The notes under the pieces are model-generated. The model was not told where the DNA came from. It did no database searches and was given only the letters and a program-made list of their open reading frames with translations. This document shows, one piece after another, positions 1 through 27,386 of a stretch of DNA of 27,386 nucleotides. Position numbers and translations under genes: made by a program. Source of the stretch: Thermoplasmata archaeon (lineage in GTDB: Archaea > Thermoplasmatota > B47-G6); the NCBI GenBank assembly GCA_003663585.1, contig QMTU01000001.1, positions 1 through 27,386 on the forward strand. The letters run 5' to 3'. Position 1 is the stretch's first letter; the number at the start of each line of letters is the position of its first letter.

Positions 1-100
1 GACAGTAATATCTCCATCCTCTTGCCAAACCACACTCCCGCCGCTTTTATATGGTCCTTTTGGTGCTGCATCTGCCAACGCAGCCAGTTCCCGTGCCCAT

Positions 101-385
101 TCAAGGATTTTCATGGGCATGCTCCCTTGCCGGTTTATCCATCCTTACATAGATTGCCTCAAATTCATCGGACTTGCAGAAGTAGAGATCCCCGTTTTGG
201 TTCCTGACAATGTAGTCACCCACGGCCGCTCGCATTCGACCTTCTGGTGTGTCGATATAGGCACACCTATTCTTCGGATCGTATACCACCCCTGGTATGT
301 GCAAATCGCTTGGGTGCTGTGCATCGAGTATCTCGTCTGTTAGTTGACAGGCTTCAACCATCATCTGTATCTCGTGATTTTTCAT
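101..385 (-). CDS. Conserved phage hypothetical protein (TxEG...GD[YW]I...YxCKxDxFxxxY type)
   Basis: DTPEGRMRAAVGDYIVRNQNGDLYFCKSDEFEAIY resembles a common phage family; start moved to ATG 385 after the upstream stop and an AAGGAA RBS. Confidence 0.6.
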   Translation of the reverse strand: MKNHEIQMMVEACQLTDEILDAQHPSDLHIPGVVYDPKNRCAYIDTPEGRMRAAVGDYIVRNQNGDLYFCKSDEFEAIYVRMDKPAREHAHENP

Positions 386-389
386 AGCA

Positions 390-791
390 CTATTCCTTTT
401 CAACTTTGCCATCAACTGCAGGAACACCATACGGCAAGCACCCAAACCTGATATCGTCATCGGTTGCGCCGGGAATAAATGCTTCCCTGTTCCCAGAAAT
501 ACCTTCTACTTCATATCCGGAAGGAATATGGTGGTACCACTCGCCAGGAAACAGCATCAATCTACCATCCCAGTTTCCACAGCCAAGCTCCGCTAGTTGC
601 TTGACCGTCATTTTCTTCAAGTCACTCCACTCAACGCTGCTACCCGGTGGACACGCTGGTGCTGGCATGTCTGGCGTGCGTGTGAATTGCGGGATTATAA
701 TCTCGATGACATCACCTGGCTTAGCCTCAACTGCCTCTGCTATGGCCTCGGCAGCCTCGGACATTGGAACAGTCTTTATCTTTCTTCTCAT
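390..791 (-). CDS. Hypothetical protein
   Basis: 133-aa ORF in the tightly packed minus-strand array. Confidence 0.6.
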   Translation of the reverse strand: MRRKIKTVPMSEAAEAIAEAVEAKPGDVIEIIIPQFTRTPDMPAPACPPGSSVEWSDLKKMTVKQLAELGCGNWDGRLMLFPGEWYHHIPSGYEVEGISGNREAFIPGATDDDIRFGCLPYGVPAVDGKVEKE

Positions 792-795
792 TGTC

Positions 796-1062
796 TCACT
801 TCCTTTTCTTTTCTAAGCCCTGGGTAAACCCGCATACGCCACCGAACATCCAGCCTATTGCAGCCCAAAAACATTGAAATTTGAAGAAATCCCAGTTAGG
901 ATGTTCTATGCCAAGGGACACTATTGCACAGGTCGGCACTGAAAAGAAAAGTACAAATGCTACTCCAATGAGACCACCAAATAGAGCTTTTCCGAATATA
1001 ATAAAGCAGTCTTTGGGTGATCCTTTTGCCTCAGGCTTTGTCATCGCAATCTCCCTGGGCAC
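796..1062 (-). CDS. Small two-TM membrane protein
   Basis: Two hydrophobic segments and basic C-terminus KKRK; true start may be ATG 1044. Confidence 0.55.
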   Translation of the reverse strand: MPREIAMTKPEAKGSPKDCFIIFGKALFGGLIGVAFVLFFSVPTCAIVSLGIEHPNWDFFKFQCFWAAIGWMFGGVCGFTQGLEKKRK

Positions 1063-1092
1063 TCATTGCATGTTCTTGTCATAACTTTCTCT

Positions 1093-1296
1093 TTAGCCTT
1101 TGCGTCCTTTTTTCTTAGGAGCCTTCTTTTTGGCCGTTGTGTGTGTGGCACTGTTGATATAACGACACTTACCACAAACGGTGCAACACGCCTGGCCGCT
1201 CTTTGGACCCTTTTCAGAGCATGGATTATGTACACGCATATGCCATCCATACCGTTCATCCTGGAATTTATGTTCGCAGTTGCATCTTAGAATCAT
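1093..1296 (-). CDS. Small Zn-binding phage protein with basic tail
   Basis: CxCxH...HN...CTVC motifs and KKKAPKKKGRKG tail; GGAGG RBS. Confidence 0.6.
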   Translation of the reverse strand: MILRCNCEHKFQDERYGWHMRVHNPCSEKGPKSGQACCTVCGKCRYINSATHTTAKKKAPKKKGRKG

Positions 1297-1694
1297 TATT
1301 GCCTCCGATAATTAGCAAAGTCGTCTTTAGTAAAAGAATATGTCTCAGTTGGGTTAGTACTTAGATCAGTACACGTAACAGTAACTTTGCAGAAGCCCTC
1401 ATTGGCTTCCCAAATTGCTTCGCAGATATGCTGAGCCAACTCATCCTCCGTCTCTATTTCATCAAACGGAAGGTAGTCTGCTCCCTCGAGATATAGACAG
1501 TTTGGTACACCCCTCCTGGACGGTAGAAACCCAGTCTCATCTACACTCCATACTTTACTGGCCGCATCTGTAATTGCTTCTATTTTGGACGCATCGATAC
1601 TACGTGCTTCTACATAGACTTCATATGGTATACTCATCATTCCTCCAATATTCTTTTTTTTAATCGTTTTTGTTAAGTAGTTTCTCCTTATCAA
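1296..1694 (-). CDS. Hypothetical protein
   Basis: ORF in array; alternative start at 1640 behind a GGAGGA RBS. Confidence 0.55.
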   Translation of the reverse strand: MIRRNYLTKTIKKKNIGGMMSIPYEVYVEARSIDASKIEAITDAASKVWSVDETGFLPSRRGVPNCLYLEGADYLPFDEIETEDELAQHICEAIWEANEGFCKVTVTCTDLSTNPTETYSFTKDDFANYRRQ

Positions 1695-2392
1695 TCTATA
1701 ACCCTAATTCTACGATTACCGTCTGGATCCATTCCCAAAGTGTGCCTCTCAAGGGAGCTAGCGTCCTCAAAATCAACAGTGTGTGAAATGGCTTGGCTAA
1801 TAGCAATAATATTTTCATCGCAAATATTATAGCCACGTTTAATATACTTAACCATTCTTTTTAGACTGGACAACGGCAGTTCCGATCCTATAAACACTAG
1901 GACTCTGCCAGCGAGGTGTTCGAAGAAAGCTTTGTGGTGCAGAACTTTACCCGTAACGCGCATTTCAGTGAGAGCGTCTGCTATCTCTTGGGTTGTCTCT
2001 GTCTGATCGTCGAAGTTTAACGTTAGGCATGCCGCACACACTGTAAAGTCGAATTTTTCTATGATTTCTTCCGGCTCGCCGGCTAAATACGTTACTACCT
2101 GGACAAGCTTGTCATCTTTCTTATATGTAGCAGCAGTGGTACTAGCAAACACTTTCTCCCACCCTGCTTGCTCCAGTATATCGGTAGCATCTTCGGCATC
2201 TGTTGATGATCGGAAATATAGATCCATATCTTTAGGAGTCTCGCCAGCATAAAAGGCTCTCACAAACCCGCCGGCGATAATAGCATTTTCGATATCTACG
2301 AGCTCTTTACACCATACTATGGCAGCGTTTAGCAGCGGCTGAGGAGCATCGCGTGATAGAAACTCGCTCCTTGACTCTGAAGTAGAAGCCAT
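1691..2392 (-). CDS. Nucleotidyltransferase, poly(A) polymerase/CCA-adding head-domain-like
   Basis: IIAGGFVR...KDMDLYF (GGxVR + DxD) and FDFTVC motifs. Confidence 0.7.
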   Translation of the reverse strand: MASTSESRSEFLSRDAPQPLLNAAIVWCKELVDIENAIIAGGFVRAFYAGETPKDMDLYFRSSTDAEDATDILEQAGWEKVFASTTAATYKKDDKLVQVVTYLAGEPEEIIEKFDFTVCAACLTLNFDDQTETTQEIADALTEMRVTGKVLHHKAFFEHLAGRVLVFIGSELPLSSLKRMVKYIKRGYNICDENIIAISQAISHTVDFEDASSLERHTLGMDPDGNRRIRVID

Positions 2393-2703
2393 TATTTCTC
2401 TCCCTGAACTATGGTGTTTTCGATGGATGTCTTATCTACATTCGTATAAATATATCCAACTAGGCGATCGCCAAATGGCTTGCAGTGGAATTCATAGATA
2501 ATTTCGTAACCATACGGAGCTGCGTATGTATCTACTAGTTTCCAATTGCTGGCTATCTCTGCTCGTTGGAGTTGCTTATCAGATAGCTTCGGAGTAAATC
2601 CATCATTAATTCTCTTCTTATTATTTTTTACATACGCAATAAGCGCCTGCTTGAATCTGGGCATTGTGATTCGCTTAGTGGTTCTTGTGCGCCTGCTGAC
2701 CAT
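2392..2703 (-). CDS. Hypothetical protein
   Basis: 103-aa ORF with TAATG coupling to neighbours. Confidence 0.6.
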   Translation of the reverse strand: MVSRRTRTTKRITMPRFKQALIAYVKNNKKRINDGFTPKLSDKQLQRAEIASNWKLVDTYAAPYGYEIIYEFHCKPFGDRLVGYIYTNVDKTSIENTIVQGEK

Positions 2704-3179
2704 TAAATACTCCTGTCTGAAGGCTGGACATATGATAGTTTCAGCACCTTATAGATCTCCTCTTCTGTCTTACCGGCAACACGCTTGCCGCTCAAAGAGA
2801 ATAGTCCATACTGGTTTAGTTTATATCCCATAATTCTCGCATGTCTGCGCATTCGTATATTATAATTCTTGCTACCAGTTAGGTATAATAGCGCAGCGCC
2901 ATAGCCTTCTGGCTTTGCGAAGAAAATGTCTGCCTGGATATCTTTATAAATGATACCGGCCATTGATCTGTTAAGACGTACAATATCTACTGATAGCTTA
3001 TTAACCAATAGAGAGTCGCCTATACAGACTATGTCTATGTCATGTATCACAGGGCATTTTCTTCTAAGAGATCCAGCAAGAGATATATTCGTTGCGCCAA
3101 ATTGTTCGAGATCTTGTATGAGTTCAGTGGCAATCTCGAGACCTGCTGATGCTGGCATCTCCCTTTTGAAGGATGGCAT
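2703..3179 (-). CDS. Minimal family X DNA polymerase (palm + thumb only)
   Basis: AGSLRR...HDIDIV, ADIF, LLYLTGSKNYNIRMR, GYKLNQYGL. Confidence 0.85.
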   Translation of the reverse strand: MPSFKREMPASAGLEIATELIQDLEQFGATNISLAGSLRRKCPVIHDIDIVCIGDSLLVNKLSVDIVRLNRSMAGIIYKDIQADIFFAKPEGYGAALLYLTGSKNYNIRMRRHARIMGYKLNQYGLFSLSGKRVAGKTEEEIYKVLKLSYVQPSDRSI

Positions 3180-3412
3180 TACTCGTCGTCCATTTTAGTT
3201 GCGAAGTCGTTTAGGAGCCTTTCTACTGTCTTCTCGTCTCCAAGGGCCGCAGCTATCGAAGCCGCAAGGATCATTGCCCCTGACGCTTCTTCGTCGAGAT
3301 CTGAATCCGGTAGGTAAAGTAAAAATGATCCATCTCCACGGAACACAAGTGCAGCATCGTTTGTATCGAGCTTGATAACAGTGGTAGGCGATTCGGACTT
3401 GGTTTCATTCAT
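3179..3412 (-). CDS. Hypothetical protein
   Basis: Start refined to ATG 3412 (GGAG RBS after the upstream stop). Confidence 0.55.
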   Translation of the reverse strand: MNETKSESPTTVIKLDTNDAALVFRGDGSFLLYLPDSDLDEEASGAMILAASIAAALGDEKTVERLLNDFATKMDDE

Positions 3413-3422
3413 TATGGTCTCC

Positions 3423-3608
3423 TTAAGAATGCTTATAGAGAAATAGCTTTCTTTCATATCCTCGGTGATCTGGAATGATTCTGTATATATACAAAAGTCT
3501 ATCGACATACAAGGTTTTCAGCGCTTCTACAACCTCGCTAGCATCTAGGTCTGTTTTCCAGGCAATTCTGCCCATCTGAGCTTCGTCTACCTCATAATAG
3601 TAAATCAT
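3423..3608 (-). CDS. Hypothetical protein
   Basis: 61-aa ORF filling the gap, ATGA overlap with the HAD gene. Confidence 0.5.
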   Translation of the reverse strand: MIYYYEVDEAQMGRIAWKTDLDASEVVEALKTLYVDRLLYIYRIIPDHRGYERKLFLYKHS

Positions 3609-4063
3609 GTGATATTTCCTCTATTTAGAATTGGATAGATATGCTCTAGTTTCAGGCCGCCTTTTGTCCAGCCATCTTTTACATGGATGATATTCTCATC
3701 CGGGAATAACTCTCTAATGTCTTTCACAAAGTCGTCTATAATAATGAAATCAGTTGGATTTCCATTGTCCTGAAGCCACATAGAAATCTTTTCGCCTCGT
3801 GTATAATCGAATGGTGACTCCGTCTTTGGAGTTATTCCAATAACTTTTCCTCGCACTCCAGCGTCTTGTAGCATTGTCTTCAGCTCTTCAAATGTAAATA
3901 GATGTCTCCATGTAGAAGAGATGACAATGTCTGCATTAGTTTGCTTAATGAGCATATTAAGAGCATCTATGGCTTCTGGATCAAAATTAGTAGGAAGACC
4001 AAATAGGCCACAGTTTGATCTCTCTGTTACTATTACTCCATCGAAGTCGAGGAATATTATCAT
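3605..4063 (-). CDS. HAD-superfamily phosphatase, RNA-repair (Swiss-Army-Knife) type
   Basis: FLDFDGV, IVISSTWR, FIIIDD motifs; adjacent to RNA ligase. Confidence 0.8.
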   Translation of the reverse strand: MIIFLDFDGVIVTERSNCGLFGLPTNFDPEAIDALNMLIKQTNADIVISSTWRHLFTFEELKTMLQDAGVRGKVIGITPKTESPFDYTRGEKISMWLQDNGNPTDFIIIDDFVKDIRELFPDENIIHVKDGWTKGGLKLEHIYPILNRGNIT

Positions 4064-4071
4064 GGTATCTC

Positions 4072-5181
4072 CTAAAGCTTTGATTTTGCCAGATATTCGG
4101 GACTTCTCTGTTTTATGATCAGTCTTCCATGCAAAGCAGGACTATACTCTTCTATCAGTGGGCGGATTACTATACCTTCTCGCAAAGCGTCCATTTTTAA
4201 GATACTCTTACCAGTAGATGCTTTCTTTAGGGCATCAATTGGTTGATCTCCTTGTTGTATGTAACTTTCGAGTACTTTACTGAGAGTATCTCCCTTCGAT
4301 ATAATTGGAACAATATCAGCAGTTCCTTTCAAACAGAGAAAATCTTCCACATCAAGGAATCTGTTATCGACTTTTATATCAAATAGATATACTTTGTGAC
4401 TTTGAAGATCATAAATATTCTTCTGCACTCCAGGACCACAAAACTCTCCGTATAACACTATCATACTGGCTTCTGGGTATTTCGCCTGAACGGCTTCCAG
4501 AATACTCTCAAATCCTTGCTCTGTATATGCTTTTATGAATGGATGCTCTTCTTCATCATCCTTAGGGATAATGGCATGTCTTCGTGTGTTAATGCTGGTT
4601 TTCCATTCTCCATCCTGCAGGAATCTGGTAGCACTCCAGTTGCTTCCTTCTAGCTTCTCTGTGATAAGCACAGGAATTTCTAGTAGTCTATCTAGGGCAC
4701 TTTTATATCTCTGAGCTCCTTCAATATCGTAGACAGTCTGGCCAGGTGGAAGAGTGGCCATTCGTACCGACCTACCTCCGCCGAGTCCGCTGATGCGTTC
4801 CGGCGGCTCATATTTTTCTACTCTCAGAAGCGCTGTAAGCTCCTCTGAGGGCATTGCTTCAACTTCCGAGGGGTCTAGGGTGTCTAGGATGTCCAATGGC
4901 CCCACAAGGCCTTGAGAGACCTGTCCGCGTAATCTGATGGTTTTGACTCTGTTCTTCTTCGGGCCAGAGAGATACCCCTTAACTCCTAGTTTCTCTTGCA
5001 CATCTTCGGGGATTAGGCTATCTATCGGAAAATAAAGGCATTTATCTCCAGGCTTCCATTGGTCTCGTCCAACTACAAACTCGAAACCCATTCCCTCCAG
5101 AGTGCATACATCTAACCTATCTGAGTTTTCTACTGGCTTTACGGTGGCAATTGTCTCAACTGTAACACCGAAGAATGCCAT
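4072..5181 (-). CDS. RNA ligase, DRB0094-like family (N-terminal OB module + ligase domain)
   Basis: N-terminal VETIATVKPVENSDRLD, YFPIDS, RGQVSQGL; motif I TEKLEGSN; LYGE, FDIK, EGIVIR, IIKQRSPEYL. Confidence 0.88.
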   Translation of the reverse strand: MAFFGVTVETIATVKPVENSDRLDVCTLEGMGFEFVVGRDQWKPGDKCLYFPIDSLIPEDVQEKLGVKGYLSGPKKNRVKTIRLRGQVSQGLVGPLDILDTLDPSEVEAMPSEELTALLRVEKYEPPERISGLGGGRSVRMATLPPGQTVYDIEGAQRYKSALDRLLEIPVLITEKLEGSNWSATRFLQDGEWKTSINTRRHAIIPKDDEEEHPFIKAYTEQGFESILEAVQAKYPEASMIVLYGEFCGPGVQKNIYDLQSHKVYLFDIKVDNRFLDVEDFLCLKGTADIVPIISKGDTLSKVLESYIQQGDQPIDALKKASTGKSILKMDALREGIVIRPLIEEYSPALHGRLIIKQRSPEYLAKSKL

Positions 5182-5199
5182 CGAAACCTCCTTTTTTTT

Positions 5200-5439
5200 C
5201 TACTTCAAAACTGCCTCTACATCAGAGAGATTTACTGCTGGTCCCACCAGCGTAATACATTCGGCTCTCGGAAATACCCTTGCGACTGCAGCCATGCTTG
5301 TGGCATGGCAATACACAATACCGTCATCTACTGTTATATAGACGGGGTGAGTTATTGTGTTAATATTGGATACAGTTTTGGTAGCGTTGGTAGTCCTGAG
5401 ATGCATTCGATAGCAGTTGAGCGTGGGAATATGAGGCAT
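5200..5439 (-). CDS. Hypothetical protein
   Basis: 79-aa ORF with AAGGAG RBS. Confidence 0.55.
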   Translation of the reverse strand: MPHIPTLNCYRMHLRTTNATKTVSNINTITHPVYITVDDGIVYCHATSMAAVARVFPRAECITLVGPAVNLSDVEAVLK

Positions 5440-5463
5440 AATATTCTCCTTGTTCTACTGTTC

Positions 5464-5495
5464 TTTTTTTGTGATCGGAGCTGATTCCGATCACA
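5464..5495 (-). other. Intergenic 10-bp hairpin followed by A7 on the sense strand
   Basis: TGTGATCGGA-GCTGAT-TCCGATCACA (5470-5495) preceded by T7 on the + strand. Confidence 0.7.
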
Positions 5496-5513
5496 GTAAC
5501 TTTTCTCTTTCGG

Positions 5514-5972
5514 TTAGCAGAGACCTTCGACAAGATTGGTTAGCTGAGCCCTGTTGTATCCTTCGCTTACAGCTAGGCCGATAAGCCGGCTCTGTTGCAA
5601 TTCGTCAGATCCTGCTTTCTTGATGATGGCGGCTGCAACAGTTAACGGACTGGCATCAGAGGGAATATCTAGCTCGCGCTCTAGCAGTGAGGGCTCGGGC
5701 TGAGCCTCGTCCTCATCATCGAAGCCTCCAAGTTCATCATCGGCACATAGATCGTCTACCGGAATGTCTTCGGCAGGTACCGCATCGATCTCTTCGATAG
5801 CTTCAATAAGCAGGTCCGTGTCAAGCTCGCCAGCCAATCCGTACATGGAAGCCTCAGACCAAATGATTGCCACCTCGATGGCTCTGGCTGCTGCCGGGTT
5901 GGCTGCTTTTAGGGAGTCTAGGGCTTCTGCAACAGCACTTTCTAGCCTATTTTGCTCGTTACTCTCACACAT
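5514..5972 (-). CDS. Acidic hypothetical protein
   Basis: 152-aa ORF, D/E-rich central linker, GGAGG RBS. Confidence 0.65.
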   Translation of the reverse strand: MCESNEQNRLESAVAEALDSLKAANPAAARAIEVAIIWSEASMYGLAGELDTDLLIEAIEEIDAVPAEDIPVDDLCADDELGGFDDEDEAQPEPSLLERELDIPSDASPLTVAAAIIKKAGSDELQQSRLIGLAVSEGYNRAQLTNLVEGLC

Positions 5973-6264
5973 GGTCTTCCTCCTTTTTAGGGTTTTCAGT
6001 TGGGGTTGAAAATGGTGATTCTGCGAGCCTGATTTTATCTAAATCGATTATATCCATCTCTAGATCTTTTCTTATACGCTCCAGCATTTTAGCGAATGAT
6101 TCCTTTGCTTCGTTATCATCATTTGCATAGCACACTTGTAAGCTAACAGGACTTGTGGTGACTCCCCAAATCTTGTGGTCGTCATTGTAATATGCCTCAA
6201 TTACTTCATATATTACATAGCCATTCTCTACTCTTTTACCTAGCCTGTACATCCATCCGCTCAT
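5965..6264 (-). CDS. Phage hypothetical protein
   Basis: WMYR...IYEVIEAYYNDD motif typical of small phage proteins. Confidence 0.6.
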   Translation of the reverse strand: MSGWMYRLGKRVENGYVIYEVIEAYYNDDHKIWGVTTSPVSLQVCYANDDNEAKESFAKMLERIRKDLEMDIIDLDKIRLAESPFSTPTENPKKEEDHV

Positions 6265-7439
6265 GTTTCTCCTCGTTTCTGCAGCTGAAAAGCTGCCTCG
6301 GTTATTTCGGCTGTTAGAGTACTTATTTTCTCTAAATCCGGGCTATGTGGGACGACATAATCCTTTTCCTTATAGCGTTTAATTAGCTGCGAATCAAGGT
6401 TATCTGCTAGCATAACTAGCTCATCGTACGACATTTTACCACCTCTTATCTTCTGGAGGAATCTGGCTCTTTCTGGATCCTTTAGCGTGAGGGTCCCGGA
6501 GCTTAATATTTCCTGGGCCTGCAGTAGCAGCCTTATCAGATGCATAGCATGCTTAGTATCATAACCATATTTACGTTCCAATTCTGCACGCACAGGATTT
6601 CTGTTGGCCTTCCATGTTTGGTATTGTTTCCAGTGATTTAGTGCAGCCCTATACTTCTTTTCTTGTTGGAGAACAGCGGTATACGAATCGCTCATATCGT
6701 ATCCTTTAGCCGCTGCCCATCTAACAATTTCCATTACTTTCTCTTCATCTATGGCCTTTGTTATACCACGATCGTGTAAAATATATGCAACAATTTGTAC
6801 AAGATCTTCCCTGAGCCTTTCTATAATCTCCTTGTCTATATCTACCTTCTCTAGTAGCCATAATCTGGCCATCTCGTCGATTAATTTGTTAGCAGCCTGA
6901 CGCTGATCCTCTGGTATAAGGCTATAGTTCGGTAATCCGAATTCTTCCCTAGTCGGTTTATGAGAAGGTGGATGAAGTATCCAGGATCTATGAGTTCTAA
7001 TTCTCTTTAGTTGGCTATGTGCGTAGCCAGAGAAAGTATGGACAGCTCTAGTAGTCAGAAAGAGCTTTCTATTACGTCTAAGTAGTTTAGCAAGATCGTC
7101 CATATAGAGAATATCTTCTTTGTCTACAAACAGTAGCTCTACTATATTGGGATTACACTTGGTGGCTAGGTTAATGAATTTATGAAAATCGTAGAGGCTG
7201 ACATCAATGATAGGATTCTGTATTACACGTCGTTTTAATTGGTTAATCCAGGGAAAGTTATCTGCTTTATCATATGTCTGATTGATGGTGTAGAAATCCA
7301 GGCTTCTGCTAAGAAAAAGCTTTTTTGGCGGAATATACCATCCTCTGATATCGACGTCACTATCGGTAGTTGCTGTTCCATAGGAATGACTGCCGCTTAT
7401 TACTACGTATGAAGTGTAGTCTTCAAGGGAAAATTTCAT
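6261..7439 (-). CDS. Pol-beta superfamily nucleotidyltransferase, RlaP-like
   Basis: SGSHSYGTATTDSDVDIRG, KCNPNIVELLF, YDTKHAMHLIRLL. Confidence 0.85.
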   Translation of the reverse strand: MKFSLEDYTSYVVISGSHSYGTATTDSDVDIRGWYIPPKKLFLSRSLDFYTINQTYDKADNFPWINQLKRRVIQNPIIDVSLYDFHKFINLATKCNPNIVELLFVDKEDILYMDDLAKLLRRNRKLFLTTRAVHTFSGYAHSQLKRIRTHRSWILHPPSHKPTREEFGLPNYSLIPEDQRQAANKLIDEMARLWLLEKVDIDKEIIERLREDLVQIVAYILHDRGITKAIDEEKVMEIVRWAAAKGYDMSDSYTAVLQQEKKYRAALNHWKQYQTWKANRNPVRAELERKYGYDTKHAMHLIRLLLQAQEILSSGTLTLKDPERARFLQKIRGGKMSYDELVMLADNLDSQLIKRYKEKDYVVPHSPDLEKISTLTAEITEAAFQLQKRGET

Positions 7440-7936
7440 TCGTCATCCTCATCTTTGTCTTTAGACACTATGTAGATAGTTGCATCCTTTTTTCTTAAAA
7501 GATTAGCTAAATCTTTTGCGGGGATCCAGCAGCTACTAACGCCGTCATAGTGATTAACTACTTTATAATAAGCTCCTGATGGTGTTTTGTCTACGATAAG
7601 AGAAAAATGCGGAACATGTTTTCTTGTTTTCTTGTCAAACCACGGTGCATCTAAAAGCACGATTTTTCCCTTGTCTAACTGCTTCTTTATGTATCTTCTT
7701 GTTGGGCGTTTCCCATTGGAGATATGTATGCCAGGAATATTCCTGACGACCTCTACAAGATCTTTAGCCCAGGTTCCTTCTAGGTCTGTCTTTGTTAGTG
7801 TGGTTAGTAGGCCCTTGGCTAATTTCTCTGTTACACGTCGGCCGAGAAATGTTTTTATGCCAGCCCACTTCATAATATTAAGAACAGCAATTGGACCACA
7901 TCGAAAACTATCCCTTTGTCCAAGCCATCTAACCAT
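7436..7936 (-). CDS. C39-like cysteine peptidase
   Basis: QRDSFRCGP (Gln + Cys), HFSLI (His), VVN (Asn). Confidence 0.7.
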   Translation of the reverse strand: MVRWLGQRDSFRCGPIAVLNIMKWAGIKTFLGRRVTEKLAKGLLTTLTKTDLEGTWAKDLVEVVRNIPGIHISNGKRPTRRYIKKQLDKGKIVLLDAPWFDKKTRKHVPHFSLIVDKTPSGAYYKVVNHYDGVSSCWIPAKDLANLLRKKDATIYIVSKDKDEDDE

Positions 7937-7945
7937 TCTGGCCTC

Positions 7946-8347
7946 CTATTTAGTCACTATTTTGGCTATCTTGCCAGAGCTGGTAGAAAAATAGAAGTTC
8001 TTGCATCCTCTTGCTATTAGAAATTCATAGCAATGATTACAGGGCGCTGCGTCTGCAAGTCTTTTCCCAATCCTAAGCAGCCGTATATTTACAATTTCCC
8101 AGCTCTTGTTATCTATCAATAGTCCTCTGGCCTTTTTCCACGCATCTATTTCACTGTGTATCCCAGCATAGCTAGGATACCCGTACTGACGTGGAGGAGA
8201 TGCGGGTCTATTGACACCTATCTCTAGTATTTTATTGTTTTGGACAACGAAGGTATAATGAATAGATTTGCCTTTCCAGGAAGGATGAGACGGAAGGTCT
8301 TTGCTCCTGGCAATCCTAATACACTGCCGAAGAATATTTCCAGTCAT
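7946..8347 (-). CDS. Zn-dependent cytidine/dCMP deaminase-fold protein
   Basis: IHSEIDA (HxE) and APCNHC (PCxxC). Confidence 0.75.
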   Translation of the reverse strand: MTGNILRQCIRIARSKDLPSHPSWKGKSIHYTFVVQNNKILEIGVNRPASPPRQYGYPSYAGIHSEIDAWKKARGLLIDNKSWEIVNIRLLRIGKRLADAAPCNHCYEFLIARGCKNFYFSTSSGKIAKIVTK

Positions 8348-8352
8348 TAAGC

Positions 8353-8547
8353 TTACTTCTTTGTTTGAGTAACAATATACGTAGCTAGAGCATCAGCTAG
8401 CAGTTGACGCCATTCCTCGCTTTCTGGCTTATAGTCAGCTGCCATATCTGCTTCGTGCTGAGTGAGAAATTCTGTAATGAGAACTCGCAACTTGGCTACT
8501 GTAATAGTCAAGCCAGGTTTTCTTCTCTGCTTACGCACTATTCCCAT
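8353..8547 (-). CDS. Hypothetical protein
   Basis: 64-aa ORF, TAATG-coupled to the kinase gene. Confidence 0.5.
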   Translation of the reverse strand: MGIVRKQRRKPGLTITVAKLRVLITEFLTQHEADMAADYKPESEEWRQLLADALATYIVTQTKK

Positions 8548-9524
8548 TAGAATTTATCCTCTTGTGTTACTTTATATAATAGCTCCTCGGCTGAGCAAGG
8601 TGATGTAGCAGTACCTTGTATTTCACATACCATCCCAGCAGCTACATTAGCGGCTCTTACCATTGTATTGTAGTGCATCTTTTCATATTTCATGAGCATA
8701 TAAGCAAGTGTTGCGGTTACTGTATCTCCAGCCCCAGTTACGTCTATTGCCTTGGCATTGGTAGCTGGAAGGACAGCACGCCAGTTATCTGCCTGGCATA
8801 TCATACCTCGATGTCCTCTTGTCAGAATTATGCCATGAATCTCAGCAACTTCTAGGAAGGTATGTAGATTTTCGGGATGAAAGTTAGGCAGTAGCCCTAG
8901 CTCTTTGCACATTCTGGCATATTCGTGCTCGTTTGGAGTAATCCAATCGACTCCCTGGAACATGGATATATCTTCTCTACGCGTATCTACAATAATATAC
9001 GTCATTTCGTCGTAACACGACATAACTCTTCTCATAAGGCGCGGTGTGATGTATCCTTTGCCATAGTCACTTATAATAACTGTTACTGGGCCCTTTTTAC
9101 TAGCATCTGTAATACTTTGCACAATAGCAGTTTCGGTATTTTCATTTGGAGACAGCGTGGCCTTGTCCAGAAGCTGCTCATTGTCAACTCGGACAATCTG
9201 ATATCCGGTTCTTGTGTCTGTTATGCGGAGCTTGATGTTGGCACTAGCGTTGTTGGTGTTGGGTAGGATTGGCAGTTGAATATCGAGTTTATCGGTAAAT
9301 TCTTTGTATTGTCGGGGTAGGTGCCCATAAAGAATGATAGGTGTCTTGTCATTTCCATCAAGAGCCCGCAAGTTGGCAGCCGCATTACCAGCTCCACCCA
9401 GACGCTCTTCCTTTTCAATCAAGCTAGCTACCGGAATAGGAGCTTCTGGGCTAAGTCTGTCGCACTCGCATAGCCATGTCTCGTCGATCATTATATCGCC
9501 TATAACAATAAAAGATCCTTTCAT
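8547..9524 (-). CDS. rfaE: PfkB kinase, HldE/RfaE domain-I (heptose-7-phosphate kinase)-like
   Basis: IGDIMID...RLSPEAPIPV, GGAGNAAANL, ISDYGKG, ITPNEHE, DVTGAGDT. Confidence 0.8.
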   Translation of the reverse strand: MKGSFIVIGDIMIDETWLCECDRLSPEAPIPVASLIEKEERLGGAGNAAANLRALDGNDKTPIILYGHLPRQYKEFTDKLDIQLPILPNTNNASANIKLRITDTRTGYQIVRVDNEQLLDKATLSPNENTETAIVQSITDASKKGPVTVIISDYGKGYITPRLMRRVMSCYDEMTYIIVDTRREDISMFQGVDWITPNEHEYARMCKELGLLPNFHPENLHTFLEVAEIHGIILTRGHRGMICQADNWRAVLPATNAKAIDVTGAGDTVTATLAYMLMKYEKMHYNTMVRAANVAAGMVCEIQGTATSPCSAEELLYKVTQEDKF

Positions 9525-9889
9525 TATTTCCTCGCTTGAAGCTGCGAATCACCTGGTTCCACACGGTAGGAGTCATCGTCTCTATGTGTTGTGCTAATTT
9601 CCATAATCTCTGAATCCTCTAGTCCTATAAACTGATGAACTCTTCCGGGGGGAATTTCGATTGAGTCGTATGGTTTCATAATGAATTTATACCTTTTAGC
9701 GTCTTCTACAATAATCATTTCTACTTTACCTTTAATAACACAGAATGTCTCGTGTTTCTTGACGTGAAAATGTAGGCTACATTTGCTGTCTTTGTTAAGA
9801 CATAATATCTTTCCGCAGTACTTATCATGATTAGTTATCCAAAGCTCCTTACCCCACCCTTTGGATATCGGGAATGGCTTAAATATCAT
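9524..9889 (-). CDS. Cupin, sugar-isomerase-like
   Basis: KGWGKELWI, CSLHFHVKKHETF, PGRVHQF, EISTTH. Confidence 0.75.
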   Translation of the reverse strand: MIFKPFPISKGWGKELWITNHDKYCGKILCLNKDSKCSLHFHVKKHETFCVIKGKVEMIIVEDAKRYKFIMKPYDSIEIPPGRVHQFIGLEDSEIMEISTTHRDDDSYRVEPGDSQLQARK

Positions 9890-9902
9890 GCAATCTTGCT
9901 CC

Positions 9903-10115
9903 TTATGAAATCGTCTGAATGCCTTTTACAACGCTATACATTACCAGATCTATAAAAAAGAGCACGAGGCAGAAGATAGAACGCCAGTACGTTCTGAAAA
10001 ATCCTAGCTTCGTATCTCTAAATAGATCTAGTGAGTATTCACACCATGCCGCTATGACCGTTAAGATAATCTGTGTGATCAGAACGAATTTCAGCAATGA
10101 AAGCGTTTCTAGCAT
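9903..10115 (-). CDS. Small membrane protein
   Basis: Two hydrophobic segments. Confidence 0.5.
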   Translation of the reverse strand: MLETLSLLKFVLITQIILTVIAAWCEYSLDLFRDTKLGFFRTYWRSIFCLVLFFIDLVMYSVVKGIQTIS

Positions 10116-10354
10116 ACTTGCGTTAGTCCCTTCTCGTCAAGAAATTCTTTTAAGGAATTCCATAGGCTGTCGTCTTCTATTCTCTCGAGATGTCCGCCTG
10201 TTATTTCTTCAATATATACGCGGTGTTCCAATTTATCCTTAAAATACATGAACTCGCGTATTCCATATTGGATTGTTGCTAGGTGCGTGAATCTTCCACG
10301 TGTACCTGGCAGAGGAAATGTCTTCTTGTTGATAATTATAAAACGCCCGCTCAC
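10109..10354 (-). CDS. Hypothetical protein
   Basis: Start refined to GTG 10354 behind AGGAG. Confidence 0.55.
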   Translation of the reverse strand: MSGRFIIINKKTFPLPGTRGRFTHLATIQYGIREFMYFKDKLEHRVYIEEITGGHLERIEDDSLWNSLKEFLDEKGLTQVC

Positions 10355-10365
10355 TCGGTATTCTC

Positions 10366-11097
10366 CTATGGTAAATAGTGATCTAGGAATTGGCGTACTG
10401 TATCGAGATGAACAGCGGATGCCCATAGTCCCCAGACTGGGTGTTGTGGTCCATTCTCTACAATAACGCCTACGAGTTCGCCTTTGCTATTAAATACTCC
10501 TCCACCACTGTTACCATAGTAGATGCTGCCATTAACCAATAACCATCTTGTCTCTGTATTATGGTAACTTGCTACGTTTTCCTTTGCTACTGTACCATGA
10601 GATATAATATCTTCCACTCTAGCACCATATCCTATGATCCATACAAAGTCTCCAACCTTTGGTGGAGATGAGGCTAGTGGAGCTACTAGCTTTAGTGGAG
10701 TAGTATCTGTGGTCATAAGGAGGGCTAGGTCGTTCTTTCTGCTTACTGCAATCGCAGTGACTCTATACTTGTCGTCTCCGTTGAACGAAATAAATCCATA
10801 TGGCATAATTGTCTGGTCTTGACGATTTATTACGCAATGTGCAGCTGTAAGAACAAAGATCCCTGAACTGCTTGCACTCACAACTGTTCCTCCGCAATTG
10901 GCTCTATTAAGATTATATACAACTACGTTGTATTCTACTAGCCGTTGTGGAACAGCAGGACGTAAGAGAGAAGGGGATTCATTAATAATTGGATTAGGCT
11001 GGACTTTGTGGATTGTGAGAGCACGGTGATCGCAGTTGCACGACAATACAGCCGCAAGCAGAAGAAATAAAAGCAGTTTTCGAAGCACTGTTATCAT
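10366..11097 (-). CDS. Exported trypsin-like serine protease (probable lipoprotein)
   Basis: LTAAHC, NDLALL, GNSGGG triad motifs; N-terminal hydrophobic signal ending VLSC. Confidence 0.85.
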   Translation of the reverse strand: MITVLRKLLLFLLLAAVLSCNCDHRALTIHKVQPNPIINESPSLLRPAVPQRLVEYNVVVYNLNRANCGGTVVSASSSGIFVLTAAHCVINRQDQTIMPYGFISFNGDDKYRVTAIAVSRKNDLALLMTTDTTPLKLVAPLASSPPKVGDFVWIIGYGARVEDIISHGTVAKENVASYHNTETRWLLVNGSIYYGNSGGGVFNSKGELVGVIVENGPQHPVWGLWASAVHLDTVRQFLDHYLP

Positions 11098-11121
11098 CCT
11101 TTCATGTATCTAGTTTTCTCC

Positions 11122-11931
11122 TTACTTATTATTATCATATATGTGTGTTGATGTCAATAGAGCTTTGGCTTCTGTCAGATATTCCTTCGTGTTGACATTC
11201 ACCAATCTGCCGTTTACTAATGCAATTCGGAAAGGATAGTATGTAAGATTTTGTCTATAGAAATCTACAAGCATATAAGAATCACGTACTGCACCTTTTC
11301 TTAGCATTTGCAGGGTTATATCTAGTTTTCCCAGTAAAGCTCCTATTTCTACAAATATGGGCAACCATGTAGGTAATGCTCTATCATGTAAACTAAGGAT
11401 ATCATTTGCGATTTCTAGAAGGGTGTATTCAGGATGTGGAGTTGAGAGAAGGAATGGTCCTTCTTGGAGTTGCCTCTTCGATGCTGTGAGTGGGGAGATT
11501 GCCGGAATCCAGGCAGGATTTGTATAATCTATTTTGTCGATATACCCGTTTTCTCCCAGTAGCTGTTCTAGGATCGATCTATCAAAGATATGATCTCCCA
11601 TCTGGCAGAAAAATGTTGAGTCATTACAGAGGTTTCTACAATATTCTAAAGCCGCTCCTAGGGCCGTTGCAGTACCGTTTTCATTTTTAACGCATACTAT
11701 ACGGCGATCTGCAAGCGGGATGCTGTTTACGTAGTTTTCAACCTCTTCTGCGCCGTATCCAGTGACTACTATAATCGGAGTATTGGGAGGTAAATATTCT
11801 GAAAGACGTTCTATTATGTGACCAAGCATTGGCTTTCCGGCTATCCCTACAAGCGGCTTAATACACTTATCGTCGCCCATACTTGTGGACATTCGGTCGC
11901 CTTTCCCTCCTGCCAGTATTACTCCTATCAT
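11122..11931 (-). CDS. Sugar-phosphate nucleotidyltransferase (NTP_transferase family)
   Basis: VILAGGKGDRM, KPLVGIAGKPML, VVTGY, MGD, NVNT. Confidence 0.8.
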   Translation of the reverse strand: MIGVILAGGKGDRMSTSMGDDKCIKPLVGIAGKPMLGHIIERLSEYLPPNTPIIVVTGYGAEEVENYVNSIPLADRRIVCVKNENGTATALGAALEYCRNLCNDSTFFCQMGDHIFDRSILEQLLGENGYIDKIDYTNPAWIPAISPLTASKRQLQEGPFLLSTPHPEYTLLEIANDILSLHDRALPTWLPIFVEIGALLGKLDITLQMLRKGAVRDSYMLVDFYRQNLTYYPFRIALVNGRLVNVNTKEYLTEAKALLTSTHIYDNNK

Positions 11932-11936
11932 GCTAA

Positions 11937-12599
11937 TTACTCCACAGAGATTTCATTTGTAAGCAAGTTATACTGTACATCCTTGTCGATTGGCAGTTCT
12001 CTAAGCCACTTTGCCATTGTTCCCGTCATTATGCCGGCAGCTACGTTACTACTGTAGATAGTTGTCTTTGCTGTGCATGATCCGCGATAGGCGTCTTCAG
12101 ATGAGAATAACGTAGTCCTGTAGTGGTTTTGGCTGTCAAGATTAAATACACTTAGCACTCTTAATACTTCTGCCGACATGCGGCCGTCGATAAAGAGTAC
12201 TGCTGTATTCTGTGTCGCAGTGAAGATTAGATCTCGAATATCCATATCATCTACACAGCAGAAAATAATCTCACCAGTGTTCATTCTCCGTCGAAAGCGA
12301 TCATTGACAACTTCTATTTCTACCTCGCTATTAATAGACTTAAGAAGCTCTGCTACTGCCTCTACTTTAGGTTTGCCGAGATCGCTTTCAAAGAATCCTT
12401 GAGCAGCCAGGTTACCGGTTTCGACTGTGTCAAAATCAATGAGCTGAATCTTAGGCACGCCCATAGCCGCTAACTGTATGGCTACTTGTCGACCAATCGC
12501 ACCGACTCCGATTACCGTGACAGTCTTATCTTGCAGTGTTTCTAGAGGAACCAGGTCCTTTTGCCGGCTATACCGTACCTCGGTATCAATTTCAGGCAT
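11937..12599 (-). CDS. ThiF/E1-like Ubl-activating enzyme
   Basis: RYSRQ, VIGVGAIG, IDFDTVETGNL, KPKV, CCVD, DGRM, candidate catalytic Cys in GSCTAK; start refined to ATG 12599. Confidence 0.9.
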   Translation of the reverse strand: MPEIDTEVRYSRQKDLVPLETLQDKTVTVIGVGAIGRQVAIQLAAMGVPKIQLIDFDTVETGNLAAQGFFESDLGKPKVEAVAELLKSINSEVEIEVVNDRFRRRMNTGEIIFCCVDDMDIRDLIFTATQNTAVLFIDGRMSAEVLRVLSVFNLDSQNHYRTTLFSSEDAYRGSCTAKTTIYSSNVAAGIMTGTMAKWLRELPIDKDVQYNLLTNEISVE

Positions 12600-13656
12600 T
12601 TTCTTTCTCCTCTTCAAAGACAACAATCTGGTTTTCGTCTACTTGATCCCGCGACACGGCTACCAAACGCTCATCTCTATCATAGTAGCATACATAATCA
12701 TCTATTTCGTTTTCCTGGATGTCCAGCTGCTGAAGCAGGATAAGCCTTTCCTCAATCGGTTCATCTTCCAACTCGTCTCTCAGAGACCAGAAGAATTCTG
12801 GCATTTCGTCATTCGCCAACTCTTCTTCCTCTTCTTCTGCAAAATTACTAGCCCAGCTATATAGATCGTAGTCTACAGCCTCGTCAAATTGTGTCGACGG
12901 AGGGAACTTTCTAGTGCCATATAAAGGGCCATAGGGTTTGGTAGAATGCCAGTCGGGTATTCCCTTTGGCATATTCATATAGCCGTGCTTGGAATAAGTA
13001 TTATGCGTAGTCAGAAATATTTCCCGCTTCTCAATATTCTTGTCATACTCTGCTTTCCAGGCAGCATGATCACTGGCCGCGAAGGGTAAGCTCCAATCAA
13101 TTTTAACCTTAAGATCGAATTGGGCTTTTATTCCGGTACCATATTGCAATCTTGCAGTCATCTCCCCACCTTTGCCAAGAATTGCCATGACTGACCAATC
13201 GCATTTTCCGAACTTCTCTCTAAACGTTTTCTCGTCAGTACCGCTTGGATTGGCACTCATACCAGGATGCGTGTGAAACCAGATCCTTCCAAATTCATCT
13301 GGTTTTCGACCAGCATCTACCTGGTCTTCGAAGAAGTCGGCAATACCAATGTCGTCGAATTCAACTGTTGCAGCCGTGGTCTTTTGCTTGACCGTAAACA
13401 GATCAATTACAGCCAGAGGATCATCAGATCTGGAGATGCCGAATGCGCCGACTTCTGTGTCGCCTAGATCGCGCAAGTATGTCAATTTAGCCCATACATA
13501 CGGGGAAAGCCGTAGCTCGGGGTTGTGTGAGACTGATATCTTACTCGAAACTGTCGGAGTTTGTATTTTCCAAGACTCTTTTGTCTGTGGTCTGTTATCA
13601 ACTTTGGCAATAAATCCCAACTTTTCCTTCTTCTTCTTTTTCTTCTTCTTGCCCAT
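12592..13656 (-). CDS. JAB/JAMM metallo-isopeptidase with acidic C-terminal extension
   Basis: TEVG...WFHTHPGMSANPSGTD matches E...HxHx7SxxD; start refined to ATG 13656 (GGAGG RBS). Confidence 0.88.
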   Translation of the reverse strand: MGKKKKKKKKEKLGFIAKVDNRPQTKESWKIQTPTVSSKISVSHNPELRLSPYVWAKLTYLRDLGDTEVGAFGISRSDDPLAVIDLFTVKQKTTAATVEFDDIGIADFFEDQVDAGRKPDEFGRIWFHTHPGMSANPSGTDEKTFREKFGKCDWSVMAILGKGGEMTARLQYGTGIKAQFDLKVKIDWSLPFAASDHAAWKAEYDKNIEKREIFLTTHNTYSKHGYMNMPKGIPDWHSTKPYGPLYGTRKFPPSTQFDEAVDYDLYSWASNFAEEEEEELANDEMPEFFWSLRDELEDEPIEERLILLQQLDIQENEIDDYVCYYDRDERLVAVSRDQVDENQIVVFEEEKENA

Positions 13657-13669
13657 AAGGATCCTCCTG

Positions 13670-14428
13670 TTATTTTTGACTAGAACAGTAATGACACAAT
13701 GGTCGTTCGTTATAGTAACACGATGACTGTTCGCTACAATCATCACTTTCGTATATTACGCAACCTTCACATAGCTCATCACCACACCGATCGCAATATA
13801 TAACATCTTCGGCGGGAATAATGTCTCCACAGTCGCAACAAGTAGCCCCGTCCCATAAGTGTACATGTATGTATGCTTCAGTAGCTTCATACGATCGAAG
13901 TATGCTTTCCAGAATATCCACCATACTAAACACATCATTTCTATTTGCCGCGCTTCTTAATGCATTCGTGCCACGTCCTGTACATACTATTCCTGCCGGA
14001 TCAACGTGTGGATGAAAATATCCAGAGCCATTCGAGAAGTATGGGGTAATAGGATATGCATGAACTCCCAGAAAGCTTTTGTCAATTCTAAAGGGACCTA
14101 TTCCCAAGTAGAATGGACCAAAGTCTATGCCGTCAAAAACAATACGACGTGTCGGTCCAACGAGAATGAAGTCGTCTTTGTATATACTATAGACGTTTTG
14201 ATGGTGGGCAAGAAACACTCTCTTTGTCTTTGCTAATTCTATAAGATCCTCTCCAATACTTGCAGAAATAGAATCAATTGGCGTTTCGGTAAACCAAGCA
14301 CCAAGCTCGATCTGATCTTTTATTCGTGAGACAACTGCTTTTTTGGAAGAAGAAGGAAATATTTGGATGAAACGCTCGAGATGCTTAATCTTATTGTAGG
14401 TGAGCCCATCGTTAGGAATGGTTAGCAT
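13670..14428 (-). CDS. E2/UBC-like protein with C-terminal Cys-rich Zn finger (paralog B)
   Basis: YFHPHVDPAGIVCTG has the spacing of the E2 motif HPNxxxxGxIC; multiple CxxC in the C-terminus. Confidence 0.72.
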   Translation of the reverse strand: MLTIPNDGLTYNKIKHLERFIQIFPSSSKKAVVSRIKDQIELGAWFTETPIDSISASIGEDLIELAKTKRVFLAHHQNVYSIYKDDFILVGPTRRIVFDGIDFGPFYLGIGPFRIDKSFLGVHAYPITPYFSNGSGYFHPHVDPAGIVCTGRGTNALRSAANRNDVFSMVDILESILRSYEATEAYIHVHLWDGATCCDCGDIIPAEDVIYCDRCGDELCEGCVIYESDDCSEQSSCYYNERPLCHYCSSQK

Positions 14429-14465
14429 CGGAATCCTCCTGGTAACTGGATTCGTACAAATACAA

Positions 14466-14504
14466 TTTTTGGAGTGCTGACTGCCACGTAACAGTCAGCA
14501 CTCC
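14466..14504 (-). other. 13-bp perfect intergenic hairpin between Ubl and E2-B, followed by A5 on the sense strand
   Basis: GGAGTGCTGACTG-CCACGTAA-CAGTCAGCACTCC (14471-14504). Confidence 0.75.
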
Positions 14505-14516
14505 TGTTGTTTGAGA

Positions 14517-14747
14517 CTAAGCTCCCTGAACCTTCGTAGGGGTGACGGTCATCCGATCGCCAGGCTGCAGCGCATAGCTGGCAGTTACCTCCTGGCGATT
14601 AACACGGATGAGGTAGTCAGCAGGACTGGCACCCTCGCCCATCTCCCGGAAGAACAGCTGGGATGCTGTGGTGCCCTCCTCAACTACCTTTTCGCCGGCG
14701 AATCCAGCGCCTTCGTTGTTAATGAAGCTTACACGGATCTCAGGCAT
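14517..14747 (-). CDS. Ubiquitin-like beta-grasp protein (Ubl-1), C-terminus KVQGA
   Basis: 76 aa, ThiS/MoaD/Ub-like pattern YLIRVN...LQPGDRMTVTP; penultimate Gly; strong AAAGGAGG RBS. Confidence 0.85.
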   Translation of the reverse strand: MPEIRVSFINNEGAGFAGEKVVEEGTTASQLFFREMGEGASPADYLIRVNRQEVTASYALQPGDRMTVTPTKVQGA

Positions 14748-14793
14748 TTTTTCCTCCTTTTCTTTGGGTTATAGCCTGATAGAGCCAGGACTT

Positions 14794-16035
14794 CTATTCA
14801 TCTAGAAATCCAGTCCTTCTTTGAACGGTCGATGTCTGTGCCTCTGTCTCTGGCATAGAAATATTTGATATAACTTCTTCATTTTCTATTGGTTTATCCA
14901 AGCTCATAATCAAATCACATATTTTAGCCACTCTTTTTGATCTAGTCTCTTCAATTTGCTTAGCACACTCATGCTTTTTGGAAGACATATAGTGTCTTCC
15001 ACAGAATATTTTCCCGCAGATTTCACACTTTACCGCATACCTGCTTCCTCGATGGTCTGGGCAAATAGTTTTGCCGCATACGCTACATGTGCTCTCTTCT
15101 GCGCATGACTTACACATAGGGCTGTGACAGTAGCTGCATTTACTGGTTTGTTTTCTATCAACCAGCTCCTTGCAAACAGGACACTGAATAGTATGCCAGT
15201 GTACTAATTGTACATAAGGAGACTCTTTGTTATATGTGCGCAATAGGCTATCTAATATTGCAACAATTTCATATAACTCAGCATTATTAAGTTTATCTCT
15301 AATAATTCTAGCTGCATCACCGAGACATATACGACCATCAGTAGAAACGTGGGGATGGTAAAATCCTCTATGTCTTCCGCTGGCGTATTTTGGTGTGGCA
15401 GCCGCCGCTGTTACTTGCGACGAAGATCGGCCAGGATCTCTGGAAAATCCTATATGTAGATAGAACTTACCGAGATCTACTTGTACAGTACGCTTCTTGC
15501 CACCTAGAGTCGTTCTGTATTTTAGCACTATTGGCTTATGTAACAAAATAGATAGCCTTAAGATATATCGAGGAGAGTTAGTGCATATTTCCTGAACCTC
15601 TCCAAAATCTCTTAGTACAGCCGGCAAATCCTCTCTTACCTTCGTAAGTACCTTAGCTTCTCTAATCGGTGCGCACAGTCGTTTTTGCGCGGCCTGAAGA
15701 TGACGTTTTGTATCATACATAACGCCCTCAATACTGTGTATTCCTTTTATAATACCTTCTAGCATACCGCCAATCTCATTATAGAAGATCGTAGGGACAC
15801 TGTTGTTGGTCTCTGTAATCTCCAATATCTTCTGGTATAATGGTGCAATGTCGGATATGTATTTGCGAAACTCGTCGTTGGCGCTGAGTAAACCTTTGTG
15901 ATCGATAATAGATGATAGACTTATTTGGGGCGTCTTGGTAGGTGACGGCAGGTCCTGCAGTAGTTTATCAATATCAGATGAGCTTGGTTGAGTTCCTGCA
16001 TTTTGGATTTGTGCGCCAAAGACCTCATTTGCCAT
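14794..16035 (-). CDS. E2/UBC-like protein with N-terminal helical region and C-terminal Zn fingers (paralog A)
   Basis: FYHPHVSTDGRICLG; C-terminal CPVC, CSYC, CKSC, CSVC, CPDH, CEICGKIFCGRH...HEC; start refined to ATG 16035. Confidence 0.78.
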   Translation of the reverse strand: MANEVFGAQIQNAGTQPSSSDIDKLLQDLPSPTKTPQISLSSIIDHKGLLSANDEFRKYISDIAPLYQKILEITETNNSVPTIFYNEIGGMLEGIIKGIHSIEGVMYDTKRHLQAAQKRLCAPIREAKVLTKVREDLPAVLRDFGEVQEICTNSPRYILRLSILLHKPIVLKYRTTLGGKKRTVQVDLGKFYLHIGFSRDPGRSSSQVTAAAATPKYASGRHRGFYHPHVSTDGRICLGDAARIIRDKLNNAELYEIVAILDSLLRTYNKESPYVQLVHWHTIQCPVCKELVDRKQTSKCSYCHSPMCKSCAEESTCSVCGKTICPDHRGSRYAVKCEICGKIFCGRHYMSSKKHECAKQIEETRSKRVAKICDLIMSLDKPIENEEVISNISMPETEAQTSTVQRRTGFLDE

Positions 16036-16062
16036 TATATCCTCCATGGATGTCTTAGTTTA

Positions 16063-16442
16063 TGGAGCTGGCGGGAGTCGAACCCGCGTCCATGATAGAA
16101 TCCACCAACTTCATACGACCATATCACCTGGTTCTATCTTATATAGCGCCTTTCCCAGGATTTCCTTTGGCGCTCCCTCTATCGCGCACCACCGGGCTTT
16201 TTGGACTAGCATGGGCTAGGTACCCGGAACCCGCTACTTTGGTTACCAGGGCGAGCGCAGCCCTGATGGCTGCTTACGTTTACACGTAAGCGCGGCTGCC
16301 AGACATGGAAGCCATGTCGGCAACCGAAGCCATGAATGCGAGCGAATCGTCGGCATTTGTGAGATGGGCCTTTTTAGAGTGGCCTGCCCAGCCACTAGTC
16401 GTCCATTGGCTTTTTCTAGCATGTCGAACCCTGTTCAGCCCC
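16063..16442 (-). ncRNA. ssrA: tmRNA (380 nt), CCA not encoded
   Basis: 5' GGGGCTGAACAGGGTTCGAC and 3' GGACGCGGGTTCGACTCCCGCCAGCTCCA; 7-bp acceptor stem with G3.U; helix-2 complementarity (ATG-TAGAA/TTCTA-CAT, ACGAC/GTCGT). Confidence 0.95.
16280..16354 (-). other. tmRNA tag reading frame: ADDSLAFMASVADMASMSGSRAYV*
   Basis: Resume codon GCC after ACAAAT; stop TAA in the loop of hairpin GCTTACGT-GTAA-ACGTAAGC. Confidence 0.8.
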
Positions 16443-16450
16443 AAAATGTG

Positions 16451-16678
16451 TTAGCTATCTGAAGTATCTTCTTCTAGCTCAACAAGTTCATAATAGTCAT
16501 GCCAGCTTTTACTGCATGCCAAACATGTCATTGGCTGTTTGGCAGTCCCCTGATCGATTTCTACAAAACCTCCCTGAAGATCATAACTTCCACAATATGG
16601 GCAAGTTACTCCACCCTTTCTTATGTATTCTTTGCATTGGCTGGTGCTAAGCAATTGATATTCCTCCTCTACCACCAA
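16451..16678 (-). CDS. Small Zn-ribbon protein
   Basis: CPYC and CLAC pairs. Confidence 0.65.
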   Translation of the reverse strand: MVVEEEYQLLSTSQCKEYIRKGGVTCPYCGSYDLQGGFVEIDQGTAKQPMTCLACSKSWHDYYELVELEEDTSDS

Positions 16679-16700
16679 TCTTTAAATTCATTTCTATAGA

Positions 16701-16964
16701 TTACGAAGCATACGGGTATTCTTCCTCTACTAACAACAGTGCCCATCCATCGGGTGACATTGGATGCTCCCTATTAATGTAGTAGACTCTAGTATATCGT
16801 TGGGGTGCAACTCCGCGCGGCATGGCATCATATTCATCTGCTTTACTATTCCACTCCTCTAACACATCGTCGATACTCTTGCCTTCCTCAACACCCGTAG
16901 TTATAGCACTTTTAATAGCCTGCTGTTCTGCTTCTTCAATACGGCCAAACCCGAGAACGACCAC
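16701..16964 (-). CDS. Hypothetical protein
   Basis: 87-aa ORF, GTG start behind GGAGG. Confidence 0.6.
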   Translation of the reverse strand: MVVLGFGRIEEAEQQAIKSAITTGVEEGKSIDDVLEEWNSKADEYDAMPRGVAPQRYTRVYYINREHPMSPDGWALLLVEEEYPYAS

Positions 16965-17084
16965 TTTGTTTCCTCCTAGTTACTCTCTAGCCATCTTTCC
17001 CAGCATACTGTACATGAATACTCTGCAGTACAGTCGAACCCTTCTCAACCCTTCTATCCTACTTCGATTAGTTGTCACGTTTCT

Positions 17085-17339
17085 CTAAACGGAACTACCC
17101 GTCTCTAGATCCCATAGTGGAAACTTTACAGAAGTAACGGTTACTCGATCGCCGGGCTGTAACCTATGATCTATGGTTATATGTTCGCGATTAACACGAA
17201 CAAGGTACTTGGCGGGGTTGGCATTTTTTCCCATTTCTTGGAAGAATAGATCTGATATCGTTGCACCTTTAGTAATTACCCTTCTGTTAGCAGATGAATT
17301 GCCATTGTCGTCGGTAAGTATTACATAGATTTCAGACAC
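17085..17339 (-). CDS. Second ubiquitin-like protein (Ubl-2) with extended non-Gly tail
   Basis: Clear paralog of Ubl-1 (LFFxEMG, AxPAxYLxRVNR, LQPGDRxTVT); GTG 17339 behind GGAGGAG aligns with the Ubl-1 start; an in-frame ATG at 17393 is an alternative. Confidence 0.75.
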   Translation of the reverse strand: MSEIYVILTDDNGNSSANRRVITKGATISDLFFQEMGKNANPAKYLVRVNREHITIDHRLQPGDRVTVTSVKFPLWDLETGSSV

Positions 17340-17400
17340 CTTCTCCTCCTGTGCGGGGATAGACATTTCTCCGGCTTGTTCAGAGATTTTCATCACTTCT

Positions 17401-17652
17401 TTATCTCTCCTCCGCGCACACGTCGGCCATCTTCCTAAGTTCGGCAATCGCACTCATCACCAGATACCGAGCACGCTTCTGCGGCACTTCTATTTTGTTG
17501 GCTATCTGCTGATAGCTCTTGCCCTTGCACCGCAGCAGCAGTGCCGCTTCCTCTGCCGGCGTTAGTAGTCCGGTGAACAGGCGCATAATAAACAGTGTTA
17601 ACTCTTTCCCGTATCTTATCTCTTCAGCTTTCATTGGTACTATCTCTTTCAC
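17401..17652 (-). CDS. Sigma70 region 4/LuxR-type HTH protein
   Basis: LTPAEEAALLLRCKGKSYQQIANKIEV...ARYLVMSAIAELRK. Confidence 0.7.
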   Translation of the reverse strand: MKEIVPMKAEEIRYGKELTLFIMRLFTGLLTPAEEAALLLRCKGKSYQQIANKIEVPQKRARYLVMSAIAELRKMADVCAEER

Positions 17653-17969
17653 GTTTCTATCTCCTCTATTCTCCTGTAGATACGACTCTGAAGGCCACGT
17701 TCAGCGCGTTCTCTGCGCAGCTGGGCCACATTTCCCCAGGCTGCGTCCGACAGCTCACACCAGTGCGTAAGGCGGTAGTAGCGGCCAGGGGTATAGGTGA
17801 TGTCACTGGAAGCCACCCGGCCAAACTTAACATAGCCTTCCTTGTTCCACTTCTTTACAATAGCGAAGTCCTCATTATTCATTAAGCTTGTATCAACCCA
17901 GCCTTTATGATCTACTGCCCGCGTTTCCAAATACATCAACAAGCTCGCCTCTGCCTTGCTTAGCTTCAT
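17649..17969 (-). CDS. Hypothetical protein
   Basis: 106-aa ORF with ATGA overlaps. Confidence 0.6.
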   Translation of the reverse strand: MKLSKAEASLLMYLETRAVDHKGWVDTSLMNNEDFAIVKKWNKEGYVKFGRVASSDITYTPGRYYRLTHWCELSDAAWGNVAQLRRERAERGLQSRIYRRIEEIET

Positions 17970-18196
17970 TTTATATCTCCTCTTTCCAGCTTATCTGCAT
18001 ACTCTAGTACAAACTTTATGTGGTCATCATTGCTTCTAAAATACCCTCCTTTTTGTAAAAAGTCGTTTCTATATCTTATGTATCGTAAATGCTGATAGTA
18101 TCCGCAGCCATCTGTTGGCCAGGCAAGTACGTCATGATTTGCTTTCACCCATTTTCGTAGATGGGCCACAACTTCTCTATCTGTCATCCCCCTCAT
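17966..18196 (-). CDS. Hypothetical protein
   Basis: 76-aa ORF in array. Confidence 0.55.
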   Translation of the reverse strand: MRGMTDREVVAHLRKWVKANHDVLAWPTDGCGYYQHLRYIRYRNDFLQKGGYFRSNDDHIKFVLEYADKLERGDIK

Positions 18197-18398
18197 TATT
18201 CTTCTCCTCGATACATTGCTTTAATAGTAATGTAGCCGCTTCCAAGCCAGCTAGACATTGGTCTAGCTTCTGACTGACTTCCTCAAGGGTTTCGTCTGCA
18301 TTCTTAAGATCCTCTGGTATTCCTAGTTGACATCCCTGTAGATAAATAGCTAGCAGGGCGGATGAAATAAGCCGCAAAACAAACTTTATACTACTCAT
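18177..18398 (-). CDS. Small coiled-coil lipoprotein
   Basis: Signal peptide with lipobox-like LQGC, then heptad-rich helix. Confidence 0.6.
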   Translation of the reverse strand: MSSIKFVLRLISSALLAIYLQGCQLGIPEDLKNADETLEEVSQKLDQCLAGLEAATLLLKQCIEEKNNEGDDR

Positions 18399-18408
18399 GG
18401 CCTTGCTC

Positions 18409-18891
18409 CTATGAACTCCAGTTCGTAATTAGCTGTAGATCTTGTTTTCTAATTTCTGCAAGCCTCTTTTTCTCTTCCTCTACCTTCTCATTTATCTGCC
18501 TTCTCTTAACAAGATCTATCTCGCTCAAGAGATCGATGATTAGGCTCTCGATCTTGGGTACCCAGGGACCCTCTTTAGTCCACCTTCCGTCTTCCCATAC
18601 ACAAACCCAGTTACCATTCTGAAGCTTTGGCATGGGGTCTCCGTAGACACGTGGATCCTGACATCCCCGTACCACTTTGGCGGATTGAGATGGAGCTATG
18701 TAGATAGAGCAATATTCATGTGGGCTATATCGCGATACCAGAAGTATTCCTTTTTTGTAATGGCATAATCGAGCCTGTTGGTAGCAAAAACCGTCCATAT
18801 TAGTAATTGCATACTTATAGAGAGTACGGATAAAGTTATCCATTCCATGTTTACTTGATAGAAGCTCTCGTGCTGCGCTAAGTGTATACAT
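18409..18891 (-). CDS. Hypothetical protein
   Basis: Start refined to ATG 18891 (GAGGA RBS). Confidence 0.6.
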   Translation of the reverse strand: MYTLSAARELLSSKHGMDNFIRTLYKYAITNMDGFCYQQARLCHYKKGILLVSRYSPHEYCSIYIAPSQSAKVVRGCQDPRVYGDPMPKLQNGNWVCVWEDGRWTKEGPWVPKIESLIIDLLSEIDLVKRRQINEKVEEEKKRLAEIRKQDLQLITNWSS

Positions 18892-18899
18892 GATAGTCC

Positions 18900-19139
18900 T
18901 CACTCCTCTTCGACATATACAGCACCTCCCGTAAGCCGGAAGATTGCAACTGGAACAACTACATCTGGATGCGTTTGATCCATCAGATAACGCCAACGTA
19001 CTTCCACTGGTACGTCATCGCGTAGTACAGAATATCGTTTATAGAACGGAGGTAATGGTAGATCAATAATGCGTACATCTGTATACCCATCTTTCCAAAG
19101 GAAGAGTGCTTTTATAGTTGTGTTAGGGTCTGGAAGCAT
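18900..19139 (-). CDS. Hypothetical protein
   Basis: Start refined to ATG 19139, TAATG-coupled to the E2-C stop. Confidence 0.55.
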   Translation of the reverse strand: MLPDPNTTIKALFLWKDGYTDVRIIDLPLPPFYKRYSVLRDDVPVEVRWRYLMDQTHPDVVVPVAIFRLTGGAVYVEEE

Positions 19140-19888
19140 TATAGTCCTCTGTGTGAAGCACAGGCGCTGCAAAAGTGTCTGTCCTTATTAATTATGGCAC
19201 AACGATTACAGATCGGCACCATGCAGCTACAGCAACGTTCATCATTTGCAACTATATTGCCACAGTCTGCACAAGAGTATCCATACCAGTTACCAATTGG
19301 AAAATAAGAGTCTTCTGCGCAGTATGACGAAAGTACGGCCTTGGCAATATCAAGACAACTTACTAAATCATTTCTTCTTGCACTTTTAACAAAGGAGTCG
19401 ACTCCTCTTCCTAAACAAATACTACAGGAGACACTAACGTGGGGATGGAATCGTCTGGGTTCTGGTATTGCATAGACAGGAGATACTGCATATGCTATAG
19501 CACCATAGGACATAGTTGCTCCTCTTGGAGGAGAGGGTGTTATCATAAACCCAATACCTACGAAGAAACGCCCAAGGTTTACTTCGCTAAAAACAATATC
19601 TTCCTTAGTAGGGCCTCCTATAAGGCTAATTACATCGAAGGGTGGCCTGTTATTATATCGGCGTACACCGATAGCTATCTTCTTATACATTTCTAGTAAG
19701 GCGGAGAGGTTTGGCTTAATCTTTGTTTGTACAATCCAAGAAACTCTACGCCTACAGATCGGATATAGCATTGCTGCGCGGATCGCTGGCTTAGCTATTT
19801 GCAAATCATCTTCATTTTCTATGATCAAAAACTGGTTACCCATTAGAGTAATAACGGGGAGGTTCCTGGTTTTTCCTCGAGAGCTCAT
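19139..19888 (-). CDS. E2/UBC-like protein with C-terminal Zn finger (paralog C)
   Basis: RFHPHVSVSCSICLGRG...RNDL...DI...L.SY...W.G..CADCG, colinear with paralog B; start refined to ATG 19888. Confidence 0.7.
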   Translation of the reverse strand: MSSRGKTRNLPVITLMGNQFLIIENEDDLQIAKPAIRAAMLYPICRRRVSWIVQTKIKPNLSALLEMYKKIAIGVRRYNNRPPFDVISLIGGPTKEDIVFSEVNLGRFFVGIGFMITPSPPRGATMSYGAIAYAVSPVYAIPEPRRFHPHVSVSCSICLGRGVDSFVKSARRNDLVSCLDIAKAVLSSYCAEDSYFPIGNWYGYSCADCGNIVANDERCCSCMVPICNRCAIINKDRHFCSACASHRGL

Positions 19889-19908
19889 AGGATAGCCTCC
19901 TAACAACT

Positions 19909-20139
19909 TCAGAAGGCGTCTCTGGCTGCTATATCACCCGGACAGGGATTTGGGTCATCTGGCCAAACCCATTCTTCGCCGCGCAGCTCAAGTGTCCCCC
20001 GGCTACCGTCGGCATATACTATATGAGCTGTCGGCCGCGTGCCATTATATGGAATCTGGATTACAATGGAGCGTATGGAATAGGTGGATACTAGATCGCC
20101 AAGCTTTTCGCCAAGCTTCGTTAGATGGTGAATATCCAT
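19909..20139 (-). CDS. Hypothetical protein
   Basis: Start refined to ATG 20139 (AAAGGAG RBS). Confidence 0.55.
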   Translation of the reverse strand: MDIHHLTKLGEKLGDLVSTYSIRSIVIQIPYNGTRPTAHIVYADGSRGTLELRGEEWVWPDDPNPCPGDIAARDAF

Positions 20140-20152
20140 TGCAAGGTCTCCT

Positions 20153-20812
20153 TTAACGGAGTGCATCCTCAGTTACTTGTCTGATTGCTTTTACTGGGCA
20201 GCCATATAGCCATCCAGTTTCTGGCTCGCCACCACCCTGACGGTTAAATTGTGGGCCAAATTGACTGACTACTCCCACTAGTTTATTGTCGGAATCAAAG
20301 ATTCCTCCACCACTATTGCCATACCAAATAGTGGCATCGAATTGGTTTGCTATCATTCCGTAGTGATCTCTAACGTATATCTTACTTACAATCCCGTAAC
20401 TAAATGCATCACATTCTCCTGCGCCGCAGCCAGTAATCCAGACATCTTGTCCTACCTCCGGCTCTACTTTGGCTATCTCCGCACGCAGATTAAGGTTCAG
20501 GTCTCTAGGAATGCTTAAAACAGCGATGTCTGTTGTCTCAAAGCTGTCAATGGCAATAACTTCTACGGGATAAAGACTTCCGGTTGAGTCTTGCACGTAA
20601 AGCTGTACTGGAGGCCCATTCACGCAGTGTGATGCAGTGACTATTCCTCTGCTGGTTAAAGTTGTACCACAGATGGGACTGCTATAGTTTTCCATATATA
20701 ACGGGAGGTTATATTCTGCGAGGAGATAGAAGTTGGGTTTCTCGTTACCGGAGTAAACGGTAACGTTAGTACATGCAGACAGCATTATCAGTAGTGCCAG
20801 AAGATATTTCAT
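20153..20812 (-). CDS. Trypsin-like serine protease lipoprotein
   Basis: Lipobox LSAC; VTASHC, TDIAVL, GNSGGG. Confidence 0.85.
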   Translation of the reverse strand: MKYLLALLIMLSACTNVTVYSGNEKPNFYLLAEYNLPLYMENYSSPICGTTLTSRGIVTASHCVNGPPVQLYVQDSTGSLYPVEVIAIDSFETTDIAVLSIPRDLNLNLRAEIAKVEPEVGQDVWITGCGAGECDAFSYGIVSKIYVRDHYGMIANQFDATIWYGNSGGGIFDSDNKLVGVVSQFGPQFNRQGGGEPETGWLYGCPVKAIRQVTEDALR

Positions 20813-21006
20813 CTGCTAGTTCTCTTTCTGTATGACTCTATTTCTGAAATAGTAGCTTCTACAAAGTATTTGCAATTGTTATCTGCATCAACAGGAGGAG
20901 GATTTGCAAAGTAAGACTGCCAGTATTTGCTAGGTCTAGCAATGTGTCTGTAGCACTCAAGTTTTCGGGGACAGTTAAATCCTGGGCACATAGTAATATC
21001 TGGCAT
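20809..21006 (-). CDS. Small Cys-rich phage protein
   Basis: MPDITMC...CPRKLECYRH pattern; GGAGG RBS. Confidence 0.6.
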   Translation of the reverse strand: MPDITMCPGFNCPRKLECYRHIARPSKYWQSYFANPPPVDADNNCKYFVEATISEIESYRKRTSR

Positions 21007-21062
21007 TCTATGCCTCCAATCTCTCTCTCTGAAACTCTTTAAACCTCTGGCTTCTACTGTAT

Positions 21063-21392
21063 CTACTTATCGATCCCATTGGCTAGTCTCCTGTCTGCGA
21101 GATACTTATAAGTCCAGAGGGCTCCGCCGGCAACCATGCCAATGACATAGGATATACATATAAGTACTCGCATTACATCCGTTACATCAGCAGGTGATGC
21201 AAATGGATCTATCCCAAACATTATATGGAGCGGTATGAGGACCAGGACGGTTGTGCCAACGATGAGAGCGCATGGCAGTGCGACTGCTCCAAGCAAGCCA
21301 CCACCAGCCATGCATGGTACTAGTAGAAGCAGGAACATTGCAAAGGATGGCTTTTTCATAGATCTCGCTTCTCTATTTATCGGGATCTCCAT
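21063..21392 (-). CDS. Membrane protein (about 3 TM)
   Basis: Long hydrophobic stretches; AAAGGAG RBS. Confidence 0.6.
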   Translation of the reverse strand: MEIPINREARSMKKPSFAMFLLLLVPCMAGGGLLGAVALPCALIVGTTVLVLIPLHIMFGIDPFASPADVTDVMRVLICISYVIGMVAGGALWTYKYLADRRLANGIDK

Positions 21393-21474
21393 TCCTGTTT
21401 CTCCTTTCTGGCCTTTAGATATAGACGGGTCCAGAGCAATGCGGCAGTGAGGGCTTCTTGATGGTATTCATCGG

Positions 21475-21519
21475 TTTTTCCCTAGCCTAGGGACTAGCAG
21501 GAGTCATCTCCCTCCTGCT
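21475..21519 (-). other. Tandem intergenic hairpins followed by an A-tract on the sense strand
   Basis: TCCCTA-GCC-TAGGGA (21479-21493) and AGCAGGAG-N8-CTCCTGCT (21496-21519). Confidence 0.6.
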
Positions 21520-21526
21520 GAAATGG

Positions 21527-22093
21527 TCAACCGCCATCGTTGCCAACTTCGAAGTCACATAGGTGGGTGTCATAAAGGAGTTCCAGCTCTACCTCGCTTG
21601 ACCAGCTTCCGCTTACGCCCTCACAAAATCCTTCCATATGAAGTCTCAGTCTTGCGCCATTTTCTGTGAACTGAAGTTCACCATCGTCGATTCTACAACA
21701 CTTTTGTCCCCAGTCTTCCGTCTCAACTTTATCTACGCATCTGACCTTCAAATCCTTGTCCATTACGCCAAAGCATGTAAACATTTGGACTGCATCTCCA
21801 GACTGGCTTACAGAAAGCGCGATGCCGTCGCTGAGAGTAAATTCTTCCCGCTCTGTGCCGCTTGGGGTGATAAATTCTTGATAGCCGCTCTTTATTACGT
21901 ATACTCCACTTACGTCAACTGTGGAAGGAAGTTCCTGTTCGTCGTTGGATGTGGCACAGCCCTGGCAAGTAAGTCCCAACAGTACCAGCGCCGCTACCAG
22001 GAGGCCGAAGGATAGAAGCGGATGCTTCTTAACTGCTGCGACTGCTTTCTCGGTCATGCTCTTCAAGCTCTCTACCAAGTTCTTGAGTTTCAT
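21527..22093 (-). CDS. Probable lipoprotein
   Basis: Hydrophobic segment ending LTCQGC, then beta-rich soluble domain. Confidence 0.6.
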   Translation of the reverse strand: MKLKNLVESLKSMTEKAVAAVKKHPLLSFGLLVAALVLLGLTCQGCATSNDEQELPSTVDVSGVYVIKSGYQEFITPSGTEREEFTLSDGIALSVSQSGDAVQMFTCFGVMDKDLKVRCVDKVETEDWGQKCCRIDDGELQFTENGARLRLHMEGFCEGVSGSWSSEVELELLYDTHLCDFEVGNDGG

Positions 22094-22102
22094 GCTTTCC
22101 TC

Positions 22103-22636
22103 CTATTTTGCGGAAGATCTTGTTCGTTGATGAGGGCCAGACACCAATTGATCTTTGGCCGCTCGCCTGTGTGAGAGGGAATACTTAACATATTTAATAT
22201 GTTGCTTGCAAGTCTTACATCTAACGCCAACGTGAATACAGACGCGTTCGCGTTTTCCAAATCGACGAAGATCTATTTGGTTACGAGCTTTGTCAACCAG
22301 CGTGTTGCCTGTATCGGAATGCGGTAGCTCCTTTTTATGAGTTACCATATAATAGATTGCAGTTGCCGATTTGCCACAGGCTGGGCAGTCAGGGTTTTGA
22401 CATGTGTATTGTTTCTCCTGCGCCTGATTAAGGTGTCTGAAATCTTGTGCGGTTAGCGACCTTTCCCATGGCAGTGGAGTACTACCAAACCGCATGCGTG
22501 CCTTGCCTGACTTTGGATCTCCAGCCAGAATAGCTTCCATTGTTGGATTATCTACACAACGACCATAAAGCTCGAGATACTCGCGCTTATAGTCGTGCAG
22601 CTGGATCAAGTCTCCCTTCTTTCTCTTATTAATCAT
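22103..22636 (-). CDS. Hypothetical protein with Zn-ribbon-like Cys pairs
   Basis: CQNPDCPAC and CKTC. Confidence 0.55.
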   Translation of the reverse strand: MINKRKKGDLIQLHDYKREYLELYGRCVDNPTMEAILAGDPKSGKARMRFGSTPLPWERSLTAQDFRHLNQAQEKQYTCQNPDCPACGKSATAIYYMVTHKKELPHSDTGNTLVDKARNQIDLRRFGKRERVCIHVGVRCKTCKQHIKYVKYSLSHRRAAKDQLVSGPHQRTRSSAK

Positions 22637-23415
22637 AGAAGAGCCCTCCTCAAGCGCAGAAGTTCTGCATCAAGTAGCCTGATATAGGTTTCTGGCCTAT
22701 ATCTTGGTAGTTTGCAGTTACCAGACTCAACAATTTCCTTTGCCAGCTTAATGTTATAGTCCTGTTCTTCTTCTATAGAATACCTCTCTCTGTCACTTAA
22801 CATAGTATTATCATCTGATACATTCTGCAATAGTATTTCATATATCTCAGTCTTATCGGAGACTTCTGTAAGCTCAAAGGGATCAGATATAATATGGCCA
22901 GCTTTTAACGCGGCAAGACTGGCTAGTATATAGTAATATGATTCGAAGGCACACCGATACGTTCTGTGTGTCAATGCTCGAGCAGACACCATCGAGCGTA
23001 TTGTATTTAAGGCATCTTCTTGTGACAAACAGGAGATGGCAATATCGAGAAATGGCTCCATGTCCGCGTTCTCGTAAATATACTGCGTATCCATTCTAAT
23101 GAAGTGCTTTAAATCATGTCCTGTGGCGAAGTGTCTGCACCATGGCCCTATTTCGATCAGGTTAGCCATACAACCATTTTCCCTACTTGCTAGAAACCAC
23201 TGTGTCTTTGGAGTGTTGTCTGAGTTTCTAATGCTAAGCAGCAGTTCGGTGTCAAGAAAGTACACTCCGCATATCTTGTCGAGAGTGTTGTTATCATAGA
23301 GACCATATGCAGTGCCTATTGTTGGGTATAGGCACAATATATATGCTCCGGAGTTCGACGCTGCTTCGTCTAAGATGAACTGCTTAGCTCTTTCAAAATC
23401 TTTTCGAATAACCAT
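22633..23415 (-). CDS. Hypothetical protein
   Basis: 260-aa ORF in array. Confidence 0.6.
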   Translation of the reverse strand: MVIRKDFERAKQFILDEAASNSGAYILCLYPTIGTAYGLYDNNTLDKICGVYFLDTELLLSIRNSDNTPKTQWFLASRENGCMANLIEIGPWCRHFATGHDLKHFIRMDTQYIYENADMEPFLDIAISCLSQEDALNTIRSMVSARALTHRTYRCAFESYYYILASLAALKAGHIISDPFELTEVSDKTEIYEILLQNVSDDNTMLSDRERYSIEEEQDYNIKLAKEIVESGNCKLPRYRPETYIRLLDAELLRLRRALL

Positions 23416-23424
23416 TATACTTCC

Positions 23425-23772
23425 TTAGAACGGTACACCATCATCGGAGACTACGGAGGTATTAGTTGTCTGGTCCTCAAAGTCGGGTTTCTGTTGATTT
23501 TGGGAATAGGCCTGCAGAATAGTATTTTGCAAGGTATTTCTGAAGGCTGCGCCTGGAGAATTCTTGTCTTGAGCATTTACGAAGAATATATCGTCTCGAA
23601 ACTTGCCATCTGTACCACGGCGACTAGGCATGCCAACGAAAAGTCCTTCGCTTCCTCTCACAACACGAAACCCTTTTACAACGAGGATATCATCGAGAGT
23701 TACGCTGGCGAAAGCTACTACCTTGCTTTTGGGGTTCTGCAGTTTAAATACGCGTACATCTGTGATCTTCAT
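23425..23772 (-). CDS. spoVG: SpoVG family nucleic-acid-binding protein with acidic DDGVPF tail
   Basis: MKITDVRV, AFASVTLDD, VKGFRVVRGSEGLFVGMPSRR, FRDDIFF. Confidence 0.9.
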   Translation of the reverse strand: MKITDVRVFKLQNPKSKVVAFASVTLDDILVVKGFRVVRGSEGLFVGMPSRRGTDGKFRDDIFFVNAQDKNSPGAAFRNTLQNTILQAYSQNQQKPDFEDQTTNTSVVSDDGVPF

Positions 23773-24353
23773 GTTCTATCTCCTTCCGGAAGCTGATTGT
23801 TTCCTATTATGTGCTCTTCTCTACATAAATCAAAGCATATCTGAGCGCGCCTAATATATCTGGCAGCTTCCTCATATGCCCTCATTAGTTGGTCTTTGTC
23901 TATGTTGTCAGTCTTTATTGTCACATTACCAGGAGCCCTAGTATGTAGAAATTCCTCAAGCTCTATTCCTTGTGTATCATCTATATTGTATGGCTCGCTT
24001 CTTGTTTCCTGGGGTCTAGTGAGAGCTCTTTTCTTACATGTCTCCGTGTTAGCGACTAGCTTGACAGTATAAACATCATGATCAAGATTTTCAAACAGCT
24101 CTCTAAGTCGCCACAAGACCCCAGTAGACTCGAGTACAAAATACTTGTTGGTATCTTCTAAAAGATTAGGCAATGCTGCATGCCATACATAGTCCTCTAT
24201 AGCAGAGGAAGATGAATGGTACTTTAACATTCTAGCTGTATGTTCTCTTACTTCGTCTATTGCAATGTGTGTCCATTCATTGAATTTCCCGACGAACCAT
24301 TTTGCAAAGGTCGTCTTGCCCGACGCAATAGGGCCTATAAGATTCACTATCAT
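23769..24353 (-). CDS. P-loop kinase (nucleoside/polynucleotide kinase-like)
   Basis: N-terminal Walker A GPIASGKTT, IDEVR, lid motif CKKRALTR. Confidence 0.75.
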   Translation of the reverse strand: MIVNLIGPIASGKTTFAKWFVGKFNEWTHIAIDEVREHTARMLKYHSSSSAIEDYVWHAALPNLLEDTNKYFVLESTGVLWRLRELFENLDHDVYTVKLVANTETCKKRALTRPQETRSEPYNIDDTQGIELEEFLHTRAPGNVTIKTDNIDKDQLMRAYEEAARYIRRAQICFDLCREEHIIGNNQLPEGDRT

Positions 24354-25116
24354 TTTGCATCTTCCTCCAATAGGGAACAGCTTTCTGTAGGAAACTCCTT
24401 ATTTCTTCGGTAGATACGAAGAAGGAGGCTCTGGTTGGAGCCATAGGAGAACCCTCTCTGAGCAACTCTGCACAGAAAATTCCTATTAGTGTGTCTGTCT
24501 GTTCCTCAAATATAGGACTCCCGCTGCCGCCGGGACCTCCAATAAACTGTGCTTGAACAAGTTCAAACTTGTTCTCAGTATTCAGATATCTTAATCCAAC
24601 TTTGCTAAAAAGAGTGATAATTTGGCTAATCCTGTGAGCTCGCAAAAGCATATATATGCGTGTCTTTGGAGAAGGAGTTTTAATTGCAAGAGTTACTGTA
24701 GGAACATAATTATCCTGAAGGTTAATGCTGAAGAGTGCAAGATCTCGGTCGAAATCAATTCCTGCTAATCGGAAATAAGTTGAGTCTTCTGCCAAGATAC
24801 CAGAGCAAAGCCTTCTCTGCTTTACAAGTGAGGCTAAATATTCTATTCGAGCCTTAAAAGTTGTACGGTCTATTCGGCCAAGCCTTAAGAGGTCAACAAG
24901 CTTGCTAAGTAAAAGATTATAGTTACAGGAATGGGCGACGCTTAATATCATACACCTATGCTGTTTGTTACATCCTAGTATAATACCATTAGTATAATGC
25001 CTGTTCAGAAACAACATTCCGCGTACACTGTCAATATTATCCCTGAAGCTATTTGCGTAAGATGTAAATGGAAATATTACTAATATTATCAAGCTCAACT
25101 TACCTAGGAGTTTCAT
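24277..25116 (-). CDS. Divergent exported trypsin-like protease
   Basis: Signal peptide; LSVAHSC, RDLALF, PGGSGSPIF; start refined to ATG 25116. Confidence 0.65.
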   Translation of the reverse strand: MKLLGKLSLIILVIFPFTSYANSFRDNIDSVRGMLFLNRHYTNGIILGCNKQHRCMILSVAHSCNYNLLLSKLVDLLRLGRIDRTTFKARIEYLASLVKQRRLCSGILAEDSTYFRLAGIDFDRDLALFSINLQDNYVPTVTLAIKTPSPKTRIYMLLRAHRISQIITLFSKVGLRYLNTENKFELVQAQFIGGPGGSGSPIFEEQTDTLIGIFCAELLREGSPMAPTRASFFVSTEEIRSFLQKAVPYWRKMQNDSESYRPYCVGQDDLCKMVRREIQ

Positions 25117-25132
25117 TACTACTCCCTTCTGT

Positions 25133-25891
25133 TTATGGCAACTCACCATTCAAAAATTTTTGGCAGTTAAACAGCTTTTGTCTGGTTATGGTAGTATATT
25201 TATCCATTGCTCTCTCCGCATATGCCTCTGCCATGCTGCCATTATTATAGCGTCTCCAGGCAAGTCTGTGGCTGTATTCATATCTTTGAAGTAGATACAT
25301 ATAATGGAGGAGAAATACTTTCGTAGCCTCTAAAGGATCTAACAAAAGTCTCACAAGATATTCGTCGTTTTCTGATGCAATTGATAACACCTTGGTTTGT
25401 CTGCCAGTAAGGCGGACAGTATCTAGTTTGAACTGGTATATTCCCACTTCGCCAGCACTACCAATCATGAACTCATACATTGTCTCTTGCTCTGCTGTTA
25501 CCAGAGCGGAGATACACAAGTCCAGCTTTCTCTCGGGGCTAATACTGGGAAATACCTGCTGAATCGCTTGCGGGATTGCCTGGATAAATGTAGGTATTCT
25601 ATCGTACCGTCGTCTCATACTCAGCCGCCAGGATATTGCATTTTCGCATGCTGCTTGCCAGTCATCTTCCGTAGGAATATAAATGTATACTCTGCTGCCA
25701 GCCAGCAGTTTGCGGGGAAAATTGTTTTGAACTAGAAGATCTTTGACACGATATGGAGACTTGTAGTATTGAATGGAAATACCTCTCCATGTTTCTCCTT
25801 GTTGGACGTCATGTACTATGCAGCGTGCCTTTGCTTCTAGCGGGAGAACAAAGAGCAAGCTCAATAAGGCTTTTACCGCGCCATAGCGCAT
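25133..25891 (-). CDS. LysM + lytic transglycosylase (SLT-like) protein
   Basis: Signal peptide; LysM-like HDVQQGETWRGIS...N...LLAGSRVYI; QET (catalytic Glu), GEVGIYQF, WRRYNNG. Confidence 0.7.
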   Translation of the reverse strand: MRYGAVKALLSLLFVLPLEAKARCIVHDVQQGETWRGISIQYYKSPYRVKDLLVQNNFPRKLLAGSRVYIYIPTEDDWQAACENAISWRLSMRRRYDRIPTFIQAIPQAIQQVFPSISPERKLDLCISALVTAEQETMYEFMIGSAGEVGIYQFKLDTVRLTGRQTKVLSIASENDEYLVRLLLDPLEATKVFLLHYMYLLQRYEYSHRLAWRRYNNGSMAEAYAERAMDKYTTITRQKLFNCQKFLNGELP

Positions 25892-26205
25892 TCTGTATCG
25901 TCTCCACCATAAACTTCAATAGATTCTATTGGAGATGAGACAAGGGTTGTTTGCAGTGAGATTACCTTCTCGTCTGTATTCGGAATAGACAAGCATCGAA
26001 GTGGTTGTCCTACGCATATGGTATTGAGAAAGAAGTTTCCTTTCTCGGTTTCTCGATCGTTTTCGTCTAGTGTGCTTACCTTCACTGCCCGAAAACCGTT
26101 CATGGTATAACCAGGAACGATTTTATAAATCTCGTCCTCCGTATCTACAATTAATACAACGTTTTCCGGCAACTCGCTGAGATCTGCTCGTCTTACTTTA
26201 TGCAT
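25873..26205 (-). CDS. Hypothetical protein
   Basis: Start refined to ATG 26205 (GGAGGAG RBS). Confidence 0.55.
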   Translation of the reverse strand: MHKVRRADLSELPENVVLIVDTEDEIYKIVPGYTMNGFRAVKVSTLDENDRETEKGNFFLNTICVGQPLRCLSIPNTDEKVISLQTTLVSSPIESIEVYGGDDTECAMAR

Positions 26206-26224
26206 AACTCCTCCTTTCCCATAA

Positions 26225-27004
26225 CTATAACTCTCCAACTATAACCGTCCTACCTACATGGACTGTTGGTGAGTCATCTTGTGTTATAAGCAGCCATTTA
26301 TCTGTATCTATTATAAGTCCACCGTCTCCTTCCGTTATCGCTATCTGAGCTAGTATCACATTTCCTCTTCGAAGAAGTACATTTCTGTCTGTTGGCTTTA
26401 TAGGAATAATGGGCTCTTCAAATGACGAGAGTCCTATTCCATGTGAGACAATATTCGGAATTACAGTAATATTGTTCTGCTTGGCCGATTCAGTTATCAT
26501 ACCTGCAATGGCATTGCTAGCAATATTGCCGTAATTCAGCATGCTTATAATTTGAGCTAGTATGCTATAGGCAACCCCGACTAGCTTGCTATATAACCTA
26601 GTTGGGGTGCGGTATGTTAGAGTGTCAATCATTGCGACACACATACCGTCTAGTCTGACGCTAACATCTATTGATATCAAGTCTCCCGGTTGGAACTCTG
26701 TATCGGTAGGCTTGGATCTACTCACCTCCTCATTAACTGCAACTGAGGTATGATATCCATATTCTGGAACTCGGTTGTTAAGCGTGAGGTTTGGGTAAAG
26801 AGGTTCGATTGGTATTCCAGTAGCACGGGTAGAGTCCAAGTAATCCCTAAAGGAGTACTCTATATCCATTGGACTTTTATAGGCGCCGTTTCTAGTCTCC
26901 TTTATTGTCTTATTCATCCATTTTGTTACTAGGTCTCTTGCTATCCTGACTATGTTGATCTGTTGGGCACTGTATAGCCTGGTCGCCCTGTGGTTTCCGG
27001 GCAT
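26225..27004 (-). CDS. Methionine aminopeptidase (M24)-fold protein, probably catalytically inactive
   Basis: SVAVNEEV, GDLISIDV, SHGIG, EEP, DKW landmarks present, but several metal ligands substituted. Confidence 0.8.
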   Translation of the reverse strand: MPGNHRATRLYSAQQINIVRIARDLVTKWMNKTIKETRNGAYKSPMDIEYSFRDYLDSTRATGIPIEPLYPNLTLNNRVPEYGYHTSVAVNEEVSRSKPTDTEFQPGDLISIDVSVRLDGMCVAMIDTLTYRTPTRLYSKLVGVAYSILAQIISMLNYGNIASNAIAGMITESAKQNNITVIPNIVSHGIGLSSFEEPIIPIKPTDRNVLLRRGNVILAQIAITEGDGGLIIDTDKWLLITQDDSPTVHVGRTVIVGEL

Positions 27005-27386
27005 AATTCGTCTCCTTCAGAGCTAGTCTGCTTTGGTGTATTAATGTCTCAAGAATAATTGGATCTGTTTTATCAAATCCGCTAAAATGCCCTAAAAGCT
27101 CTTTGGCTTCTGTGGTAGAAGTGCTCTTCAAAGCTTCTATAGAAGCTATAGCAGCGTTGCGTAGATCTGCTGGAGTATTTCTATGTGCACACATACCGGT
27201 AGTCGCTATCCAGCAGTCACTGCAGGTTTGTGTTCTACACGGTGGCCAGGCCATCGGGTTTATGGCATCGGCAAGCATCTGTCCACCCGCTAGACTTGCT
27301 AGCTTTAAGATAAGAAGACCAAGCTCTTCGAGGTTATTATCACTTTTTTCAATTACGCGGGTAAGAACATGAAAACACTCGAAGAA
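26910..27386 (-). CDS. Hypothetical protein, 5'-truncated by the window edge
   Basis: Frame of the 26910..27278 ORF stays open to the window end (FFECFHVLTRVIEK...). Confidence 0.55.
   Translation of the reverse strand, partial: FFECFHVLTRVIEKSDNNLEELGLLILKLASLAGGQMLADAINPMAWPPCRTQTCSDCWIATTGMCAHRNTPADLRNAAIASIEALKSTSTTEAKELLGHFSGFDKTDPIILETLIHQSRLALKETNYARKPQGDQAIQCPTDQHSQDSKRPSNKMDE

Follow-up and report, generated by a model that had tools for sequence, protein, structure and literature searches.

The 27,386-nt contig analyzed here (the window) encodes all parts of a ubiquitin-like protein (Ubl) conjugation pathway, each of them conserved, in a recurring order and with intact catalytic residues, and the family to which they belong is carried by phages and mobile elements. 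We think it probable that the genes specify a complete Ubl-conjugation cascade of a large tailed Planctomycetota phage, of which the contig is a mis-binned fragment.

Gene organization of the cassette

Five co-oriented, adjacent genes (E2-A, Ubl-1, E2-B, JAB and E1) lie on the minus strand, just where the original prediction had placed them. The relevant features are as follows.

11937-12599, minus strand: E1, minimal ThiF/MoeB-type adenylation enzyme, 220 aa; Pfam ThiF 1e-28
12592-13656, minus strand: JAB/JAMM metallopeptidase, 354 aa; E...HTHx7SGTD
13670-14428, minus strand: E2-B, 252 aa; UBC-like core, HPHVDPAGIVC, four CxxC
14471-14504, no strand assigned: 13-bp perfect inverted repeat with an 8-nt loop, in the Ubl-1/E2-B intergenic gap
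14517-14747, minus strand: Ubl-1, 76 aa; C-terminus ...TPTKVQGA; ThiS/MoaD-like beta-grasp
14794-16035, minus strand: E2-A, 413 aa; UBC-like core, HPHVSTDGRIC, five CxxC
16060-16442, minus strand: tmRNA gene, bacterial-type; Rfam RF00023 104 bits, also ARAGORN
17085-17393, minus strand: Ubl-2, Ubl-1 paralogue, 47% identity; HMM 2e-30
19139-19888, minus strand: E2-C, 249 aa; HPHVSVSCSIC, five CxxC

The 8-nt overlap of JAB and E1 (12592-12599) and the 76-aa Ubl with a GA end, both noted before, were recovered. E2-A starts ∼25 nt beyond the 3' end of the tmRNA gene; an in-frame ATG at 16047 is a possible alternative start, but it is the ATG at 16035 that has GGAGG upstream. Ubl-1 has a strong ribosome binding site (AAAGGAGG), JAB has AGGAGG 6 nt upstream of its ATG, and the start of Ubl-2 is ambiguous (17393 or 17339). 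On the coding strand, the hairpin at 14471-14504 is not a canonical terminator, because AAAAATTGTATTTGT comes next; it may represent an mRNA 3' hairpin or an attenuator that raises the Ubl:enzyme ratio.

Homologous cassettes were found at 290 genomic loci, nearly all in Planctomycetota and often several per MAG, and on 34 viral contigs of IMG/VR; the family holds >2000 E2 clusters. Of the 80 genomic loci examined, 57 have the order Ubl-E2-JAB-E1, as do about 30 of the 34 viral loci, so the arrangement is not due to chance. The canonical unit is the four genes from Ubl-1 to E1, with E2-A an additional paralogue, and the upstream genes E2-C and Ubl-2 are part of the same system. The original claim of a complete E2-Ubl-E2-JAB-E1 operon stands insofar as every part is present, but its core has four genes, E2-A is extra, and a third E2 and a second Ubl had been missed. 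Multiple E2 genes were seen in only 3 of about 117 loci; the present contig has three E2 and two Ubl genes. Ubl-1, JAB and E1 share 51%, 51% and 47% identity (49% by BLASTP for E1) with their counterparts in Gimesia, in line with the Planctomycetota-type resemblance suggested earlier. No model in Pfam, NCBIfam or PADLOC covers the E2, Ubl or JAB. A literature search found no published study of the family or of a phage version, in agreement with the earlier remark that no phage-encoded version has been characterized. The catalytic motifs are intact, and the gene set is complete and predicted to be active.

Ubl, E1 and JAB proteins

Ubl-1 gave a weak Pfam match to Ub-Mut7C, and a relative with 59% identity is annotated at NCBI as 'MoaD/ThiS family'. 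Within the Ubl family one Gly is invariant and is always followed by at least one residue. The residues after this Gly vary across the family in the manner of Ubl-1 versus Ubl-2, the latter ending in ...VKFPLWDLETGSSV, with a five-residue insertion and then Gly plus a three-residue cap. In 55 of 56 cellular copies the residue after the Gly is Ala; therefore, the mature Ubl end could be Gly-Ala rather than Gly.

The E1 has a GxGxxG loop, the conserved Asp/Arg set and, as had been proposed, a candidate catalytic Cys, located in GSCTAK and kept in 35 of 36 family members. A UFD, an inactive adenylation domain and an inserted Cys domain are all absent from its 220 residues. Its PDB matches include MoeB (1e-11), UBA7, UBA5, BubCD and Cap2, and PADLOC E1-E2 models match it at 1e-18. 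In the JAB protein, the JAMM core spans residues ∼60-200; a Lys8 tract lies in the N-terminal part, and the C-terminal extension, ∼130 aa long, is acidic. The E...HxHx7SxxD motif reported in it is indeed intact, with no substitution of E, HxH, S or D in any of 33 relatives. The Pfam match to Prok-JAB (2.6e-5) falls slightly short of the cut-off, the PADLOC JAB model scores 0.005, and the closest solved structures are Rpn11 and the Caldiarchaeum Rpn11-like protein (E ∼0.02).

These proteins could conceivably serve a sulfur-carrier or other small-molecule pathway, with a ThiS/MoaD-type thiocarboxylate, a JAB maturase and 'E2' proteins that are in fact zinc-binding accessory factors. The E1 is nearest in sequence to MoeB/ThiF, the sole PDB match of the Ubl family profile is MoaD (0.03), and sulfur operons combining JAB, ThiS and E1 exist (Iyer et al. 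2006, PMC1779556). Yet the E1 falls well short of all ThiF/MoeB equivalog cut-offs, and no genes for rhodanese, cysteine desulfurase, thiazole synthase or molybdopterin synthase were found nearby. Moreover, a cap past the Gly is a trait of conjugated Ubls, and an HPH-x7-Cys motif in a UBC-like fold, kept with few exceptions, sits between Ubl and JAB. We regard the sulfur-carrier pathway as very improbable.

E2 proteins and their zinc modules

E2-B, which occupies the E2 slot of the canonical cassette, consists of N-terminal helices, a UBC-like core in which Cys149 is the predicted catalytic residue, and a cross-brace zinc module at the C-terminus. In a VIA search, its AF2 model (pLDDT 79.6) matched mainly E2/UEV/RWD chains across residues 59-194 (Z 5-6.8), the same region to which Pfam UQ_con aligns below its cut-off (17 bits for the E2, versus a cut-off of 27), and its zinc module matched FYVE/RIM zinc fingers (Z ∼6, rmsd 2.2 A). 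Foldseek gave E=0.15, and AFDB relatives carry the labels 'RING-type' and 'UBC core'. The HPH-x7-Cys spacing equals the eukaryotic HPN-x7-Cys spacing, and HP[HN]-x6-9-C-x-G is present across E2 relatives with few exceptions. E2-A has an N-terminal region of ∼160 aa, the UBC-like core, a weak AN1-like finger among its five CxxC and an acidic tail; both of its Pfam matches, UQ_con across the HPN-Cys region (0.0038) and zf-AN1 (3e-4), are below cut-off. These computational results agree with the expectation that the E2-like genes adopt a UBC fold, for which we consider the evidence to be moderate, given the Foldseek E-value, VIA Z values below 8 and the UQ_con score short of its cut-off.

By analogy, the RING/FYVE-like zinc module fused to the E2 may act as a built-in E3. 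In the tree, E2-C is sister to E2-B (support 97/92) and E2 duplication occurred independently in three phage lineages, while zinc motifs across the family range from 0 to 21 CxxC. Independent duplication and variable CxxC number fit adaptive diversification of the targeting part.

Origin of the contig

The MAG is archaeal, with PolD present, yet the contig carries a bacterial-type tmRNA gene, the only one in the MAG, and its compositional twin encodes DnaE; therefore, the contig is foreign to the MAG. Neither tmRNA nor DnaE was found in relatives of the MAG. The tmRNA marks the owner of the contig as a bacterium or as infecting one. Tetranucleotide usage groups the contig (C1) with C2 (the twin), C18, C29 and C39 of the MAG. 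These partners look phage-like, and their genes include those for a primase-helicase, DnaE, a UvsX-like recombinase, RNR, a Cas4-like nuclease, an endolysin and a Uroviricota-typical protein. Composition alone ties the contig to them, and the terminase of the MAG belongs to another compositional group with its own PolB.

The contig is not a cellular defense island of its MAG: besides the PolD and tmRNA evidence, the first 20 kb of the window had no match in same-genus genomes, and the cassette occurs in terminal-repeat phages with terminase. As to the advice to confirm viral origin from the rest of the contig, foreignness to the MAG and a phage-like twin speak for it, but the 27 kb include no gene for a virion protein, terminase or portal.

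The lack of a structural gene would also suit a different carrier for the same chemistry, namely a planctomycete chromosome or a non-viral integrated element, where the cassette would protect the host against phages, as Bil does, or provide superinfection exclusion. Within long chromosomal contigs of Gimesia and Planctomicrobium, the cassette adjoins a phage-type integrase and an HTH regulator; the 290 genomic loci, often several per MAG, and one IMG/VR carrier classed as a provirus point the same way, and Bil systems of identical gene order are defense systems (10.1101/2023.09.26.559546). However, contig (27 kb) and twin (25 kb) are densely packed with genes transcribed in a single direction, include no housekeeping genes and between them encode an RNA ligase, DnaE, a CCA/RlaP-type nucleotidyltransferase, a primase-helicase and a Cas4-like nuclease. 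Six cassette-bearing IMG/VR records are phage genomes with direct terminal repeats (∼100% complete, 48-181 kb), and TerL was found in 10 of 27 cassette-bearing records. DnaE, RNA ligase and tmRNA are common to the element and related large phages: five cassette phage genomes of 165-181 kb also encode RNA ligase and DnaE homologues, and two of the five have a tmRNA, distant from the cassette. Defense against rival phages could, in any case, be borne by a phage itself. A chromosomal or non-viral carrier thus seems unlikely to us, and the contig is most likely one piece of a large phage of planctomycetes, mis-binned into the archaeal MAG.

Proposed mechanism and role

In the phage cascade that we favor, the Ubl would be made with a short cap past the invariant Gly (G|A in Ubl-1, G|SSV in Ubl-2), which the JAMM peptidase would remove, much as BilC trims BilA at Gly97 (Chambers et al., bioRxiv 10.1101/2023.09.26.559546). 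The ThiF-type E1, probably a homodimer like MoeB, would adenylate the exposed C-terminus and probably also form a thioester on its conserved Cys, before the UBC-fold E2s accept the Ubl on their Cys (HPH-x7-Cys). Each E2 would act as an E2-E3 hybrid, picking the substrate and attaching the Ubl, because the N-terminal helical domains are divergent from one E2 to the next and a RING/FYVE-like zinc module is fused to each. The same JAMM enzyme could undo the mark. Three E2 paralogues and two Ubls would broaden the target range of the phage.

The role is most likely a conflict function during infection, in which host proteins might be tagged (for takeover or counter-defense) or, alternatively, proteins of rival phages. 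The original reading had envisaged modification of host or phage proteins, or counteraction of a host Ubl defense. Modification of the phage's own proteins, for instance during assembly of virions or tails or to time maturation, recalls TAPI and JAB of lambda/T1; phage tail-assembly Ubl and JAB pairs have been described (Iyer et al. 2006, PMC1779556), and the cassette is stably present in complete phage genomes. But TAPI systems lack E1 and E2, the neighbors of the cassette are of early or auxiliary rather than structural type, and integrated copies show no virion genes nearby within the windows seen. Divergent, duplicated E2 targeting parts suggest shifting targets, and we consider action on the phage's own proteins distinctly unlikely.

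Comparison with known systems

BilABCD types I/II (Iyer 2006 classes 6d/6c; 10.1101/2023.09.26.559546) share with the cassette the order Ubl-E2-JAB-E1, an E1 without UFD and a Ubl precursor trimmed by JAB at Gly (presumptively so here), and each is a full conjugation cascade that stands alone and belongs to prokaryotic conflict biology. However, the Bil E1 is multidomain (inactive and active adenylation domains, inserted Cys domain), whereas that of the cassette is a single 220-aa domain. In the Bil E2 the HPN-type His is missing and a conserved His follows the Cys (10.1101/2023.09.26.559546; PMC1779556), whereas the cassette E2 has HPH before the Cys at eukaryotic spacing, plus fused zinc modules; PADLOC models match neither the cassette E2 nor its Ubl. 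Bil systems reside in defense islands of Proteobacteria, the cassette in phages and planctomycete elements.

The Caldiarchaeum-type operon (Nunoura 2011; Hennell James 2017, PMC5654768) encodes Ub, E1, E2, a small RING finger protein (srfp) and an Rpn11-like JAB. Both systems look classical at the E2 active site (HPN/HPH, then Cys), include a RING-like zinc finger and are mobile and sporadic in distribution, and the best solved relatives of the cassette JAB include the Caldiarchaeum protein. In the cassette, however, the zinc module is fused to an E2 that falls under the UQ_con cut-off, the Ubl is ThiS/MoaD-like with G-A instead of a ubiquitin-like GG end, and the E1 is minimal.

CBASS type II Cap2/Cap3 likewise combines an E1 adenylation domain of the same superfamily, a JAB peptidase and conjugation chemistry (predicted for the cassette). 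Cap2, though, is an E2-E1 fusion of Atg7/Atg10 type that conjugates the CD-NTase rather than a free Ubl, and the cassette has no cyclase or effector. The Planctomycetota cassettes (Gimesia, Planctomicrobium and the 80 MAG loci) share all four genes, for Ubl, zinc-finger-fused E2, JAB and 220-aa E1; the present copy differs in its phage-like contig and its short zinc modules, with 4-5 CxxC versus up to 21.

Gene organization of the predicted conjugation cassette

The window makes up the entire contig C1 (27,386 bp), and all its plausible genes lie on the minus strand. A complete five-gene set for ubiquitin-like (Ubl) conjugation had been predicted between 11937 and 16035, with JAB and E1 overlapping by 8 nt. 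Our own gene calls and the public calls for C1, which match all five products, place the genes as predicted and bear out the overlap. Two further paralogues, E2-C and Ubl-2, lie upstream of this stretch, and a tmRNA gene separates Ubl-2 from E2-A.

Genes of the cassette and its upstream flank
19139–19888, minus: E2-C, with HPHVSVSCSIC and five CxxC motifs
17085–17393, minus: Ubl-2, 47% identical to Ubl-1
16060–16442, minus: bacterial-type tmRNA gene (Rfam, 104 bits; ARAGORN)
14794–16035, minus: E2-A, 413 aa
14517–14747, minus: Ubl-1, 76 aa, C-terminus TPTKVQGA
13670–14428, minus: E2-B, 252 aa
12592–13656, minus: JAB, 354 aa
11937–12599, minus: E1, 220 aa

The 3' end of the tmRNA gene is only ∼25 nt from the E2-A start, leaving no room for a separate E2-A promoter. 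Directly 3' of the Ubl-1 stop and ahead of E2-B is a perfect 13-bp hairpin (inverted repeat, 14471–14504), which may act as an intra-operon RNA structure and could favor production of the Ubl over that of the enzymes. At the other end of the cassette, a MobA-like/NTP_transferase gene (11122–11931) starts 5 nt from the E1 stop, so the operon probably continues into it; no MobA-like neighbor of E1 was seen in related loci.

The tag encoded by the tmRNA is long and unusual, with 24 codons ending in SRAYV (ARAGORN). A single module of tmRNA and cassette is not supported, as the two lie tens of kb apart in the two related 165–181 kb phages that have a tmRNA. The phage-like 27-kb contig also carries three genes for trypsin-like serine proteases (10366–11097, 20153–20812 and 24277–25149, all minus strand) with signal- or lipoprotein-like N-termini. 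One is the second gene downstream of E1; another is the second gene upstream of E2-C, from which an 85-aa ORF (19909–20166) separates it.

E1, JAB and the Ubl

E1 clearly belongs to the Rossmann-type adenylation domains of the ThiF/MoeB superfamily (Pfam PF00899, 1e-28, 100 bits where the cut-off is 28), and its PDB matches include MoeB, UBA7, UBA5, BubCD and Cap2. It scores far below all curated ThiF/MoeB equivalog cut-offs in NCBIfam. Residues of the ATP site, with its GxGxxG loop, are conserved: G40/G42/G45, D64, D66, N72, Q76, K87, D126 and R149 (ORF numbering) are kept in all or nearly all of 36 family members. An E1 proper, as opposed to a ThiF-like enzyme that only adenylates, requires a catalytic cysteine that takes the Ubl as a thioester. 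The candidate is the Cys of GSCTAK, which sits at the position of the MoeB crossover loop and is kept in 35 of 36 members. The protein is a single 220-aa domain with neither a UFD nor an inserted Cys domain, so the N-terminal helical region of the E2 may provide the docking surface.

JAB scores 24.5 bits against Pfam Prok-JAB, for which the cut-off is 25. Its closest solved structures are Rpn11 and a Caldiarchaeum Rpn11-like protein, with weak E-values of ∼0.02. The JAMM motif had been described as intact, and E98, H158, H160, S168 and D171 (ORF numbering; E...HTHx7SGTD), which include the zinc-site residues, are invariant in all 33 relatives.

Only weak matches, to ThiS, MoaD and Ub-Mut7C, were obtained for the Ubl; a relative at 59% identity is named 'MoaD/ThiS family' by NCBI. 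Across the family, one Gly near the C-terminus is invariant and never the final residue, the signature of a capped precursor. The residue after this Gly is Ala in 55 of 56 cellular copies, whose tails range from 1 to >5 residues, and A, S, P, E or G in phage copies. Ubl-2, ending in ETG-SSV, conforms to the same pattern and probably retains its conjugation site. BilC trims BilA at Gly97 (10.1101/2023.09.26.559546), and by analogy the JAMM enzyme would remove the cap and expose the Ubl Gly. Given the near-constant Ala of cellular copies, Gly-Ala could itself be the mature end, as was our first reading. This is less favored, because G-[A/S/P/E/G] across the wider family favors cleavage after the Gly.

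E2 proteins with a built-in zinc module

The E2s fall into no family of Pfam, NCBIfam or PADLOC at cut-off. For E2-A, Pfam UQ_con (PF00179) gives 17.3 bits where 27 are needed (E = 0.004), with the match exactly over the HPN-Cys region; UQ_con does not match E2-B or E2-C, and hits just 1 of 90 relatives at E ≤ 0.01. The active-site motif is far more constant. HPH-x7-C, with the spacing of eukaryotic HPN-x7-C, is present in all three window paralogues; HP[HN]-x6-9-C-x-G is found in nearly all relatives, including a genuine HPN in viral locus L061. An alignment of 90 E2 sequences shows no variation at H-P-H, the Cys seven residues on, the next Gly or three CxxC pairs.

That these proteins adopt a UBC fold was a point on which the original prediction depended. 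An AlphaFold model of E2-B based on the 90-sequence alignment reached a mean pLDDT of 79.6, with the core above 90 (an earlier AF2 run on three sequences gave a pLDDT of 40 and was discarded). In an exhaustive structural comparison (VIA), ∼30 of the top 50 matches were E2/UEV/RWD chains, aligned over residues 59–194 with Z of 5–6.8. UbcH7 and UbcH8 were the top PDB matches in Foldseek, but with E = 0.15. Sequence-profile searches of the PDB with the E2 returned zinc fingers only and no convincing E2s. The model thus supports a UBC-like fold with moderate strength.

The zinc module has the spacing CxxC-x11-CxxC-x4-CxxC...CxxC. In the model, residues 193–252 of E2-B superpose on the cross-brace fingers of RIM/Slp4/FYVE (rmsd 2.2 Å, Z ∼6), with eight predicted ligands for two zinc ions; profile matches are to the CesA RING, TRIM21 and the MID1 B-box. 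Relatives in AlphaFold-DB come from planctomycetes and bear the automatic labels 'RING-type' or 'UBC core domain-containing'. These data suggest that the E2s combine a UBC-like core with a RING/FYVE-like binuclear zinc module; support from motifs is strong and that from structure moderate. By analogy only, the zinc module might play the part of an E3.

A cassette family of planctomycetes and their phages

Relatives of the E2 are numerous and were found only with sensitive searches. A profile of the three paralogues detected 2031 representative proteins at E ≤ 1e-3, 904 of them at E ≤ 1e-10, among 1.8 billion. A word-based search with E2-B found no protein beyond E2-B itself, and tblastn of E2-A against 50,697 GenBank phages gave no match. 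The E2 profile also found nothing in IMG/VR, where carriers came from the E1 alignment instead.

The window Ubl, JAB and E1 are 49–51% identical to those of an integrase-adjacent Ubl-E2(Zn)-JAB-E1 cassette of Gimesia, and Planctomicrobium has a cassette of the same arrangement. The resemblance to Planctomycetota-type operons first noted for the Ubl and E1 therefore holds, and includes JAB. Among species-representative genomes, the E1 alignment detected 290 loci. The best 80 are almost all in Planctomycetota MAGs (Pirellulales, Phycisphaerae, Sedimentisphaerales, Planctomycetaceae and others), and 57 of these 80 have the full order Ubl-E2-JAB-E1, the remainder apparently being cut by contig ends. 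In IMG/VR, the same alignment detected 34 viral contigs of 15–181 kb (E1 identity 30–58%), ∼30 of which have the canonical four-gene order by HMM mapping. Direct terminal repeats, with an estimated completeness of ∼100%, are found in six carriers (48, 55, 60, 166, 168 and 181 kb), and one carrier is classed as a provirus. A terminase was detected in 10 of 27 IMG/VR carriers; among the 11 with a completeness of 90% or more, 7 have one. The terminal-repeat phages, together with the provirus and the integrase-adjacent loci, indicate that the cassette is a regular passenger of Planctomycetota phages and integrated elements.

The window set shares the four-gene order, an E1 of ∼220 aa, HPH-x7-C with CxxC arrays, and a Ubl ending in K-x-x-G-A/x. 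Judged by these sequence traits, it is a member of an unnamed Planctomycetota/phage Ubl-E2(Zn)-JAB-E1 family. Its three E2s and two Ubls are exceptional, as more than one E2 occurs in only 3 of about 117 loci. In the E2 tree, paralogues from the same genome are sisters (97/92 for E2-B and E2-C, 99/99 for viral locus L061 and 99/96 for viral locus L069), and three phage lineages show independent E2 duplications. The number of CxxC motifs ranges from 0 to 21 across relatives, and the N-terminal domain varies as well.

Viral locus L063 (2312–2977 and 4136–6532) encodes a 221-aa Ubl and an E2 of ∼780–800 aa, as does viral locus L064. These sizes show that family architectures vary widely; the long Ubl possibly comprises several beta-grasp domains or an N-terminal fusion.

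Two other genes recur within 8 kb of the cassette in the 37 phage and planctomycete loci compared: a classical AAA+ ATPase (10 loci) and a DUF3150-family protein (8 loci). Neither is found in the window. The AAA+ neighbor hints that tagged proteins may go to an unfoldase.

Examples of recurrent neighbors
L043, 14044–15723: AAA+ ATPase (PF00004 and AAA_lid_3)
L003, 4441–5937: AAA+ ATPase (PF00004 and AAA_lid_3)
L045, 14720–15736: DUF3150-like protein
L003, 5963–6904: DUF3150-like protein

A shorter arrangement was seen in crAss-like gut phages (cr85_1, MT774390.1; L041, 2808–4696) and Flavobacterium phage FpV4 (L042, 2737–4669). In these, the gene for a JAMM protein with an intact motif (HSHx7SGxD) immediately precedes that for a ThiF-like E1, which is ∼30% identical to the window E1 and annotated 'thiamine biosynthesis protein'. 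Family HMMs detected no E2 or Ubl adjoining this pair; hypothetical proteins of 370–420 aa are encoded just upstream.

Origin of the contig

The cassette had been taken to be carried by a virus. This stands for the family, which occurs in complete phage genomes; for C1 itself the evidence is indirect. The MAG is a species representative of 1.07 Mb in 211 contigs, 64.7% complete. It is archaeal: the large subunit of PolD is encoded in the MAG and in its relatives, and the relatives, including ones that are 98–99% complete, lack DnaE and any tmRNA above threshold. The only tmRNA of the MAG is on C1 and its only DnaE on C2, another contig of the MAG. Nothing in same-genus genomes resembles the first 20 kb of the window, and the E2 family is missing from the 40 MAG relatives searched. 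By tetranucleotide usage, C1 groups with contigs C2, C18, C29 and C39 (r 0.87–0.96, versus 0.85 to the core). The archaeal PolD, the unique tmRNA and DnaE, the lack of a same-genus match and the separate composition all mark C1 as foreign to the MAG.

The contigs grouped with C1 point to a phage. C2 has its genes on one strand and forms a replication module (primase-helicase, DnaE, Mre11-like phosphoesterase, UvsX-like recombinase, RNR and Cas4-like nuclease), C18 encodes an endolysin-like amidase, and the nearest Atlas clusters of a 617-aa protein of C39 (L016, 1775–3628, plus strand) are 70–100% Uroviricota. On C1 itself are genes for an RNA ligase and an RlaP/CCA-type nucleotidyltransferase, along with many ORFans. 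Five related cassette phages of 165–181 kb also encode homologues of RNA ligase and DnaE, and two of these have a tmRNA; tmRNAs are found in huge phages (PMC7162821). About nine studies of marine sediment and hydrothermal vents yielded metagenomes with near-identical DNA. No terminase, portal, capsid or tail gene was found on the 27-kb C1, whereas such genes are present in cassette-bearing relatives. C1 thus most likely represents part of a large phage of planctomycetes, an indirect assignment in that C1 bears no virion gene.

Virion genes do occur elsewhere in the MAG. Contigs C4, C13 and C71 encode terminase, portal, tape-measure and PolB, and form a separate compositional group that probably belongs to another virus. 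We therefore rejected a link between the C13/C71 terminase and C1. This archaeal species-representative MAG thus holds at least two viral contig sets. One (C1, C2, C18, C29 and C39, ∼76 kb) has the tmRNA, DnaE and primase-helicase. The other (C4, C13, C37, C46, C49 and C71, ∼52 kb), whose source is a tailed virus, has a PolB of its own besides terminase, portal, tape measure and tail fibre; the terminase genes of C13 and C71 are near-duplicates.

Two further observations concern these genomes. The 617-aa protein of C39 has TerD-like parts and can be superposed, at TM 0.71, on the N-terminal portion of the bacterial Prok-RING_4 proteins MXAN_6230/SCO0854. In IMG/VR genomes G044, G047, G048, G051 and G054 (loci L046, L049, L050, L053 and L056), DnaE matches fall in 2–3 separate frames of ∼620 and 780–870 aa, several kb apart, which suggests that the DnaE gene of the related 165–181 kb phages is split or intein-interrupted.

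Possible role of the cassette

The variable N-terminal domain and zinc array, together with the independent duplications, suit E2s that act as substrate-selecting E2-E3 hybrids under diversifying pressure. Taken as a whole, the original interpretation is supported; we infer the function, and the viral origin of C1 is indirect. Tentatively, the cassette might be a self-contained phage ubiquitination machine, in which the hybrids tag chosen host proteins for takeover or to disarm defences, one target per paralogue. If so, it would count as the first virus-encoded 'writer' of ubiquitin-like marks in bacteria, and among the closest relatives of the eukaryotic E2-RING pairing in the prokaryotic world. 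If a phage marks host proteins with it, the viral enzymes of takeover or counter-defence would gain a new class; the T7 kinase (PMC13645617) offers a phage precedent for broad counter-defence via protein modification. If rival phages were marked instead, this would be Bil-like immunity carried by viruses.

Comparison with known Ubl conjugation systems

Bil, Bub and CBASS Cap2 are bacterial Ubl conjugation systems that serve host anti-phage defence. In the present family, the same chemistry belongs to the opposing party: it is encoded by complete phage genomes, the largest of 181 kb, and by mobile elements across Planctomycetota. Our literature search found no description of the family; an earlier mention in Burroughs et al. 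2011 is possible. With >2000 sequence clusters, it is a large family that none of Pfam, NCBIfam and PADLOC covers, so its members are currently annotated 'hypothetical'.

The gene order of Bil, Ubl-E2-DUB-E1, is identical, and the capped Gly suggests that JAB would pre-process the Ubl here too. Yet the Bil E1 is a multidomain protein (IAD+AAD+CYS), and the Bil E2 lacks the HPN His and has a conserved His after the Cys (10.1101/2023.09.26.559546, PMC1779556), whereas the window E1 is a single 220-aa domain and the window E2 has HPH ahead of the Cys. PADLOC gave no match to the window E2 or Ubl, and the window has neither the E1 architecture nor the E2 motif that define Bil. The window E2 looks more eukaryote-like than that of Bil and has a RING-like finger of its own. 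CBASS Cap2/Cap3 has only the E1 and JAB superfamilies in common with the window. Caldiarchaeum-type operons are alike in their classical E2 site, RING finger and Rpn11-like JAB, but have a separate RING protein and true ubiquitin. The cassette is thus a variant within the prokaryotic Ubl conjugation operons.

Follow-up and report, generated by a model that had tools for sequence, protein, structure and literature searches.

Phage-encoded tmRNA genes (ssrA) are known from Bacillus phage G and mycobacteriophages (PMC4131195) and from the Methylophilales phage Melnitz, whose ssrA lies in an operon with a protein gene immediately after it (PMC9004378); a survey found ssrA in 402 of 18,146 phage genomes (PMC9004378). 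A genomic neighbourhood that joins a gene for a ubiquitin-like (Ubl) protein with trans-translation has also been described, namely the strongly conserved RnfH (ubiquitin-like)-START-SmpA-SmpB cluster of beta- and gammaproteobacteria (Iyer et al. 2006, PMC1779556, Table 1 row 8), and its authors raised a Ubl/trans-translation speculation similar to the one considered here (PMC1779556). This is the only published genomic link of a Ubl gene to trans-translation found in the literature searched, which yielded no link between ssrA and an E2 gene.

In the stretch of 27,386 nucleotides analysed here (the window), an ssrA gene directly precedes an E2-like gene and a Ubl-E2-JAB-E1 operon (Table 1). 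The original prediction read this arrangement as a coupled translation quality-control module. We consider it probable, at roughly 80%, that ssrA and the Ubl operon are two independent accessory systems that have become neighbours through the tight packing of genes on a single strand.

A phage fragment in an archaeal bin

The window is a fragment of a large bacteriophage that was mis-binned in an archaeal metagenome-assembled genome. The bin itself is archaeal, as its RNA polymerase subunit matches archaeal structures, and the tetranucleotide use of the window's contig (C1) departs from that of the bin and groups with contigs C2, C18, C29 and C39. Contig C2 carries genes for a phage DNA polymerase, which from its N-terminal motif we take to be of the DnaE type, a primase-helicase, UvsX/RecA and ribonucleotide reductase. 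No ssrA was found in any of 20 genomes related to the archaeal bin, and this, with the archaeal nature of the bin and the grouping of C1 with the phage-gene contigs, excludes ssrA as a host gene. The five grouped contigs amount to about 76 kb of large-bacteriophage contamination; a further contig of the bin, C4, also looks viral and differs from the C1 group. On bin contig C61 the frame of archaeal RNA polymerase subunit B is 1705 aa long, against about 1120 aa in solved homologs, and the excess length suggests that it may contain an intein.

The same gene order at the ssrA-E2-A junction is present in independent, approximately 99% identical assemblies of the same population, which rules out an assembly artefact, and the junction sequence is identical in the two independent assemblies that were aligned. 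Within this population, the 87-aa gene varies between strains by an in-frame indel of 27 nt. Scans of viral contigs with E2-A and DnaE gave no closer relative (no phage at all with DnaE), and the searches as a whole yielded only these approximately 99% identical strains and no relative at intermediate distance.

Table 1. Features of the locus, from upstream of ssrA to the end of the operon (window positions)
Feature	Position	Strand	Basis
E2-C paralog, nine genes upstream of ssrA	19139..19888	-	
Ubl-2 paralog (start uncertain, 17339 or 17396)	17085..17339	-	
87-aa gene	16701..16964	-	
Small Zn-ribbon gene, ends 8 nt before ssrA	16451..16654	-	
ssrA, one-piece tmRNA gene	16063..16442	-	ARAGORN, Rfam RF00023, sequence
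Tag reading frame, 24 codons, ending -SRAYV	16280..16354	-	ARAGORN, folding
Trailer/leader, 27 nt, unstructured, with GGAGG at 16045-16041	16036..16062	-	sequence, folding
E2-A, 413 aa: long helices at the N terminus, an E2/UBC-like core (HPH...C motif) and a Cys-rich Zn array	14794..16035	-	
Ubl-1, 76 aa, Gly-Ala end as in its family; first gene of conserved operon	14517..14747	-	
15-bp hairpin between Ubl-1 and E2-B, A-rich tail	14471..14504	-	folding z -4.56
E2-B, 252 aa, at position of the family's single E2	13670..14428	-	
JAB/MPN+ peptidase (start uncertain; longest frame to 13746)	12592..13689	-	
E1-like ThiF-family enzyme, 220 aa, single adenylation domain, invariant Cys175	11937..12599	-	

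ssrA, its tag and the junction with E2-A

The ssrA gene scores 104.3 bits with the Rfam RF00023 model (cut-off 47) and covers the whole of it (model positions 1-374). Both hallmarks of a tmRNA, a tRNA-Ala-like domain and a tag frame with its stop in a hairpin, are present; the 7-bp acceptor stem is intact and contains the G3.U pair that is the alanine determinant, and the T-arm is normal with a T-loop. CCA is not encoded at the 3' end, and the same holds for 30 of 70 viral contexts that match this ssrA 3' pattern. The tag lacks the standard short form ending in -AA, and its extra codons fall in a long hairpin of about 14 bp (region z -3.98); in one strain a Met to Thr change in this hairpin also breaks one pair. 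Such tags are common among viral tmRNAs: of 52, 8 have tags of at least 20 residues and 16 have tags with an ending other than AA. smpB and sspB were not found in the bin, and since bin and phage are both incomplete this does not imply their absence. We also note an imperfect (16 of 19) copy of the ssrA 5' end at 17033-17051, in the gap after Ubl-2 and 610 nt upstream; it was noticed post hoc in a low-complexity stretch, occurred in none of 100 shuffles and has no RNA family match.

Several details of the locus had been described correctly from the outset. The gap from the discriminator base (16063) to the E2-A ATG at 16035 is indeed 27 nt, there is no terminator in it (no minus-strand site is listed and the folding z values are -0.27 and +0.51), and the Ubl-2 and E2-C genes upstream of ssrA are true paralogs of the operon genes (Ubl-2 to Ubl-1, 49% identity, E 1e-20; E2-C to E2-B, 29%, E 6e-22). 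The GGAGG lies 5 nt before this ATG and no such site precedes the in-frame ATG at 16047, so 16035 is likely the E2-A start.

This spacing is no more than the packing of the contig would give. All its long ORFs are on the minus strand, with a median gap of 5 nt between genes and 42 of 51 gaps at or below 27 nt, and the gene upstream of ssrA is closer to it than E2-A is. Between 9000 and 22000 the minus strand has a single terminator-like site, itself inside a gene, and thus a missing terminator is the default here. A promoter scan was at chance level (25 found, 24.2 expected). Among 16 other viral one-piece tmRNAs an ORF starts within 60 nt downstream in 6, and in two related phages with both operon and ssrA the next ORFs begin 14 and 38 nt after ssrA and are unrelated to the Ubl system. 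On the other hand, for one pre-chosen pair of genes the prior for direct adjacency is low, about 0.5-1% per genome of 200-400 genes, although the present pair was picked post hoc. On the other side of ssrA, searches with the 87-aa gene returned only same-population strains and distant homologs in other, unrelated gene contexts, with no Ubl-operon gene among their called neighbours.

The Ubl operon and ssrA in related genomes

The operon genes were identified with Pfam and PADLOC, which recognised E1/ThiF and JAB and gave weak matches to E2 and Ubl. More than 4000 homologs of the operon E1 were found at E<=1e-30, and an E1 alignment was used to fetch 47 viral, 80 genome (mostly Planctomycetota) and 80 metagenome loci. 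The order conserved in these relatives is Ubl-E2-JAB-E1, so the operon begins at Ubl, and not at E2-A as had been supposed. None of the relatives' operon loci has an E2 in front of Ubl, and the position of E2-A is thus local to this phage, in which both genes are duplicated to give three E2 and two Ubl paralogs. Many of the copies in cellular genomes are located on DNA that looks mobile.

The HPH...C motif is kept in 145 of 150 family E2s. E2-A has 5 CxxC motifs in its Cys-rich tail and the median in relatives is 10, so the relatives' Zn arrays are as long or longer with no ssrA nearby; the array is family-wide and hence not an adaptation to this tag. In a FastTree tree E2-B and E2-C are sisters (support 0.98), and E2-A has no firm placement; deep support in this tree is weak. 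A structure model of E2-A (pLDDT 76.5) has long N-terminal helices, an E2-like core and Zn knuckles; a fold search with it gave no match at E<=0.001, and its best matches, weak at E 0.03 and above, are mostly E2/UBC proteins with no tag-adaptor among the top ones. A protein search with E2-A gave one other homolog at E<=1e-10; it is distant, and the called genes of its operon leave no room for ssrA before E2.

Whole-record Rfam searches found five phages (120-181 kb) that carry both the Ubl-E2-JAB-E1 operon and ssrA; these are probably mutually related as one group, distant from the window phage. In all five, ssrA and operon are far apart (65, 73, 75, 74 [89 linear] and 102 kb) and on opposite strands, the genes after ssrA differ, and the tags readable in two of them both end in -AA. 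Among 10 near-complete operon phages above 150 kb, 4 have an ssrA above the cut-off and the other 6 have none that reaches it. Of the five phage tmRNAs detected with Rfam, ARAGORN failed to call three, so we relied on the Rfam searches and on an nhmmer tmRNA profile built from 20 cellular ssrA genes of cassette genomes; permuted tmRNA calls made at relaxed ARAGORN thresholds were noise. As controls, the profile found all five phage ssrA genes at E<1e-29 and the 3' end of the window ssrA at E 0.002. Over 209 operon loci (2.5 Mb) it gave nothing below E 0.88, neither an ssrA nor a 3' fragment of one, and no tmRNA was present at the 104 loci (some of them duplicates or close kin) that have E2, JAB and E1 together with at least 2.5 kb of upstream sequence.

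The converse searches agree. No operon protein matched in 92 loci with an ssrA-end match, and this E1 was in none of 50 viral records picked by the ssrA-end pattern. Of 36 cellular genomes that carry the cassette, 35 have an ssrA, and where both could be placed on the chromosome they are 0.28-2.3 Mb apart. ssrA and the Ubl operon thus do not show conserved co-occurrence and adjacency across genomes, and the ssrA-E2-Ubl synteny, whose recurrence in relatives carrying both was the test put forward at the outset, occurs in none of the five phages and in none of the 209 loci.

Some further phages deserve mention. One group of 160-180 kb phages has the Ubl-E2-JAB-E1 cassette, and tRNA genes frequently lie 1-8 kb upstream of it; in several of these phages E1 and ssrA are Planctomycetota-like, which hints at where their hosts may be found. 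In crAss-like and Flavobacterium Fpv phages a distant ThiF gene lies behind a metalloprotease-like gene and beside the primase, and Flavobacterium phage FpV4 has a distant JAB-like/ThiF pair with a tmRNA 17 kb away.

A by-product of this comparison is a conserved RNA element of the operon family, a terminator-like hairpin after the Ubl gene. A stem of at least 10 bp occurs just after Ubl in 101 of 119 relatives (6 of 119 in shuffles), with a U-rich tail in 85 relatives, and the window hairpin after Ubl-1 is its positional match. It may act as an attenuator or 3' stabiliser that gives an excess of Ubl over E2, JAB and E1.

Meaning of the adjacency and comparison with known systems

If the two systems are independent, as we think, ssrA would be transcribed inside a polycistronic RNA and its 5' end freed by host RNase P. 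One way for a tmRNA 3' end to mature is trimming after an RNase E-type cut. In organisms with the alternative route, CCA-less precursors are cut endonucleolytically by RNase Z (PMC2777011). Either type of cut, RNase Z or RNase E, followed by CCA addition could produce the ssrA 3' end here, and the mature tmRNA would be charged with Ala, use host SmpB and rescue stalled ribosomes during infection. The downstream RNA would keep a 27-nt leader with its ribosome-binding site intact, as behind any tRNA-like gene. Given the lack of a terminator, the CCA-less 3' end and the location of the ribosome-binding site within the trailer, it is plausible, as the original prediction also proposed, that ssrA and E2-A are co-transcribed and that processing of the tmRNA releases the downstream mRNA; both would be generic for phage ssrA genes. 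The operon, for its part, belongs to a cassette that is widespread among Planctomycetota elements and large phages. By analogy to Bil (PMC10557695), its JAB would trim the terminal Ala of Ubl to expose Gly; E1 would then adenylate Ubl and take it onto a Cys, and E2 would transfer it through its own cysteine to targets probably picked by the E2's Zn array.

A purely regulatory connection is, in our judgement, unlikely. Here the position of ssrA would be under selection because tmRNA maturation cuts the transcript and so sets the amount or lifetime of an E2-A/Ubl-1 mRNA whose 3' limit is the hairpin after Ubl-1, with no link at the protein level. The position of the ribosome-binding site in the trailer of a CCA-less tmRNA would suit such a cut, and a hairpin of this strength could delimit the segment, but this hairpin goes back to the ancestral operon and occurs where there is no ssrA, a missing CCA is as common as noted above, and the arrangement is not conserved.

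Coupling of the two systems is less credible still. It would have to be specific to this lineage: the non-standard tag would escape host ClpXP and be read by the Zn array of E2-A, and Ubl-1 would be attached to the rescued products, by analogy to Ltn1 in the ribosome quality control of eukaryotes. That ssrA adjoins E2-A, that the tag has 24 residues and no -AA, that E2-A has diverged from other E2s and has few close homologs and that a Ubl gene, RnfH, is conserved beside smpB in proteobacteria (PMC1779556) are all in keeping with it. Set against these are the lack of linkage in any relative (five phages, 104 and 209 loci), the frequency of long or non-AA tags in viral tmRNAs whose loci have no Ubl-operon gene, the family-wide Zn array, the weak, mostly E2/UBC structural matches of E2-A among which no tag-adaptor ranks near the top, and the single strain in which a tag residue has changed from Met to Thr. 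Were coupling true it would be the first prokaryotic link of trans-translation to ubiquitin-type conjugation, would place ubiquitin-style ribosome quality control in viruses that infect bacteria and would give orphan E2s their first defined substrate class. It counts against independence that no relative at intermediate distance was found and that the five informative phages are probably one group with ordinary -AA tags, so that a link peculiar to this lineage keeps a small probability. The tag of the window is also long and lacks -AA, and the three E2 paralogs suggest a widened substrate range.

It is equally improbable that the junction marks a recombination point, a matter of history and not of function, at which the Ubl cassette entered at the 3' end of ssrA, a site used by many islands, or ssrA and two small genes were inserted between Ubl-2 and E2-A: relatives have Ubl followed by E2, and the long E2 of the family is similar to E2-A, so Ubl-2 and E2-A might be a split pair, and the partial 5'-end copy after Ubl-2 and the mobile setting of many cellular cassettes fit such an event, but the 19-mer was spotted post hoc, the ssrA 3' end is single-copy in window and bin with no att duplication (in a fragmentary phage genome), no integrase was recognised by inspection among the window ORFs, none of the 209 loci has an ssrA 3' fragment, and the sisterhood of E2-B and E2-C does not fit a simple tandem duplication.

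Independent systems therefore remain our preferred reading, and the adjacency should not be read as a module, given the absence of linkage in relatives and the occurrence of the Zn array throughout the family. It adds one phage ssrA inside a polycistronic run; the separate parts, a phage Ubl cassette with three E2s and an odd tag, are of more interest.

Like the ssrA genes of phage G, mycobacteriophages and Melnitz, that of the window is a complete tmRNA gene in a large phage, with no smpB found beside it, and as in Melnitz a protein gene follows at once; it differs in being one-piece and CCA-less, in its 24-residue tag ending -SRAYV and in having an E2 as its downstream gene. The RnfH-SmpB neighbourhood is conserved and includes smpB without E1, E2 or JAB; the window, by contrast, carries a complete conjugation cassette without smpB, and its arrangement is not conserved. 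Eukaryotic ribosome quality control (Ltn1/Listerin, NEMF/Rqc2) and bacterial RqcH share with the window only the idea of marking stalled products, and no RING E3, NEMF/RqcH or ribosome-binding domain was detected here. In the bacteria studied, a chain tagged by tmRNA leaves the ribosome through normal termination, and no conjugation step is known to be required.

With respect to conjugation, the operon is not a Bub system (class 6E): that class has BubE/DUF6527 and Ser/Tyr oxyester chemistry, whereas the E1 and E2 of the window have invariant Cys residues and no DUF6527 match occurred among the operon genes scanned. The closest likeness is to BilABCD (types I and II; PMC10557695) and class 6d of Iyer et al. 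2006, which also have Ubl, E2, JAB and E1 in one operon. As in BilABCD, the Ubl ends in Gly-Ala (as BilA does), E1 and E2 are of the Cys type and there is no separate E3. The window operon differs from it in that its E1 is a 220-aa single ThiF adenylation domain rather than IAD-AAD-CYS, in that its E2 keeps the classical HPH...C motif together with a Zn array, and in being phage-borne, with three E2 and two Ubl paralogs.

Follow-up and report, generated by a model that had tools for sequence, protein, structure and literature searches.

A one-piece tmRNA with a 24-residue, valine-ending tag on a probable bacteriophage contig binned with an archaeal genome

The DNA analysed here (the window) comprises contig C1 in full, 27,386 nt, from a 1.07-Mb genome bin of 211 contigs assigned to a Thermoplasmata archaeon. 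It carries an intact one-piece tmRNA gene, and we regard it as probable that this gene belongs to a large dsDNA bacteriophage, of which C1 and a second contig, C2, are fragments that were mis-binned into the archaeal MAG.

ARAGORN called a single tmRNA on the minus strand, the sole RNA gene found in the window, and the same stretch matched RF00023 in Rfam over model positions 1-374 with a score of 104.3 bits (E = 4.7e-40), where the gathering score is 47 bits. The coordinates of the gene, its parts and its neighbours are collected in Table 1. The tRNA-like domain is complete, with a 7-bp acceptor stem, a T-loop of the UUCGAnU type and the discriminator A. The alanine identity pair G3:U70 is present, G3 (16440) being paired with the U at 16066 (U377 of the RNA). 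The CCA end is not encoded; the discriminator is followed by UAA. Pseudoknot 1 (PK1) is of the H type, with stem 1 formed by RNA positions 47-52/60-65 (AGUGGC/GCCACU), stem 2 by 53-57/74-78 (UGGGC/GCCCA), and an A-rich third loop. As judged by inspection and from the Rfam alignment, PK1 appears to lie closely upstream of the resume codon at RNA position 89. The spacer UCUCACAAAU has an A at position -4 and aligns to the A-rich consensus 5' of the resume codon. The region of pseudoknots 2-4 comprises ∼150 nt of structured RNA with hairpins in the minimum free energy fold, and its alignment to the Rfam model is gap-rich and of low posterior probability. The whole RNA folds with a minimum free energy of −150.5 kcal/mol (z = −3.2), and its RF00023 score of 104 bits falls short of those of cellular Planctomycetota tmRNAs (115-198 bits).

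Table 1. Positions of the tmRNA gene, its structural parts and the adjacent reading frames in the window
Feature	Position	Strand	Basis or remark
One-piece tmRNA gene, 380 nt	16063-16442	-	ARAGORN and Rfam RF00023
Acceptor stem, 5' strand GGGGCUG	16436-16442	-	Sequence reading and pairing in Rfam alignment
Pseudoknot 1 (PK1)	16365-16396	-	Inspection; fits PK1 columns of Rfam alignment
Single-stranded spacer UCUCACAAAU, 10 nt, PK1 to resume codon	16355-16364	-	Rfam alignment and sequence reading
Tag reading frame ADDSLAFMASVADMASMSGSRAYV	16280-16354	-	ARAGORN, Rfam, frame reading
Extra hairpin within tag frame, core GACAUGG-CUU-CCAUGUC	16293-16326 (RNA 117-150)	-	Folding
Helix 5, 8-bp hairpin, stop codon in GUAA loop	16272-16291	-	Rfam alignment, sequence reading, folding
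Region of pseudoknots 2-4	16123-16271	-	Structured, diverged from Rfam consensus
T-arm GCGGG-UUCGACU-CCCGC	16071-16087	-	Rfam alignment, posterior probability '*' throughout
Acceptor stem, 3' strand CAGCUCC	16064-16070	-	Rfam alignment, posterior probability '*' throughout
Discriminator A (A380)	16063	-	Rfam alignment
Upstream 75-aa zinc-ribbon ORF	16451-16678	-	Stop 8 nt before tmRNA 5' end
Downstream 417-aa E2-like/zinc-finger ORF	14794-16047	-	Start 15-27 nt past tmRNA 3' end

The initial annotation, made from the letters alone, had described a long tag of 24 codons without terminal Ala-Ala, and this description was upheld: ARAGORN placed the tag at identical coordinates and RF00023 agrees. 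The coding part spans RNA positions 89-163, from the resume codon GCC (16352-16354) to the stop codon UAA (16280-16282). The consensus resume codon GCa of RF00023 falls on the same GCC as is given by ARAGORN. The tag ADDSLAFMASVADMASMSGSRAYV thus has 24 sense codons followed by UAA and ends in -SRAYV. The frame closes with GCU UAC GUG UAA within a hairpin, GCUUACGU-GUAA-ACGUAAGC (RNA 152-171), whose tetraloop contains the stop; the initial annotation had likewise put the stop in a hairpin loop. A different resume frame that would give a canonical tag was looked for, and none was found, the two alternative frames giving peptides of 36 and 48 residues that end in PW and PC. All in-frame starts at Ala codons give the same -SRAYV end, so that the C-terminus is robust and the length alone is arguable. 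The canonical ClpX-type ending (LAA, VAA or MAA; hydrophobic-Ala-Ala-COOH) is absent, R-A-Y-V standing in its place.

The repeated MAS unit noted earlier is also real, both copies being encoded by a 9-nt direct repeat, CAUGGCUUC, at RNA positions 109 and 127. In addition, the two arms of the extra hairpin within the tag frame encode D-M-A and S-M-S. The segment RNA 85-175 folds with −42.8 kcal/mol (z = −4.8), and none of 200 shuffled sequences folded as well. The Met/Ala/Ser-rich, repetitive character of the tag thus stems, at least in part, from RNA structure and duplication, which makes a designed peptide signal in the middle of the tag less likely.

Several studies have yielded metagenomes with the same RNA, of marine sediment, marine and hydrothermal-vent origin; no RNA run was among the data sets listed for it. 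Contigs from other runs and a JGI contig (L208) show a small number of changes in the RNA, and two sites in the tag frame vary among those that cover the frame. At 16343, C>T changes UCG to UCA, which is synonymous at Ser4 (run X3), and at 16305, A>G changes AUG to ACG and gives Met17Thr (run X2 and JGI contig L208). The second change affects both the peptide and the extra hairpin, in which one base pair is lost. The frame is intact in all of these contigs, consistent with a functional frame. Away from the tmRNA, in the ORF at 16701-16964 (-), two genes upstream, contigs of three other runs carry an in-frame insertion of 27 nt (9 codons) at window position 16778.

These features bear on whether the tag peptide is selected as a signal at all. 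The RNA could engage SmpB and ribosomes without such selection, either because release alone matters and the frame has drifted or taken up a hairpin, or because the RNA acts mainly as a decoy that titrates host SmpB, as proposed for phage DS6A. This would account for the mapping of the M/A/S repeats onto hairpin arms and a direct repeat, for the circulation of a polymorphism that changes both the peptide and a base pair, and for the divergence of the PK2-4 region. It also has a precedent, since DS6A carries a phage-borne tmRNA derivative, reduced to the tRNA-like domain, that is proposed to act on SmpB by titration (PMC4131195). However, DS6A lacks an mRNA-like domain, whereas the RNA studied here is full length with a frame that is open exactly from a correctly spaced resume codon to the stop in the helix 5 loop. 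Its tRNA-like domain, G3:U70 pair and PK1 are intact, no frame-breaking variant occurs in X2, X3 or L208, and the last residue of the tag is hydrophobic, as in nearly all natural tags (PMC4131195). We thus consider an unselected tag unlikely, with some weight left to it.

The origin of the contig was examined from both sides, the bin and the contig itself. The bin is archaeal, with a gene for ribosomal protein S3Ae, a protein that among the controls was matched in the four archaeal ones alone. In 20 relatives of the bin (14 of them at least 90% complete), no tmRNA scored above the cut-off and SmpB was absent from every genome; SmpB was likewise found neither in the bin nor on the contig. The archaeal tmRNA matches published so far have all been rejected (PMC4131195). 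A bacterial-type tmRNA is therefore foreign to this archaeal genome.

On C1 itself, the long ORFs are tightly packed and all on one strand. The contig gives strong PHROG matches to an RNA ligase (phrog_968, 3e-40) and a nucleotidyltransferase (phrog_388, 7e-57), and further matches to phrog_4400, phrog_8133, phrog_7851 and phrog_1818. Its nearest neighbour in tetranucleotide composition is C2 (distance 0.0115; distance to the bin centroid, 0.024). Like C1, C2 is unidirectional, and it carries a phage replication module, with a DNA polymerase (phrog_405, 1105 bits), a primase-helicase, a UvsX-like recombinase, a ribonucleotide reductase and a thymidylate synthase. Both contigs have genes in common with a complete 168-kb virus in IMG/VR, at 25-55% identity. 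Neither C1 nor C2 carries virion genes themselves; large terminase genes are present on contigs C13 and C71 of the bin (567 and 566 aa, identical scores), which suggests two strain copies. Other phage contigs, C83, C150 and C123, are also present in the bin, whose CheckM-type contamination score is 1.15%. The earlier description of the tmRNA as viral is thus borne out by the PHROG matches, the twin contig C2 and the genes common with the 168-kb virus, and the viral nature of C1 is well supported.

That the contig could instead be an element of the bin's archaeon, either an archaeal virus or a transferred island in which the tmRNA has a non-canonical role, is suggested by the binning and by similar GC contents (43.6% for the contig, 41.7% for the bin). 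We find this scarcely credible, given the 20 relatives without SmpB or tmRNA and the rejection of all published archaeal matches. C1 is moreover a tetranucleotide outlier for a 27-kb contig (rank 15 of 110) that pairs with C2, and the five homologues of its E1 protein that were found among 185,579 species all belong to Planctomycetota.

Alternatively, the contig could derive from a bacterium, as part of its chromosome or of a genomic island; the tmRNA would then be the housekeeping ssrA of that bacterium with an odd tag. Genes for tmRNA are common insertion sites of islands and prophages (PMC3203893), relatives of the E1 are found on MAG contigs of Planctomycetota, among which is a chromosome of 5.8 Mb, and the window has no virion gene. 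However, the full-length ssrA is internal to the phage-like region and not at a prophage-host junction, with same-strand genes 8 and 15-27 nt away, and strand, gene density and the Ubl theme are the same on both sides of it. The 27 kb contain no housekeeping gene, PHROG matches are many, the compositional twin carries a phage replication module, and the GC content is 43.6%. A chromosomal origin is thus improbable.

A further possibility is that the tmRNA sequence serves mainly as an attP site for integration into a host ssrA. The 3'-terminal 30 nt (16063-16092) are identical to the tmRNA 3' ends of other contigs from the same metagenomes, and cluster K1 mycobacteriophages integrate into ssrA (PMC3203893). 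Yet an attP core consists of a short 3' fragment, and the gene in the window is complete at 380 nt, 5' half and tag frame included; in addition, the ORFs scanned yielded no integrase. An attP function as the main one is accordingly very hard to credit. The depth of contigs over 16063-16092 is very high in all of four runs, up to ∼1000-fold when summed. Since these 30 nt match many other metagenome contigs, several unrelated ones exactly, the segment is a generic bacterial tmRNA 3' end, and the depth there is uninformative on the phage. The preferred reading therefore remains that of a phage gene in mis-binned fragments. A real tmRNA in an 'archaeal' bin is then a clean sign of contamination by viral or bacterial DNA, of a kind that marker-gene tools miss, as the score of this bin illustrates.

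The host of the phage was approached through proteins and through the RNA. A search of 185,579 species, with one genome each, gave five relatives of the E1 protein at 44-55% identity, all in Planctomycetota. This link through one protein points weakly to Planctomycetota, the sole candidate host phylum identified. Inference of the host from the RNA failed, as global identity falls in the same range, 53-59%, whether the comparison is with Planctomycetota, phage or metagenome tmRNAs. The Planctomycetota tmRNAs start with GGGGGCGA and the tmRNA of the window with GGGGCUGA, and the acceptor stems differ. The phage RNA is not a recent copy of a host gene of this type.

Planctomycetota tmRNAs were extracted from 73 of 81 sampled genomes, and ARAGORN was run on 32 loci, giving no call for one of them (L063). 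All 31 tags called have 8-18 residues and end in LAA, MAA or FAA. A host tag with an ending like that of the phage tag was thus looked for in the candidate phylum and found in none of the 31, and the contrast stands. The overall architecture is common to the phage RNA and to the cellular SsrA of E. coli and Planctomycetota: an acceptor stem with G3:U70, a T-arm, helix 2, PK1, a resume Ala codon ∼10 nt after it and a stop in the helix 5 loop. The phage RNA is unlike them in its 24-residue tag ending in AYV, the extra hairpin in frame, the diverged PK2-4 region and the phage context. Three observations on cellular loci were made in passing. The longest cellular tag in the sample is the 18-residue ANDNIAGRIGFAPARMAA, followed by three stop codons, on a Phycisphaeraceae chromosome (L034:1501-1874). 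In 8 of the 32 Planctomycetota loci (L040, L041, L042, L045, L052, L055, L058 and L064), a tRNA-Leu(CAG) gene lies within ∼1.5 kb of the tmRNA on the opposite strand, which looks like a conserved neighbourhood. A metagenome contig (Ga0129298_10008720, L210:1005-1432) has a 428-nt tmRNA with the tag AEYTPAYATA beside a tRNA-Leu(CAG); it resembles a cellular gene whose tag has an unusual end, Thr-Ala in place of Ala-Ala.

The gene immediately downstream of the tmRNA, encoding the 417-aa E2-like protein, is the first of a Ubl cassette (E2, Ubl, E2, JAB, E1). For the E2-like protein, no relative was found among 5.8 billion proteins or in IMG/VR. The complete 168-kb virus is the nearest and only IMG/VR relative of the cassette, and it is without a tmRNA; likewise, none of the five Planctomycetota loci with E1 relatives has a tmRNA within 8 kb. 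The adjacency of tmRNA and Ubl genes is therefore not conserved. Pfam searches of C1 identified an RNA-repair set (RNA ligase, HAD phosphatase, nucleotidyltransferases and kinase), and, in addition to the ThiF/JAB/E2/Ubl cassette, a protein of the M24 fold. The 27-kb fragment also encodes three trypsin-like serine peptidase paralogues (10366-11097, 20153-20812 and 24277-25149, all on the minus strand), in which no PDZ domain was detectable. ARAGORN found no tRNA on the contig, and a scan for minus-strand promoters and terminators near the tmRNA found none.

The most likely role for the RNA, we infer, is the rescue of ribosomes during infection with the help of host SmpB, and this role fits the presence of RNA-repair genes on the same contig. 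Situated in a long same-strand array without a promoter or terminator of its own, the tmRNA would probably be excised from a polycistronic transcript, with RNase P acting at the 5' end. The CCA would be added post-transcriptionally and the RNA charged by host AlaRS through the G3:U70 pair. Host SmpB and EF-Tu would bring it into ribosomes stalled on broken mRNAs, where translation would resume at GCC (RNA position 89) and stop at the UAA in helix 5. The ribosome would be freed, and Ala plus 24 residues ending in -RAYV would be added to the stalled product. The benefit to the phage is likely to be that ribosomes are kept available while mRNAs and tRNAs are being cut in the infected cell.

For the fate of the tagged proteins, some guidance comes from work on other tags. 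In a screen of C-terminal pentapeptides in E. coli, the final two positions showed a strong enrichment of Ala and the final one a depletion of Val (PMC10862746), and an engineered ssrA variant ending in -AAV gave slower degradation than -LAA (PMC9382460). The phage tag is without Ala-Ala-COOH, and in the light of these results the -RAYV end would probably make it a degron that is weaker than the host's own tag, or routed differently. Another route is known from mycoplasmas, where a long tag with a different ending is matched to another protease, Lon (PMC9382460). Mesoplasma florum and Mycoplasma tags are naturally long with a non-LAA end, NYAFA, and show that the length and end of a tag can co-evolve with a different protease (PMC9382460). 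However, M. florum is of a cellular lineage without ClpXP and has a known reader, mf-Lon, and its tag has no sequence similarity to the phage tag. If tags such as the present one do escape or re-route host proteolysis, phages would reprogram bacterial protein quality control and not merely borrow it.

A stronger version of this idea is that the Val-ending tag is a dedicated signal, by which rescued polypeptides are kept from host ClpXP and handed to the Ubl E1/E2/JAB cassette and the three trypsin-like proteases. If true, the virus would be running its own analogue of eukaryotic ribosome-associated quality control, in which stalled products are marked by a ubiquitin-like modifier; we hold it to be most improbable. 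The initial annotation had suggested that tagged products might be spared or redirected, or that the tag might be a handle for a phage-encoded reader. Neither idea gained support from the contig: no ClpX/Clp, Lon, SspB-like or PDZ-type domain was seen in the ∼30 ORFs scanned, and the nearest relative of the adjacent Ubl cassette is without a tmRNA.

Few phages carry a tmRNA, with the gene reported in 402 of 18,146 phage genomes (2.3%; PMC9004378). The phage tmRNAs listed by Hudson et al. in 2014 are those of Bacillus phage G, the Bxz1 group and Wildcat, together with the TLD-only RNA of DS6A (PMC4131195), and huge phages carry tmRNA genes, sometimes with SmpB as well (PMC7162821). We found no study in the literature on what the tags of phage tmRNAs do. 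No diverged homologue of the tmRNA was found in GenBank phages or IMG/VR: a blastn search of 50,697 GenBank phages with window positions 15000-18000 gave no match, and neither did a search of IMG/VR with a specific 5' pattern of the tmRNA. A metagenome search returned only the same RNA (L208) and unrelated tmRNAs with identical first 20 nt.

The tags of known phage tmRNAs were re-derived with the same tools. The tag of Bxz1 (AY129337), ATDTDATVTDAEIEAFFAEEAAALV, has 25 codons and ends in ALV; that of Wildcat, AVDTDVDFAMWEAELASDLVAA, has 22 codons; and that of phage G, AKLNITNNELQVA, has 13 codons and ends in QVA, the published ending that is not AA (PMC12484599). In tag length and in the Ala-x-Val end, Bxz1 is the most similar to the present case. 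The RNA of Bxz1 (a Bixzunavirus) is likewise a one-piece phage tmRNA, and its tag is about double the length of cellular ones. Both tags start with A-[DT]-D and end in Ala-hydrophobic-Val (ALV and AYV). However, the Bxz1 tag is strongly acidic whereas the tag described here is Met/Ser/Ala-rich, the two RNAs have ∼57% global identity (Rfam scores of 73.9 and 104.3 bits, respectively), and their contexts differ, the Bxz1 gene lying within a tRNA array and the present one within a Ubl-conjugation cluster, on a contig without tRNA genes. Wildcat also has a long tag but keeps a terminal -VAA, and phage G also lacks an AA end but has a short tag; in both, the gene is in a tRNA cluster. As these three phages already show the pattern, the tmRNA of the window is a further example of a known oddity. 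It adds an environmental large phage, found in marine sediment and at vents, to the recurring cases of phage tags that are about twice the cellular length, some of them without Ala-Ala.

Among the metagenome tmRNAs with the same first 20 nt, one (L206; Ga0315284_10000457, 55.9 kb, tmRNA at 1305-1692) also has a 24-codon tag, AKNILDRANEIVNAVSPIEVPVAA, and is embedded in small same-strand ORFs on a phage-like contig. Its global identity to the RNA of the window is ∼56%, and its tag is unrelated in sequence and keeps -VAA. For a broader comparison, 59 tmRNAs with the GGGGCUGA start were taken from IMG/VR contigs. Their median tag length is 10 residues, 51 of the 59 end in AA and none ends in Val, many of these genes probably being host genes at prophage ends. 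A few of the 59 have tags of 23-28 residues, on large contigs. Tags of 23 codons, GKNIPVNLLAQGQVGHSNFAYAG, which ends in Ala-Gly, and AKTTSVETPILQFPGTVAYQVAA, were seen on the large viral contigs L091 (IMGVR_UViG_3300035698_022190, 210 kb), L117 and L153, which are candidates for further cases of the long phage tag.
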